Below are positions 1 to 64,000 of a DNA stretch of 64,000 bases, in pieces. Source of the stretch: Planctomycetota bacterium (GTDB lineage: Bacteria; Planctomycetota; UBA8108; SXIK01); contig OZ244999.1 of assembly GCA_965223265.1 (NCBI GenBank), positions 1,408,001 to 1,472,000 of the forward strand, in the 5' to 3' direction. How positions within the stretch are numbered: the first letter of the stretch is position 1; every line of letters starts with the position of its first letter. Position numbers and translations under genes: made by a program. The notes below the pieces were generated by a model, which did no database searches, was not told the origin of the DNA, and worked only from the letters and a program-made list of their open reading frames with translations.

Positions 1-159
1 CAGCTGTGTTACCCGACGCTCATTCTTACGGCTCATGCGACGGACGAAGGTGCCAGCGAAGCCAAGGCGCTCGGGGCAAGCGCGTACCTGAGCAAACCAG
101 ACTTGGTCGAAGAGGTGCTACCGGTGATCGAGACGCTGCTCGGGGCTGCTTCGTCTTGA
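1..159 (+). CDS. Response regulator receiver domain, C-terminal part (5'-truncated by window edge)
   Basis: Frame 1 reads QLCYPTLILTAHATDEGASEAKALGASAYLSKPDLVEEV...*, matching the receiver beta4-beta5 pattern (P-x-x-I-L-T-A ... GA-x-x-YL-x-KP). Not in the ORF track. Confidence 0.8.
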   Translation, partial: QLCYPTLILTAHATDEGASEAKALGASAYLSKPDLVEEVLPVIETLLGAASS

Positions 160-279
160 GAGACAGTTCTCGATCATCATCGCGATGAGCGGATGCGGTT
201 GGGCGCTGTAATGCGTGGTTTCGAACGACCTGGCCGAACCGGCCCGAAGTGGTCGGATAAGCGGCTGCCCGTTCTGCTG

Positions 280-1935
280 TCACTCTTCGTCTCTCACTTC
301 GAACACTTCGAACTCGAAGCGCACTTCGCGTGAATCGCGATAACCCAACCGAACCGCCTTGAAGCGCATTCGAGTAGTTTGTCGAATTTTGAGCGGCGTC
401 GTGTACAGCTTCCAGTGCGGCGACTCACCTGCGTCAGTTGTGTAGGCGATGGAGGCTCCCTCGGTGTCACAAGTGACGTGCACGTCCACCGCGTGATCGA
501 AGCGCCCGCCGGGCGGCCGCACGGCAGGCGCAGCGGCGGTGGACCATTTGCCGTCAGGACGCATGCGCTCGTCAAGCTCAGACTCAACAGTGAAGCCCTG
601 GTCTGCAGTGTCTTGCATCCAGTGTTCCAATGCGGTTCGCAGGCGCTCTAGGTGCTTGTCGTAGTCGGGGAGGCCGACAAGGTTGCGGACTTCATGTGAA
701 TCGACCGTCGTATCGTAGAGTTCTTCTCGAGGCTTTTGCGGCAGAAAAAAGTTTCTTTCTCTACCCTTGAGTTTGCCACTGCGGTGGAGCCGACGCATCT
801 CGATCAGGGTCGGCATCTTCTCGGCGTACTCGATCACTTGAGAGTAGGGCTTCTCCGGTTCGAAGTTGCGGATGTACTTGAACCGGGTATCGCGGACGGC
901 TCGGATGATGTCGTATGTCTCATCCATTCGATCTCGCGCTGCGAAAACGTGCTCCGGCGGAGGTTGTGACTTCGTGCCAACAAAAATGCGGCCGTCCATG
1001 CGAGGCGGCGGCGCGATTCCGCAGAGCGCCAGAGTCGTCGGTGCGAAGTCGACGAAGCTGACAAGGTCTCGACATACCGTCTGCGATTCGATGTGCCGAG
1101 GCCATCGAACGATGAGTGGAATGTGGATCCCTGAGTCGTAGATCCACCGCTTCGCGCGAGTCAGGCCACGACCGTGATCGGAAAAGAAAAAGACGATGGT
1201 GTCGTCTCTGAGCCCATCTCGCTCGAGCCGATCGAGAACGTCACCTACTTGCGCATCGACTGCCTGGAGTAGGTCATAGTAGCGAGCGATGTATTTACGT
1301 ACGACGGGCGTGTCCGGATAGTAGGGTGGGACTTCGACCTGCGTCGGGTCCTGCCGATCTCCAGGCCGCAAGTGTTGCGTCGCCTGCGCATACATCCCCG
1401 GTTCGCGGTCGCGGATACGACTCTCGTGCGTTGTGACGAAATTGATCACCGAAAAGAAGGGTTGATCGGGTGCGCGGCCCCGCCAGTCGGCACCGGCACG
1501 ATTCTCGTCCCATGCGGTCAGAGGCACGGGAAAGTTGTAGTGGGTCTTTCCCGTGTTGGTACAGTAGTAGCCCGCAGCGCGCAGGTATTCCGTGAAACAC
1601 TTCACGTAAGCCGGTGGAACGACGTTGTCGTCCATGTGATGAGTGCCGATGCGCGTTGGATACATCCCTGTGATGATCGCGGATCGACTCGGGGCGCAGA
1701 CGCCTGAGACCGAGAATGCTCGAGTGAAGCGAGCGCCCTCGCGAGCCAGCTGGTCGATGCGAGGAGTTCGTGCCAGGCGATCGCCGTAGCAGCCGAGATC
1801 TGGGCTCGCGTCTTCGATCGTGATCCAGAGGATGTTCGGGTGCGGAGTCGTCGCACCGGTACCGAACGTGAGGCGTGGCGACAAGGTGCAAAATACGGCA
1901 AGAAGCCACATCGCACGGACTGTCCGCGAACCCAT
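280..1935 (-). CDS. Secreted formylglycine-dependent sulfatase with C-terminal chitobiase/Fn3-associated-like domain
   Basis: PNILWITIED, CAPSRSAIITG (CxPxR), FFSDHG, ELYD motifs; signal-like N-terminus; C-terminal IAYTTD...LYTTPLKI...RFKAV. Start moved from 2097 to ATG 1935 (approximate). Confidence 0.9.
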   Translation of the reverse strand: MGSRTVRAMWLLAVFCTLSPRLTFGTGATTPHPNILWITIEDASPDLGCYGDRLARTPRIDQLAREGARFTRAFSVSGVCAPSRSAIITGMYPTRIGTHHMDDNVVPPAYVKCFTEYLRAAGYYCTNTGKTHYNFPVPLTAWDENRAGADWRGRAPDQPFFSVINFVTTHESRIRDREPGMYAQATQHLRPGDRQDPTQVEVPPYYPDTPVVRKYIARYYDLLQAVDAQVGDVLDRLERDGLRDDTIVFFFSDHGRGLTRAKRWIYDSGIHIPLIVRWPRHIESQTVCRDLVSFVDFAPTTLALCGIAPPPRMDGRIFVGTKSQPPPEHVFAARDRMDETYDIIRAVRDTRFKYIRNFEPEKPYSQVIEYAEKMPTLIEMRRLHRSGKLKGRERNFFLPQKPREELYDTTVDSHEVRNLVGLPDYDKHLERLRTALEHWMQDTADQGFTVESELDERMRPDGKWSTAAAPAVRPPGGRFDHAVDVHVTCDTEGASIAYTTDAGESPHWKLYTTPLKIRQTTRMRFKAVRLGYRDSREVRFEFEVFEVRDEE

Positions 1936-2119
1936 GACGCGAAACTTGTCCGGTGCTGCTGTCCTGGCGTTGTAGATGATCATGAATCTCACATGGAAAA
2001 GCGGTTCGACACTTCTTCCACCGCCTGCTGTAACACATACTGGTTGCGGACTCTCTTGACTCCCCTGCCCCTCCGGCCGGAACATCTGTCCCGGCACGTA
2101 TTCATGACAACACCAACTT

Positions 2120-4585
2120 ATGGAGAGATCAATGACGCTGCAGTCTTCCGCGCCTCCGCAGCCGCTGCTCGCTCAACGTGTTGCTATCGTCTCTCTTTTC
2201 GTCCTGCTCGTAGCAGGAACAGAGGCGGCAGCGGGGGAGCGCATTGTCGCCGCCGACCGGGCGCGCGCCGATGCGGACTCTGGCCTGCTGTGGTACGACC
2301 TTCGTTTGCTGGACGTCGAAGGGCAAGGCTGGACCGACACACTCGCTCCGTACGATCGACTGCCCCGAGAGGCTGAATCAACCGTGCGCCCAGCGCTTTG
2401 GAATCTCAGTCGACACTCGGCAGGTATTTGTGCACGCTTCGTCACTGACGCTCCTGAGATCCATGTGTCGTGGACGCTGACTAACGAACGGCTGGCCATG
2501 CCTCACATGCCAGCTACCGGAGTGAGCGGGGTCGACCTTTACGCGCGATCCGATCAGGGTGAGTGGCGCTGGCTCGCGGTAGGCAGACCAGACGGGACGA
2601 AAAACACGGCTCGATTGGCCTCCGGCATCGCGGTGGGGCGACGCGAGTACTTGATGTACCTGCCGCTTTATAACGGTGTCTCGTCGGTGGAGATTGGAAT
2701 TCCACGCGACAAGGCTTTGGCGCGAGCGGAGCCGCGCGCATCCACCCATCGCAGACCTCTTGTCTTCTACGGCACGTCCATCACCCACGGTGCCTGTGCC
2801 TCGCGCCCCGGGATGCCGCACCCGGCGATCCTCGGACGCTGGTTCGAGCGCCCGGTGATCAACCTTGGCTTTTCCGGCAACGGTAAGATGGAGCCTGAGG
2901 TGACCGTGCTCCTCGCCGAGCTCGACGCCGCCGTCTATATCATCGACTGCCTGCCGAACATGAACGCGGCAGAAGTCAGCGCGCGGACCGGGCCGCTCGT
3001 GCGGGGGCTGCGCGCAGTGCGCCCGGCAACACCGATCCTGCTCGTCGAGGACCGCAACTACACCAATTCGTTTCTCCTCGAGACGCAGCGAGAGCGTAAC
3101 CGCACGAATCAGGATGCTCTCAAGCACGCGTATTGGGAACTCCGTGACGCCGGAGTTCGCGGCCTCTACTATCTCGACGGAGAGAAGCTTCTCGGTGCTG
3201 ACGGTGAAGACACCGTCGATAGCTCGCACCCGTCGGACCTCGGTTTCATGCGGCAGGCCGAGGCCTTTCGCACCGCCCTTGAACCGATCCTGCAAAGGGA
3301 GACGGGGACTCGCGGAAGCGCATCGGCGAACTCAACCAGTGGCGGCACGACTGTCCGCGTGGCTGCCATCTCATTTGTCCCGGAGAAGTACAACCTCCAA
3401 GGTAACACTGACCGCCTCGAGCAGGCGTTCCGCGACGCGGCGGCTGGTGGCGCCAAAATCGCGGTCGCGCCGGAGGGCGTCCTCGAAGGCTACGTTGTCG
3501 ATGGCATCGTCGCCGGCGAGGTTCCTGAGGAGGAAATGAAGAAGGTCGCCGTCGAGATCGATGGTCCCGTGATCAAGAGATTCCAGGCACTAGCCAAGGA
3601 GCTTGAGATGAGTCTGGCGTTCGGATTCGCCGAGCGCATCGATGGCGACGTGTTCAACTGTGCAGTCTTCATCGACGATCAAGGGCGCGTGCGTGGGAAG
3701 TACCACAAGATGCAGCTGGCCGAAGGCTACCACCCCTCCTGGTGGTTCAATCGCCTTGGGCGGCAGAGTCGTGCATTCGACACGCCGTACGGCCGCTGCG
3801 GGTTTTTGATCTGCAACGATCGTTGGAATCCGCAGCTGGCACGCATTCCCGTGCTTGACGGCGCCAGGTTCTTGATCATCCCGTCGTTCGGATCACGCTC
3901 CAAGAATCAAGACGACGCCGTCTTAGGTCGCGGACGCGAAAACGGCGTGCCGGTGATCGAAGCCAACGTCGGTGTCACCCTCATCGTCGATCAAGACGAG
4001 ATCGCGGCTGTCGATCGGAGCGAGGTGGCGATTACGTATGGCAGCATCACGATCCCCGAATCTGTAGACCCTCAACCGCTCGAGCGCGATCGGATCGAAG
4101 GGGAGTTTCTGGATTGGCGCAGACGAGAGATGAAGCGGCGCTTCATGCGCAGGATGCAGCGAGTTGCGCAAAAGCGATTCGGAGGGATTGCGAACGTCGG
4201 GGTGGAAAAGCAGGAGTTCGTCGATGACACGCTCATCCATCAGATGTCGGGCGCGTCGCGTACGACCGACGCCGCAGGGGGATTCGTCGCGATCGAGACT
4301 GGAAGGTCGCAGGGCACGATCGTAACGAAGGCGCTCACCACGTCCGGGCAGAAACTCTACATCGACGTCGATGCACGCGGTGGTTCGATCTCGGTCGAGC
4401 TTCTCGGCGCCAACGGCAAGACCCTAAAAGGTTTCGAGCACTCCGCCGCGCAGCCGATGACGGGCGACGGTCTCCAGCGCGTTGAGTGGACACGGGGCGC
4501 CCGGCTTGCCAACCTCGCCGAACTACCAATCGTCATGAAGTTCTACATGAAGCAGTGCAAGCTGCGCGGGTTTGAGTTTCGCTGA
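2120..4585 (+). CDS. Three-domain fusion: SGNH (GxDLY-type) esterase + carbon-nitrogen hydrolase (nitrilase superfamily) + C-terminal beta-sandwich
   Basis: SGVDLY, YGTSITHG, NLGFSGNG, DSSHP (SGNH); APEG, YHKMQL, LICND (E-K-C triad); C-terminal domain resembles those of 4596 and 36235. Confidence 0.85.
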   Translation: MERSMTLQSSAPPQPLLAQRVAIVSLFVLLVAGTEAAAGERIVAADRARADADSGLLWYDLRLLDVEGQGWTDTLAPYDRLPREAESTVRPALWNLSRHSAGICARFVTDAPEIHVSWTLTNERLAMPHMPATGVSGVDLYARSDQGEWRWLAVGRPDGTKNTARLASGIAVGRREYLMYLPLYNGVSSVEIGIPRDKALARAEPRASTHRRPLVFYGTSITHGACASRPGMPHPAILGRWFERPVINLGFSGNGKMEPEVTVLLAELDAAVYIIDCLPNMNAAEVSARTGPLVRGLRAVRPATPILLVEDRNYTNSFLLETQRERNRTNQDALKHAYWELRDAGVRGLYYLDGEKLLGADGEDTVDSSHPSDLGFMRQAEAFRTALEPILQRETGTRGSASANSTSGGTTVRVAAISFVPEKYNLQGNTDRLEQAFRDAAAGGAKIAVAPEGVLEGYVVDGIVAGEVPEEEMKKVAVEIDGPVIKRFQALAKELEMSLAFGFAERIDGDVFNCAVFIDDQGRVRGKYHKMQLAEGYHPSWWFNRLGRQSRAFDTPYGRCGFLICNDRWNPQLARIPVLDGARFLIIPSFGSRSKNQDDAVLGRGRENGVPVIEANVGVTLIVDQDEIAAVDRSEVAITYGSITIPESVDPQPLERDRIEGEFLDWRRREMKRRFMRRMQRVAQKRFGGIANVGVEKQEFVDDTLIHQMSGASRTTDAAGGFVAIETGRSQGTIVTKALTTSGQKLYIDVDARGGSISVELLGANGKTLKGFEHSAAQPMTGDGLQRVEWTRGARLANLAELPIVMKFYMKQCKLRGFEFR

Positions 4586-4595
4586 GCGGAGAGGA

Positions 4596-6128
4596 TCACA
4601 CGAACTGGATCGAGTAGAGCGCAGCGTTACGCATCTCGAAACGAATGCGCACGGGTTTGCCCGCGAGCGGCGCTAAGCTTTTGCCTTGCCAAGTGACTTC
4701 ATGCACGCCGCTTTTCACGAGCGGCTGGCAACGATCGATCGTGAACCCTGCGATCGTGCCGCCTGAGGGACCTTCGAGCGCGACGCGGACGTCGCATTCG
4801 TCGAAGCGCGGTGGGATCCGAGGTGACTGCTGCGGCGTGCCCGCCTGGAGGTCGACGTGTAGCTTCGATCCGGTGAAAAGGAGCGGCTGCGTCACCAGCG
4901 TTGCGCGGTACGGACCGGCCACTAGTCCGACCCAGCGATCGCGCGGCAGCGTGCACAGCGCAACGTTGGCGTCGTCGGCGCGACGGCTCGGTTCGGGGCG
5001 TGCGTGCGCGCGGTTGAGAGCCGTGTAGTAGACGAACACCTCGTCGTCGCGGAAAAGAGGCGCCGAAGGAACGGTGTGGAGCATGCGGCCGTCCTCGTGC
5101 GTGCCTATCGCCTCGTGCCCAAGGAACGGAACCTTGCGGTCGACCCATGTCCAGTGAAAGCCGTCACGACTGCTCATGAGGTAGACGCTCACCGAGTGCT
5201 GGAACGACTCCAGCACCGTGTTGAGTCCGATGTAGAACTCGCCGTCGATCGCGCCCGTCATGTGTAAATACTGGTGGTCGTAGCGGTCGTCGTGATCCGG
5301 AGTCAACATGACGCGTGTCGGCGTCCAGTGGATGAAGTCATCACTCGTGGCGTAGCCGAGCGAGCGGATGTGACGATGATCTCCCGTGCCGTAGATCTCA
5401 GGTGCGAGGCCATGTCCGGGGCGTGCCCACAGCACGTACTTGTCGATCTTGTGATCCCAACCGAGGAGATAGGTGCCGTCACCCATGTTTGGTCCGTGCT
5501 TGATGAGAGGATTGCCCGGGCGCACGTGCCAATGAATGCCGTCGGGCGAGAAGGCGACGACAGCACCGCCGGTATGATTCGGCACGGGACCGTCGAATTC
5601 ACCCCACGCCTTGTACCGTCGCGCCGGGTCAGGATCGTGGGAGTCTTTGAACACACCCGAGAAGCTCGGGTCGTTCCAGAACGCGACGATGTTGTTGGCC
5701 TTTGAACCGTTGAATTCGAACAAACCAAGCTCGGGTTTTTCCCAGTTTTGGCCATCCTCCGACACCGCGTAGCACCAGGCACGCCCGCGCCCTGGCACGG
5801 CCGAAGCGTTGTACCACATCTTGAACTTCGCTTCGTCAGCGTCGTAGATGACCGCTGGACCGTGCAGCGACACGCGTCCATCGGATTCCCATGGGCGGTC
5901 GGCGACGAGAACTGGATTGTGAACTGAAGGCGTCGGGCGTGTGAGCACCGGCCGGATCTTGGTGGCCTGAAAGACGAGCAGGTCATCGAGAAACGGCTGC
6001 TTGGTGCTGCCGATATCGATGATCCCCGGCACGGGCGGGCTGGCGGGTGTGAACAAGCGGTCGCGCGCGAGGAGGGGAGAGGTGACGAATATCGACGCGC
6101 AGGTTTGGAGGAAGCGGCGGCGGTTCAT
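4596..6128 (-). CDS. Tat-exported five-bladed beta-propeller glycoside-hydrolase-like protein
   Basis: MNRRRFLQ twin-arginine signal at 6128; repeated Asp-box-like S-x-D-G-x-x-W motifs; C-terminal beta-sandwich. Confidence 0.75.
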   Translation of the reverse strand: MNRRRFLQTCASIFVTSPLLARDRLFTPASPPVPGIIDIGSTKQPFLDDLLVFQATKIRPVLTRPTPSVHNPVLVADRPWESDGRVSLHGPAVIYDADEAKFKMWYNASAVPGRGRAWCYAVSEDGQNWEKPELGLFEFNGSKANNIVAFWNDPSFSGVFKDSHDPDPARRYKAWGEFDGPVPNHTGGAVVAFSPDGIHWHVRPGNPLIKHGPNMGDGTYLLGWDHKIDKYVLWARPGHGLAPEIYGTGDHRHIRSLGYATSDDFIHWTPTRVMLTPDHDDRYDHQYLHMTGAIDGEFYIGLNTVLESFQHSVSVYLMSSRDGFHWTWVDRKVPFLGHEAIGTHEDGRMLHTVPSAPLFRDDEVFVYYTALNRAHARPEPSRRADDANVALCTLPRDRWVGLVAGPYRATLVTQPLLFTGSKLHVDLQAGTPQQSPRIPPRFDECDVRVALEGPSGGTIAGFTIDRCQPLVKSGVHEVTWQGKSLAPLAGKPVRIRFEMRNAALYSIQFV

Positions 6129-6547
6129 GGAGTGATTCTCCGGTTGACCTGACGACTGGTGCGTTGAGCCGACTGACGAACAATTCTTGCACGAACCGGA
6201 ACCTTGGCGCGACACTGATAACTGGTCGAAGTTGAGGTGATCATCGGAGTTCGCTCGACGACTCACGCTCACCGATAGAAGAGTTTTAGTGATCGGAGCA
6301 CCTGTTTGATCTTTGACCGCAGCGGTCGGTGCGTTGAGAGGAACGGACTTACAGTCGACCGATTGGTTCCCATGGGCGATGACGGGGCGTCGTGGTCCAA
6401 GGCGTTGCTCGCCGCCGCAGATCGAAGCTGGTGAATCTGCCTATCGTGCACGTAGGAGCGACAGCCAAGATTTTGCCGTCCGTCCCTACCTCGACGACGT
6501 ATAACCCTCCAAACGCTGACGACGGTTCCGATCGAGGAATAGGCACG

Positions 6548-7162
6548 ATGGACGATTCTCGAGACGCGACGGTGAGAGCGCAGAACGTCGACGACGACCG
6601 AGAGCTTCTTCGCGAGATCGCGAGCGGCGATCTTCGACGCTTCGATGTCTTCGTAGATCGCTACAAGCATCGGCTGATTCGTTTCCTGACCCTACGCACC
6701 GGTGACTTCCACCGCGCTGAGGATCTCTGCCAAGAGGTCTTTCTACGGGTTTTCTCGGCAGTAGGGCAGCGAGGCTACAACGGGCGTAGTGCCGTGAGCA
6801 CATGGCTGTTCACGATTGCTTCGAACTGTTCGACGGATGCACTGCGCGCCGCGCGGAGGCAACGTTTGAAGTTCGCGGTGGATTCTCTCACTTCCGGGTC
6901 AGCCGAACATGCAGCAACCCAACCGCTACCGATCGATCGATTGATTCACGAGGAGCGACGCCAAGAGATCGCGTCGATCTTCGAGAGGCTTGACGACGAA
7001 CTCCGTGCCGCGGCAGCACTGCGGCTGTACGGTGAGTTGACCTACGCGGAAATCAGCTCTGTCCTCAACTGTCCGATTTCGACTGCGAAAGACCGAGTGC
7101 GGAAGGCGCTCGAGATCATTCGACGACGTGTTGGTACTACAGGAGCTCTGAGAGATGACTGA
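6548..7162 (+). CDS. ECF RNA polymerase sigma-70 factor
   Basis: AEDLCQEVFLRVF, STWLFTIASN (region 2); LTYAEISSVLNCPISTAKDRVRKA (region 4). Start ATG 6548 inferred. Confidence 0.92.
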   Translation: MDDSRDATVRAQNVDDDRELLREIASGDLRRFDVFVDRYKHRLIRFLTLRTGDFHRAEDLCQEVFLRVFSAVGQRGYNGRSAVSTWLFTIASNCSTDALRAARRQRLKFAVDSLTSGSAEHAATQPLPIDRLIHEERRQEIASIFERLDDELRAAAALRLYGELTYAEISSVLNCPISTAKDRVRKALEIIRRRVGTTGALRDD

Positions 7163-9812
7163 GACGAGGGCATTCGACAAGTCAGAACGAGACGCTCGCG
7201 AGCGTCTCGACAAAATTCTTCCCGACGTGGGAGAAGGCTTCAACGTACGTCTGAAAACTACACTTCTGGACACACGTGACATGGAGCTGACGCAGCGAAG
7301 TGATCCGGCGCCTCGCCCGAGACACGCATACTCGTTCGTGGGTGGAGCGGCCGCTGCGGCGTTCTTGATTGCATTGGCGTGGTTGATCGTTCCCGATTTC
7401 ACCTCACGTCCGACTGCGTGGGCGGAGGTCGTCACCGCCGTCACGAACTTGCGGCACTTTTCGGTGACTGTCTACGAGGAACGAAAGGCGGAGCTCCGCC
7501 GGACCGAGGGCTACTATCTTGCGCCCGATTCCTGGCGCGTCCATCACATGAGCGAGGCTTCGAACCAAGTGATCTTCGTCACCCGCGGCGGAAGTGGTCG
7601 ATTCGACGTCGACAAGAAAGTCTGGAGCCAGCGTAGCGCAGACATCGATTTCTCTCTGATGCCTGCGAACTTTTCGAAAATCATTGAGGCGGAAGGTTTG
7701 CTTGCAGCGGTGCTCAAAAGCTTCTTTCGCCAAAAGACTCCGCATCGCACTCCCGTTCGCAACACTGCGGAGTCGGAACGAGGTGAGCTTGAGGTTTTTG
7801 ACCTCGTCGATGATGCGTCGAGCAACTGGATGCGCGTCTGGGTGTTGCCCAGGTCCCGGCTTCCGATCCGCGCCAAGACGTTTGAGCCGAGTTTGAATCG
7901 TACCTCAACGCTTGAGTTCGACTACGCGGACCCACGATCGGGCGAGTTTTTCGATCTCAAAGCGTTTGGCGAGAAATCGCAAGAGGCAGGTCTTGAGCCG
8001 TATGAGACCTTTCGCATTGGCGAGAGGGTGGTCGCTGGGCGGTCACGGTCAACACGTGAGCTCCACCAAGTCGATGGGATCCGTGTCCCCAGAGTTCTTG
8101 ACGTGATCAGCAATCGTCCGGGGGACATCCTCATCAGAACCGACGATCCGAGAAATCGTTCGCCGAAGGGCTTCCGCCTCCGATCGCGTTTGTGGAAGGA
8201 GGCACACGACAGCGTTGGCAATCTGTATCTTCGGTTTAGCAGTGCCAGCGACAAGCAGGGGAACGTCTACAGTTACTATGTTCCTGTGGCACCGCGCAAA
8301 GAAGCGCCCAGCGAAACGTCGCTCAAGCTGCACCTTCGCTACGACGAGTGGTTTCAGTTTCTTGAACGGCCAGCATCAAGCGTCACGGAAGATCTAGCGG
8401 GAAACATTGACGTGGACGTCCCTGAGGCGAGCGTCGACTTCGTGCCTTCGGGATGGCCTGAGCTCGTTGATCCTCAAGGTGTACGGCGCCTGGCAGGATT
8501 CGGGCTCTATGACTCCATGCCGCCGATCGAAGAACTCGCTGTCGTGGACCGGTTGCTTGTCGACCAGCCGGAGGAGATGGAGTTTCTCTGGCGCAAGCTC
8601 AGAAGCCTCGACCGAATCGACGGCAAGGTCGCTGATGACTTTTTCGCTTCCAACCTACTCGACGTCGCGAGCGGCCATCCCATCGAGTACGCGCACATGG
8701 CTCGCTTTCTCTTGCGCCGGGCCGTCCAACTTGCGCGGCAAGAGCAGCTTGATGCCGTTGACGGACTCGCGCAGCAAACGAAGGTTGCATGGGAGACGGA
8801 ATTCGCTAAGCGTTCGCAAAAACCAGGCAACAGCGCTGACTATTGGCGCAAGAGCTTTCAGACCGATGACATCGGCAAGCTCGTCGCCTTTCCGAGCAAG
8901 GTGCGAAGCCTGATGAGCCTGCCGCCCGCGGAGCTCCCAAAGATTCTTGGTGCCACGAGTACGCGTGACGGATTCGCTCTGGTGACGATCGAAGAGCCGC
9001 GCAACGAGCCGGTCCGCTGGTACAGTATGAGCACTCCGGCAAACAGTCCGTGGAGCTACGTCACAGACTTTAACGAGCCTCGAGAGGTGTGGGAAGCCGC
9101 ACGCAAGGGGCGACGGCTTGTGGTCTGCCAAGGAGAGGGAGGCAAGCTCCAGCTGATCGCGACGGAGACGTCGACATTGGCTCCGTTGCTGCTTCCTGAG
9201 GTTTCGGTGCCGGCACCTTCGGTCGACACGCTGGACGGTTATCTCGAACGCCAACGAGGCTACCTCGTGCGGAGTGATACTTCGCAATTGCCAGCACACG
9301 ACCAGCTCTACCAACTTGGACTCTATTACGAGCGCATCCATAGCTTCGACTTGGCCGCTGAGGTCTACGAGAGGGCCTTGGGGTCTCTTTCCGAGTCTGG
9401 CGAAGATCTCGCAGCGCAGCAAACGAAGGCGAGCATCGCGTTGGTGCACATCCGAGCGCTGCGCCGCAGCGGCGAATTGAACGAGGCGCTCACGCGACTT
9501 GAGAACATCATGGCGCATCTTCCCGAGCAGGCCGCAGGGGCTTACACGAGCTACAACGACTTCTTCATGACATCGATCGAAGAGCGCATGGAGATTGCCG
9601 CTGCCTACTTGCGGCTGGGCGACCGCGAGCGCGCACGCGAGTTGGTCGAAGCATTCGCAACGACGCGGCCAGACTATCGAACGCTCTCGAACTCAAACGA
9701 CAAGTTCCCGAAAGGATTTGCTGGCAGGACGGAGTTGATGCGTCCTCGTGGGCGAGCTTTTTACCGTTATCTGCCTCTCGATCGGATGCTGCTGAAGTTG
9801 AAGTCGAAGTGA
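7155..9812 (+). CDS. Putative membrane-anchored anti-sigma factor with large periplasmic region (LolA-like N-part, TPR-like C-part)
   Basis: Overlaps the sigma stop by 8 nt; one hydrophobic segment (FVGGAAAAAFLIALAWLIV) followed by AWAEV; TPR-like helices (LYQLGLYYE...AAEVYERAL). Confidence 0.7.
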   Translation: MTETRAFDKSERDARERLDKILPDVGEGFNVRLKTTLLDTRDMELTQRSDPAPRPRHAYSFVGGAAAAAFLIALAWLIVPDFTSRPTAWAEVVTAVTNLRHFSVTVYEERKAELRRTEGYYLAPDSWRVHHMSEASNQVIFVTRGGSGRFDVDKKVWSQRSADIDFSLMPANFSKIIEAEGLLAAVLKSFFRQKTPHRTPVRNTAESERGELEVFDLVDDASSNWMRVWVLPRSRLPIRAKTFEPSLNRTSTLEFDYADPRSGEFFDLKAFGEKSQEAGLEPYETFRIGERVVAGRSRSTRELHQVDGIRVPRVLDVISNRPGDILIRTDDPRNRSPKGFRLRSRLWKEAHDSVGNLYLRFSSASDKQGNVYSYYVPVAPRKEAPSETSLKLHLRYDEWFQFLERPASSVTEDLAGNIDVDVPEASVDFVPSGWPELVDPQGVRRLAGFGLYDSMPPIEELAVVDRLLVDQPEEMEFLWRKLRSLDRIDGKVADDFFASNLLDVASGHPIEYAHMARFLLRRAVQLARQEQLDAVDGLAQQTKVAWETEFAKRSQKPGNSADYWRKSFQTDDIGKLVAFPSKVRSLMSLPPAELPKILGATSTRDGFALVTIEEPRNEPVRWYSMSTPANSPWSYVTDFNEPREVWEAARKGRRLVVCQGEGGKLQLIATETSTLAPLLLPEVSVPAPSVDTLDGYLERQRGYLVRSDTSQLPAHDQLYQLGLYYERIHSFDLAAEVYERALGSLSESGEDLAAQQTKASIALVHIRALRRSGELNEALTRLENIMAHLPEQAAGAYTSYNDFFMTSIEERMEIAAAYLRLGDRERARELVEAFATTRPDYRTLSNSNDKFPKGFAGRTELMRPRGRAFYRYLPLDRMLLKLKSK

Positions 9813-9858
9813 GTTCTCGCGATCAAGATCACGTTCTGCATGGACGCCGTCGCTCCGA

Positions 9859-12195
9859 TCAGAACATTGCCTCCATGAGTCCGATGCGCTGTGCATGTGG
9901 TGGTGAGCCGTCCTCGGCGCCGTACCAGACGCGGACCTTGTTTCGATCGAGCAGCAGCTGTGACGGGTGCACTGAGTGGTTGCGACCCGGTCCTGCTGTG
10001 CCGAAGCTGCCAGCTGACGGTGGTGTGAGAAGGGGCTGACTGGAAACGGGGCGCCAGTGGATCCCATCACTGCTCGTGGCCGCGAACGTTGCCCAGGACC
10101 TGTCGAGCGATTTGTTGTAGAGCATGAAGTAGCGCCCCTTGTCGTGATAGACCGATGGGCCGAGCTGCTCCTTTCCCGCGAGGCCAACGATGGATCTGCC
10201 GCTGTTTCCCTTCGTCCAGTGGATTCCATCAGAGCTCGTGGCAAGTCCGAGCGAGTGTCGACCGTCGTACGCGCCGTACCACATGACAAACTGTGCACCG
10301 ATTCTCAGGACATGCATGCCGGTCGCCTGGATACTATCGATCGCTCCCGGTGCCCCAATGTCGAGAACGGGAGTGCCGTCGCCGTGACGCTTCCAGTGAA
10401 CCCCGTCTCGACTCGTCGCCAGGCAAATGCGTTCGACGCGCACGTGTGGGGGACTCAGTCCCAAGTCTTGCGCGTCCCCGCCGTCAATAGCGCCATACCA
10501 CATCATGAACTCCTCACCCACGCGCAAGACGTACGGATGCGCCAGGCCCTTTGAGTCGGCGCTACCCGGAGGGCCGAGGTCGAGCACGGGCTCGCCGTCG
10601 TTGGCGAGATTCCACACTAGCCCGTCGCCACTGACCGCGAGTCCGATGCGCTCGGTATATCCGTATGGCACCTCAGGATCGTCCGCCGGCTCGGCACCGA
10701 CGAACCACATTCGGTACAGCTCGCCGTCGAAGTCCACCGTCGGCCCCCAGACGTACGACCGATGCCAGCTCGCGGGTGGACCGACTCCGAGCGCTGCGCC
10801 CTGGTCGGCGGTGCCGGGAACGCGCTTGAAGTTTGCATTCGCGAGTGCGTCGATGCTCGCGTTCGGCGGAGCATCGACGAAACGGAGCAAGGTTGCGCCC
10901 TCAGCAGGCATCTTGGCGAGCGCCTCTTCGAGTTTGTGCCGCGCCGCTGCTGCCTCTGTCGATACGTCCTTCACGGGTCGTTTTTCGAGGACATCACTCT
11001 CAACGTCGTAAAGGCGTCCATCGCCATACAGCTTCCAGCGTTGATCACGAACGAAACGCACAGGCCGTGTACGCTCGGGGCGTGGACAGTAGTAGCAGTA
11101 CATCCATTCGCGCGGCGTTCCTTTCTCGCCCCGAAGCTGCGGCAAGAAGCTCCGACCGTCGAGTCCGGCGGGCACGCTCAGACCGGCCGCCTCCAGCGTC
11201 GTCGGCAGGAAGTCAGAGAAGTCGACCAGATCATTGCACACGCGTCCGGCAGGAACGACGCCCGGCCACAGTGCGAGCAGAGGGACCCGGGTGCCATCGT
11301 CTGTGGTTTGCCCTTTGCCGCCGGCGATGGTTCGTCCGTGGAGCGTCGACGACAGTCGCCGGTGCGTGCCGTTGTCGCTACAAAACAGAATCAACGTCTC
11401 CTCGGCAATCTTCAGCTCCTCGGTCGCCGCGACGATGCGGCCCACGAGTCGATCCATGTAGGTGACCATGGCTTCGAAGTTTCTCTGCTGCGCTTTCGCA
11501 GTTCTCTCTTTCGCCTGTGGCGGGCTGTCGGGAGTCGGCACAAAAGGGCTATGGACGAGGATCATCGGATAGTAGATGAAGAAACGTTCGCTTCGGTGCT
11601 CTCGCATGAAGTCGATGAGGTAATCCGTAGCGACCGCTGGCCCATACTCTCCCTTCGAGAACTGGTGATTCTCGCCGTCGACGTAGAGGAGGGGGGTGTC
11701 GTAGCGCTCGCCAAGACGGTCGACTTGCCAAAGGCAGATGCGCTCAAATCCCGCTTCCTCTGGCCACGACCCTCGCGCCCGAAAACTTTCCGCATAGTGT
11801 TCGGCACCGAGCAGCTGCCATTTGCCGGCGATCGCTGTTCGGTAGCCACCAGCGCGAAAGTACTGTCCGATAGTGCGCTGATCTCGATTGAGAACGGAAA
11901 ATGCAGAGTAGTTCCGCGCGTTCGACAGCCCCGTCATGAGTTTGATGCGACTGGGCGTGCAGAGCGGCTGCGAGTAGCAGTGGGTGAAGCGCATCCCACG
12001 GGACGCCAGGCGGTCGATGTTGGGAGTCCGGTATTGCTGGCTACCGTAGCAGCCGAAGCACTCAGAGCCGACGTCGTCCGCCATGATCAGTATGACGTTG
12101 GCAGGCGCGGGCTTGGTGGGTTCGTCGCCCGCATGCACGACGCTTGCGAACCCCATCAGGAGAGTTGCCAGGCAAGTGGAGCGGATTGAGTTCAA
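9859..12195 (-). CDS. Sulfatase fused to a C-terminal five-bladed beta-propeller glycosidase-like domain
   Basis: NVILIMADD, CTPSR, SDNG; then repeated blades (P-x-V...MWY...IGLA-x-S-x-DG-x-x-W). Confidence 0.88.
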   Translation of the reverse strand: MNSIRSTCLATLLMGFASVVHAGDEPTKPAPANVILIMADDVGSECFGCYGSQQYRTPNIDRLASRGMRFTHCYSQPLCTPSRIKLMTGLSNARNYSAFSVLNRDQRTIGQYFRAGGYRTAIAGKWQLLGAEHYAESFRARGSWPEEAGFERICLWQVDRLGERYDTPLLYVDGENHQFSKGEYGPAVATDYLIDFMREHRSERFFIYYPMILVHSPFVPTPDSPPQAKERTAKAQQRNFEAMVTYMDRLVGRIVAATEELKIAEETLILFCSDNGTHRRLSSTLHGRTIAGGKGQTTDDGTRVPLLALWPGVVPAGRVCNDLVDFSDFLPTTLEAAGLSVPAGLDGRSFLPQLRGEKGTPREWMYCYYCPRPERTRPVRFVRDQRWKLYGDGRLYDVESDVLEKRPVKDVSTEAAAARHKLEEALAKMPAEGATLLRFVDAPPNASIDALANANFKRVPGTADQGAALGVGPPASWHRSYVWGPTVDFDGELYRMWFVGAEPADDPEVPYGYTERIGLAVSGDGLVWNLANDGEPVLDLGPPGSADSKGLAHPYVLRVGEEFMMWYGAIDGGDAQDLGLSPPHVRVERICLATSRDGVHWKRHGDGTPVLDIGAPGAIDSIQATGMHVLRIGAQFVMWYGAYDGRHSLGLATSSDGIHWTKGNSGRSIVGLAGKEQLGPSVYHDKGRYFMLYNKSLDRSWATFAATSSDGIHWRPVSSQPLLTPPSAGSFGTAGPGRNHSVHPSQLLLDRNKVRVWYGAEDGSPPHAQRIGLMEAMF

Positions 12196-12246
12196 CGACC
12201 GTGTCTCCTTTTGTGTCTCCCGAGTTGGCGACGCGGGCGCGCTGCC

Positions 12247-12930
12247 TCAGTCGAGTGTCCCAACCTCTGTGACGATCCAATCACGAAGTTTCACGAAGTA
12301 GGAACGGCAGGCGGGCTCGCTATCGATTTTGTACCCGAGCGAGAGCGCAGACGCGTCGCTCTGGATGTCGATGCCGATTCTTTTGTTGAGACGTTTCTCG
12401 AGCTCTTGAGTAGTCTCGATCGATTCGTGACAGCGAACCAGCGCTGCAGCGATCTGTGGCCACAAAACCGAATGACGACGAACGAACTCGCGCAGCAGGG
12501 TCTTGTGCTGTTCGGAGGGGCCTGACTCGTTGGCAATCAGATGGATGTGAGCGCTCTCAAACGGGCGACAGTCGAAAGCGATGTCCGCGTCCCAGGCGTC
12601 GACGTGGTAGTCCATTCGCCCGAGTTCAGGATCGTCGACGGTCCGCTTCGGGCTCTGTGCCAAGTCTGAAGGATTGTCGAACTGACCCCCGGAAAAAATG
12701 CGAATCGTGATCTCGTCACCGACACCGACTTCCGGCATCTGCCAGCCGACGTGCTGTCGATGTTCGCGGGACTCTACGAAGTGTCCGAGTCCTCCTGTGC
12801 TGAGCGAAAAACGCGGTTTTTCCTTGGGACGTTTGACGTAACTTACGACTGCTGACAGTACGCCGTCGCCGTCAATGCCTGCAACGCAAGCCCGTTTCCC
12901 ATTGTGCAAAACCTCGAACCGAGTCTCCAT
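12247..12930 (-). CDS. Hypothetical protein
   Basis: Globular-looking ORF from METRFEV, preceded by an AGGAAT RBS-like sequence; no motif recognised with confidence. Confidence 0.7.
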   Translation of the reverse strand: METRFEVLHNGKRACVAGIDGDGVLSAVVSYVKRPKEKPRFSLSTGGLGHFVESREHRQHVGWQMPEVGVGDEITIRIFSGGQFDNPSDLAQSPKRTVDDPELGRMDYHVDAWDADIAFDCRPFESAHIHLIANESGPSEQHKTLLREFVRRHSVLWPQIAAALVRCHESIETTQELEKRLNKRIGIDIQSDASALSLGYKIDSEPACRSYFVKLRDWIVTEVGTLD

Positions 12931-13169
12931 GAATTGATTCCTGCGCTGACGGGTTCTGTTCGTCGAACGGACACGCATGGATCTGTCGAGCGGGACGCCC
13001 TCGAGGCATGACTGCAGTGAAAACAGATGTGAGTAGAGTGAGCGTCGACACGGTGATCGTACCTGAGGGAGCGCGCGCGAAAAAGGCCAAGTGAACCCTA
13101 ACCGCCGTGGTCAAACCTCGTTCTAGTGGTGGAGGTGTTCATGACCCGTGCGGGTAGAGAGGCTCGAAA

Positions 13170-13805
13170 ATGGATCCTGCGATGAATTTGGACCGAACGG
13201 AACCTAAGCGACTTCGAGAAGCCTCGCGTGAGATGATCCAGCGAGCCCCAGCAGACCCGCAGGCGATGGGTGAGATCTATCTCATCTACTACGATCGCGT
13301 TTTTAACTATGCCATGCGCCGGCTGCTGAACGTCGCCGACGCGGAGGATGCAACGGCATCGACGTTCATGAAGGTCGTCGCGAACCTGCGTCAGTATCGA
13401 TGGACCGGACGACCGTTTTCCGCCTGGATCTTTCGAATTCTGACGCACCAAACGATCGATATTCTCCGTCGAAGATCGAAGCACCGCGTGGCCAGCATTC
13501 ACGGGCAAGAGGACGCCTCGTTCGAACTGCTCGCTCACATGGCTGACGACGGACTTTCGCAGTCTGAGCGACTCATTCGTCTGGAGCAATTCAATGCCCT
13601 ACATCAGGCCATTGCCCAGCTCCCTCCGAATTGTCAGGAGGTCGTTTGTCTCCTTTACTTCGCGGACTTGTCCGTCAAGGAAATCGCTTACAGCACGAAA
13701 TCCAATGTCGGGATCGTCAAGTGGCGGCTTCATCAGTCGCGAAGAAAGCTGGCTCAGTTGTTAGAGAAACAAAGCGCGCAGGGAGGACGTTGCCATGAGG
13801 AGTGA
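13170..13805 (+). CDS. ECF RNA polymerase sigma-70 factor
   Basis: DAEDATASTFMK, PFSAWIFRI, LSVKEIA...GIVKWRLHQSRRKL. Confidence 0.92.
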   Translation: MDPAMNLDRTEPKRLREASREMIQRAPADPQAMGEIYLIYYDRVFNYAMRRLLNVADAEDATASTFMKVVANLRQYRWTGRPFSAWIFRILTHQTIDILRRRSKHRVASIHGQEDASFELLAHMADDGLSQSERLIRLEQFNALHQAIAQLPPNCQEVVCLLYFADLSVKEIAYSTKSNVGIVKWRLHQSRRKLAQLLEKQSAQGGRCHEE

Positions 13806-15108
13806 TCAAGTGGATGGTTATGTGCGAGATAGGATTCTTGTTCCACGTTTCGAGAATCCGGCGCATCGCGAATCTCTCTTGCCTGAGTTGATCGATGCTG
13901 CGACCAAAGGCGCGAGGATCACGGCGCGAAGTGCGAGCGGGACTCGCCTCAATGGTCCGTCTTCCGACCCGAGGAGGTGGCCGGGAAGGCGTCGCGCGCT
14001 TCTGGCAACCGTAGGATTGGTCGGAATCGCCGGCTTGGTCGTCTTTGCCGTGATCGCTCCCGGCGCTGCGCCGAGTGACGCGTTGGCTCAGAGCGTCGAC
14101 GCGATTCGGAACAGCAAATCGATGCGCTGCGAGATCTCTCGCAGCGGACTGCTGTCCCTGTGGGGCAAACAGCCGAAGATGACGCTTTCCTGGGTCGCGC
14201 CCGATCTCATTCGATTGGATCAAGAGGGGGAGACGACCTGGGTGCGTGGAAACCGCATCACGCGATGGAAACAGGGAGAGACGAAGCCAGAAATCGCGGT
14301 GGATGTTCCGCACTTGACGCGGGAGTTCCACGAGACGATCAAACTGCTCAGCACGCCGAATCGTTTGATTGAGGTGTACAGCGCCGCTAGCGAGGAGGGG
14401 ATAGAGGTCGTGCGCGGGTTTCGAGGCGGGCGTGTGTTGTTCCGCCTTCAGGTGAGAATCAGTGCGGACGACGAAAGTTCACAGACGATGTACATCGACC
14501 CTGAGACGCTCCTTCCAGTGGAGATCGAATACAACGGTTTTGTGAGCAAATTCACGTGGGGTCCTGCGATTGACCCGGGTTTTATGGTCGCGAAGTTGCC
14601 GGCAGGCGCCGAGCCACCTCAAGTGATCGACGGTTCAAAAAGAACTCCGGTGCACCTGGTCGAGGCAGGAAAGGGTGTGGGCCCGATTCGGTTCGGTATG
14701 ACCCTCGAGGAGGTTGAGTCTGCCTGGGGCAAGCCTGCTCGCGTCGTCCGTAGAAGCGTTGGCGGCGTCTCTGTGGACTATCCCGCTCACGGTGTTCGGC
14801 TCACAATCTCGCCGCAAACCGGCGTCGACGAGATCGCTGGCGTGCTGGGCGACAGGATGAAAAGGTTCTTCAAGACGTTTGCCGGCCTGACTCCTGAGCA
14901 CCTCGGTATTGGCTCCACGGAAGCCGACATCGTCGCTGCGCTCGGTGAACCTGACTCGAGGTCGTCGAGAGGCCGGCACGTCTCGGGGCAACCGCTCAAC
15001 GTAACGATCGCATACGACCACGGCATCTCATTTCAGCTTGCGCCTGGGTATTTCGAGGATTCGCCGGAGCTGCGCGTCGTCGGCATTCAGGTCGGTCGAA
15101 AGAGCTAG
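13795..15108 (+). CDS. Putative membrane-anchored anti-sigma factor with LolA-like periplasmic domain
   Basis: Overlaps the sigma gene end; TM segment (LLATVGLVGIAGLVVFAVI); MYIDPETLLPV (LolA-like) and GVGPIRFGMT-type C-terminal domain. Confidence 0.7.
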   Translation: MRSDQVDGYVRDRILVPRFENPAHRESLLPELIDAATKGARITARSASGTRLNGPSSDPRRWPGRRRALLATVGLVGIAGLVVFAVIAPGAAPSDALAQSVDAIRNSKSMRCEISRSGLLSLWGKQPKMTLSWVAPDLIRLDQEGETTWVRGNRITRWKQGETKPEIAVDVPHLTREFHETIKLLSTPNRLIEVYSAASEEGIEVVRGFRGGRVLFRLQVRISADDESSQTMYIDPETLLPVEIEYNGFVSKFTWGPAIDPGFMVAKLPAGAEPPQVIDGSKRTPVHLVEAGKGVGPIRFGMTLEEVESAWGKPARVVRRSVGGVSVDYPAHGVRLTISPQTGVDEIAGVLGDRMKRFFKTFAGLTPEHLGIGSTEADIVAALGEPDSRSSRGRHVSGQPLNVTIAYDHGISFQLAPGYFEDSPELRVVGIQVGRKS

Positions 15109-15175
15109 CAGGCCGTTGAAAACCCGTCATCCGACTTGGGATGGGATTAGACGCAAAGAGCGCCGAGACACCCTC

Positions 15176-15247
15176 CTTCGTTGCCTTTGTTGCCTTGTGT
15201 TCAAGAACAAAAGAGTTTCCGAACAGGAGGCAACAGAGGCAACAAAG
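15176..15247. repeat. 27-bp imperfect inverted repeat built from 9-nt units (GAGGCAACA)
   Basis: CTTCGTTGCCTTTGTTGCCTTGTGTTC (15176-15202) versus GAACAGGAGGCAACAGAGGCAACAAAG (15221-15247), 4 mismatches; lies between convergent genes. Confidence 0.85.
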
Positions 15248-15328
15248 AACCCGCCCTGCGGCGTTTTCAAACCCCACGAAACAGTGAAACGCCTCGGGGA
15301 AGATGAGATTCGGAGAACTTGCGCGGAA

Positions 15329-16789
15329 CTATACCCGGCGCTTCAGAAGTTCCCCGACGACGCGTCCCGGTTGACCGTCGATCAGTGACTGCTCACGACC
15401 GTTTCTCTTATACACCAGCTGCTTCGGGTCGAGGCCGAAGAGATGCATGAGCGTGTAGTGGTAGTCGGTGTGCGTGACGACATCTTCTGTTGAATAGTGG
15501 CCGAACTCGTCGGTCGCGCCGTGAATGTAGCCGGCGCGGAATCCGCCGCCGGCCACCCACATGCTGAAACCGTAGGTGTTGTGGTCGCGTCCGAAGTTTT
15601 TCACTCCGGCGTCGTTTTGGATGACCGGTAGGCGCCCCATCTCGCCGCCCCAGTGAACAATCGTCGTCTCGAGGAGGCCGCGATTCTTGAGATCCTTCAC
15701 CAGTGCCGCCGCCGGCTTGTCGGTCTTGGCGCACGCCTGCGGCAGCCCCGTAGCGATGCGGCCGTGGTGATCCCACAGTTGATAGCGCGTGAAGATCTGG
15801 ATGAAGCGGACGCCGCGCTCGATCAGCCGCCTCGCGATCAGGCAGCGAGTGCCGTACTCCGCGGTCACTGGATCGTCGAGGCCGTAGAGCGCTTTTGTGG
15901 CTACGGTTTCGCCGCGCAGGTCGAGCGCCTCGGTGGCGGCAGTCTGCATGCGCGCCGCGAGTTCATAGCTTTGGACGCGTGCCTCCAGATCAAGCTCTCC
16001 TGGGCGCGCTGCAAGATGGCGCCGGTTCAGTCGCTCCAAGTAGCTGAGGTAGCGACGCTGCGCTGCGCCGCGGAGGTGCTGGGGCGTCTCGAGGTTCCAA
16101 ATGCGAGGTTCTGCCGAGCGCACCACCGTGCCCTGATAGAGGGAGGGCAGCCAACCGTTCGACCAGTTGTTGACGCCTTCGACGGGCAGACTGTGGGGGT
16201 CGGTGAGGGCGACGTATGCCGGAAGATCTTCCGACTCGGATCCTAGACCGTAAGTGAGCCAGCTCCCGAGCGCTGGACGGCCGCGCTGAATCTTTCCGGT
16301 GTTGAGCGCAATGATCGACTGGTTGTGATTATTCACCCCTGTGTGCATCGAGCGAATGAGCGTGATGTCATCCGCGATCTCGCCGGTGTGCGGCAGCAGC
16401 TCTGAGAGTTCCATGCCGCACTCACCGTGATGTGAGAATTTCCACGGGCTGCCGAGCACGCGAGAGCTCGCCTGCGCGGCGTTGTCGTACTTGATCTTTC
16501 CAGGAAAGGTCTTGAGGTGGTACCTGTTGAGCAAAGGCTTTGGATCCGTCAGATCCATGTGGCTGGGACCGCCTTGCATGAAGAGCGAGATCATCGCCTT
16601 CGCCTGCGGTTCCCGGTGCGGCGCCTTTGGCTTGAGGTCAAACGTCCGCTTTTGCAGATCGGGCTTGATCTCTTCCGCCACCAGCCCGTCGCGCTCCAGC
16701 AGCCACGCCAGCGCTACCGACCCGATGCCCAGTGCGCTGCTGGCGAGGAAGTGGCGGCGTCCGCCGAGTTGATCTGCGGCTAAAACCAT
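15329..16789 (-). CDS. DUF1501 family protein (Tat signal)
   Basis: RRHFL, LFMQGGPSHMD, LIERGVRFIQ, WDHH, GEMGRLP, GRDHN motifs. Confidence 0.92.
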   Translation of the reverse strand: MVLAADQLGGRRHFLASSALGIGSVALAWLLERDGLVAEEIKPDLQKRTFDLKPKAPHREPQAKAMISLFMQGGPSHMDLTDPKPLLNRYHLKTFPGKIKYDNAAQASSRVLGSPWKFSHHGECGMELSELLPHTGEIADDITLIRSMHTGVNNHNQSIIALNTGKIQRGRPALGSWLTYGLGSESEDLPAYVALTDPHSLPVEGVNNWSNGWLPSLYQGTVVRSAEPRIWNLETPQHLRGAAQRRYLSYLERLNRRHLAARPGELDLEARVQSYELAARMQTAATEALDLRGETVATKALYGLDDPVTAEYGTRCLIARRLIERGVRFIQIFTRYQLWDHHGRIATGLPQACAKTDKPAAALVKDLKNRGLLETTIVHWGGEMGRLPVIQNDAGVKNFGRDHNTYGFSMWVAGGGFRAGYIHGATDEFGHYSTEDVVTHTDYHYTLMHLFGLDPKQLVYKRNGREQSLIDGQPGRVVGELLKRRV

Positions 16790-16854
16790 CGTTTCACTTT
16801 CGAAGACTCTGAAGGGGTGTCAATCGACCGTCGAGTGACGGCATTTCGAGGGCG

Positions 16855-19578
16855 TCAATCAACGTACAGAAACTCATTGGAACTCATCAAGGTCTGACAG
16901 AAGCTGGCGAGTGCGTAGAACTCTGGTGGTCGATCCGTCGGGTCTTTCTTTTTGTCGCTCTTCGTCTTCTCGGCGCCGGCTCGTTGCACGCGGAAGTGCT
17001 CGGTCTGCTCGGACATAAACTCGAGCGTTTCGTCGAGCTCGTCGTTCGTAGGCGTGCGCGCGAACGCCAGTTCCCAACCGCGCCGAATCTGCGCGGCGAC
17101 GTCGTTCGGTGCCTCCGCCCGGAGACGCGCGGCGAAGGTCTCGGACTGGGCGATAGCGAAGTCGCTGTTCATGAGCAGGAGCGACTGCGGCGCCACCGTC
17201 GACGAATTGCGTGCTTCGCAATTAGGTTCCATTCGCGGTGCGTCGAATGTGCGCAGGACGCTGAGCGGTCGGCTGCGACGCACTTGGATGTAGATACTGC
17301 GCCGGAACTGCTCCCCCTGCAAATCGGTCTCGGGGTCCAGCTCGCCACCGCGGCCACCTGTTCCAATCACGAACTGCCCCGACGTGTTCACGGTCACGGG
17401 AACCGGCGGCCCGAACAGCTTGCGGTTGAGCTTGCCGCTCAGGGCCAGAATGGCATCGCGGAGTGTCTCGGCTTCCAGGCGGCGGATCGATTTGTGCCAG
17501 TAGAGACGGTTCTCCGGGTCAATCGTATTGCCTACGGCTCGGCGCACCGCGAGCGGCTGAGAGGATTGGCGATACACCGAAGACGTCATGATCAGCCGGT
17601 GAAGGTGTTTCAGGCTCCAGCCGCTGTCGACGAACTCGCTGGCGAGCCAGTCGAGTAAAGCAGGGTGCGTCGGCGGTGCGCCCAGGACTCCGAAGTCAGC
17701 TGGGGTTTCGACGAGCCCGCGACCGAAGTGGTGGAGCCACACGCGATTGACGAGAACACGCGCGACGAGCGGATGGTCGCCACTCGTGAGCCAAGTGGCG
17801 TACGCCAGCCGGCGTCCGGTGCTTGAGACGGCGGGGTCGTTGACCGGAAGCTCGAGTTTGTCGTCGCGCAGCACTGAGAGCTCTGCGGGCGCGACCGCGT
17901 CGCGCGGTTGGGTGTGATCGCCGCGCGCGAAAACGCGCGTCTCCGGGATTTCGCCGGGGTTCTCGGTCAGCGCGCGAAGGAACTTCTCTGCTGGCTTGGT
18001 GCTTGCGGCCTTAGTGATCTCGGCTTGCAGCTTTTTTAGCTCATCAGCGGCCTTGCGGTCGTAGAGGTAGAGCGTGCCGTTGTTCACTTTCAGGCTCGGG
18101 TAGACGCGAAAGATCTCCTGCTGCTCTGGCGTGCGTTTGCCCTCCGGAGTCTTCCAGGCTACACGCGCTGCGGCGCGCAACGCGGCGGGAACTTTCTCGA
18201 GCTGCTTGTTGAAGGTGATTTCGATGAGTTCTCGACGCCGCTCTTCGAAGCGCCGACGCAGCGGCGCAACACTCTCCTTTTCGATTTTCTCCGCTTGGAG
18301 ACGATCGGCCGCGGTGTAAAGCGAGACGCGACGAGCAGCGGGATTGCGCCACTTCACTGGATTGTAGGCCGGTTCGAAGATGGCGCGGAAGCTGTAGTAG
18401 TCGCCCTGAGGGATCGGGTCGTAGCGGTGGTTGTGGCACTGTGCACAACCGACCGAGAGGCCGAGAAGGGAGGTGGACACAATTTTGATGGTGTCGGCGA
18501 CGACCTTGTTGCGCGCCAGATTCTGATCGACGCCTCCGGACCCCGTGCCATCGGGGGCCATGCGCAGGAAGCCGGTGGCTGTCAGTCGATCGATCTCGTC
18601 TGCCGTCAGATCGCGGTAGGGTGGCGTCACCATCTCATCGCCGGCGAGTTGTTCGCGGATGAAACGATCCCACGGCATATCCTCGTTGAGCGCGCGGATG
18701 ACATAATCGCGGTAGTGGTACGCCCACGGACGCTCGCGATCTTCGTTCGTGTAGCCTTCCGAATCGGCGTAGCCCGCGACGTCGAGCCAGTGGCGGCCCC
18801 AACGCTCGCCGTAGTGAGGAGAATCGAGCAGGCGGTCGATCAGCCGAGAGTACGCTCCCGGTGACGTGTCAACCATGAACGCCTCGACCTCCGACGGCGT
18901 CGGCGGCAGGCCCAAGAGATCGAAGAAAGCGCGCCGCACCAAGACCGTTTTCGTCGCCGCCGGTGCGAACGCAAGGTCGCTTTGCTCGAGCCGCGCGTGG
19001 ACGAACGCGTCGATCGGCGTTCGGACACGATCCGAATCGTCGACAGCCGGGAGCGTCGGGCGCTCGATCGGTTGGAACGACCAAAAGCGTCTTTCTTCGG
19101 AAGTGATTTGGAGATCCGGCGTGAGCTCGGTTGGCTCGGGGCGAAGCGTCTTGGCGCCGGTTTTGATCCAGCGAGCGAGTAGGCGAACGCTCTCCGGCGG
19201 TAGCTTCTTCTCACCCGGCGGCATTTCGCCGTCGCGCGCACGAACGTAGAGCAGGCTCCGTTCAGGATCTCCGGGAACCACGGCTGGGCCCGAGTCCCCG
19301 CCGCTCATAATCAGACGCCGCAAACGGAGGTCCAGGTTGCCTTCTACCTCTTCCTCCTCGCCGTGGCAGTGAAAACAGTTCGCTTTGAAAATCGGGCGAA
19401 CATGCTTTTCGAAGGAGAGCTGCTCGTCCGCGCGGGCCGACTCTCCGGCGCGCGAACTGGCTGCGATGAGAGTACAAACAGCTGCGGCGATCAACGACGA
19501 CGGCCAGCGTCGGTTCGGCAGAAGGCGCGGACGGCGCCAAGGCAATCTCGTTGCGTGGGCGGCCAGGTGACTCGTCAT
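16855..19578 (-). CDS. Planctomycete cytochrome c / PSD1 protein (PSCyt1-DUF1549-DUF1553)
   Basis: CFHCH and CAQCH heme motifs, YGERWGRHWLD, PTHPALLDWLA, SNEFLYVD; upstream partner of DUF1501. Start uncertain. Confidence 0.92.
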   Translation of the reverse strand: MTSHLAAHATRLPWRRPRLLPNRRWPSSLIAAAVCTLIAASSRAGESARADEQLSFEKHVRPIFKANCFHCHGEEEEVEGNLDLRLRRLIMSGGDSGPAVVPGDPERSLLYVRARDGEMPPGEKKLPPESVRLLARWIKTGAKTLRPEPTELTPDLQITSEERRFWSFQPIERPTLPAVDDSDRVRTPIDAFVHARLEQSDLAFAPAATKTVLVRRAFFDLLGLPPTPSEVEAFMVDTSPGAYSRLIDRLLDSPHYGERWGRHWLDVAGYADSEGYTNEDRERPWAYHYRDYVIRALNEDMPWDRFIREQLAGDEMVTPPYRDLTADEIDRLTATGFLRMAPDGTGSGGVDQNLARNKVVADTIKIVSTSLLGLSVGCAQCHNHRYDPIPQGDYYSFRAIFEPAYNPVKWRNPAARRVSLYTAADRLQAEKIEKESVAPLRRRFEERRRELIEITFNKQLEKVPAALRAAARVAWKTPEGKRTPEQQEIFRVYPSLKVNNGTLYLYDRKAADELKKLQAEITKAASTKPAEKFLRALTENPGEIPETRVFARGDHTQPRDAVAPAELSVLRDDKLELPVNDPAVSSTGRRLAYATWLTSGDHPLVARVLVNRVWLHHFGRGLVETPADFGVLGAPPTHPALLDWLASEFVDSGWSLKHLHRLIMTSSVYRQSSQPLAVRRAVGNTIDPENRLYWHKSIRRLEAETLRDAILALSGKLNRKLFGPPVPVTVNTSGQFVIGTGGRGGELDPETDLQGEQFRRSIYIQVRRSRPLSVLRTFDAPRMEPNCEARNSSTVAPQSLLLMNSDFAIAQSETFAARLRAEAPNDVAAQIRRGWELAFARTPTNDELDETLEFMSEQTEHFRVQRAGAEKTKSDKKKDPTDRPPEFYALASFCQTLMSSNEFLYVD

Positions 19579-20006
19579 AGTGGACGATTGTCGATGACCG
19601 CATGAGCGTGTGCAAGCTGTGTTTGAGCTTGTCGCATTCCGTATCGCAGTACGCGGCGGCGGTGATCTGTCGGCGGGGGGAAGATCTGCTGCGTCCTCTG
19701 AGCAGGGGCTTCTACGATGGACGATCTTTGCGGAAATCGTTGCAAGAAAGCGCGCAGCGCGTCGTCCATTCGGTCGAACGGCGGTGCTTTCCACGCGAGG
19801 GGGAGGGGCGCTAGATTCGGCGATCTGCGTTCGATCAGTTGCGGTGTGCGATCGTCCAGCTCTGAGCTGAGTGTGCGCCGAGAGGTCTGCCGGACGTGTC
19901 CACGGGATCTGATTTCTACGTGGCTTTGGTGTGACGTGAACGATACGATGAACTTCGCGTTTGCCGGGCCTGAACGGGTAAATGGAGTGCTTTGGAGGGC
20001 CTTGCG

Positions 20007-20717
20007 ATGTTGCGCGTTCTAGTTTCGTCTTTCGTCGTTCTGGCTTTCGTTACGTTCACGCAGACAGCCTCGGCTCAGTCCTTGGGACGCTCGAGTGCGG
20101 TCCGGGCGAACCTTGATCTCCCGTTCAACGCCGCTCGCGACAACGCGGACGAGCAGATCACCTCTGACGTCGTGCCGTTGTTCGGAAACAGCTATGAAGC
20201 CCAAGCTGTTGTGTTTCTGGTCGGCTCTTCGAATGGGGCCACGAATCAAACGACGAAGGACCAGTTACGCTCCGCGATCGCGTCTCTCTCACCGAGGACT
20301 CGTTTCGCTGTCGTGAGCGTGGAATCCACTACTCTCCGGTCCTACCCTCCGCAATCAACGTTGGTGCCGGCGAGCGCCAGGAACAAAGTTGCGGCGAAAC
20401 AGTTCATCGAGTCGGTGCGGGAAGGCTCGGGCTCGAATCTTGTCGACGGTTTCGCTGCGAGTTTGGCACGAGCGACGAAAGAACAAGGACGGCGGCGACT
20501 GGTCATCTATGTGGGCTCAGGTCGCCGTGCGAACGGCGTCGCCGCGATGAAGTCGGCCATGGCCTCTGTGAATAGCCTGAATTCTTCGCGGGTGGCCGAG
20601 ATCCATACGGTAGCCGTCGGCAGCTACGGTCCGTGCCAGAGGAAGTTTCTCCACGACGTGGCTGAATCGCACCGCGGAACATACACTGAGCGTGGGACTC
20701 GGCGTAGCGCCGATTGA
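20007..20717 (+). CDS. Secreted VWA-domain protein with degenerate MIDAS
   Basis: GGAGG RBS, signal peptide, VVFLVGSS, FAVVS, IHTVAVG, FLHDVAESHRGTY. Confidence 0.75.
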   Translation: MLRVLVSSFVVLAFVTFTQTASAQSLGRSSAVRANLDLPFNAARDNADEQITSDVVPLFGNSYEAQAVVFLVGSSNGATNQTTKDQLRSAIASLSPRTRFAVVSVESTTLRSYPPQSTLVPASARNKVAAKQFIESVREGSGSNLVDGFAASLARATKEQGRRRLVIYVGSGRRANGVAAMKSAMASVNSLNSSRVAEIHTVAVGSYGPCQRKFLHDVAESHRGTYTERGTRRSAD

Positions 20718-20774
20718 GTCTGTCCTAACGCGAGACACGGCAGCGGCGAGAGGTCCGAAGCGGGCCGTTGTCAG

Positions 20775-22145
20775 TTACAACGACCACCCGTCGCGATACT
20801 CCTTGTGGACGAACGCGTTCAGCTCTGGGGCGTTTTTGACTTTCATCCGTTCGCTGTCCCACTCCAGCCGTTGACCGGGGGAGCGCTGGGCGAGGACGCC
20901 GAGTAATACGGTTTCCGTCATCGGCCCTGAGTAGCCAAAGTTGGACACGGCAGTTCCTTGTCCCTTGCAGGCGAGAAGCCACTCGTTGTGATGCCCCGGC
21001 GAGCGCGGCAGCGTCTTGGGGACGGTGCGTGCTTCCTCCATGAGCCCCGCAGGCAATAGCTGCGGCATGCCGCCGTGCGAGCCGTGATACATCTTGCCCT
21101 TGCTGCCTACGTAGAGGACGCCGTTTCCCGGCAAGCGCTGACCGTTCGACATCTCGTCTGGCGTTGGCGGCATTAGCCCGCCCTCGTACCACGTCATCTT
21201 CACTGGCGGTAGGGATCCGCGTGCCGGAAACTCGTAGTACATCAGTCCGGCGATTGGATACGACTCGAAGTTCCGTTCGCCGTCGATTTTCGCGCCGTCC
21301 GAAGTCAGCACTGCCTCGACTGTCGTTGGGGCACCTAGGTTTAAAGCCCACACCGGATGGTCGACGATGTGGCAGCCCATATCACCCATGGCACCAGTGC
21401 CGAAGTCCCACCAGCCTCGCCACTTCCTCGGGGCGTACGCTGGGTGGTACGGACGCGCCGGCGCAGGTCCGAGCCACAGGTTCCAATCGAGAGTGTTCGG
21501 AATCGGCGGCGTCTCCGCCGGGCGACTCAGTCCCTGCTTCCAGTAGGTGCCGGGGCGATCAGTCCAGACGTGAACCTCACGGACGTCCCCGATCACGCCA
21601 CCTTGAATCCACTCGTTGGTCAGGCGGGCTCCCTCGCTCGCATGACCCTGATTTCCCATCTGCGTCACGACGTTGTGTTTGGCCGCAGCGATGGTCAATT
21701 GGCGAGCTTCGTAGATCGTGTGTGTCAGTGGCTTCTCGCAGTAAACGTGCTTACCACGTCGCATTGCGTCCATCGACGCCACGGCGTGAATGTGATCCGG
21801 CGTGCCCACCGTCACCGCATCGATGTTCTTCTCTTCGCGATCGAGCATGGAGCGAAAGTCTTTGTAGACTGGGGCGCTAGAGTACTTTTTGAATGTGTTC
21901 GCGGCCCGCTCATGGTCGACGTCGCAGAGTGCGACGACGTTAGCACCCGCCTCGCCCATCCGTCTGATGTCACCACCCCCTTGTCCTCCGCACCCGATGC
22001 CCGCGACGTTGACGCGCTCACTAGGTGGCGTCTTACCAGGACCACCCAACACCGTGCTGGGGGCGATGGTGAACGAAAACGCGGAAGCTGCTGCCGTCGA
22101 TGCCAAGAATTGGCGACGGGACACGGAGCGCTTTTCTGTCGGCAT
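20775..22145 (-). CDS. Gfo/Idh/MocA family oxidoreductase (Tat signal)
   Basis: SRRQFL, IGCGGQG, TPDHIH, VYCEKPL, GDMGCH. Confidence 0.93.
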   Translation of the reverse strand: MPTEKRSVSRRQFLASTAAASAFSFTIAPSTVLGGPGKTPPSERVNVAGIGCGGQGGGDIRRMGEAGANVVALCDVDHERAANTFKKYSSAPVYKDFRSMLDREEKNIDAVTVGTPDHIHAVASMDAMRRGKHVYCEKPLTHTIYEARQLTIAAAKHNVVTQMGNQGHASEGARLTNEWIQGGVIGDVREVHVWTDRPGTYWKQGLSRPAETPPIPNTLDWNLWLGPAPARPYHPAYAPRKWRGWWDFGTGAMGDMGCHIVDHPVWALNLGAPTTVEAVLTSDGAKIDGERNFESYPIAGLMYYEFPARGSLPPVKMTWYEGGLMPPTPDEMSNGQRLPGNGVLYVGSKGKMYHGSHGGMPQLLPAGLMEEARTVPKTLPRSPGHHNEWLLACKGQGTAVSNFGYSGPMTETVLLGVLAQRSPGQRLEWDSERMKVKNAPELNAFVHKEYRDGWSL

Positions 22146-22427
22146 GGTCAGTCCTCGAGAGGAAGATGAAGTGTCGGGGGCGCTACTGCTTGGAGGTACA
22201 TCTCACCACCACGTCGCTATCAGTGCTGGCGAATTATACTGTACAAAGATGCGCCGACTTCATCTATGACTCGAAGTCGCCGAAAGTTGGGTTTCGTCTG
22301 GGCGGCAAAGCGTGCCAGGCGGGTCACGGTCGCGACGTCAGGTGCCGTTTGTACACGAGCCGCTCGAAGTAGATTCGAAGCGGTGAGTCCCGATGTGAAC
22401 GACGCTGACCATGCCCGGCGGTCATGA

Positions 22428-23315
22428 TCAGCGCGACTTGCGCTTGATTTTCTTGGCGACGCGGGCGGCAGTCTGAGACGCCTCGAGGGGACTGAAATCC
22501 TTCTTGATCTGTCGCAAGAGTGACAGAGCCTTCTTGCGCTCTCCCTTCGACGCAAGCTCCTGTGCCTCTTTGATGCGTGCTTCGCCGAGCGCGTTCGCTC
22601 CAGACGCGATGGGGGATAGGCGTTTCATAGTGCGCTCGGAGGCATAGATTTTGTGAGTCTCGATATGCCGCAGATACTTCATCACCGTTTCGATGTTTCC
22701 GGCTTCTAGCTCTCCGCTGAGAAGCGGTAGATCTGTGTCAAGAGCAGCCGCCATTTGACGTTTGTAGCCAATCATGCGCATCGCACCGGACACAGACTTC
22801 GGACCCGCGATGGGCGCAAGGTGTAGGAGGCTGCCGTCCGGCTCGAGAAAAATCAGCGCTTTCCTGCCTTTCTTCAAGGCGTACTTCTTGGCAAGCAACG
22901 TCCCCGTCACCGAGTCGGCGTAGGTCCAGTACCAACGAAAATCGCCCAGCACCTCCTTCACAGCCTGTTGGTGGAAATAGGAGAAGTCTGTTTTCGCTAG
23001 ATTCGATTGCTCGACGCTGACCTTCTGAGGCGTGACGTAGAAGACCGCGGGGAGGAGCGGTGAGCCCTTGGGGGCACCGAGGCGTTCACCGCGCGTCACG
23101 AGGCGGTCAAAATCTGCCTGGCTCTTGACCTTGCGAGGGCTCCGCCACGGCGAGTTTTCGAACTCGACGCGGACGACGCCGCTCGATCTGGGACCCTGAC
23201 GGGGGAACTTGATCCCGTACATGGTGACTTCGCCGGCTGCGAGCTCGGGCGACACAGATGACAGAGCGGCCGCGAGCGTCAAGACGGAGGCGAGGACGAA
23301 GAAGAGACTCTTCAT
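22428..23315 (-). CDS. Secreted hypothetical protein
   Basis: Signal peptide; Lys-rich helical C-terminus; possibly a thioredoxin-like fold without CxxC (weak). Confidence 0.7.
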   Translation of the reverse strand: MKSLFFVLASVLTLAAALSSVSPELAAGEVTMYGIKFPRQGPRSSGVVRVEFENSPWRSPRKVKSQADFDRLVTRGERLGAPKGSPLLPAVFYVTPQKVSVEQSNLAKTDFSYFHQQAVKEVLGDFRWYWTYADSVTGTLLAKKYALKKGRKALIFLEPDGSLLHLAPIAGPKSVSGAMRMIGYKRQMAAALDTDLPLLSGELEAGNIETVMKYLRHIETHKIYASERTMKRLSPIASGANALGEARIKEAQELASKGERKKALSLLRQIKKDFSPLEASQTAARVAKKIKRKSR

Positions 23316-23580
23316 GGCTGGACCCCTAAGAACGATGGTCGTCGATGAAAGACAAAGTTCCTGTCGGGGAGCCTAAGGTCGCATCCGGGCGCTTGCAAAT
23401 GAGATTCTCGAAAACCCGCTGCACGGTCCACATCGAGACTGATTCATAAACCCAGCATAGCTTCCAGATACTCTATGCGATCGAGCGGTATTGACTCGCC
23501 ATCTATTAGCTCATAGCCTGGCCCCGATCTGGCGCAACACGTAGACGGAACGTATTCGAACCGGAGGCACGATACTCGAG

Positions 23581-24331
23581 ATGAATGAGCAGAATCCGTA
23601 CCAGGCTCCAGAGGGCGAAAGCTTAGAGCTCTCCCTTCGCCTCGGTGAAGGTGAGTTCCGAGTCGGTCGATGCCTCTCAGAGGCCTTCGAAGCCACGAAA
23701 GCGAACTTTCTTCTCCTGCTTGGGGGGTTTCTGTTGTTGTTTCTGTGCGCCATTGCCGCGGTGTTCACGATCATTGGCTACTTCGCCATCATTCCGGTGC
23801 TCTTTTGGGGAGCCATTCGTTTCTTGCTGAACGTTCTCGACGGCAACGGAAAGATCGCCGATTTGTTCGAAGGATTCTCGAACTATGTGACTGTGCTCCT
23901 TCGCATGTTGCTTTTTTTTCGTGCTGTTTGCGATCCCTGGCTTGCTGGCCCAGGGCATCGTATTTCTTGCGACGTGGCTCGAATCTATAGAATTGACGAT
24001 CATCGGTGCGATTTTCATTCTCGTGCTGAATCTTCTGATGCTGCGCCTTTATTCTTCTCCGATGTTCATCGTCGACCAAGGGGTACCTGCTCTGGAGTCG
24101 ATTAAATTGGCATGGAAGAGCACCACAGGTCTCTCTGTTCGGACGTTGCTTTTGGCGCTCGTCAGCGGCGTCATCGTTGTCGCGGGCGTACTCTGCTTGT
24201 ACGTGGGAGTGCTATTCGCTCTGCCGCTCGCCTACTTGATGTGGGTTTCCGCCTACCGGCAGATGACGACGTTGGCAGAGGAGGACGTCGAAGACATTCA
24301 CGGGGTGGACACCGTCGGGGGCGGCGAGTGA
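23581..24331 (+). pseudogene. Integral membrane protein split by a +1 frameshift in a T8 run (23912-23919); possibly a sequencing error
   Basis: NPYQAP N-terminus and TM helices in ORF 23581; continuation ...ALESIKLAWKST...CLYVGVLFALP in ORF 23921. Removing one T joins them (LLFFVLFAIPG). Confidence 0.8.
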
Positions 24332-24534
24332 AACGCGCTCGCACCGATCAGCCTACAGCCGATCAGCACGTCGTTTGACGACCGTAGCAAACGTTGTCGT
24401 CACTCCGGCACGATGGTCGGCCTGCGCTCAGGGCGACAAACATTTCCAAGGCGGTCGTGGAGGTTGTGGCGACCCTCGACCACTGAGCGCGGCGAGGTTC
24501 GGTCAATCCAGTCTTCTGTTATACAAGAGGTTCG

Positions 24535-26394
24535 ATGCCATTTCGCGGTAAGAGAGTTGCCTACGCCACGGCTACCGCCGGCGTTCTCATCGTCATTCTT
24601 GGCGCCGTGTTCTATCGTTCTTTCTTGGTGGAGTCGTACTCTCTTTGGAGGTTGCGCTCAAGCGACACGGAAGCTAGGGACGCTGCGGTTGAGAGGTTGG
24701 CGCGGGTCGGTACTGAGAGATCTCTCTCCGGGCTGTGGCAGGCTTTGGCTGACTCGGTTGAATCCTCTCGCGACGCGACGTTAGCACAGAAAATAGTCGG
24801 CGCTTTGAGTTCCGTTGAGGCTCGCGTTCGTACGAGGCCAGGCACGGTCCTTCTGCGGTGCTTTTGGCGTACCGACGAGCCGCTGAAGCGTCGATCGGCG
24901 GTTGTCCGTTTTTTGATGGAGTCCATGCCGGAAGCTCTCGCGCCGGTGATCGGCGCGATGATCGAGCACGTTCATGGCGCTGCTCACACCGAAGAGTATC
25001 GCACCCCATCGTCAGCGGAGCTTCGCTACAGGCGCAGACTCAACGAATTGCCGCGCGACGACGCGTTTCAGTACTCCTGCTCGGCACTGCATGACTCGGA
25101 AGACATCGCTACCATTGCAGCAGTGCTAAAGGACCTGAGAGAGGTGTCGCGATCTTTGGGGAAGGCGCCAGTAGCATTGAGACATGTCGAGCGCTTTCTT
25201 GCCGAAGAACCTTTGGCTTCCGCTGCCTATCAGGATGCATTTCTGACGAAAGCCTTTCTGCTGGACCCAACCCCTTCGAATTCCGATTTGTTTCGCGCTG
25301 CGCATTCGAAAGGGTGGAAGACGTATGGCGAAAAGGATCCTCTCTACGCCTACAAAAGAGCCTTGTTCAAGCATGATCCCGCGCAATTCCCTTCGACCTT
25401 TCTGAACCTCTCGTTGGAGGACAAGAGTGGAGAGATCTACCGAAACGTCGGGGACTATCTGACCATGTTCGCCTGCCGGCGCCTTTGGCCGGAGCGTACC
25501 CGGGCACCAGAGTTCTCAGCTATGGCGAACATCCTTCCGAGGCTAGAAGTCGAGAGTGCTACGTTGCCGGCACGACTCGCGCGGGCGATATGCTTGCTTC
25601 TTGACCGCCGCTATGGCGAGTCTCTCTCGATTCTCGAGGAGATCGAGGCCTCGCTCTCCGCATCTCGTGCGGCAAAGGAATCCGACAGGTTCGAGGACGA
25701 CGAATGGCGCAACTTGCCGCTGTATGTTGCCGCCGTTCAGCTCCTGAAGGGGGCGTCGAAGCCAGAGGTGCAGGCGCCGCTTGCGGAGTTCGCGGATCGA
25801 AATCGTCGCCGTCCGGACTTTGTCGCCCAACGGGCCATGCGGATCAGTTCGACCATCTACCGTCAGCAAGGGCACGGAGTGGACTTTCCCGTGACGAGTT
25901 TCCTCGTCGAGAGGTTTCTCACCGACGAGAGTTTCGTCCGTCAGGTGCGCAAAAGGTATCTTTGGCACGTCGTTGACGTCTTTGTCACGAGTTCTCCTTT
26001 CTCCGGTCAAGCGAAGTACCTCATCCGCAAAGACAGCACGGATTCCATAGACCCGTCGAATCACCCAGGGCGATTCGACAATCTCTTCGTAGCTGCATAC
26101 AACTACATGTTGTACCAGGCGGGGAACGACCAGAGGGGGCGAGGCGATTTGGAGCTTGCAGAGGCCACTTTCCGTCGCATGTTGGAGTTCAATCGATCTG
26201 GTAGGTGGAACCGCGTTGCACGCGCCGAGCTGGTACAAACACTGATTGCAAGTGATCGCCCGGTAGATGAAATCCTGCCGCTAACCGAACGATTGGTGGG
26301 CTACGGTCTATCCGACGAGGGATGGGAGATGCTTCTCGAGCGAGCCGCACTAATGTTTCAGAGGTATCAACAGTCCCGATCGCCGACGAGATAG
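24535..26394 (+). CDS. Membrane-anchored helical-repeat (HEAT/TPR-like) hypothetical protein
   Basis: N-terminal TM, RDAAVERLARVG HEAT-like repeat, TPR-like C-terminus. Confidence 0.7.
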   Translation: MPFRGKRVAYATATAGVLIVILGAVFYRSFLVESYSLWRLRSSDTEARDAAVERLARVGTERSLSGLWQALADSVESSRDATLAQKIVGALSSVEARVRTRPGTVLLRCFWRTDEPLKRRSAVVRFLMESMPEALAPVIGAMIEHVHGAAHTEEYRTPSSAELRYRRRLNELPRDDAFQYSCSALHDSEDIATIAAVLKDLREVSRSLGKAPVALRHVERFLAEEPLASAAYQDAFLTKAFLLDPTPSNSDLFRAAHSKGWKTYGEKDPLYAYKRALFKHDPAQFPSTFLNLSLEDKSGEIYRNVGDYLTMFACRRLWPERTRAPEFSAMANILPRLEVESATLPARLARAICLLLDRRYGESLSILEEIEASLSASRAAKESDRFEDDEWRNLPLYVAAVQLLKGASKPEVQAPLAEFADRNRRRPDFVAQRAMRISSTIYRQQGHGVDFPVTSFLVERFLTDESFVRQVRKRYLWHVVDVFVTSSPFSGQAKYLIRKDSTDSIDPSNHPGRFDNLFVAAYNYMLYQAGNDQRGRGDLELAEATFRRMLEFNRSGRWNRVARAELVQTLIASDRPVDEILPLTERLVGYGLSDEGWEMLLERAALMFQRYQQSRSPTR

Positions 26395-26486
26395 AGCTCA
26401 ACGCGAGACATACAAAAACGTATAGTTTCGACCGCAGTTCTTGGAGAATTGGGCGGCTTCCAACGACCGCCGCGAGAAGCGTCACT

Positions 26487-27020
26487 ATGCGCGAGAACCA
26501 CGAGCGCGAGCAGTACTTCTTTGACGCACCGACGCTGGCACATCTGACCGCGTTCGTCTCGAAGTTCGCGGCGCCGTGTTGTGTCTGCGCGCCGTTTCTA
26601 GGTCGTCGTCTCTCTGAGGAAGGAGTCTCCGTCACGATTCTTGACATCGACGAGCGCTTCGCCGACCTGCCAGGATTCATGCGGTACGATATCCGCAAAC
26701 CTGTGTGGCTCGATCAAACGTTCGATCTCATCGTGTGCGATCCGCCGTTTTTCGACGTTTCCCTCTCCCAGCTTTTCTCAGCCCTGCGCACAGTGAGCCA
26801 CAATGATTTTCGGCAGCCTCTTCTCATCAGCTACCTGACGCGCCGTGAGTCCGCCCTTCTTGGCATCTTCGCGCCGTTTTCGCTGCGTAGTACCGGCTAC
26901 CGCCCGAAGTACGAGACGGTTCGCGATGATCCGAAGAATGAGATAGAGTTCTATGGCAACTTGGACGTATCCGATTCCGAGAGGCTTGCGGGGCGCATTG
27001 ACGGAAAAACCATGCCATGA
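26487..27020 (+). CDS. SAM-dependent methyltransferase of the N6-adenineMlase (EEF1AKMT1/N6AMT2/Efm5-like) family
   Basis: EQYFF, CCVCAP, LDIDERF, RYD-x-x-x-P, FDLIVCDPPF, NEIEFYGN follow the family motif order. Start ATG 26487. Confidence 0.8.
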   Translation: MRENHEREQYFFDAPTLAHLTAFVSKFAAPCCVCAPFLGRRLSEEGVSVTILDIDERFADLPGFMRYDIRKPVWLDQTFDLIVCDPPFFDVSLSQLFSALRTVSHNDFRQPLLISYLTRRESALLGIFAPFSLRSTGYRPKYETVRDDPKNEIEFYGNLDVSDSERLAGRIDGKTMP

Positions 27021-27084
27021 TCGAACCACAGGGTGGACTCGTAGAGAAGCGGCAAGCCCAATGCTTTGACCAAAGGAGGTCGCG

Positions 27085-28722
27085 GTGTCTGAAACGACGA
27101 CAAGGAAGCCCACAAAAGTAGCAACGTGGAGCCGACTCCAGGACCGCGAGCCCGCCTACGCGCTGGTTGCTGATGTCGACTTGGTTGTCATTCGGTTCGA
27201 CGACGAAGTCTCGGTGCTCTTTGGGCGCTGTCTCCATCGCGGCGCGCTTCTCTCCGACGGATACGTCGATGGCGACAATCTGTTCTGCGGTGTGCATGCA
27301 TGGGACTATCGTGTCGACACCGGCGTGAGCGAATACAACAACGCCGAAGCGCTGCAGAGGTTTGACGCATGGATCGACGCCGGCGCCGACTCAGTGTTCG
27401 TCGACGAAAACGACGTGCGCAGATGGGCGAAGGAGCATCCTCAGCCGTACCGGCGTGACGAATATCTAGGGCTTTACCAGGACGTTCACGGTACCGAGGA
27501 GGAGCCTCAGAACAAATACATCCAGCGCCTCGCGCGGGAGGGACTGAGCAAGCTCGGGCATCATGGACCCACGAGTGCGATGGGAGTCGCTCAGACGGAG
27601 TTGCCTCGGTGGGATCAGATTCAAATCCTCACGGCACAGCTCGCGCGTAAGCCACTCCAGGACGACGTCGTTGTTGGCACAAAGTTGGTCATCGGGCCGC
27701 GTGCCAAGAAGCCCCTTGAGCTGCAGATTCCTCTCTTCGTCAGCGACATGAGCTTTGGCGCCTTGAGCGAAGAGGCGAAGGTGGCGTTGGCGCGAGGAGC
27801 CGAGTTCGCCGGCACCGGCATCTGTTCCGGTGAGGGAGGCATGCTGCCCGACGAGCAGGCTGCCAATAGCCGTTACTTCTACGAGCTCGCTTCGGGACGT
27901 TTTGGCTGGTCACTCGACAAGGTGGCGAAGTGTCAAGCCTTTCACTTCAAGTCTGGCCAAGGTGCGAAGACTGGAACAGGTGGGCACCTGCCCGCAAGCA
28001 AAGTGATCGGCCGTATCGCTGAAGTGCGAGGACTTCCGGAGGGCCAGGCGGCGGTGAGCCCGCCGACGTTTGTGGATCTGAACGCGCCTGACGATTACCG
28101 GCGTGTCGCCGATGAAGTGCGCGAGGCAACCGGCGGCATTCCAGTCGGTTTCAAGATGTCCGCCCAGCACATCGAAAAGGACATCGACTTCGCACTCGCT
28201 GCCTCAGCTGACTACATCATCCTCGATGGCCGCGGTGGTGGTACCGGCGCTGCCCCCGACATCTTCAAGAACAATATCTCGGTGCCGACGATGGCCGCCA
28301 TCGCTCGCGCCCGGCGACACCTCGATGCGGTTGGCGCCGCCGCGGTGACGCTGATCGCGACCGGTGGCTTGCGAACGGACGCCGACTTCGTCAAGGCGAT
28401 GGCCTTGGGCGCGGACGGTGTCGCGGTCTCGAACAGCGCCCTTCAGGCCATCGGCTGTCTCGGAATGCGTGCCTGCAACACGAACAACTGCCCGGTCGGC
28501 ATCGCGACCCAAAAGTCAGAGCTGCGAGCGCGATTCGTGGTCGAAAAGTCTGCCGAGCGATTGAAGAATTTTTTTGACGCCACCACTGCTCTCATGTGCG
28601 TGCTCGCTCGCGCCTGCGGCCATGATCACCTTTCGAGTCTTAACCCTAGCGACTTGACGACGTTCGATCGCGACCTAGCCGCGCTGACAGGCGTTCGATA
28701 CGGGGGAGTCGTAGCGCCGTGA
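27085..28722 (+). CDS. Rieske [2Fe-2S] + FMN-dependent glutamate synthase-like protein
   Basis: AAGGAGGT RBS + GTG; CLH...CGVH (Rieske); MSFGALS, SGEGG, QGAKTGTGG, DGRGGGTGAAP, CLGMRACNTNNCPVG (Fe-S). Confidence 0.92.
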   Translation: MSETTTRKPTKVATWSRLQDREPAYALVADVDLVVIRFDDEVSVLFGRCLHRGALLSDGYVDGDNLFCGVHAWDYRVDTGVSEYNNAEALQRFDAWIDAGADSVFVDENDVRRWAKEHPQPYRRDEYLGLYQDVHGTEEEPQNKYIQRLAREGLSKLGHHGPTSAMGVAQTELPRWDQIQILTAQLARKPLQDDVVVGTKLVIGPRAKKPLELQIPLFVSDMSFGALSEEAKVALARGAEFAGTGICSGEGGMLPDEQAANSRYFYELASGRFGWSLDKVAKCQAFHFKSGQGAKTGTGGHLPASKVIGRIAEVRGLPEGQAAVSPPTFVDLNAPDDYRRVADEVREATGGIPVGFKMSAQHIEKDIDFALAASADYIILDGRGGGTGAAPDIFKNNISVPTMAAIARARRHLDAVGAAAVTLIATGGLRTDADFVKAMALGADGVAVSNSALQAIGCLGMRACNTNNCPVGIATQKSELRARFVVEKSAERLKNFFDATTALMCVLARACGHDHLSSLNPSDLTTFDRDLAALTGVRYGGVVAP

Positions 28723-28900
28723 GAGGCGAAGCTAGCACGCGGAAACGGCGTCGTGACTGTCGTTTTCTTCCCTGCTTTCTGCATGATCTGCGCTGCCCGG
28801 GTCATGCGTCTCGCGAGAGCGAGACGCAACAGCATTCAAGTCGGTTTGGGCCAGGTTTCCGACTCCTGGGATTGACTGAACGTTCACAGCGCGTTGAACG

Positions 28901-28941
28901 AAGCGCCGGAGCTGATCAAGTTTTGATCGACTCCGGCGCTT
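28901..28941. terminator. Strong hairpin between convergent genes, probably a bidirectional terminator
   Basis: AAGCGCCGGAG / CTCCGGCGCTT perfect 11-bp outer stem plus GATCAA / TTGATC inner stem. Confidence 0.6.
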
Positions 28942-29022
28942 TGCTCTGCAAACAAGGTGGTGCCTTTTTGATGCGGCCGAAATGAAGTTTCAGTCGCAGG
29001 CAGGGCTGTGACCTCGATCCGA

Positions 29023-30576
29023 TCAGAACCCGGAGAGTCGAACTTCCGGAGCGCTCGAGTCGCCAGAGCCGACGTAGCGCGCGTAGCGAGCCTGAATCGG
29101 AGCGAAGTTGAACGTCTCCGCCAAGTTGCCACCTTGCTGTTCGCTCAACACCGCCGTCCAGTTCGTTCCGTCGCTGGAAACCTCGAGATCGAAGGCAGCT
29201 TCGCCTTGTGACGCCCAGCCGAACGTCACCTGGCTGATCGTACGGACGCTGCCGAGGTCGACTTCGAGTTGCATTAGGACGATCGGGAGCTCGGTGATGG
29301 TCGGTTCTGGATCAGGAGGCGCGGTGTCGAGCTCGTGACCTACGACTCGCATCTCGGTGAGACTGTTCCAGCGGCTCTTGGAATTGCCAAAGCCAACGTA
29401 GCGTACGTAACGCGCTTCGATCGGAGCGAAATCGAAGGACTCGAAGCCCGTGGTCGCACCACTGCTGCGTCCGTCGGAGAGCACGCGCGTCCATTCGCTG
29501 CCGTCACCTGAGGCCTCGAGTGCGAAGAGCGCCAGTCGTTGATTGCCCTTGTAAAAGGCCAGCTTGACTTGGCTGACCAAGTGAACGTCGCCGAGGTCGA
29601 GTTCGAGCCACTGGCCGTCGCCAAGCGCGGACCAGCGTGTGCCGAAGTTGTCGTCGAGCACGTTCTCGGGGCCGTTTCCATCATCGCTGCTGGCTCGGAC
29701 GTCGACAGTTGCCAGCTCGCCCGCCGGCGATGTCCCGCCGCCGTCCGTCGTCCCGCCGCCGTCCGTCGTCCCGCCGCCGTCGTCGGTCGTTTCCTCTCCA
29801 CCGTCCGTCGTGTCGCCCCCAGGGTCAGGCGGATTCACGACGTCGCCCAAACGCCCGAGAACCTGCATCTCCGTGACACTATTCCAGCCACTCACGGAGT
29901 TGCCGTAACCGACGTAACGAATGTAACGAGCTGAGACGGGACCAAAGGCAAACGATTCGAATGCTGTCGTCGTGCCGCTGCTGCTTTGATCCCCGAGGAC
30001 CGACACCCACTGAGTCCCGTCGGTGGAAGCTTCGAGTGCGAAGAACGCCTGGCGCTCGTCGCCTTTGGCCCAGGCGAGATCGACTTGAGCGACAATGTAA
30101 TCACCGCCGAGGTCAAGCTCGAGCCATTCACCGTCTCCGAGCGCAGACCAGCGAGTGCTGAGATCGCCGTCAAGCACGTTCGCCGGGACGTTGCCGTCAT
30201 CGCTGCTCGCTTGGACTTCGGCGATCTGAATTGGAGCCAACCCGGCCGCCGCCGACACTTCTTCGGAAAAGTCGCTTTCCGTACCGTCGGACGCCAAGGC
30301 CGTGACCGAAAAAAAGTAGATCTCTCCCTCGACGAGACCCTCGACGGTCGCCGTGGTTGCTGTGTCTTCTACATTGGTTGAGTGATCGTAGGCGAAGTGC
30401 TCTGGGTGGTTCGCGGTGCCTCGACTCCCCTGGCCATAGTGAACCACGTATCCGGAGGACCCTGTAGATGGCGGGTTCCACACCAGGTTCACCTGGGCTG
30501 CTTCAGTAGTCGCGGCAAGTGACGTGATACCGACAAGAAACACGGTTGCACGAAGGAGTCGATTTTGAGTGCGCAT
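29023..30576 (-). CDS. Secreted Fn3 + discoidin (F5/8 type C, CBM32-like) repeat protein
   Basis: Signal peptide from MRTQNR; Fn3 (LVWNPP...YFFSVTA...ESDFS); two full DG-x-x-x-TRWS...WLELDLG domains and a third truncated one. Confidence 0.85.
   Translation of the reverse strand: MRTQNRLLRATVFLVGITSLAATTEAAQVNLVWNPPSTGSSGYVVHYGQGSRGTANHPEHFAYDHSTNVEDTATTATVEGLVEGEIYFFSVTALASDGTESDFSEEVSAAAGLAPIQIAEVQASSDDGNVPANVLDGDLSTRWSALGDGEWLELDLGGDYIVAQVDLAWAKGDERQAFFALEASTDGTQWVSVLGDQSSSGTTTAFESFAFGPVSARYIRYVGYGNSVSGWNSVTEMQVLGRLGDVVNPPDPGGDTTDGGEETTDDGGGTTDGGGTTDGGGTSPAGELATVDVRASSDDGNGPENVLDDNFGTRWSALGDGQWLELDLGDVHLVSQVKLAFYKGNQRLALFALEASGDGSEWTRVLSDGRSSGATTGFESFDFAPIEARYVRYVGFGNSKSRWNSLTEMRVVGHELDTAPPDPEPTITELPIVLMQLEVDLGSVRTISQVTFGWASQGEAAFDLEVSSDGTNWTAVLSEQQGGNLAETFNFAPIQARYARYVGSGDSSAPEVRLSGF
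29732..29781. repeat. 18-bp coding tandem repeat (about 2.8 copies) encoding a TTDGGG linker
   Basis: GTCCCGCCGCCGTCCGTC twice plus a partial copy. Confidence 0.9.
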
Positions 30577-30831
30577 GTAAAGGATCCTCGCTTCGTTGAT
30601 CACCTGGTCGAGCTGCGCCTGTTGCCACTTGATCGGAACGTGAGGACGACGTGGCAACCTGTGTGCCTGGGCCTGTTTTTTTGCCGCAGGTGTGTTCAAA
30701 TGTTCGACTTGGGGCGTATGACTGCGCGTCCAGGAAAGTGAGGACGAACTCTCTCAGTTCCGATTCTTACCGTCCTCTCTACCGAAAACGACGCGCATAG
30801 GATTTGGCGTTGTGTCACGGAGTTGGCTTAG

Positions 30832-31004
30832 CAGCCCGTTGAAAAAGTCATTCGGCCGAGAAACTGGCCTCTTCACGCCCAGATCGACCGCGGCGAGCCT
30901 CGCCGTAATGTCTCAAGAGGGCTCGGAGATTACCTACGTTCGCCGCGGTCGATCTGGACGCGAAGCGACCAGTTTTCGACTCGAAGCACTTTTTCAACAG
31001 GCTG
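30832..31004 (+). mobile_element. Fold-back MITE-like element, copy 1 (173 bp, TSD TTAG)
   Basis: Ends CAGCCCGTTGAAAAAGT / ACTTTTTCAACAGGCTG; TTAG at 30828-31 and 31005-08; near-identical inverted copy at 38065. Confidence 0.92.
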
Positions 31005-31092
31005 TTAGACGGGAGTAATGCCTGGTTTCAGCGCGGGACGGGGTTTGACGATTGTTCGTGCGCGAGAGCGGACGTCTGCCGTCATTGGCGCG

Positions 31093-32418
31093 TCACTCGG
31101 CAGCGCGGCGACCTGCGGCAAAGTGCGGCGTCCCGCTGATCGAAGGGTCGAGGATGAGTGAGTATCCCCTCCGGGGGTTTTCGACCCAACCGGGTTCGAG
31201 TATGGGCGTGCCACCAACGACGATCTCGTTCACGCCTCGCGGCTCGTCGTTGCGTCCGTCCGGGCCCACGCACCAGATCCTTCGCTCCGCCTTGGAGTAG
31301 CGGAGAGGTTTTCCATCGAAGGGATCGAGCGGCAACGCAGGAAGATAGTGTGGCAACAGTTCGCCGAGGGACTCTGGAAGCTCGCCGTGTTCCAGAACGT
31401 GGCAACGCAGCGCCAGTAGGATGCGTGTGCCGCCGAACATGACGAACGCGTTGTCATGCGTCAAAAGAGAGTCGGAAATGGGAGGTACCATGACGTTGAA
31501 GATGAGCCGGCCCGGGATGTTGTAGAAGTGTCGGGGGTGTCGCCGACCACCATCGGAAAATGGAATCGAGTAAGCCTCCACCTCTTGCCGCTCCCAATGC
31601 GGCCGCTTCACGTTCTCAATCAAGGCGCGGAAACCGTCAGCTATGAGGCGCTTCGTAGCGTTCCGGCATAAGAGTCCTCCGGTTGGCATGCGCGCTGCTC
31701 GCTCCGCCGTGGTCGCCATGACGCTGAACTCGGCCTTGAGGCAAGCTTCAAACCTGACGGGATCGGTTTGGTAAGGGTCGAGCTCAGCGATGCAAGCGCG
31801 GAGTGTCTTGACGTCGAGATCTGCCCACGCGACAACGTTAGCGATCGTCTTTAGCCCCATATTCTTGACTGCAAGTGCGACGAGTTGCTCACGCAACATA
31901 CCTTGTCCGCGTTCCATCCGGTCGCCTAGCATGACCATCTTCATCGCGGTCTCGAGCGCCTCAGGGCCTTTGTCTCGCTCCACGAACACCCGGGCGTGTT
32001 GCACGAAAAGGCGACTGAGATTTCGCACCTCGATGAGGTATGGGACGTCCTCGTCTAGCGTCGCTTGCAGCGGCAAGATCAGGTCTTGCCGAGCGAGCGC
32101 TTGGTCGACGGCTCTGAGGTGGTGAGCGTTCGTTTCAAGCGTTTTGCGTGCTTTGGAAAGTGACCAGGGAAGGAAAACTCCTGCCTCCGGATCCTGAATG
32201 TCAAACGGTTCGGATTCTTGAATAAGGTCATCAGGTATGACCACATCGCCCGCTGAGAAGTTGATGAAGCGAAATCCGTTGTCGGCGACTTGGCGACGCT
32301 GAAGCATGAGATCGGAGACGTCTGGCGGCGCCTCGTCCCTTGTCAAGTAGATCCAAGTTCCGACGAGGAGGGCGGTGCAGCACAGGAGTCCGGTCAGAAG
32401 GAGACGTCTTTTCGTCAT
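31093..32418 (-). CDS. Membrane-anchored hypothetical protein with pilin-like C-terminal motif (LPxDPF)
   Basis: N-terminal TM; LALRCH...GELPESLGELLPHYLPALPLDPFDGKPLRY...VGPDGRND. Confidence 0.75.
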   Translation of the reverse strand: MTKRRLLLTGLLCCTALLVGTWIYLTRDEAPPDVSDLMLQRRQVADNGFRFINFSAGDVVIPDDLIQESEPFDIQDPEAGVFLPWSLSKARKTLETNAHHLRAVDQALARQDLILPLQATLDEDVPYLIEVRNLSRLFVQHARVFVERDKGPEALETAMKMVMLGDRMERGQGMLREQLVALAVKNMGLKTIANVVAWADLDVKTLRACIAELDPYQTDPVRFEACLKAEFSVMATTAERAARMPTGGLLCRNATKRLIADGFRALIENVKRPHWERQEVEAYSIPFSDGGRRHPRHFYNIPGRLIFNVMVPPISDSLLTHDNAFVMFGGTRILLALRCHVLEHGELPESLGELLPHYLPALPLDPFDGKPLRYSKAERRIWCVGPDGRNDEPRGVNEIVVGGTPILEPGWVENPRRGYSLILDPSISGTPHFAAGRRAAE

Positions 32419-32510
32419 GTGTGCGTTTGGTCCCGTAGACTTCTCAAGTAGTCTTTGCCCAGGTCGCTACCGCTATATCGTTGCTCGAATGCCGGTTCAA
32501 AGAGCCCGAC

Positions 32511-34187
32511 CTATTCGGACTTCCCGCTGCGGTGGGATGCGATGACTTCTTCTTTTGTGAGCGCTCGGCCATACAAACGAACGTCGCTGACGCGCCCGTT
32601 GAAGTAGTCGTGAGTTCCATATCCGATCTGCAGGGGAGCATCGTTTGAGAGGTCGTACTCTTCCGCGACGAATGGCGGCGACGTCGCCGCACGTGCGCCG
32701 TCGACCCAGAGCTCGAGCCGATTGTGGCGACGAATCGCGACGATGTGACGCCACCCGGGAGCCAGCGCGTAGCCGCTCGAGGCGCTCTTTCCAGCCTCGA
32801 GTGAGAGCACGCGTCCCGACGGCAAGACCCCTGCGTAGAGCCGGCCACGGTAGACTGCCATGTTCCAGACGCGGCGGTAGCGCACGTCCGGCGTCAAGTC
32901 GAGGCGTCCCGTGCTCGTCCACTTGCGCACGCCATCGTAGCGATACACGTGCGCCAGCGGCAGCGTGCCTGCATAGAGCTTGCCATTGTAGACGGCCAAT
33001 CCCATGACTTCCCTCTCGTCTCCGAGGCGGCCGAGGTTTTCCCATTCGTTCGGTCTGACAAAGCGGTAGACGCTCGCGCCCGGCCAGGTGCTGACATGGA
33101 GGCTGCCGCGATAGACGGCGAATGCATATGTCTGAGTCTCTCCTGCCAGCTTGCCGACAACTTCCCACCTCTTGCCGTCATAGCGGTAGATTCCAGCTTC
33201 GTCGTATCCCGTGGCATAGATATGGCCGTTGTAGACCGCTAGACTCTCGACGCGGCGACCATTAGGGCTACCGCAGCTTTTCCAGGACGTGCCGCCTTCG
33301 TAGCGAAAGAGGCCGGGCGAGTACATCGCGGACACATAGAGGCGGCCGCGGTAGACCACCATGCCATTGAGAGCTTCGGCGTCTCCGAGTTTGCCGCAAT
33401 CGATCCAGCGCGCGCCGCCGGCATAGCGATAGACGCGGCCGCCTGGCGTCAGGTTTGGGGAGTCAGCGAGTGCCGAGCCGCCGGTTCGATAGCGTGACAC
33501 CGCTGCGTAGAGCTGGCCAAGGTGAACGGCCAGGCACGTGACCGCATTTGCCGGCAGCGGGCTGCCACAGTCGACCCACTGCTCGCCTCCGGCATATCGA
33601 TAGACATGGCCCGCCTCTTCTTTCCCTGGTTCGCAGGTGCCGACATAGAGTTTGTCGCGATAGACGACCATCGAAAACGGCAGGATGCTCTTTCCCGGCC
33701 TACCGCAGTCTCGCCAACCGGCGTCGATGCGAGCATTGTCGATACCAAAGTGCAGGTGGCGATCATTGGACTGGCTGCTCGTCATGCCGGCATGACTCTT
33801 GACGCCGAGAACGAATCCGCGGCGCGTCACAGGATCATATTTCGAGACGATGTCACCGATGACGTCATCGAGTGTTGCGTCGGTGTAGGCCCAAACCGAG
33901 ATCGAAAAGTCCGTGGCGCCAAGGTTGAGCCTGGCGGTATCGTTGACCTCGATATGGCCGTCGCGGCCGTCGAAACGCGCTGCGGTTCGCTCGCCGCCGC
34001 TCGGGCCCGAGGCGTCGAAATCGACTTCTCTCCCCCTGGGCAGTACGGTGCCGTGATGTCCATGGCCGGAGTGGTCGCGCGCGTCGCCGTGGAGGGGCCA
34101 GTGCGCGATCGGATCGGCGGCAAACAGGGTCAGAGCCGTGGCTAAGACGAAGGTTAGAGAGACGAGTGGGTCAGCCTTCATCTTCAT
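32511..34187 (-). CDS. Secreted LamG-like jellyroll protein with an inserted beta-propeller
   Basis: IAHWPL...FSISVW (LamG N-half), about 6 VYRGRLY...VYRYxG...W repeats, WRHIVA...FNGRVSDVRLYGRAL (LamG C-half). Confidence 0.8.
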   Translation of the reverse strand: MKMKADPLVSLTFVLATALTLFAADPIAHWPLHGDARDHSGHGHHGTVLPRGREVDFDASGPSGGERTAARFDGRDGHIEVNDTARLNLGATDFSISVWAYTDATLDDVIGDIVSKYDPVTRRGFVLGVKSHAGMTSSQSNDRHLHFGIDNARIDAGWRDCGRPGKSILPFSMVVYRDKLYVGTCEPGKEEAGHVYRYAGGEQWVDCGSPLPANAVTCLAVHLGQLYAAVSRYRTGGSALADSPNLTPGGRVYRYAGGARWIDCGKLGDAEALNGMVVYRGRLYVSAMYSPGLFRYEGGTSWKSCGSPNGRRVESLAVYNGHIYATGYDEAGIYRYDGKRWEVVGKLAGETQTYAFAVYRGSLHVSTWPGASVYRFVRPNEWENLGRLGDEREVMGLAVYNGKLYAGTLPLAHVYRYDGVRKWTSTGRLDLTPDVRYRRVWNMAVYRGRLYAGVLPSGRVLSLEAGKSASSGYALAPGWRHIVAIRRHNRLELWVDGARAATSPPFVAEEYDLSNDAPLQIGYGTHDYFNGRVSDVRLYGRALTKEEVIASHRSGKSE

Positions 34188-34470
34188 GGATCTGTAGCTC
34201 TGCGAAGGGGCATTCCGGGAGATGCGGCGCACATCGGCCTGGACGGACGACTTCCCAGCGAAAATGGATGCAGACCAGCGGAGGGTATCAGGCTCAGATC
34301 GACGCATCAAGGCACGCTGCGTGCGGTCGTGCAGTCTCCGACTCTACAGTTGCGTAAGTTTTCGCAGGAAGGGCTTAGAAACCCTTTCCCGGACGTTCGA
34401 TCGGCAGTTGAAGGACGTCGCGGCGGACTTCACGTTTGGTGAGGTTTGCCGGTGTGTCGTGTTCCCCCTT

Positions 34471-34548
34471 GCCCACGCGCACGCCCACTCCCACTCCCAC
34501 GGTCACGGTCACGGTCACGGTCACGCACACGGTCACGCCCACGCCCAC
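34471..34548. repeat. Intergenic degenerate hexamer array, 13 x NNNCAC
   Basis: gcccac gcgcac gcccac tcccac tcccac (ggtcac)4 gcacac ggtcac gcccac gcccac. Confidence 0.9.
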
Positions 34549-34652
34549 GTCTTAAGGCGCGTCTCTTTCGCAACGTTGGGGTCCGACTCTACCTGATCGC
34601 GCGGTTGCCGATCGCACGCGATTCGATTCCCGATAGCGAAATGGGTGTTGGG

Positions 34653-35948
34653 TCAAGCCCGCCGCTGAGTACGCTTCGCGGGGCGCCTCTTCTTAGTGGA
34701 CGGTGCGTGGCGCCGCACCGATTCGCTGTCGCTTCCACACAGCGTACCGAGTGTTACCTCGGGTGACTCTCCACCCTCATCGTGTTTTAGATAGACGAAC
34801 ACATCTTTCTTCGCCTTTTGCAGCTCTACGAACCATGTACGCCAAGAAGTGAGGTCAGCGTCGTCGTATCCGTCACGACGCAGGCGTACGTAAGCGAACT
34901 CAGACGTTGTCAAGCGCGGCATCGAGAGCTTCTCGTCGTCGTGGACGACCAGCGCTACCTGACCGTCAGAGAGACACGCCCACGTCGCATCGTCGAACCA
35001 GCTCTCATGGCGGAACTCGATCGCGTATCGAATTCCTGACGGCAAGCAGGCGACGAAGTCGGCAAGGAGCGCGTCATCACGCTTTAAAGTTGGAGGCAGC
35101 TGAAAAAGGATCGACCCAAGACGTTCGCCAAGGGTTTCGCACCGCTCCACGAAGCTGGCGGTTACGTCCTCGACGTTTTTTAGTCGTGACCTATGCGTGA
35201 TGCGTTGGTTCGCCTTGACCGCGAAAAGAAAACCGTCCGGAGTCTGCGCCGCCCAGTCCGCCAGCGCTTTCTCGGAAGGGAAACGATAGAACGTGTTATT
35301 GATCTCGACGGTATCAAAGCGTGTCGAGTAGTAGGAGAGAAAGTCGCCGACGGCGAGGTCTTCGGGGTAGAAAGACCCCTTCCACTCCTTATACGAATAG
35401 CCCGAGGTTCCCGGACGCAGGCGGCCGGAGGAGGCCGGTAGCGGCGCTGGCACCGTAGATGATTTCGAACGCACCGATGGAGCGAACTTGCGGCCGCTTT
35501 TGCGGCGTTCGATCGAAGCAAGAATTCGCTCCTCGGTTTTTTTGCCGAAGCCGCGGAGTTCGCTGACGCGTCCGGCGCGAGCGGCAGCTTCGAGCGCAGC
35601 GAGACTGTCGACGTCGAGTTCGGTCCACAGCGCTCGGACCTTCTTGGGGCCGATCCCCGAGAGCGTGAGCAACTCGGGTAGGCCTTCCGGGACCAAGCCG
35701 CGGATGCGTTCGTGCTCACCCGATCTTCCGCTCCGGACGAGCTCGCTGATGATGCTCGTCAGTCCTTTGCCAGTTCCCCTTAGACTGCTGAGCGAACCGT
35801 CCTCAACGGCGGCGGCGAGATCTCCTTCCCACTCGTCGAGGCTGCGACCGGCGTTGCGGTACGCCATGATCTCGAAGGTGTTCGCCTCGGCAATCTCGAG
35901 AAGGTCTCCCATCTCCTTGAGGGTCCGGATGACTTCGTCCTTGTTCAC
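34653..35948 (-). CDS. Fusion of DNA polymerase X N-terminal HhH domains with DUF72
   Basis: GGAGG RBS + GTG 35948; DLLEI...NTFEIMAYRNA, GIGPKK, GFGKKTEERIL (PolX N-term); GTSGYSY, VEINNTFY, LFQLPP, AIEFRHESW, YVRLR, VYLKH (DUF72). Confidence 0.88.
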   Translation of the reverse strand: MNKDEVIRTLKEMGDLLEIAEANTFEIMAYRNAGRSLDEWEGDLAAAVEDGSLSSLRGTGKGLTSIISELVRSGRSGEHERIRGLVPEGLPELLTLSGIGPKKVRALWTELDVDSLAALEAAARAGRVSELRGFGKKTEERILASIERRKSGRKFAPSVRSKSSTVPAPLPASSGRLRPGTSGYSYKEWKGSFYPEDLAVGDFLSYYSTRFDTVEINNTFYRFPSEKALADWAAQTPDGFLFAVKANQRITHRSRLKNVEDVTASFVERCETLGERLGSILFQLPPTLKRDDALLADFVACLPSGIRYAIEFRHESWFDDATWACLSDGQVALVVHDDEKLSMPRLTTSEFAYVRLRRDGYDDADLTSWRTWFVELQKAKKDVFVYLKHDEGGESPEVTLGTLCGSDSESVRRHAPSTKKRRPAKRTQRRA

Positions 35949-36234
35949 CTTTCGAGTCCTCCGTGCGGCGAGACCGTGATGCAGCGCGTCGCGGAATTGG
36001 TCGTGTGTATCGAACGACGAAGCGCGCCGAGCGGTTTGTCCTGTGACAACAATTCGGACAAACAGATCCCTCCAAGTGTGCCAGTGGTGGGGTGATTTTC
36101 CCAGCCTGCGGATGTTTTCGGATGGCGCATGGCGCCGCGTTAAGCGCTGATCGAGTGCAGAGGGGGCAAAGCACAGCCTGTTCGATGCGCCACTCTGCCG
36201 CTGCGAGTGATCAAGAGCGCGCAACAGGTGCGCG

Positions 36235-37743
36235 CTATTCGTCGTACCAGTACGAAAACAGACTGCCTCGAGAGAGCGCAAAGCGCAGGCTGACCTGCTG
36301 GCCCTCGTGCGCAGCCGACCGATCCTTTGTCCACTTCACAGGCGCTCGGTGGAGATCGCCGCTCAGCGGCTCGGATCTGACGACGACTGAGCCGGCAACC
36401 AGCACCTCCACGCGCAGGTGGCCGCGTACGATAGCGTTGACGCGCAGCGTTCCACCCGGCGAGAGGAACGGCTTCGTCTCGACGACGCCCTCCACGTTAG
36501 TCGCGTCGAGCGACACGAATCCATCGCGTCGTAGCACGGCCAAACAGACGGCGCCGGCTTTTTCGTCTGCGTTCTCAGGTCGCGCGCGATACTTGATCCC
36601 CGTGTAGTAAAACCAAAGTTCGTCGCCACGCTCCACTGGTGCGCTCGGGCCAATCAGTTGCGTTAGGTCATAGGCGCCTTCGCCCACGGGCGAAGGTCCG
36701 ATGAATGTGCCCCGATTGCCAAGGCGAGTGAACGTCTTGAGATCCCGACTACACACCAGCTGGATCAAGTGAAAGCCGTCCTTGTTCCAACGATTGTCAT
36801 TGGAGTGGAACATCGCGGGAGTGCCGATGTAGAGACCTTCGTAACGAAACAGCCCCATGTTGTAGACGTCGACTTTGGGTTTGGCGGTTTTTCCCTTGTA
36901 CGTGTCGCGAATGTCCCACAGCGGTCGCTGCATTTGTAGTTTGGAGTTGGCGCGACGTGCCTCGATGTGTCGCCGGCCAAGCTCCTGGTCGAGCTCGTCG
37001 GCGTGAAAGATCATGGTCGGCTCGGTCCAATTCTCGAAATCCTTGCTGGTCGAAAGGTGCACGGAGCGGCCGTAGGGTCCGGGATGCTTGACCGTCAGAA
37101 TGAACAAGCGCTCTCGATGATCCAGCGAAAGATTGGACTCGTCTTGGCTAGGAATGGGAGGAACATCGAGCAGCTCCCATCGCACGCCATCCGCGCTCAC
37201 CATGGGACGGCGCCCGAAGGCACCGAGGAGGCCCTTGTAGCGCCGCCCGGGATCGGGATCGAACGGGTCGTAGACGACGTTCTCGATGGCGTTTTCCGGC
37301 CACTGCATTTTCGGGTCGAGCGCGATGAAGTTGTTTTCCCGCGAGCCCTGTAGCTCCCACTGCAGGAGCGTGGGCTTCGTCCACTGCACGCCATCGGCAC
37401 TTGTGGCGAAGGTGGCGCCCGCGACTCCTGGCAGATTCGTGGAGGTGATCAGCCAGAGCTTGAAGACGTTTTCTTTCACCTCCCACGCAGGGACGCATCG
37501 CGTCTGCAGCGATGTCTCCCATGGCTTGTCTGGGAGGACAACCGCACCTCTCTTCGTCGGCTGATGCAGAGTCCTCACCAGGTCACGCATGCCAGCGAGG
37601 CCCATGTCGTCGAGAAAGAGCTGGCGCTCGCCGGGCACGACCACGAACTCTGGTTCAGCGGCGCCGGCAGTGCACGGCAACGACAGTGTCAGGAGGCAAT
37701 GCAACAGCAACAGAGCTGGCAGCGGGGCATCAGCGGGACGCAT
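36235..37743 (-). CDS. Secreted five-bladed beta-propeller glycoside-hydrolase-like protein (paralogue of 4596..6128)
   Basis: RQLFLDD, SADGVQW, DPDPGRRYKG, LWFYYTG, LRRDGFVSL, LFSYW. Confidence 0.78.
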   Translation of the reverse strand: MRPADAPLPALLLLHCLLTLSLPCTAGAAEPEFVVVPGERQLFLDDMGLAGMRDLVRTLHQPTKRGAVVLPDKPWETSLQTRCVPAWEVKENVFKLWLITSTNLPGVAGATFATSADGVQWTKPTLLQWELQGSRENNFIALDPKMQWPENAIENVVYDPFDPDPGRRYKGLLGAFGRRPMVSADGVRWELLDVPPIPSQDESNLSLDHRERLFILTVKHPGPYGRSVHLSTSKDFENWTEPTMIFHADELDQELGRRHIEARRANSKLQMQRPLWDIRDTYKGKTAKPKVDVYNMGLFRYEGLYIGTPAMFHSNDNRWNKDGFHLIQLVCSRDLKTFTRLGNRGTFIGPSPVGEGAYDLTQLIGPSAPVERGDELWFYYTGIKYRARPENADEKAGAVCLAVLRRDGFVSLDATNVEGVVETKPFLSPGGTLRVNAIVRGHLRVEVLVAGSVVVRSEPLSGDLHRAPVKWTKDRSAAHEGQQVSLRFALSRGSLFSYWYDE

Positions 37744-37908
37744 ACGATCAATCTCTCGCCACGGGGAAGGATCCACGATTGGATCACGAACTTCGGCAAT
37801 AGAGTACCAAAGTCTTGGCGCGTTCGATGCGTGGACGCGGCCGACGACTTGGTGACGGGATCGCCACCGATCGTACCAGAGTTTGTTCCGTTCGCCGCGG
37901 GATTCCGC

Positions 37909-38987
37909 TCAGCGCAGTACGCGCCGGAAGAGTCCGCCGCTCTCGCTGGTCAGCGTGCGGAGGAAATTTTCTCGGGCGCTATTGAGGTCGAGCACCGCGA
38001 CCGCGTGAATGCGTGCTTCGGCGTTCTGATTCTCCTCGCGCACGAACTCGATCGTCTGACTCAGCAGCCTGTTGAAAAAGTGCTTCGAGTCGAAAACTGG
38101 TCGCTTCGCGTCCAGATCGGCCGCGGCGAACGTAGGTAATCTCCGAGATTTTCGAGGCTCGCCGCGGTCGATCTGGGCGTGAAGAGGCCAGTTTCTCGGC
38201 CGAATGACTTTTTCAACGGGCTGTCAGGTGAGCAAACTCAGTGTTACCTTGGCAATGTCCAGAACCGGGCCCTATGTGGACGATGGCGATGCGTTCGCCG
38301 GCGGCGTTGGACGCGAACTTGAATGCCGTCGAGAATCCTCGTTGCGGGCACGTCCCTCCTCCTCCGGGCATTGCCTCGATGAAGCTGATGGCCGCAGCCC
38401 GATTCTCTGGCATAGACGTCGCCGGCGCGTCTTCACTCGGGAACTGATGCAGGCCGGCGTCATAGAACGCAACGCCGAACTCGAAATCGCCTTCACGGTT
38501 TTCGATGAATCGAATCATCTCCTGCTTGGCAATCGATAGCTCGCCAGAATTTTGCATCGCCCCGGCGCGATCGACGACAAAGATGACGGTGTCGGCGATG
38601 ACCGGGATTCCATAGATCGGCGTCGTGCACGGCGCGAACTCCGCGCAGGAGAGGGCGCTGTCCGGACGGTTCACGTTGCAGAACGGGTATGGCGCGGGTG
38701 GAGGCTCGCCGGACTGAAAGATGAAGGCGAGCAGGTAGACCGCATCGCTCAGTTGGAGGTCGTCATCGCCGTTGGCGTCCGCCGCGGCTTCGCACGTCAG
38801 CGCCGCGGCCTCGCCGGCGAACAGCGAGCGCAGGATTTGAATGGCGTCGGAGACGTTCAGGCTACCGTCGGCGTTGACGTCGCCGCGGACGAAGGACTCT
38901 TGGGCCTGCGCAGCCGCTGGCAGCGCGAGCAAGAGGGCCAGCAGAACGGCTGAGAACACATCACGGAATCGGACAGGTCGTTACCAT
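37909..38987 (-). pseudogene. Dockerin-like + VWA secreted protein interrupted by the MITE at 38065-38223
   Basis: FVRGDVNADG...DANGDDDLQLSD dockerin-like domain, then VWA. Removing the element and one TSD restores ...AHLSQTIEFVREENQNAEARIHAVAVLDLNSARENFLRTLTSESGGLFRRVLR* ending at 37909. The RBS-linked ATG at 38987 is one base out of frame with the ORF starting at 38959. Confidence 0.9.
38065..38223 (-). mobile_element. Fold-back MITE-like element, copy 2 (159 bp, TSD TCAG)
   Basis: Reverse complement of 30832-31004 except one substitution and a different central segment; TCAG at 38061-64 and 38224-27. Confidence 0.93.
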
Positions 38988-40002
38988 GGGCGTCTCCTTT
39001 GCGGGCGGCGACCGACGGGGACGGTCGCGCGTAGGTTCATTCTCTCGCACGACGTTGCAGCAAAACGCACGCCCCTAAGGCGTAACATCGTAACTTGTGT
39101 GTCGGTCGATGGGTACACCGACAGTGTGCCGCACACGCTGTAAAGCGAGTCTTACAACTGTCCCTGCGACGTCCCTGCGGAGGTCGAGGGGTTCAATGTG
39201 TTGACGCCCACGGGTGTGCCAGGCACGCATGTTGACGCCCGTTCGCGGTATTCACCACCGATGAAAACAACCCCCGAATCGTCGCGGTTCTACGAGTTGG
39301 CTACCTGGTCCCTCGGAGTCGAGTCAGACCGATTTGGCGGAACCGACTTTCATGAACGTGACGACGGACGGCACGGGCGCGGTGGAACATCGAGAAAACG
39401 CCGATTCTCTTGCCGAGCCCACAGAGAGCGGCGGTCTGATCGCATTCGAGGTTTCGACCTTTGGAGGAGCTGGCGGAATTCCACCCCGGCGCTCTACTTC
39501 CGTCCGTCGCGGCACGCTTCGCGTGCGGACTCATTGCCGCTCGCGGGCCCCTCCCTGCCGCGTCGGCCTCCCACCCTACAACTGACCTCGCTGCGCACGG
39601 GCGGCGATCACGGTCGCCTCGCTTGACTTAGTGGTCGTTGGTCTGTACCGCGCACAACCTTCTTGAGCTCGCCCGGGCCTGAGGAGGACGCCCTCCGGTC
39701 TTCAGGCGGATTCGGCGATCCAGACAGATTCTGACGACCGAGACTGAGATCGATCACGGCTTCCGAGCAACGGAGGCCGCATTCCGATTCCGAGATGGAG
39801 TAGATGGAGTCGGACGCCAGGTTCTTGCGCAGGCTCCTAGGGATGATGTGTGTTCTTCCTCGGCGAAATCCATCGGAGGAATGTGCGAATGGCGAGCAGG
39901 GCAATGGTGAGCCGTGAGGAGAAGCGGCGAGCGACAACGCCGCCGTACGCTACGTCGTACGCTAGGAATGCGCCGGCGCAGTGAATCGCACGACTTCGGC
40001 CT

Positions 40003-41976
40003 CTACTTTTGAATCGTCACGGTCGCCGGCGCGCTCATTGCAGACAGCTTTCCGGAGCTGCTCTCGGCGGCTACCACGAAGGAGTACGTGCCGGGATCCT
40101 GGAGCCACCGCGCTGCGAAGGAATTACCGAATGATGACCTGAAATAGCGAGGGATCGGGTCCTCGTCGAAAAAGACTCGGTAGAGCTCAACGTCGGCCGA
40201 TGGCGAGGCGTCCCAGCTGAGAGTGAGGTGAAGCTTTCCCTTGCTGGTGTACGACGAACCCGTGAGTCCTGTGGGTGGTTCAGGCGGGACGCTGACGCTG
40301 TCGACGACGAGTCGGCCGAAATCATCCACTGGGAAGTGGTGCGGCGAGACACCGTCGTCGTCAGCTGCGTCGACATAGAAGACGTATGCACCGTCGGCGG
40401 CTCCACCGGGATTCACCGTTAAGGCTACTCTGGTGCTTTCACCCGGACTCAGAGTCACTGTCGCCTGATCGAACGTTGCCGTCATTCCAGCCGGAACGCC
40501 CCTCGTGCTCAAGGTCCACGTCGACGGCGGCGTGTCCGGGCCGTCGTGGTTGGCGAGGGTCACGGAGTAGAGCGAAGGGTCGTTCGGGCCCACAGTGTTG
40601 CCGAAGAGGTCGCCGTTGAGGCTGCGCACATCGAAACCAGGTGTCTTAACGTCGAACGTCGCCTCGATCTGAACATCGAAGTCAACCCACGAGCCGTCCG
40701 CGGCACGCTCGACCTGAGTCACCGTGATGCCATTGACGGGGTCGACAAAACTCTCGCCGTCGGCAAGGGTGGTGACGTATCCGGTGACCGTTCCCGAGGA
40801 GCCCGAGTACCAGTGGACACTGACGCCCTGCTTGTAACTCGCGGCGAGGTTGGTGTCATAGGATGTATCGTCGCGTAGCGATAGATAGTAGGTGCGTTCG
40901 ATGTCGCCACGCGGGATCTTGAGGATTTGCGGGTCGGTGGCGTCACCCTGATCCCACGCCAAGGGCGCTAACACGTAGCTGTAGAGGCCGGGGGTTGTGG
41001 GGACGTTTTGAATGGCGCTGCCGCCACGGTACCCCATCGCTTCGTTGTGCGGCGCGTTGAGGAAGATGTTGCGGTAGGATGCACCCATGAAGCAGGAGCC
41101 GTCGCCGTAGGCGCTGTTGATTGAGCCATCGTTGTCGGCATCCGAGCCGGCGTGGTGCATGCCGAGCGTGTGCCCGAGCTCGTGAACGAAGACGAAGACG
41201 TGAGCAAAGTTGATCCAGGCTTCGTCGCCGTTGAGTTCGGCGACGCCTCCGAAGCTGCAGCCGTTGTTCGAATGGCCCGTGAGGATGTAGATATAGCGAT
41301 CACGGTTGTTCAAACGCAAACCGGCGTCTTCTGCGAGAGCGCGTGCGGCGTTCGACCAGCTGCGGTAGCTACACGAACCCGCGCCACTCGCGGCGACGTC
41401 GAACGGGCCGTAGACGTCGGCTGCGCCGTCACCATCGGAGTCGCGCACGAAGTTGACCTTGCCGCGTGAGTCTTGCACATAGATGTCCTGTGTCGAGTCG
41501 ACGGGCCCCCACATCATGTCTTCCGCTTCGGCCGCAGTCAGGAGCGAATCGGCGTCGAGAAGGTTGATCAGGATCACCGCGACGGACAGGGGACCGCCAC
41601 CACCGCCACCACCACCACCTTTCTTGCCGCCACCTCCGCCGCCGCCTCCGCCACCGGGCCCCATCTCAAGGACGGTGACCTCTTTGACGCCGAGGCGGCG
41701 ACCGGGAAGCTGCGACGCCAGGACCCGCACGCGCTGTCCTGTCTGGAGATCGACCGGCGGACGTTCGGGGAACTCGAGGTGGAAAGGCAAATCCTCGCCT
41801 GGAACCAGAAGCTCGTGAATCGTCTCCACACGAGCGTTCTCAAAGTCGTCACCGAACACGATCGTGAGAACGCCTTCGACCCTGACCGGATGGCCGGCCA
41901 TGGTTGACGCGTGCGTAAAGAGAAGCACACCGACGCAAATGATTCCCGAACGCAAGATGGTCGTTCGCGGCCTCAT
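40003..41976 (-). CDS. Secreted metzincin metallopeptidase (M11 gametolysin-like) with C-terminal Ig/Fn3-like domains
   Basis: GGAGG RBS, signal peptide, HELGHTLGMHH zinc motif, YGD-x-S-x-x-MG Met-turn, poly-Gly linker. Confidence 0.85.
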   Translation of the reverse strand: MRPRTTILRSGIICVGVLLFTHASTMAGHPVRVEGVLTIVFGDDFENARVETIHELLVPGEDLPFHLEFPERPPVDLQTGQRVRVLASQLPGRRLGVKEVTVLEMGPGGGGGGGGGGKKGGGGGGGGGPLSVAVILINLLDADSLLTAAEAEDMMWGPVDSTQDIYVQDSRGKVNFVRDSDGDGAADVYGPFDVAASGAGSCSYRSWSNAARALAEDAGLRLNNRDRYIYILTGHSNNGCSFGGVAELNGDEAWINFAHVFVFVHELGHTLGMHHAGSDADNDGSINSAYGDGSCFMGASYRNIFLNAPHNEAMGYRGGSAIQNVPTTPGLYSYVLAPLAWDQGDATDPQILKIPRGDIERTYYLSLRDDTSYDTNLAASYKQGVSVHWYSGSSGTVTGYVTTLADGESFVDPVNGITVTQVERAADGSWVDFDVQIEATFDVKTPGFDVRSLNGDLFGNTVGPNDPSLYSVTLANHDGPDTPPSTWTLSTRGVPAGMTATFDQATVTLSPGESTRVALTVNPGGAADGAYVFYVDAADDDGVSPHHFPVDDFGRLVVDSVSVPPEPPTGLTGSSYTSKGKLHLTLSWDASPSADVELYRVFFDEDPIPRYFRSSFGNSFAARWLQDPGTYSFVVAAESSSGKLSAMSAPATVTIQK

Positions 41977-42296
41977 GTGGCAACCTCCGTAGCTGATGCC
42001 TGCCCGCTACGGCGCGGGTGAAGTCACCCGGCACCGAGCACGTAAGCCGGCCAAGTCCGTGCCGAGGCGATGGACAGCGACGCGCTCGATACCGCAAGAG
42101 GCTGCGGTATCTGCATTTCGGATTGAATGAATCCACCGGTCCGCCACGCGCTGGTGTGAACGAAGCGTTGCGAAGATACCCGAAGAGGTAGAAAAGGGGC
42201 GATCAAGGCGATCGATGCCGCGGATCTGCGTCGATGGTTGTCCTCGACGCACACACGGCCTCAAGCGATCCTTCGCTGCGCTCCCGTCGCTGCGCG

Positions 42297-43736
42297 TCAG
42301 TTGGTGGCCAGCTGCGCCTCGACCTGGGGAAAGCGTTCCAGCCACCAGGCCTTGAGGTCGGCGACCGCGTCAGCGGCGCTTCCCTCAACGTTGGGATCTT
42401 CGTCGATGGCTTGTCCGGCAACCTCCAGGGCGCGATCGATCTCAGCAAGAATGATTTCCAGACTGATTGGACCGGCGAGAAGTTGAGTCAGAATCTCACC
42501 GTACCGACCGCGCCAGTGTGTAAACAACACGTCGGTGTACTGCGTCGTCCCGCCGGGAACCGGGCCCGTGAACACGTCGAACTGCCGGTTCATCACGGTG
42601 TCCAAATCCCATGGCAAGTACGTCCGTCCGCCGCTCCAGTCGTAGAAGTAGTAGTTGTTGTCTTTCAAAAGCGGTGAGTCAGCGTTTCCCATGAGCGCGT
42701 TGACGCCACCGACGCGGAGCATCTGGTCGATGTTGAGGCGCTCGGGCAGCGTCGTCGCCAGTTCCTCGGCTGAAGGGACGGCGCAAGGGTTGTTGTCCCA
42801 GAAACAGAAGTAGTCGGCGAAGGGGTCGGGGATCATTTCGTTGGTCTTGAACCCGTCGCGCACGCCGCCGCTCTTTTTAAAGAGCCAGCCGCTGTCGTCT
42901 TCGAAGCGCGATCGGAGGAAGCGTTTGTCGACCTGCTCCACGTTGACGTACACTCCGATGAGCTCCTCGTTGACGTGCACGCGCACGAACGACACGCGTC
43001 CCGTGAACGCACCGGAGAGTACCATGAGCCGCCACGCCAAGTACTCGGTGACGAGATCGAGCGCAGAACCCGCGGTTGTACCGCCCTGACTGACACCGTT
43101 TTCGAGACTGAGTTTTTTCAAATCAGCGAAGGATTGACCTGCGACGTAGCGGTTGACGTCGACTTTCATTCCGACTTTGACGCTGCCGCCTGAGCGCTTG
43201 TGGCGGATCCCGACCGCGATCGAGTTGCCGCCGCCGCAGCGAAACTGAGCCGGGACGTAGACCGAAAACGTCGAGTCGGACTGAACCGTGTTCCAGTCCC
43301 CAGCTGACATGCTGAAGTGGTAGTCGACGATTTGGTCCGGATTGAAAACGCCGTCGCAGCCCAGCGCCGTGGAAAGCGTGTCTTCTCCTGCCGGTCCTAC
43401 TGGACACACCGCATGTGACACACAATCCAAATTGTCGCCCGTGAGGTCTTCCCCGCAGCTCGGGAATGGAGACGGCGGTTGGCTGCCGCGGGTGAAGAGG
43501 AAGTTCAGGCCGTAGACGGCGTCGCTGATATCTACGGCGCCGCTGTCGTTGAAGTCAGCGCCGTCCCTGCATTCGATCACCTGCTGCGTGAAGAGATCGA
43601 TGAGGATCTTGATCGCGTCGGAGATGTCGTGCTCCCCATCCTCGTTCGTATCACCTCGAATGAAGGGTGCTGCTTCGATGGCGTGCGACGTGAAGAATAG
43701 AGCGCAAAGGATGGTGAGAACGCGCGTGGATTTCAT
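42297..43736 (-). CDS. Dockerin-like + CotH family kinase
   Basis: FIRGDTNEDG...DFNDSGAVDISD; KKLSLEN, GVYVNVEQVDKRFL, NNYYFY, LPWDLD (CotH). Confidence 0.85.
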   Translation of the reverse strand: MKSTRVLTILCALFFTSHAIEAAPFIRGDTNEDGEHDISDAIKILIDLFTQQVIECRDGADFNDSGAVDISDAVYGLNFLFTRGSQPPSPFPSCGEDLTGDNLDCVSHAVCPVGPAGEDTLSTALGCDGVFNPDQIVDYHFSMSAGDWNTVQSDSTFSVYVPAQFRCGGGNSIAVGIRHKRSGGSVKVGMKVDVNRYVAGQSFADLKKLSLENGVSQGGTTAGSALDLVTEYLAWRLMVLSGAFTGRVSFVRVHVNEELIGVYVNVEQVDKRFLRSRFEDDSGWLFKKSGGVRDGFKTNEMIPDPFADYFCFWDNNPCAVPSAEELATTLPERLNIDQMLRVGGVNALMGNADSPLLKDNNYYFYDWSGGRTYLPWDLDTVMNRQFDVFTGPVPGGTTQYTDVLFTHWRGRYGEILTQLLAGPISLEIILAEIDRALEVAGQAIDEDPNVEGSAADAVADLKAWWLERFPQVEAQLATN

Positions 43737-44205
43737 CGCGGCAGGGCGGGATGGGCAGAATGGAGACCTTCGACCCCGCAATGCTATCACGTCGAGCTGT
43801 TTGTCTCTATCCCACGCATACGTCGCAACTTCGTTCGTGATCGATCATCGTCCTGGTGTGACCCCGACGGCGAGGGACTGATAGCGCGTGCCGATCTACG
43901 CAATGCGCCTGTTGACCCGCTTGAGCGCCACTGCCTAGAAAGCGACGAACCACCAAGGGAGGATCTCAGGCTCGCAGGGGAATGGAGTTTTCTCGCCGTC
44001 TATCGCGCGTTACGCTGAGCGTGATGATGGAGCGGCGGGGCACATCGACGCGTAGGCTCGAGGTCCGGCGCCCGACCGTCGTCGTAGCGAGATTGTGCGC
44101 TCACGGGGGACGTCGTCGCAGAGGGGTTTGGAGCGTTGCGACCGTTCGACGACGATGACCTGCAGCGCTTTCGCGTCTTCACCTGTCAGAAACAGCGGAA
44201 CGATC

Positions 44206-46631
44206 ATGTCTCAGAACTTCGTGACCCACTGCGTTTTCCTGACGCTAAGTCTTTCGTTTTCGACCGGAGTTCGAGCACTAGATCTCTACTACGACTTCGA
44301 GGGCGATAGCGGCACGACCGTCACGGATAAGCTGGTTGCAGATGGCGCTCAGAACGGCCAGATTTTTAACGAGGTTTCGTTTGCGACTCAAGGCGTTCCA
44401 TTCGGAACGCAAGCGGCCCGTTTCGCGCCAAGGCGCCAGCAACCTCGCAGTACGCTTGAGATTCCGGGGACAACAGAGCTCGGTTCAGCGTTCACGCTGG
44501 CGGTCAGTTTCGACACGACGGACACCGATTTCACCCGACTCTTCTCGAGCTTTCGCGGCAGCGGCGCCGTGGGGGTCGATCGCATCCTCGTCGATATGGA
44601 TGTGAGTGGCGCGATCGCTCGGGGGCTACGCGCGATCATCAACAACACCGTCGTCGAGACGAGTTCGGTTCCGGACGGTCTTGGCAATCCTGGCTATCGT
44701 CACGTCGCTGTGACGTATGATGATGGAGACGTGCGCCTTTACTTCAACGGCTCCGAAGTCGCCTCAGGATTCGTTGGCCCGGGTCCGCTGGTCACACAAA
44801 CGCACAATCTCCAGTTCGGTGAGGACCCACACGATGGTGGTGGAGCTGGCAATGAACAGTTTCACGGCAACATCGATGATCTTCTCTTCGCAGCCCGAGT
44901 GTTTTCGGCCGAAGACATCGCAACGATCGCATCGTCCGGTGTCGTCGGCAACGTCGCACCGGACGGAGCTCGACTCGTTCACTACGGCTTTGAGGGGGGC
45001 GCAATCGAGGATGGGTTCTTCATCGTCGACGGACCCCAGAACGGCATCGCGCACAATAGCGTCAGTATAGATACTGACGCGGCCAATGCAGCTTTCGGGA
45101 CAGGATCGCTGCGATTCGACGACGCGTCGGCTCCGCAACCGTTCAGCGTCATCGAGATCCCCGACACGAAGAATCTCGGCGCGGCATTCACCTTGGCGGT
45201 GAGTTTTGACACGACCGACACGGACTTCACGCGGCTCTTTTCGAGCTTCCGTGGCACAGGCGCGGTGGGTGTCGATCGCATGCTCGTCGACATGGACGTC
45301 ACAGGAGGTGTGATCCCCGGGATCAGAGTGATCATCAACAACACCGTGGTTCAAACCGCATCACCACCGGAGGGCCTCGGCAATCCGGGCTATCGCCATG
45401 TTGCCATCACCTATGACGACGGAGATGTGCGGCTTTACTTTAATGGTAGCGAGGTGGCATCCGGATTCGTGGGCACGCCGCTCGTGGTGCAAACGCACAA
45501 TCTTCAGTTTGGCGAAGACCCACATGATGGCGGCGGAACCGGCAATGAACAGTTCCACGGACATGTCGACGAACTTCTCGTCCTCGGACAAGTCCTTTCA
45601 GGTTCTGGCATCGCGACACTGGCGGCGTCGGGAGTGGCAGGGAACGTTACACCAGGCGACTCACTCGCGGTCTATTACGACTTCGAGGGCGGCGACACGA
45701 TCAGCGACCGATTCGTGAGCGACGGGGCGCAGAACGGAGTCATTCACAACAGCGTCCGATTCGACACGAATGCGGTGAACGCCGCGTTCGGAAGCGGTTC
45801 CGCGATACTCGACGATCCGGGGCCAACGATCCCCTTCAGCGTCATCGACGTTGGCCTTGTGGGCAACCTCGGCAGCGCTTTCACGATGGCGGCAACGGTG
45901 AACGTGCCGGGTGGTGGCTTCGGCACCGGGGGGCTGACCCGTCTCTTCAGCACGCACTCGGGTACTGGCAGTCCCGCCGGGCGTCTCATCTTCGATTTTG
46001 ATCCCAACGCCTCGGTCGTGGACATCGGGCTTCGTGTTATTCTTCCGGACGGCACCGTCGCTATCGCCGAGCAGCCATTTTCCACGGACGAGAATCACCA
46101 CCTCGCCGCAGTCTACGATCAGGGCGATCTGACGCTCTACCTCGATGGTGACGTGGTTGGGACAGGCAGCACGAGCGGTGACGTGGACTTGGGGCTTTTC
46201 CTCTCCGCATCGGAGAGGACCTCGATGGCATGCTAAACGAGAATTTTGTCGGCATCATGGACGATGTGATCGTGCTGAGCCGAGCGCTCAGCCAAGAGGA
46301 GGTCCAGCTGGCCAGCGACCAAGGATTCGCTGCAGCGTTGAGTGGCGGGCAATTGCCGGGAGACTGCAATCAAGATGGCGCGCGCGACATTTCAGATCCC
46401 GTCTGCCTCTTAGGCTTTCTTTTCACCGGCATACCGCCGTCGTTACCATGCGGCGACGGGGAAATCAACGCCGCGAACTTAACGCTGCTCGACCACAATG
46501 GCGACACTGGACTCGACATCTCGGATCCCGTCGCGCAGCTGGTTTTTCTCTTTGCTGAAGGTGGTCTGCCACCGGCCTCCGGTCTGGACTGCATTTCGAT
46601 CGCCGGTTGTCCAGCCAGTTGCATCCCGTAG
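44206..46631 (+). pseudogene. Secreted triple-LamG protein with C-terminal dockerin-like domain, frameshift near 46200 (possibly a sequencing error)
   Basis: Three LamG repeats. Adding one C at 46200-46201 gives GLFPLRIGEDLDGMLNENFVGIMDDV, joining ORF 46230 (GDCNQDGARDISD...DHNGDTGLDISD). Confidence 0.82.
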
Positions 46632-47039
46632 AGCAAAGTTGGCCGCTTCGCCACGCCGGTGAGTGTCGATTTCTCAACGTTGACTGTGCTCCGTCATCAT
46701 ACTGTCGCGCACGCACCGATCTCACGCAACGACCCATAAGTCGATCCGTGCGATCTCAGAAACGTCTCGCCGCGCACCTGGAGTGGGAAAACTGCCGTCC
46801 GCAGCAACTCGGGGCGAACCGTTAGTTAAGACGGACGATCCAACCAAGATCGCTTCGCCGCCGAAGAGACTTAGATGCTGCGATCGAGTCTGGCCGACGA
46901 ATTTTACGTCGCGCTGCGGCAAGGCCTGCTTGGGCCGAATTCGCGGCTCAGTCCCTCCGCACGATCGGACGATAAGGTAAACGTGCGAGTCGCGGCGGGC
47001 TGCAACGTAGAGGGATACTATCTGCGTAGGGAGCTGCCG

Positions 47040-50000
47040 ATGGGCCGGGGATTCCGGGGGGTACTGTATACAGTTACTCTCATCCTTTTTTCGTCCCCGG
47101 CACTCGACGCGTTCACGATCACGCGGAACTCCGCATCGGTAGTCTACCTCGACACGGGTAAGAACCTTGCCGGGCACTACGCGGCTTATCAGATCACAAA
47201 CACTGGTGTCGCGCGCGACGACGTTTGGGTTGGCGTCGACTCGTTCGCGGGCGGCGTTGTCACGCTCGCCACAAACGAAGACGGCATCATCCAGCTCGGC
47301 GCGATGGCAAGCGGTGAGACGAAGACCGCATTCGTGTATCTCGTCGCTTCCGGTGCCACGACAACGGCACAGACGCACGTCGTCAGCGTTTACTCTTCCC
47401 GTCCGCCCGGAGTGGCTCTCGCGAGTCAGGGATTCTCGCTCACCTCAGCTTCGACCATCAGCGCGAACGCGAACAAGGTGTCGATTGTCGTCGCCGATCC
47501 GGACCCGGGAACGCTTGGCTCTCTGCTAACGATTCAGGTCACCGGTGCGACAGGTACCATCGGCGCCGCCAAGATCCTTTCGTTCAATCCGGCGTCGTTT
47601 CCGGACTGGCCCGCTGATGCCTACCGTCTTGAGACGACGTCGATCGTCTTTAGCGGCGGCAACACTGGGACGTTCACTGACACTTTGCTGATCCCGTCGG
47701 CAGGGCTCTCCACATCGAACACGGATTACGTCGCAACCTACACCTTTCGCGCTAGCCGCATCACAACGGGCGACACACCGGTCAGTCCGGTGGCTTACAT
47801 CAGCAGCGGCACGCAGGTGAAGCACACTTCGACGGGCAATTTCGCAGACTTGCCGCCTGTTCAACCTGCCACCAACGTGCTCACCATGTCGAAGTCGGCT
47901 GCACCGTCAGCGTTTGCCGCCGGAGGGACCGCGACGTACACCGTGACGGTCACGAACTCGGGCGCACTTGATTCCGTTGTGCAGGATTTTTCTGACACGC
48001 TCCCAACCTCCCCGGCGTCTGTCACGTATCAGACCGGGACGTCCACTTTCGCGGGGAGCGCGATTGGCGATCCGACGCAAGTCGGTTCAACACTCACCTG
48101 GGTGGGTGCGTTCTCGGTCCCCGCTGGTGGCACGGCGAGTCTCACCTATCAGGTGACGATCCCGTCGACGATCGGCACCTACACCAACTCCGTGGTCGGT
48201 CATATCGGCAGCGAGCAGATCGACGCCTCGCTCGACACGACAAACAGCGCGCCGGCGACGACACCGATCACTGTAGGCACAGACACCGACGGCGACACGA
48301 TCGAAGACGCGGTGGACCTTGACGACGACAACGATGGCATCCCCGACGCGACGGAGGGGACCGGGGACAGCGACGGCGATGGGATCGCCGATAGTCTGGA
48401 CCTCGACAGCGACGACGACGGCATCGTGGATCTGGTGGAAGCCGGAGGCGTCGACGCAGACGGTGACGGTCAGGTGGACGGTTTCACGGACATCAACGGC
48501 GATGGCCTCGACGACACCCTGGCGTCGTCGCCGCTGCCGGTGCCGAACAGCGACGGGGACGCGGTGGCGGACTACCTCGACGTGGACTCCGATGGCGACG
48601 GGATCGTCGACAACGTCGAGTCACACACGACGGCGGCGTACACTGCGCCGCTGGGCTCTGACACCGACGGCGACGGCCTCGACGACGCCTACGACACTGA
48701 CGACGGCGGCACGGCGATCGTGCTGGCGAACACAGACGGCGCGGGCAATCCGGACCACCTTGACACCGACACCGACGGCGACGGAGTGCCCGATGCGATC
48801 GAGGGGCACGACGCCGACATGGACGGAGCTGCGGACCGTACAGCTGCAGGCGCGGACGCGGATGGCGATGGTCTCGACGACAACTACGACACGGTGTCGG
48901 GTCCGGGTGTGGGTAACGAGACGGGCTCAAACGCAGATCTGCAAAACAGCGACGGAGCGGGCGAGCGCGACTGGCGCGACACCGACGACGACGAGGACGG
49001 CACGCCGACGTCAGGCGAGGACGGCAACTCCAACGGCAACTTCGCCGACGACGACGCCGACAGCGACGGCACTCCGGACTACCTCGACGCAACGGCTGGC
49101 GTGGAAGTCAACACGATCGCGGTGGATGAAAACGGTGGCGATCTGCAGCCGGGCGACGTGATCACGTACACGATCACGGTATCGAAACTCGGCACTTCCG
49201 ATGCGACCAACGCTCTCTTGCAGGCAGCGATCCCTTCGAACGCCAGCTACGTGTCAGGGTCCACGACGCTCAACGGAGCCTCGCTCTCGGACGTTGCCGG
49301 AACGTCTGCTCTCGTCGACGGCGCTGCGGTTAACTCGCCGGGAGATCCTAGCGGGACGATCAGTGGCGGCGACTCTGCGGTGCTCACCTTTCAAGTGGTC
49401 GTCGCTGCTGATGCCATCGCCGGGACACTGATCACCGCTCAAGCTTTCCTCGAGAGCGAGGACGCGGTGTCGGGTCCTTTGCCGACGGAGCCAAGCGACG
49501 ACCCGTCGACGAACGAGGACAACGATCCCACGACGCTGGTGGTCGGCAGCGCACCGGCCCTCGTCGCGATCAAGACTTCCGTCGACGACGACGGCGGCTC
49601 GTTGGAACCTGGCGACACGATCACGTACTCCATCGAAATACGAAACGAAGGCAGTTCTGACGCTAGCGATGTCGTCTTTGTCGACTCCGTGCCAAATCTA
49701 ACTTCCTACGTTTCTGCGTCGATCGTCGTCGACTCCGTTTCTTTGACTGACGCGGATGATAGCGATGTCGCAGACTTTGGAATCTCGAACGCGAACGCCG
49801 TCACGGTACGCGTTGCGTCAATCTCCAGTGGTGACAATGTGAACGTGACGTTTCGTGTCACTGTGAATGGAGCCGCGGCGGACGGCGCCGTCGTCAGCAA
49901 TCAAGGGGAGATTTCCTCCTCGGACGCGTCGAGCATCTCCACCGATGACAACGGCGATCCTTCCGACGGTGCAGCGCCGACCCGAATGGTTGTCGGCGCG

Positions 50001-53000
50001 GTACCCGCGCTGCGGTTGACGAAGCAGGCGACCGACCTCAATGGCGGTGAAGTGCAACCTGGCGACACGATCGAGTACCGCATCGAGATCGAGAACTTCG
50101 GCGCCGCAGATGCGGCAGGCATCGTTCTCACCGATCCTCTCAGCTCTCCCGATTTCTCATATGTCGCTGGATCGACGACGTTCGACGGTCAACCGCAGGC
50201 CGACGTGAGCGGACTTTCCCCACTCGTCGGTGGCCTGCCCATCGCGACACTAGCCGCGGGGAGTTCTGGTGTTGTGCGGTTGAGGGTGGTCGTCGACGGA
50301 TCTCTCGCGGCCGGCGCGACGATCGACAACCAAGCCGCGTTCACGGCGACAGGGGGGCTCGCCGGCGTTTCCGACTCGAGTCTTGATGACGGCAGCGAAA
50401 CCGGCAATGACGCCGGCGATGCCAACGACGACGATGTGACGCGCGTTCAAGTCGGCGGCGCGCCTGGCACCGGCGTCATCTCCGGGACAGTATTCCTCGA
50501 TGTCGACCACGACCGCACCGCCGACAGTGGCGAACCGCAGCTTACCGGCTGGATTGTCGAGCTCGTGTCTGCAAGCGGACAGGTGCTGGCTTCGGTGCCT
50601 AGCGACGCCGATGGGGCGTATCAATTCTTGAATGTTCCACCGGCACCCGACTATCAGATCCACTTTCGTCATCCGGAAACGAACGCGGTGTTCGGTGCTG
50701 CCTTGGCGGTCTCTGTTGACGGCGGCGCCTCGAGCGCGGAGGTTGACTTGCCACTCGATCCGAGCGGCGTTGTCTACGACGCCGTCACTCGAGATCCTGT
50801 TCCTGGCGCTATCGTCCGTCTCGAGGGACCGCTCGGTTTCGACCCGAGTATTCACGTCCTACCCGGACAACAAGGGCAAACGACGCCGAGTGACGGAATC
50901 TATCGCTTCGATCTTCTTCCAGGATTCCCTGCTGGAGAATACCAAATCGTCGTGGAACCTCCGACGGGCTATCTCTCAGCGTTTCCTTCGTCGCTCATTC
51001 CACCGCGCACCGACGCGCTCGACCCAACCGGTTTGAGCGATCCTCTTCTTGTCGTGCCGAGCGCTGCGCCGCCTACTGAAGCGCGGCTCGCAGCCATTGC
51101 TCCAAGCGAGCGGTCGAACCACGTGACTTACTACGTGCGCTTTGATCTCAGCACCGGGGATCCACAGGTTGTCAATAACCATGTGCCGCTCGACCCAGCT
51201 CTCTCAACGGCTCTTGTGGTGACGAAGACAACTCCGCTCGTCAACGTCAAGCGCGGTGATCTCGTGCCGTACACGATCGAGGTGACGAACACTGTGGCGT
51301 CGCCCGTCGTCGACGTGGACTTGCAGGATCGTCTCCCCCCGGGTTTCAAGTACGTCCGCAGCTCGGCGTCGCTCGACGGATCGCCTCTCGAGCCAGCGGC
51401 TGTTGGGCGCGACCTCAGCTGGACCGGATTGAGCTTCGCGGCGAACCAATCGAGGCAGCTGCGTCTCGTTCTCGTCGTTGGCGCGGGAGTGAGTGAGGGA
51501 AAATATGTCAACCTCGCGTGGGTGCTCGACGGAGTCACGGGACTCCCCCTTTCGAACGTCGGAGACGTGGCTGTTAACCTGGTCCCGGACCCCGTTTTCG
51601 ACTTCGCGGAGATCATAGGAAAGGTATTCGACGATCGTAACGGCGACGGCCAGCAGGATGATGGGGAGCCAGGCATCCCGGGCGTACGCATCGCCTCGGC
51701 GCGGGGGCTTCTGATCACGACCGACGAACACGGCCGCTACCACTTGACTGCAGCGCAGATTCCTCACGAGCTCCGAGGCTCGAACTTCATCTTGAAGTTG
51801 GATCCGCGCAGCCTGCCGTCAGGGTTCCGAATGACAACCGAGAATCCCCGGGTTGTCAGGTTGACGCGGGGAAAGGTGACGAAGGCAAACTTCGGCGTCA
51901 GTCTATCGCGTGTTGTCAGTGTCGAGTTGACGCGTGAAGCTTTCGAACCGAATGAGGCTCGACTCGCTGAGCGCTGGACGGCTCAACTTCGGAATCTCGT
52001 GAAGACGCTCGCGGGTGCACCATCTGTTCTGCGAGTGGCGTACCGGGCGGCGCATGGTGAGACGCGCGCGGAGGTCGAACGTCGACTCGATGATTTCGCC
52101 GCGCGAGTGCATCGGCTTTGGGAAGCAGAGGGGGATCTTCCGACCCTGAGCATCGAAGAGAAGATCGTTTGGGTCGCGTCTACGCCCGCCGCGCAGGAGG
52201 CTCGCATGACGGCAGACGCCACCTCTGCCAGGGACGAAGACTCAGCCGCGACCGGCGTCGATTCCTTGCGCTCGAAATCCGACGAGGGATCGTCGGGCTT
52301 AGAGGGAGGGCGTTCTGGGGAGGGCGATGCCTCAACGGATAGTGAAGAGGATAGTCGCAGTGTTTTGGCTCCGCCACCGTCGTCAATACCACCACCACTG
52401 CCGGATGGAGCGGGAGAGGAGACGAGTCGCGCACCGCAGCTGGATGCCGTCCTGGAGGAGCCCGACGAACCACGAGCAGCGAAGCTGCGCGGCAAGCAGC
52501 TCGACTCGAGCCGGGTGGTGCGTCGCTCCCCCGCGCTCAACACGGAGGACGCTGCGCCGCGCGCCGACGGGGCGACAACGTCCGCCACACCGTTTCGCGT
52601 CAGCGTCGAGGGTTTCGGCGACGAGCCGGCTTCGCCTGGTGACAAGGATCGCGAGGCCGACCGTGCGTTCGCCGAAAGTGGCGTCCAGATGCGCTACGAC
52701 TCTCTCGTCGCCGAGCGCATCTTGAACGTGACTCCGTGGCCGGATGCCGGTGTGATCGGCCAGACCGTGAGTTTCCAAGCTTTCTCGAACTACGCTCACT
52801 TCATCGAGCGCGGCGAGGTACGCATCTTTCGACCCGGTATCTCTCCACAGGGAAAACCAGTGGCCGTCCTGCCTCTGGACGCGACGTGGAAGGCCGAATG
52901 GATCCCTCAGCCGATCGATGATATGGAGGTGAATTTCGTCGTCAGGGTCTATGACGAAGCGGGGCGATACGATGAGACGGTGCCGCGTCGGTTGCCGCTG

Positions 53001-55988
53001 GCGCGACGGGATCACACGCTCGACTCGGAACGCGACGACGCGCCAAGCCTCGAAGAAGAGCTCCTCGCGGGTTACGGGCAAAACCACCTCGATGCGATGC
53101 GGCGCAATATCCAGGTGAATGGCGGTACGGTCACAGTCAACGGATCGAAGCTGCCGCCGGAGGTTCGTGCGTTTGTTCGCGGGGTGCCGGTGCCGGTTGA
53201 TCGCACCGGGCGATTCGTTGCGCAGCAGATCTTCCCGAGTGGAACCCATGCCGTTGAAGTCGAGCTGCGTGGGAACGGCGGAGACGCCATCGTGCTGCGG
53301 CGGAACGTCTACGTCCCAGAAGATGACTGGTTCGTCGTCGCCATCGGCGACCTCACCGTCGGCGGCAGCGTCTCGAATGGCGACATCGAGGAGGTGACGC
53401 AGAATGAGGACTTCGACGACAGCGTCCGCGTCGACGGACGCGCTGCGTTCTATCTCAAGGGCAAGATCCGTGGGCGCTACCTCCTCACGGCGAGTCTCGA
53501 TACGTCAGAGGATGACATCGAAAACATTTTTCGCAACCTGAGCGATCGCGATCCACGTCAGCTCTTGCGGCGGCTCGACCCGGACCGATTCTATCCTGTC
53601 TACGGCGACGACAGTACGGTTACCGAAGACGCACCGACGCAAGGACGTTTCTACGTCAAGCTCGAAGCCGGTGACTCCTACGTTATGTGGGGGAATTACA
53701 TCACGGAGATCGTCGGCACAGATCTCGCGCAAGTGGACCGCGGGCTGTACGGCGCGCGGCTCCACTGGGTGAGCGAGAGTGCGACGGCGCATGGTGAGCG
53801 AAGAACGCGGGCCGACGGCTTTGTCGCCACTCCCGATTCGGTGCAGGTACGCGAAGAGCATCGCGGCACGGGTGGATCTCTCTATTACCTGCAGCATCAA
53901 GACATCACGCTCGGATCGGAACGCGTGCGCGTCGAGGTGCGTGACAAGGACTCGGGGTTAGTGCTGGCGACGAAGAACCTGATTCCGAATCAGGACTACG
54001 ACATCGATCCTTTGCAGGGGCGCGTCCTTCTGACTCGCCCGTTGCCGTCGAACGCCACCGACGGGCTTCTCGTCAGTACCTCGGGACTCTCGGGGCACCC
54101 AGTGATTCTTGTCGTGCGTTATGAATTCGTGCCAACAGCAGGAGACGTGGACGAACTCGCCATTGGTGGTCGCGCGTCGCATTGGGTCAACGACCACCTT
54201 GAGCTCGGCGTCACGGCGTCGCATCAACAACTGGAGGGATTCGATCAGGATCTTGCAGGTGCTGATGTCACGCTGCGTTTGACGCCGGAGAGCTATCTCA
54301 AGGCTGAGGTCGCCGTATCCGACGGTGCCGGCGCCGGGGAGATGGGGTCGATCGATGGTGGCTTCAGCTTTGGCGCCCTGGCACCCGGAATGCAGAACCG
54401 CGAGGCGCTCAGCTGGCGGGTCGAAGGTGCGAGTGATCTCCAGGACATCACAGCGTCGATGCGCGGTGCGACGACGTTCTACTTCGAGCGCCGACAAGCA
54501 GGTTTCTCGGCACCTGGCAAGCTCACGCCGAGCGATACGAACCAGTGGGGCGCGTCGCTTGAACTGCCGATTTCCGACGTCGCCAAGGTCGCGGCGAAGT
54601 ACGACGAGTTTGATCAGAAGTCCGGCGTGCACAAAAGGAACATCGACGGTAGTACCGAACTATCGCTCACTGAGCACGTCTACGCGAGAGCCGGAGCACG
54701 CCATGACTGGTTGGACGGCGGCGTCTCGCTCAGCGGATTTTCGATCCGCGGCGGATCGCGCACTGACGTCGCAGGTCGCCTTGGTTGGCGCAGTGAAGAG
54801 GACTGGGACGTCTATGCGTTCGGGCAGGTCACCGCGCACCGTACCGACCGCCGCAGCCCCAACAATCGCTACGGCGGCGGCGCGACCTTGCGACTCACCC
54901 GGCGACTCGAAGTCGGATCCGAAGTGTCCGGCGGCAACGGAGGCGTCGGCGGTCGCGTTTCCAGCGACTTTCAGTGGACGGACCGTACCAACGTCTACTT
55001 GGCGTATCAGCTCGACGCCGACCGCACCGATACTGGCTATGGCGGGCGCAACGGGACCATGACTACCGGCATGCGGATGCGCTACAGCGATGCGCTCAGC
55101 GTCTTTGGCGAAGAACGCGTGCACCACGGCGATGTGCAGGAGGGAATGGTGCACGCTTACGGTGTCGACTTGGCGCCTGCTGACCGATGGACCCTCGGCG
55201 TTACGTTCGAAAACGGCACGCTTCAAAGCCGCGATCTGTTCGGTGAATTTGAGCGCACTGCGGTGACAGGATCGATCGGCTATGACAGCGAGTCGCTCGG
55301 ACTCGGAACAGCCCTGCAGTGGCGCCGCGATCTCGGCGGTGGCGTTGAGCGGCAGCTTTGGCTCGTGCGCAACAACGCACGCGTGCAGCTGTCTGACGAT
55401 TGGCGCGCGCTGGTGAAGTTCAATTTTTCTACGAGCCACTCCAACCAAGGATCGTTCTTCAGCTCGGACTTCACGGAGGCTGTTTTGGGGCTGGCGTACC
55501 GGCCGGTGGCTAGCGACCGACTCAACGCTCTGTTCAAGTACACCTACTTTCGCAACGTCCCCTCTCCCGGTCAGATCGACGCATTTCGCCAGGCGCTCGA
55601 TTTTTCGCAGCGCAGTCACGTGCTCTCTGCGGACGCTACCTACGATCTCGTCGCGTGGCTTTCGGTCGGCGGCAAGTATGCGTTTCGCATCAGCGAGCTC
55701 CGCGCGTCGAAAACGAGCGGGCCGTGGTTCTCCAGCATGGCGCACCTCGTGGTCGGGCGGTTGGACTTTCACATCGTACGCAATTGGGACGCGATTCTCG
55801 AGGGCCGGGCACTCTGGGTCGACGAAGCGGAGGATCTTCGCGTCGGTGCGCTTGCGGGCATCTATCGGCACTTCGGCGATCATTTTAAGTTCGGCGTCGG
55901 CTACAACTTTGCTGACTTCTCCGATGATCTGACGGACCTCTCGTACGACCACCACGGCATCTTCGTCAACGTGATCGGCAAGTACTAG
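47040..55988 (+). CDS. Giant surface protein (about 2980 aa): DUF11 repeats, thrombospondin type-3-like Ca-binding repeats, SdrD-B-like domains, C-terminal outer-membrane beta-barrel
   Basis: Signal peptide from ATG 47040; PGDTITYxIxxxN repeats; many DxDxDG motifs; GxVFxDxDxD; amphipathic strands ending GIFVNVIGKY. Confidence 0.85.
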   Translation: MGRGFRGVLYTVTLILFSSPALDAFTITRNSASVVYLDTGKNLAGHYAAYQITNTGVARDDVWVGVDSFAGGVVTLATNEDGIIQLGAMASGETKTAFVYLVASGATTTAQTHVVSVYSSRPPGVALASQGFSLTSASTISANANKVSIVVADPDPGTLGSLLTIQVTGATGTIGAAKILSFNPASFPDWPADAYRLETTSIVFSGGNTGTFTDTLLIPSAGLSTSNTDYVATYTFRASRITTGDTPVSPVAYISSGTQVKHTSTGNFADLPPVQPATNVLTMSKSAAPSAFAAGGTATYTVTVTNSGALDSVVQDFSDTLPTSPASVTYQTGTSTFAGSAIGDPTQVGSTLTWVGAFSVPAGGTASLTYQVTIPSTIGTYTNSVVGHIGSEQIDASLDTTNSAPATTPITVGTDTDGDTIEDAVDLDDDNDGIPDATEGTGDSDGDGIADSLDLDSDDDGIVDLVEAGGVDADGDGQVDGFTDINGDGLDDTLASSPLPVPNSDGDAVADYLDVDSDGDGIVDNVESHTTAAYTAPLGSDTDGDGLDDAYDTDDGGTAIVLANTDGAGNPDHLDTDTDGDGVPDAIEGHDADMDGAADRTAAGADADGDGLDDNYDTVSGPGVGNETGSNADLQNSDGAGERDWRDTDDDEDGTPTSGEDGNSNGNFADDDADSDGTPDYLDATAGVEVNTIAVDENGGDLQPGDVITYTITVSKLGTSDATNALLQAAIPSNASYVSGSTTLNGASLSDVAGTSALVDGAAVNSPGDPSGTISGGDSAVLTFQVVVAADAIAGTLITAQAFLESEDAVSGPLPTEPSDDPSTNEDNDPTTLVVGSAPALVAIKTSVDDDGGSLEPGDTITYSIEIRNEGSSDASDVVFVDSVPNLTSYVSASIVVDSVSLTDADDSDVADFGISNANAVTVRVASISSGDNVNVTFRVTVNGAAADGAVVSNQGEISSSDASSISTDDNGDPSDGAAPTRMVVGAVPALRLTKQATDLNGGEVQPGDTIEYRIEIENFGAADAAGIVLTDPLSSPDFSYVAGSTTFDGQPQADVSGLSPLVGGLPIATLAAGSSGVVRLRVVVDGSLAAGATIDNQAAFTATGGLAGVSDSSLDDGSETGNDAGDANDDDVTRVQVGGAPGTGVISGTVFLDVDHDRTADSGEPQLTGWIVELVSASGQVLASVPSDADGAYQFLNVPPAPDYQIHFRHPETNAVFGAALAVSVDGGASSAEVDLPLDPSGVVYDAVTRDPVPGAIVRLEGPLGFDPSIHVLPGQQGQTTPSDGIYRFDLLPGFPAGEYQIVVEPPTGYLSAFPSSLIPPRTDALDPTGLSDPLLVVPSAAPPTEARLAAIAPSERSNHVTYYVRFDLSTGDPQVVNNHVPLDPALSTALVVTKTTPLVNVKRGDLVPYTIEVTNTVASPVVDVDLQDRLPPGFKYVRSSASLDGSPLEPAAVGRDLSWTGLSFAANQSRQLRLVLVVGAGVSEGKYVNLAWVLDGVTGLPLSNVGDVAVNLVPDPVFDFAEIIGKVFDDRNGDGQQDDGEPGIPGVRIASARGLLITTDEHGRYHLTAAQIPHELRGSNFILKLDPRSLPSGFRMTTENPRVVRLTRGKVTKANFGVSLSRVVSVELTREAFEPNEARLAERWTAQLRNLVKTLAGAPSVLRVAYRAAHGETRAEVERRLDDFAARVHRLWEAEGDLPTLSIEEKIVWVASTPAAQEARMTADATSARDEDSAATGVDSLRSKSDEGSSGLEGGRSGEGDASTDSEEDSRSVLAPPPSSIPPPLPDGAGEETSRAPQLDAVLEEPDEPRAAKLRGKQLDSSRVVRRSPALNTEDAAPRADGATTSATPFRVSVEGFGDEPASPGDKDREADRAFAESGVQMRYDSLVAERILNVTPWPDAGVIGQTVSFQAFSNYAHFIERGEVRIFRPGISPQGKPVAVLPLDATWKAEWIPQPIDDMEVNFVVRVYDEAGRYDETVPRRLPLARRDHTLDSERDDAPSLEEELLAGYGQNHLDAMRRNIQVNGGTVTVNGSKLPPEVRAFVRGVPVPVDRTGRFVAQQIFPSGTHAVEVELRGNGGDAIVLRRNVYVPEDDWFVVAIGDLTVGGSVSNGDIEEVTQNEDFDDSVRVDGRAAFYLKGKIRGRYLLTASLDTSEDDIENIFRNLSDRDPRQLLRRLDPDRFYPVYGDDSTVTEDAPTQGRFYVKLEAGDSYVMWGNYITEIVGTDLAQVDRGLYGARLHWVSESATAHGERRTRADGFVATPDSVQVREEHRGTGGSLYYLQHQDITLGSERVRVEVRDKDSGLVLATKNLIPNQDYDIDPLQGRVLLTRPLPSNATDGLLVSTSGLSGHPVILVVRYEFVPTAGDVDELAIGGRASHWVNDHLELGVTASHQQLEGFDQDLAGADVTLRLTPESYLKAEVAVSDGAGAGEMGSIDGGFSFGALAPGMQNREALSWRVEGASDLQDITASMRGATTFYFERRQAGFSAPGKLTPSDTNQWGASLELPISDVAKVAAKYDEFDQKSGVHKRNIDGSTELSLTEHVYARAGARHDWLDGGVSLSGFSIRGGSRTDVAGRLGWRSEEDWDVYAFGQVTAHRTDRRSPNNRYGGGATLRLTRRLEVGSEVSGGNGGVGGRVSSDFQWTDRTNVYLAYQLDADRTDTGYGGRNGTMTTGMRMRYSDALSVFGEERVHHGDVQEGMVHAYGVDLAPADRWTLGVTFENGTLQSRDLFGEFERTAVTGSIGYDSESLGLGTALQWRRDLGGGVERQLWLVRNNARVQLSDDWRALVKFNFSTSHSNQGSFFSSDFTEAVLGLAYRPVASDRLNALFKYTYFRNVPSPGQIDAFRQALDFSQRSHVLSADATYDLVAWLSVGGKYAFRISELRASKTSGPWFSSMAHLVVGRLDFHIVRNWDAILEGRALWVDEAEDLRVGALAGIYRHFGDHFKFGVGYNFADFSDDLTDLSYDHHGIFVNVIGKY

Positions 55989-56091
55989 AGGCTATCCCGG
56001 AAAGCCTCGCGCCGCCTCGATGTGAGCGAATACCGGCTCGACGACGACCTTGCGCAGTCGATGGACAGATCCACGTCCTACGGTCCGCAAT

Positions 56092-56531
56092 TGGCAATCG
56101 AAGGAAAGAGGATTACCACAGAGGACACAGAGCTCACAGAGAAGAGCCTGGCGGATACGACATGGAATCAGACGCTGCTACGTCGTTCGACGTCGAGATC
56201 AAAGCAGTCAACTATATCGATCGAATTCGGCGCAACTCCTGACGTAGATAAAACTGGGTCGCCGGACGCTGGGGCTGCTTAGTGAATTTGACGTCGGACT
56301 TCTCAAGGACGGAGTCAGAAGGAGAATGCTCTCGGTCTTCTTCTCTGTGATCCCTGTGTCCTTCCTCTGTGGTGTCCCTCTTCTCAGCGAGATCGGGACC
56401 GCCAAGCTCTCGGCACAGCTCGTGACGTACATGAAGCTGGGCCGTCATGGCGATGGCCGCGCCGCAATGGCAATCGAAGGAGAGAGGATTACCACGGAGG
56501 ACACAGAGCTCACAGAGAAGAGCCCGGCGGA
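56092..56531. repeat. Two 64-bp direct repeats (56092-56155, 56468-56531; 3 mismatches) plus an inverted partial copy (56341-56373)
   Basis: Core ACCACAGAG GACACAGAG CTCACAGAG AAG (9-nt period); inverted copy TTCTCTGTGATCCCTGTGTCCTTCCTCTGTGGT. Confidence 0.92.
56162..56331 (+). pseudogene. Decayed C-terminal fragment of a GxxExxY family (PD-(D/E)XK-like) protein
   Basis: VEIKAV, then after a frameshift AQLLT*IKLGRRTLGLLSEFDVGLLKDGVRR; second fragment AQLVTYMKLG near 56413. Confidence 0.75.
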
Positions 56532-56768
56532 AAGGTCGCGCTGGGCGTGCCGTTGACCGGTGTTGAAACGCTGGCACAACGAAGCCTCGGAAGATTATAG
56601 TTGGGCGTGGAATATGCCCGTGGGGGCGCCCGAACCCCGGTTGTCTGCTCTCGAGCTTGAGAATTCATGCTGATGGCTTCATTCACCTGTGGCGGCTGCC
56701 GTCGCGAACAGACGGCGAACGCGCGTCGACGCTGTGCTCCTCGTGTCGGAGTCGCCACCGCGGCGACC

Positions 56769-59700
56769 ATGGCGTTATTGATCGCTTTTCTTCACAGCGC
56801 CGAGGACCACAGCGTGCCGGACGATGCGGTCTTGTCGTCCTCTGACACCGCGCGCGCTGCTGCAATCCGCGAACGCTTCGACGCCGACGTTCAGCCGTTT
56901 TTGAAAAAGTACTGCCTACGTTGCCACAACGCCGAGGAGATGAACTCCGGCATTCGCGTCGATCAGCTCGATGGTGCTCTTGAGGATCGACGTCTCGCTC
57001 TCTGGAAAGGCATCCGCGAGCAGGTGACTGACGAGATGATGCCGCCCGACGACGAGCTGCAGCCGAGTGCTGAGGAGCGCCGGTTGCTCGCCGCGTGGAT
57101 CGACGATGGGCTTGCCATGGCGCTGGCGCGCGAGCGCGAGAAAAACGGCTCGGTCCGCCGCCTCACGGTGCCGCAGTACCGTAACACGCTGCGCGATCTC
57201 CTACGGCTTGACGAGAACCTCACCGACGTGCTGCCACCCGACAGCGTCAGCAAGGACGGTTTTCTCAACAACGGCGACGCTTTGCTGCTGCCGCCGCTCT
57301 TGGCGGAGTCTTATCTCGACATCGCCTCGACGGCGCTCGACCTTTGCATCGTCGATGAAATCGACCAGCCGGTGATTCAAAACTTCAGAGTCGACCTTGG
57401 AGACGGGATCAACCCTGAGCCCTGCCCCGACAAACTGATCCTCGGTGCACTCAGCCGTCTCTTGGAGAACGACGACTTCGTCGTCACCGAACTGCAACCG
57501 ACGAAGCCCTTCGAGTACACGCCACTCAAGATGCAAACCAAGTACCGGTTCATCGAGGGCTACGAGGGCAACGCAACGGTCCGTGGCTGGCGCGAGTATG
57601 ACAGCATCTATCACGCCGTGTTTGCGTGCGTACGCGGCACGGATGGGTACCCCAAAGGCCTGGCGCACGAAGCCATTCCGGCAGGACTTCTGCTGCGGCC
57701 TGCGACACCGACCTCGGAGGTGTTCGGGCAAGAGAGTACTTACGGACCGCGCGCGAACTTCAAGATTTCGCTGCGTGAGCTTCCGGAGCATGGTCGATTC
57801 AGGGTGACGGTGCGTGCCGCCAAGTACGACGACGGCTTGCTGCTCGAGTCCGACGTGGAGCCTCGAGGTGAAAGCGCTGCCGCGCTCGAGCTCCACGAAC
57901 CGGCAGAGTCGGAGTCGATCGATGTCGGCGACGCGGGGGTTTACCAGATCGACGTCTATTTGAAGCAGAGAGCCCAGGAAGTGGTGGCGCCCAATGTCGA
58001 CAACCTAGCGGAGAAGCTGCTCGGGGTCTGGGAGCTCGACGGCGATGTGGGGGAAGGATCTGGACGCATCGGAAGCCGCGGGGAAGTCGTCGGCGAGGCG
58101 GAGTTTGTCGACTCCCCTTTTGGACAAGCAGTGTCCCTTGGAAAGCGTGACGATGCCGTCGTCGTGCCGCGCGATCCGGCCATGAGTGTCGCCGGCGACC
58201 CGTTCACCGTCGCCTGCTGGATGCATCCCCGCGATCTGCGGCAGTCGGGACTCATCTCCTTTGGCGGCCATGTCTACACGCACGGCTGGCTTTTCGAGTT
58301 AGCGGACGGCCATGGCGCGATCCGAGTAAGAGCGGTAGACGCTGACGGCATGGTGAGCGGTGAAGTGACGTCACGCCGAGGTGTGATCCGATCCGGCCAG
58401 TGGCAACACGTCGCTGCGGTCGTCGGGCGCGGCGACGATGCGGCCGTGCTTTATGTCAACGGCTACGAGGTCGGACGCGGCACGGTCAAAGCAGCTGACC
58501 TCGACAACACCGAGGCGGCGATGCAAATCGGGAGGATTCCCGGCTCGGCACCCTTCATGGGAGAGATCGATTCCGTGCATCTCTATGGCCGTGCCCTCGA
58601 GCGCGCGGAGGTTCAAGCGCTCGTCGAGGTTGGCGGCGAGTTAGCGCAGGAGTTGCCTCCCGAGAAGCCGAAGGAGCTGCTCCTGCAGCTGGGCGACCGT
58701 CACTTTTCCGGCGTGCTCGATCGAACCGCCTTTCTCGCGGTGCGGCTGCACGCCGGCACTCTGAGCGTCAGGGCGCGCTACATGGGCCAATCCGCTTTCG
58801 TCGAGCGAATTGTCCTCACACCGCTGGGAGAGTCCGACCCGATCGCCCTCTTGTTCGAAGACTTCGAGAGACGTCGGCCACGTCTCGGTGTCCACGTCGG
58901 CCTGCGACGCGATTGCGGCAGCACGCTCAACCCAGTCGGCGCACCGCAGACTGTCGCGTCGACAGAGTTGACGTCGTATGTCTTCGACGGTGCGATCAGC
59001 AACTTCCCGAGTCCTGACGTCGAAAAAGACAACGTCAACTATCTAGCCGGTATCCGTGAGATCGGCGTGCGGAGTGAATACACTGACGGGCGTGACATGC
59101 CGCGCCTCCTCATCCGATCGGTCGAGTTCGAGGGCCCTCTTTACGAGACGTGGCCGCCGGAGACGCACCGCAGCATCTTCATCGAGACCGACTCTGAGAG
59201 CGCCGTCAACTCCGCCGCGTATGCCCGCGACGTCATTCGCTCGTTTGCGACCCGCGCGTTTCGGCGACCGCTCAGCGACGCTGAGTTGGCCTCGCTCTTC
59301 GCTGTATGGCAGGAATCTCTTGGAGAGGCGAACCCCTCTGATCGGTCCACCCAGGCATTTCGCCAGGCAGTCAAGGATGCCCTCACGGTTGTTTTGACGT
59401 CGCCGCAGTTTCTCTTTCTCATCGAAGAGAGCTCGACGCCGCAATCTGAACCAATCGGAGACTATGAGCTCGCATCAAAGCTCTCCTACTTTCTTTGGAA
59501 TGCGGCGCCGGATGCTCCGCTCTTGGCGCTTGCGGCGGCTGGCGAGCTGCGCCAATCGCTCGACGAACAAGTCGAACGAATGCTCAGTGACCCACGTGCT
59601 CATCAGTTCGCGAGCGAGTTCGCTTCGCAGTGGCTCAGCCTCGACAAGCTCGACGTGGTCGAAGTCGACCGTAAGCGCTTTCCGAAGCTCACGCCTTACA

Positions 59701-60449
59701 CGAAGGCAGCGCTGCGCGACGAACCGGTGCACTTCCTTCTGCATCTGCTGCGGCACAACCTGCCGCTGAAGAATCTGATTCATTCAGACTTCATCGTCGC
59801 CAACGAAATCGTCGCCAGTTACTACGGGCTTGCCGACCGCACCGAGAGCGGGTTCAACTTCGTGCCACTCACGCATGAAACCGCGCACCTCGGCGGCGTG
59901 CTTGCTCAGGCTGGCATTCTCGCAGGCCTCTCGAATGGCCGCGAGTCCAACCCCGTCAAACGGGGCGCCTGGCTGGCGCGCAAAATCATCGCCGAGCCAC
60001 CGGACGATCCGCCACCGAACGTGCCGGCGCTGCCCGAGGATGAAGGGGAAGAGCTGACGCTGCGTGAGAAACTCGAACGCCATCGCGACCAAAAGGGCTG
60101 CGCCAACTGCCACGCTGGGATTGATCCGTGGGGACTGCCGTTCGAGCAGTTCGACGCTGGTGGTCTTCTCCGTAGTGATGCAGCCGCGGTGGATGCGCGC
60201 TCGGTTTTACCGGACGAGACCGAGGTCGCCGGCGTCGACGAGCTCAAGGCCTACCTGACGAGCGATGGTATGGATCAGGTTGCTTTTAGCTTTCTCAAGC
60301 ACGTCGCCACGTACGCCACCGGCCGGACTCTCAGCTACAATGAGATTGAACTTCTGAAGCAGAAAGGGTTAGAGTTGAAGCCTGACGACTACCGAGTCCA
60401 GGACATGATGCGATTCGTCGTCAACAGCGAGCTCTTTCTTGAAAAGTAA
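56769..60449 (+). CDS. DUF1592-type planctomycete cytochrome c protein (DUF1587/1595/1592/1588/1585) with inserted LamG domain
   Basis: [50 protein letters not shown]. Start uncertain (56667-56769). Confidence 0.9.
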
Positions 60450-60469
60450 CCCTTCTTGAAAAGTAACCC
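60436..60469. repeat. 17-bp perfect tandem duplication spanning the stop codon
   Basis: TTCTTGAAAAGTAACCC twice. Confidence 0.9.
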
Positions 60470-60563
60470 GGAGACGCAGTCAGCGGCCTGCGCCGACTCC
60501 AATGTGACCGCGTCACCAAGGGAATGAGCGTTCGACAACCACGAACTCTGTGAGAAACCGAGT

Positions 60564-61904
60564 ATGGTCACGCCCCTCAAGCTTCATCGTCGTGCAGTTC
60601 TGAAAGGCTTCGCAGGTGCCACGCTGGCGCTGCCGGTTCTTGAGGCGATGGGGAAAGAGGTCGTCGAGACGCCGCCGCGGCGCTTCTGTGCGATCTATAC
60701 AGCGAACGGAATGTCGCTGCCGCGGGAGGAACATGGGATCGACGAGTGGAGCTGGTTTCCGCGGGCAGAGGAAAACGGCAAGTTCGTCTTCGGCAAGTCG
60801 ACCGCGCCATTGGCCCCATTCCGGGACCAGTTGAGTTTTCTCGGCGGCTTGTACCACGAAAACGGCCTTAAGGCTGACCCACACGTGTGCTCAGACATGT
60901 GGCTGACCGGGGCGCCGCTGCACAACCCACGCCCAGGAACTTACAACACGGCCGCCCTTGATCAAGTGGTCGCGCAGCACACCAAGCAGTTTTGTCGTCA
61001 ACCGTCGCTCGTCTTGTCGATCGACGCGGGGACTGGTTTTTTGTCGCGCACCGGGACGATCTCCTACAGCCTCGAAGGCAAACCGATTCCGGCCGAGAAT
61101 AGTCCACGGCGGATTTTCGATCGCCTGTTTCGCGAAGACAGGGCATCCCTCGAGGCACAGCGAGCGAATGTGAAACGACGGATCAAGCTGGTTGATGCAG
61201 TGCTTGAGAATGCGCGCCTCTTGAACAAGAAACTTGTGCGCTCTGATCGCGACAAGATGGATGAGTACCTGACGTCCCTGAATGAGATCGAGTCGCGCTT
61301 GATCGCCTCAGAGAAGTGGATCGACGTGCCGCTCAAGAAGCAGGAGCACTCGCATCTGAACCTCGATGTGACATCAGAGGACGATCCACACGAGTACTAC
61401 CGCAACATGTTCGACCTGATCGCCTTGGCGTTCGACGCCGACATCACGCGCAGCATCGCGTTCATGCTCAACCGCGAGGACGGCATGGGGATCAGCGACA
61501 CCTTCCCGCTCAAGCTCGGTCTCAGTCGAGCCCATCACAGCCTGTCGCATGCCGGCGACAAGGAAGGTCAGCTGGATTTCGCCAAGTACGACCTGTTCCT
61601 CAGCCAGCAGCTGGCGTACTTCTTCGAGCGGATGCAGGGCTACAAGGACAAGAGTGGTAGCGTGCTCGACAACACGATCGTGCTCTACGGTAGCGGAGCC
61701 AGCACAACGCACCTGCCGAAGAACCTGCCGACGCTCGTCGCTGGCGGTGCCAACATGGGGTTAAAGCATGGCACCTACTGGCGCGGTCGTGACACTCGCA
61801 TGGCGAACGTTTTTCTGAGCATTCTGCGCACGATGGACATCGAGACGCCGTCATTCGCTGACAGTACGGGCGTTGTCGACGGTTCGATCTTTTCGCGCGT
61901 GTAG
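60564..61904 (+). CDS. DUF1552 (HXXSHH) family protein
   Basis: RRAVLKG...[26 protein letters not shown]; follows the DUF1592 gene. Confidence 0.92.
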
Positions 61905-61959
61905 CTCGCGCCGATCTGGATCTTGGAGACGATATGCCCTCTCGTGGGCGTCGTCGAAT

Positions 61960-62955
61960 TCACGCCACGAACCATGCATCGCCGCCAGCTGTGTAGCCTC
62001 CTGACTCGAGCTGCGGCCGGATCACGTCTCGGGCGCCTTCGGCACCGACAGCCACCAGGATCGGCGTGCCGTCGGCTGGAGGCAGATCGCGTGGATGCGC
62101 CGTCTCGACGCCGTGGATCTTGACGCCAACTTTGCGTTCGTCGATGTCGTAACCATGCCGTACATGGATGCCACGCTCCTGGAGCCAGCGGAGCCATGGT
62201 TTTCCAGTATTCCCCAGGCCCCACAGGTCGACCTCGTCGACGTCTTTGAGCGGGCCACGCAATAAGTGTTCGCGGCGGCAACGCTCGAAGCCTTCCGGTG
62301 AATATCGTCCGTCGCGGCGTGTCAGTCGATTTTCACTGTCATGCCAATCGAACAAAACGTGCTGCACCTTGCCGAATCGTTGCTGGCGCTGCGCCGCACG
62401 CAGCATGAGATCATAGTCCTCGGGAAAGTCTCCGTTGCGGTAGCCGAGCTCGAAGAAGTGCCGCTTTGCCAGGATCGTCGGGTTGACGAGCGGGTACTCA
62501 ACGAAGCGTAGCGCCAGGATGTCGACTGCGTTCGCAGTCTCGTCGTTGATCCACGCCTCGTAGCGCTGCAGCGATGGAACCGCTGAGCCGCAGGCGTCGA
62601 GGATGCGGACGCAGCAACCGACGGCGTCGAAATCGCCGTCGCAGAGAAAACGCAGTTGGGTCTCGAGTCGTTCGGGGTGGGAGACATCGTCGGCGTCCAT
62701 GCGCGCGATGTAGGAAGCCGTGGCAACTGCGGTGGCTGTGTTGGCGGCCGCTGTCACACCACGATGGGGCTGCTCGATCACGCGAAGGCGCGGATCTTTG
62801 AAGCTGCGAAGTCTCAGAAGAGTGTCGTCGGTCGAACCATCGTCGACGACGATCAGCTCCAAATCCGTGAAGCTCTGATCAAGAATCGACCGTACGGCGC
62901 GCTCGACGGTGGCGCCGCCATTGAAGACCGGCAGTACGACAGAGACTTTAGTCAT
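61960..62955 (-). CDS. Family 2 glycosyltransferase
   Basis: VSVVLPVFN, VDDGSTD, ARMDADD, PEDYDL. Confidence 0.92.
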   Translation of the reverse strand: MTKVSVVLPVFNGGATVERAVRSILDQSFTDLELIVVDDGSTDDTLLRLRSFKDPRLRVIEQPHRGVTAAANTATAVATASYIARMDADDVSHPERLETQLRFLCDGDFDAVGCCVRILDACGSAVPSLQRYEAWINDETANAVDILALRFVEYPLVNPTILAKRHFFELGYRNGDFPEDYDLMLRAAQRQQRFGKVQHVLFDWHDSENRLTRRDGRYSPEGFERCRREHLLRGPLKDVDEVDLWGLGNTGKPWLRWLQERGIHVRHGYDIDERKVGVKIHGVETAHPRDLPPADGTPILVAVGAEGARDVIRPQLESGGYTAGGDAWFVA

Positions 62956-63236
62956 CGGAAAACGATGTGGAAGGCTAGGACTGGCGCCGCTTCTTCAGCT
63001 GCATTCTCTTCTCGTTTTGGTCCTTGTCGGTGCGGTCAGCCGTTGTGAGGTTCAAAGGTTTCCCGGGACGCCGGTACTCAACGCGTGCTCGACCTCATAG
63101 AATCTCTACAGACAGAGCGCCGCTTGCGGTTTCTCGTCCAGCACATCGTCATACCACCGTCGCGTCGGCGGAAGCAAGCTTGTCACCTTGATCGACGAAT
63201 CTGAGAATGATGTTCACCACCAGAGGCATTGCCACC

Positions 63237-64000
63237 ATGAGATCTCTTGTAGCCACTTTGAGTCTACTCTGCTGTCCGACGGCATTTGCTGACAGCGCCT
63301 GGCTAAACATGAGCCACGCCGCGGTCGTTTCGCGCGCCGACGCTGAGCCGGTCGAAGCTGTCGCGACCACCGTGCTGGTCGAAGAGCTCGAGCGCCGCGC
63401 GGGAGTCGAGCTGAAGCGAGTGACTCAATGGGATGGTACGCACAGCGCCATCGTCGTCACGACCCAGGATGGTGCCGACGCTTGGAAGCGCGCACCCCAG
63501 CAGCCATCCGCGGACGATGCGCCGGAGCTCCGCCCCGAGGGGTATCGACTGCTCGCAGACAATCGTAATCCGCAGGCGCCGGTCGTCTGGGTCATCGGTG
63601 CGGATCCGCGTGGCGCGCTCTACGGTGTTGGCGCGCTCCTGCGCAGCACGCGTTGGGGCGCCCAGCGTGTCGACGTCCCAGCGGATCTCGATGTTGCCAC
63701 GGCGCCGGTCTCCGAGATTCGCGGCCACCAACTTGGCTTTCGCGCGCGCGCGAACTCGTGGGATGCATGGACGCCGGAGCAGTTCGATCAGTACATCCGC
63801 GAGCTCGCTCTGTTCGGCATCAACTCCATCGAGAACATTCCGTTCGAAGACGAGCGCACCAACCCCCTCATGAAGCGCGATCGTCGCACGATGAACCGAG
63901 CGCTCAGTGGCATCTGCAAGCGCTACGGCCTCGATTATTGGGTGTGGACGCCCGCGGTCTTCGACTTGAACGACACGAAGCTGCGCACGCAGCTCTTGGA
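63237..64000 (+). CDS. Secreted glycoside-hydrolase-like protein (GH20 domain-2/GH67 N-terminal-like + TIM barrel), 3'-truncated
   Basis: Open frame from ATG 63237: MRSLVATLSLL..., PEGYRL, VIGADPRGALYGVGALLR, IRGHQLG, YIRELALFGINSIE; runs off the window. Confidence 0.8.
   Translation, partial: MRSLVATLSLLCCPTAFADSAWLNMSHAAVVSRADAEPVEAVATTVLVEELERRAGVELKRVTQWDGTHSAIVVTTQDGADAWKRAPQQPSADDAPELRPEGYRLLADNRNPQAPVVWVIGADPRGALYGVGALLRSTRWGAQRVDVPADLDVATAPVSEIRGHQLGFRARANSWDAWTPEQFDQYIRELALFGINSIENIPFEDERTNPLMKRDRRTMNRALSGICKRYGLDYWVWTPAVFDLNDTKLRTQLL

Follow-up and report, generated by a model that had tools for sequence, protein, structure and literature searches.

A bacterial member of the PF10237 methyltransferase family in Planctomycetota and its possible link to RNA repair

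The genome of a member of the Planctomycetota encodes a 177-aa protein, hereafter MT, which is a true bacterial member of the Pfam family PF10237, the family of EEF1AKMT1/Efm5 and of the methyltransferase domain of ZCCHC4. As judged from its sequence and its predicted model, MT adopts a seven-beta-strand fold, carries a DPPF motif, and would be a SAM-dependent N-methyltransferase of the stand-alone type. Its relatives, both in bacteria and on phage-like contigs, often belong to RNA-repair gene clusters, and the reading that we favour, at slightly better than even odds (a probability of roughly 0.55), is that MT is an RNA-repair-associated N-methyltransferase acting on RNA. The interest lies in this family-level pattern and not in the copy found in the window, i.e., the whole stretch of 64,000 nucleotides that was analysed (contig OZ244999.1, positions 1,408,001 to 1,472,000).

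In the literature consulted, PF10237 has so far been treated as a eukaryotic family, whose substrates are surprisingly varied (an eEF1A lysine, a 28S rRNA adenine, and possibly DNA). N6AMT2 is called ‘pan-eukaryotic’ in the relevant passage of PMC8885841, the consulted portion of the review PMC10238732 covers eukaryotes only, and no literature mentioning PF10237 or N6-adenineMlase was found that concerns bacteria. The presence of a bacterial clade in RtcB/RtcA operons, beside phage RNA-healing enzymes and fused to Tpt1/KptA, suggests a concrete and testable function for these uncharacterised proteins. If this function is correct, the RNA-repair systems, whose physiological substrates remain debated, would gain a new class of enzyme, and two eukaryotic methyltransferases of the translation apparatus would be given an evolutionary origin.

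The gene and its surroundings

The MT gene and its immediate neighbours, which are given for context only, occupy the following positions of the window:

26487..27020, + strand: coding sequence of MT, a PF10237 methyltransferase, including the stop codon (translation, Pfam, N-termini of homologues)
24535..26394, + strand: ORF of 619 aa upstream of MT, without a Pfam match
27085..28722, + strand: downstream neighbour, a protein with a Rieske [2Fe-2S] and a glutamate-synthase FMN domain (PF00355, PF01645)

Translation of 26487-27020 on the + strand yields the 177-aa protein, ending in a stop. A longer ORF of 232 aa, starting at ATG 26322, was rejected because it would overlap the 619-aa ORF upstream, whose end is at 26394. 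The Met at 26487 is matched by the first residue of 20 of the 27 aligned homologues, the remaining 7 being longer at the N-terminus by 1 to 74 residues. The overlap of the longer ORF and the 20 concordant homologue starts therefore make 26487 the best start.

The window copy is solitary and ordinary-looking, with unrelated neighbours, and it adjoins no RNA ligase or RNA end-modifying gene, since it is flanked by the 619-aa protein and the Rieske/FMN protein. In tblastn comparisons of the 14 window proteins other than MT, first with 9 and later with 93 other MT loci, no recurrent neighbours appeared; the sole extra match besides MT was a weak one of the GFO family, and neither the 619-aa ORF nor the Rieske/FMN protein had a match beside the MT gene in the 93 loci. 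A Pfam scan of the window ORFs revealed no biosynthetic cluster around the gene, and scanning the window for Rfam families and tRNAs gave zero matches. Between 24300 and 29000, 0 promoter-like sites and 6 terminator-like sites (5.2 expected) were predicted, and the GC content shows no anomaly (0.565-0.57 across the gene versus 0.53-0.645 nearby). The sequencing runs listed for holders of the gene numbered 4, all from a single study, and included no RNA run. Elsewhere, the same genome encodes one RtcA and three RtcB proteins; its rtcA-rtcB pair is located at 4.81 Mb, ~3.4 Mb apart from the MT gene at 1.43 Mb.

Family membership and predicted structure

MT matches PF10237 with an E-value of 7.4e-17 and 62 bits, against a gathering score of 23.2, and the match is nearly complete (MT residues 3-158, profile positions 1-163 of 166). 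A six-frame search of the genome likewise led to this one locus. Furthermore, 280 protein clusters match MT at E<=1e-3, and 119 relatives among the matches listed are 55-67% identical to it. Because of this profile score and of the number of matching clusters, the resemblance is far beyond chance. A first-pass annotation of this DNA had described the gene as a bacterial homologue of the EEF1AKMT1/Efm5-type enzymes and had proposed an HMMER search against Pfam N6-adenineMlase, whose outcome, as just given, bears the description out. It had also named ordinary DNA adenine or RsmD-type enzymes as the best hits that would contradict it, and these are not what was found: the RsmD-type family Cons_hypoth95 stays below its gathering score (E 0.33, 11 bits versus 24) and covers only residues 76-102, and no Pfam DNA-methylase family matches MT at E<=10.

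Apart from this sub-threshold match, PF10237 is the only Pfam domain of MT, which holds no zinc-finger RNA-binding modules of the ZCCHC4 type. A search for longer forms revealed one relative of 403 aa, likewise with PF10237 only. The NCBIfam search of MT returned nothing meaningful, and the search of PDB sequences with the single protein gave no match below E 0.3; using a profile, ZCCHC4 was retrieved weakly (E 0.018), over the QY.F and LDID.R motifs.

The AF2 model of MT has a pLDDT of 91.4. Its top Foldseek match is ZCCHC4 (6uca, E 3.3e-8), which is also the first entry in VIA-align (6uca_A, Z 17.8, rmsd 3.3 over 167 residues, chain residues 165-377; next entry, Z 13.0), with a sequence identity of only 20% in the structural alignment. 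The relationship of the family to ZCCHC4, which had been pointed out in the first-pass annotation, is consistent with this match and with the part of PMC6954407 in which Pinto et al. identify N6AMT2 as the human methyltransferase most similar to ZCCHC4. The methyltransferase domain of the latter is in turn named N6-adenineMlase domain in PMC9296561. The nearest solved structures of MT are RNA, small-molecule, and protein methyltransferases, and they are not Dam-like; the small-molecule N-/O-methyltransferases ToxA, PigF, and NodS appear among the mid-ranking ones.

Conserved motifs

The conserved elements of MT are distributed along the gene as follows:

26508..26522, + strand: EQYFF, residues 8-12, N-terminal family signature preceding the Rossmann fold
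26577..26603, + strand: CCVCAPFLG, residues 31-39 (CCVCAP, 31-36), motif I region in place of GxGxG
26640..26660, + strand: LDIDERF, residues 52-58, acidic end of strand 2
26739..26750, + strand: DPPF, residues 85-88, catalytic motif (motif IV / Post II), invariant in the clade
26841..26846, + strand: Arg119-Arg120 pair, invariant in the bacterial clade

The motifs that had been read in the first pass (EQYFF, CCVCAP, LDIDERF, RYD, FDLIVCDPPF, and NEIEFYGN, with no GxGxG) are all present in the translation, and they presumably resemble the human EEF1AKMT1 motifs as these were quoted on that occasion. In the N-terminal signature, E8, Q9, Y10, and F11 are invariant among 28 clade members, while Q9 is invariant and E8 and F11 nearly so across the bacterial and eukaryote-type groups. 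In the CCVCAPFLG region, which in the predicted model forms a strand (30-33) and a helix (36-44), the clade invariants are C34, P36, and G39, and in LDIDERF, where a contact with the SAM ribose is expected, they are L52, D53, D55, R57, and F58. The residues conserved family-wide, as defined on 21 sequences from three groups, are Q9, P36, D53, D55, F58, and D85-P86-P87. EQYFF aligns with NAQYLF of ZCCHC4 and LDIDERF with its LDIDFRY, and both motifs are specific to PF10237. In the eukaryote-type groups, R119 and R120 are conserved only in part. With regard to the catalytic motif, the mutation D276A in the DPPF of ZCCHC4 abolishes activity, according to the mutant data given in PMC6954407.

A compact bacterial clade

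MT groups with a compact, acidic bacterial clade of ~170 aa. In a tree that leaves out 62 of 150 listed representatives (<150 aa, >400 aa, no [DNSE]PP[FYWH] motif, or truncated around the motif) and that holds no named EEF1AKMT1, Efm5, or ZCCHC4 sequence, this clade is separate from two eukaryote-type groups, one of them with a nematode protein and the other resembling a green-algal cluster. The pI of MT is 5.24, and the median in 110 close relatives is 5.7. According to their source names, relatives come from MAGs of Myxococcales and Planctomycetes, and according to the taxa of the Atlas clusters, from Chloroflexota, Cyanobacteriota, and some Uroviricota. Some of them bear the JGI label ‘putative N6-adenine methyltransferase’. 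A scan of genome contigs with the MT sequence alone gave one locus (L002). No tblastn match to MT was obtained in 50,697 phage records, and a single one was obtained in 72,556 plasmid records, on a 1-Mb replicon of Nostoc (33% identity).

Within the host phylum the clade is sparse, being present in 10 of 401 genomes. RtcA occurs in 9/9 genomes with PF10237 above the cut-off versus 190/401 sampled genomes of the phylum, a co-occurrence (Fisher one-sided p = 0.0011) that ignores kinship and genome size and rests on 9 carriers.

Association of the relatives with RNA-repair genes

RtcB and/or RtcA directly adjoin the MT gene in 16 of 94 loci, as revealed by tblastn and confirmed with Pfam, and five of these 16 (L019, L090, L098, L099, and L116) exhibit the same-strand order rtcB-MT-rtcA. 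An RtcA-linked copy (L016) carries every clade-invariant residue of the window protein. In three phage-like IMG/VR contigs, the next downstream gene encodes PF18143, the HAD domain of the ‘Swiss Army Knife’ (SAK) RNA-repair proteins, and in a fourth one the genes immediately upstream of MT code for an RNA ligase (PF09414) and a P-loop protein (PF13521). RNA-repair neighbours thus total 20/94 loci, with only 51 of the 94 having at least 600 nt on both sides; the 74 loci outside the 20 have no such neighbour, some of them with flanks of at least 6 kb (e.g., L012, L013, L015, L049, and L075). Within the 94 loci, queries with Tpt1, RNA ligase, and AAA_28 matched copies only in the loci from which they had been taken. 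No biosynthetic cluster recurs beside the MT gene in the other loci, where the recurrent neighbours are RNA-repair genes. In the tree of MT loci, built without L049, L105, and L044 (whose matched segment is identical to that of another locus), the linked copies fall into at least three subclades, and at least nine label changes are needed.

Gene fusions have also been found. In one protein (P0125), PF10237 is joined to PF01885, the Tpt1/KptA RNA 2'-phosphotransferase, and in another (P0149), to the N-terminal part of RTC. In a third fusion (P0187), PF10237 follows the thioesterase as the C-terminal domain of an NRPS with three modules, which for this member, at least, hints at an amine or a peptide as the substrate; only one cluster representative shows the fusion, and an artefact of gene calling is possible.

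Since relatives are encoded within RNA-repair gene clusters, damaged or repaired RNA, and not EF-Tu, is the likely target. The literature search retrieved no report joining RtcB/RtcA with the names of the PF10237 family, although a paper naming only one Rtc protein together with one member of the family could escape it, and Burroughs and Aravind (NAR 2016) may already list the methylase.

EF-Tu as a candidate substrate

Yeast eEF1A is methylated at K79 within the peptide GITIDIALWKFETPK (residues 70-84, modified at residue 79), as listed in Table 3 of PMC4482628. The same stretch of the host EF-Tu is GITINTAHVEYET, with a Glu at the K79-equivalent position. This Glu is found in 7/7 carrier and 8/8 non-carrier EF-Tu proteins covering the site, as well as in a genome with a sub-threshold match (G296), and a Lys occupies the position in one divergent EF-Tu-like paralogue (G154). 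EF-Tu methylated at the site homologous to eEF1A K79 is therefore not supported as the MT substrate, given that the host and all carriers covering the site have Glu there. At EF-Tu reference position 159, Lys is present in 5/8 carriers and 0/9 non-carriers, a weak signal at a variable site. The complex prediction for the host EF-Tu and MT scored 0.00 and, having been run without control pairs, speaks neither way. Between the two types of substrate considered in the first-pass annotation, a protein lysine (for example, in EF-Tu) or RNA, the EF-Tu example is not supported at the homologous site, and the RNA option is the one favoured by the neighbourhoods and fusions of the relatives.

Proposed role and alternative explanations

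According to the favoured reading, the clade would be an accessory ‘modifying’ enzyme of RNA-repair systems, in which the partners of MT would be the ligase RtcB, the 3'-phosphate cyclase RtcA, or analogous healing/sealing enzymes. The methyl group would be placed by MT on a base of a broken or re-ligated tRNA or rRNA, at an exocyclic amino group; the most likely atom would be N6 of adenine, as in ZCCHC4, with N2 of guanine as another candidate. The mark might block renewed cutting of the repaired RNA, in a protective role like that of Hen1 in Pnkp/Hen1. A bolder version, which we put forward only tentatively and consider doubtful, is that the compact clade serves RtcB-type and phage RNA repair as a counterpart of Hen1 that methylates bases, placing an N6-methyl (or other N-methyl) group at or near the ribotoxin break in tRNA or rRNA to prevent re-cutting, and that a conflict-system methylase of this kind was the ancestor of ZCCHC4 and EEF1AKMT1 and later became fixed in translation housekeeping. 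Several observations weigh against the RNA-repair reading: the position of the window copy outside any repair cluster, as in the 74 loci mentioned above; the lack of an RNA-binding domain and the acidic pI, unusual for an enzyme binding RNA alone; the protein-lysine methylation established for small stand-alone members of the family; the NRPS fusion; and the small number of carriers behind a co-occurrence in which phylogeny is ignored.

The acidity of the clade and its lack of a nucleic-acid-binding domain would fit a basic protein substrate, and protein-lysine methylation is the only activity presented as firmly established for small stand-alone PF10237 proteins in the consulted parts of PMC10238732 and PMC11514484. 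Efm5 and human eEF1A-KMT1, the characterised small enzymes of the family, trimethylate Lys-79 of eEF1A (PMC10238732, same section). MT could then be a protein-lysine (or other protein N-) methyltransferase directed at another lysine of EF-Tu, at a basic ribosomal protein, or at RtcB itself, and the repair linkage would reflect the modification of a translation or repair protein; the NRPS fusion, suggestive of a peptide amine, and the Lys at position 159 of EF-Tu in some carriers would be in line with it. We regard this as rather unlikely, however, in view of the Glu at the K79-equivalent of EF-Tu, of the grouping of MT with the compact bacterial sequences, apart from the eukaryote-type groups, and of the nature of the repair partners (RtcB, RtcA, SAK-HAD, RNA ligase, and Tpt1/KptA), all of which act on RNA ends. 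N-methylation of a small molecule, nucleotide, or peptide, such as a natural-product amine or a nucleotide signal of RNA damage, would suit a small, acidic, single-domain protein with ToxA, PigF, and NodS among its structural neighbours and one relative located C-terminal to an NRPS thioesterase; we hold it to be improbable, because RNA-repair genes instead of biosynthetic clusters recur in the other loci, no such cluster surrounds the window gene, and the fusion comes from one representative whose gene call may be wrong.

The Pfam name of the family and the claim made for the ‘DAMT’ proteins of Phytophthora raise the idea of an orphan DNA N6-adenine methyltransferase, to which we assign very little likelihood. 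The DPPF motif is of the type seen in exocyclic-amino DNA methyltransferases, the JGI name of some relatives agrees with such an activity, and DAMT1-3, which carry PF10237, have been reported to affect DNA 6mA in the section of PMC6211444 devoted to them. Nevertheless, the 177 aa of MT are all accounted for by the catalytic fold, leaving no target-recognition domain, and no restriction partner was found by Pfam among the 14 ORFs scanned from 13795 to 37776, in agreement with what the first-pass annotation had stated on both points. The acidity of the protein, the failure of Pfam DNA-methylase families to match it, the scarcity of tblastn matches in phage and plasmid records, and nearest structures that are not Dam-like also argue against DNA as the substrate.

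Comparison with known systems

DAMT1-3 of Phytophthora share with MT the PF10237 domain and the DPPY or DPPF motifs, as described in that section of PMC6211444, but they are eukaryotic and claimed to act on DNA, to which the context of the bacterial clade gives no pointer. The (D/N)PP(F/Y) enzymes of the RsmD/Cons_hypoth95 and TrmN6 types, whose substrates are RNA bases, are likewise small N-methyltransferases that have a Rossmann fold and a DPPF-like motif, and TrmM (7wm6) shows a weak sequence and fold match to MT around DPPF. MT departs from the RsmD type in scoring only 11 bits against Cons_hypoth95, where 24 are required, and in having the EQYFF and LDIDERF motifs specific to PF10237.

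ZCCHC4, the human 28S rRNA m6A4220 methyltransferase (PDB 6UCA), is the best fold match and has an identical DPPF. Contrary to MT, which is a bare catalytic domain of 177 aa, it holds the rRNA by means of zinc-finger modules of the GRF, C2H2-like, and CCHC types. EEF1AKMT1 (N6AMT2)/Efm5 resemble MT as small stand-alone PF10237 proteins with DPP(F/Y) and no GxGxG, and the invariants Q9, P36, D53, D55, F58, and D85-P86-P87 are common to MT and the eukaryote-type members. Identity between MT and the sequences compared from outside its clade, the eukaryote-type ones included, is 26-37%, and MT is devoid of the 40-90-residue N-terminal extension present in those groups. Efm5/EEF1AKMT1 target Lys-79 of eEF1A, where bacterial EF-Tu has Glu, and, unlike them, the bacterial relatives are tied to RNA-repair genes.

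Hen1 transfers methyl groups to 2'-O positions, has an RNA-binding region of its own, and is the partner of an ATP-dependent ligase. The likeness proposed here between Hen1 (Pnkp/Hen1) and MT is one of role: both would be methyltransferases encoded beside end-healing/sealing enzymes that mark the RNA under repair. In contrast to the 2'-O type of Hen1, MT has a DPPF of the N-methylation type, and the partners of its clade are mostly RtcB and RtcA.

The gene and its surroundings

The methyltransferase gene under study (MT) and the features of its neighbourhood are the following:

15329-19794, -, DUF1501 gene adjoining a PSCyt1/PSCyt2/PSD1 gene, a pair typical of Planctomycetes
24535-26394, open reading frame upstream of MT, no Pfam family
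26487-27020, +, MT, 177 aa
27085-28722, +, gene downstream of MT, 545 aa, Rieske [2Fe-2S] (N-terminal) and glutamate-synthase-type FMN domains (Pfam)
29023-30699, -, fn3 and three F5/8 type C (discoidin) domains, with a GGTTDGGG-type Gly/Thr/Asp repeat linker, 558 aa
34653-36281, -, unusual pairing of helix-hairpin-helix (HHH_8, HHH_5) with DUF72, 542 aa

MT is a genuine gene and belongs to the family PF10237. Its reading frame is translated without interruption, and the protein shows every motif named in the first-pass annotation, including DPPF (residues 85-88), and lacks GxGxG, as had been described. An earlier start, the ATG at 26322, would overlap the 619-aa frame upstream; the Met at 26487 aligns with the first residue of 20 of the 27 aligned homologues, whose N-terminus is conserved as M-x-E-x-H-x-x-EQYFF. 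The nearby PSD1/PSCyt and DUF1501 genes are typical of Planctomycetes, and the pair fits the phylum assignment. The GC content around MT is unremarkable, and a search for RNA genes across the window found none. The downstream gene starts with GTG, a few bases after a strong Shine-Dalgarno-like AAAGGAGG. Neither of the two flanking frames recurs beside MT in 93 other loci.

Family, structure and distribution

Against Pfam, MT matches PF10237 (N6-adenineMlase) with an E-value of 7.4e-17 and 62 bits (cut-off 23.2) over profile positions 1-163 of 166; the sole other hit, around DPPF, is to the RsmD family and sub-threshold. An NCBIfam scan and a PDB sequence search gave nothing meaningful. The AlphaFold model, built from a 28-sequence alignment (pLDDT 91.4), has ZCCHC4 (6UCA) as its top solved neighbour (Foldseek E 3.3e-8), with a Z of 17.8 and an rmsd of 3.3 over 167 residues, the next entry reaching Z 13.0. 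Because the top matches are PF10237 and ZCCHC4, MT does not fall with the ordinary DNA adenine or RsmD-type methyltransferases, and the kinship with EEF1AKMT1/Efm5 and ZCCHC4 proposed in the first-pass annotation is borne out. Passages of PMC10238732 and PMC11514484 place in PF10237 two enzymes that trimethylate eEF1A Lys-79, yeast Efm5 and the human eEF1A-KMT1 (N6AMT2). ZCCHC4, whose methyltransferase part has been named the 'N6-adenineMlase domain' (PMC9296561), is described in part of PMC6954407 as the 28S rRNA m6A4220 enzyme, as the human protein closest to N6AMT2 and as also using DPPF.

A word-indexed search with MT returned 280 protein clusters at E<=1e-3. The 119 matches listed are about 165-245 aa long, 55-67% identical and all hold PF10237; the few that bear a name come from MAGs of Myxococcales and Planctomycetes and are called 'putative N6-adenine methyltransferase' or 'hypothetical protein'. 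When 1.84 billion cluster representatives were searched with a profile, 569 proteins passed E<=1e-3, and 88 of them E<=1e-30. In a tree of MT and 88 of the 150 representatives listed (62 were short, long or without the motif and were left out), MT belongs to a group of 46 rows, all compact sequences, that stands apart from two others, one of 17 rows with a nematode protein and one of 22 rows that resembles a green-algal cluster; Q9, P36, D53, D55, F58 and D85-P86-P87 are invariant across the three. The window's genome, a single 9.18-Mb contig, has one PF10237 copy. The family occurs in 3 of 41 relatives and in 10 of 401 sampled genomes of the phylum (9 above the cut-off), and in none of the control genomes above the cut-off. 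A tblastn search of 50,697 phage records with MT gave no match, and the same search of 72,556 plasmid records gave one.

Association with RNA repair

The finding worth pursuing is the link, at the level of the PF10237 family, to RNA repair. Neighbours were analysed in 94 MT loci (the window, 8 from phylum genomes, 5 IMG/VR contigs and 80 metagenome contigs, taken as the best among 162 confirmed) by clustering of neighbouring frames, Pfam scans and tblastn with one RNA ligase RtcB and one RNA 3'-phosphate cyclase RtcA. Clustering and Pfam scans placed RtcB (PF01139) upstream and RtcA (PF01137) downstream of MT, and by tblastn one or both directly adjoin it in 16 loci. Five of these (L019, L090, L098, L099 and L116) show the order rtcB-MT-rtcA on the same strand with short gaps, and two linked loci, L016 (genome G154) and L019 (genome G239), come from the window's phylum. 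In three viral contigs the gene after MT encodes PF18143, which supplies the HAD phosphatase in 'Swiss Army Knife' (SAK) RNA-repair proteins and which part of PMC7824862 presents as a jumbo-phage phosphatase acting on RNA ends; in a fourth, the genes immediately upstream of MT encode an RNA ligase (PF09414) and a P-loop protein (PF13521). An RNA-repair neighbour is thus present in 20 of the 94 loci (16 Rtc and 4 viral), and since only 51 have flanks of at least 600 nt on both sides, the true linked share may be higher. The long loci L012, L013, L015, L049 and L075 have no RNA-repair neighbour. Rtc-linked copies occur in at least 3 subclades of a tree built from 91 distinct MT sequences, with at least 9 label changes; 12 of the 16 fall in one 20-row group together with two SAK-linked viral copies, and the window's copy lies outside it.

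Protein fusions agree with this linkage. In a 360-aa protein (P0125), PF10237 (residues 7-161) is fused to the RNA 2'-phosphotransferase Tpt1/KptA (PF01885, 179-341), and in another (P0149) to the start of RTC. Bacterial KptA is not known to have a physiological substrate. RtcA is found in 190 of 401 phylum genomes and in 9 of 9 carriers of PF10237 above the cut-off, both counts apparently from the same draw (Fisher one-sided p = 0.0011, with no correction for relatedness or genome size). In the window's genome, rtcB directly follows rtcA at 4.81 Mb, and MT lies at 1.43 Mb; this genome holds one RtcA versus three RtcB paralogues (L126-L128; G000:C1:2990566-2991873, 4811993-4813066 and 190228-191271).

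Other genes were also observed near MT. Downstream of MT-rtcA, L073:7382-8962 encodes a 526-aa NadR-like protein in which a PF13521 P-loop domain accompanies a weak match of cytidylyltransferase type, a hint of NAD metabolism beside RNA repair. Two large IMG/VR contigs carry IS605 OrfB/TnpB-type (Cas12f-like TNB) genes less than 3 kb from MT (L041:6521-7690 and L042:9114-10361).

Among the publications found, those mentioning PF10237 or N6-adenineMlase deal with eukaryotes throughout, and none names at least three of RtcB, RtcA, EEF1AKMT1, N6AMT2, Efm5 and ZCCHC4 while including an Rtc enzyme. The comparative genomics of Burroughs and Aravind (2016), whose abstract reportedly mentions 'methylases' for the protection of RNA termini in general, is the publication in which such a methylase would most probably have been described already.

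Candidate substrates

It is established, and restated in part of PMC6954407, that enzymes with the (D/N)PP(F/Y) motif methylate a nitrogen, either exocyclic or in a side chain. Because of this motif, of a nearest structure that is an rRNA m6A enzyme and of recurrent partners that all act on RNA ends, an RNA substrate is favoured: with a probability of about 0.55, MT would methylate a base nitrogen of broken or re-ligated tRNA or rRNA. Against this stand the acidity of MT (pI 5.24; median 5.7 in 110 close-clade relatives of 160-185 aa), its lack of an RNA-binding module and the 74 loci, the window's included, where no repair gene adjoins MT.

A further point against RNA is that the only well-proven activity of small PF10237 members is on protein. 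A protein substrate is the strongest competitor, though a rather doubtful one. The first-pass annotation had left the choice between protein lysine and RNA, with EF-Tu as an example; the RNA option is the one that gains from the partners and the ZCCHC4 structure, and the EF-Tu analogy fails at the expected site. Table 3 of PMC4482628 gives the yeast eEF1A peptide GITIDIALWKFETPK (residues 70-84) as modified at residue 79. The same ungapped stretch in the EF-Tu of the window's genome is GITINTAHVEYET, with Glu at the target position, as in all EF-Tu sequences covering the site from carriers (7/7) and non-carriers (8/8) and in the sub-threshold genome G296. An orthologous function on EF-Tu at the Lys-79 position is therefore excluded, an exclusion from sequence comparison that reaches this site and not other EF-Tu lysines. 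Lys appears exactly at the Lys-79 position only in a second, divergent EF-Tu-like paralogue of G154 (L040, G154:C750:2059-3219; stretch GITINTSHVKYES), which is 58% identical to the EF-Tu of the window's genome. G154 also has an MT gene abutting rtcA; its assembly (1330 contigs, 84% complete) is fragmented, so L040 may be contamination.

A small molecule or peptide is improbable as the substrate of MT, given partners acting on RNA ends; an unexpected fusion points that way, PF10237 ending (residues 3519-3672) a 3673-aa NRPS with three C-A-PCP modules and a thioesterase (P0187), an indication that P0187 itself acts on a peptide or an amine. DNA is the least probable target. Phytophthora PF10237 proteins are reported in part of PMC6211444 as DNA 6mA enzymes; the best matches of MT lie away from ordinary DNA adenine methyltransferases.

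Comparison with known systems

Base N-methylation of RNA by MT would have its nearest parallel in ZCCHC4, with which MT shares the DPPF motif. In Pnkp/Hen1 RNA repair, Hen1 carries out a protective 2'-O-methylation. The mark proposed for MT differs in being on a base nitrogen; by analogy with Hen1, it may likewise be protective.
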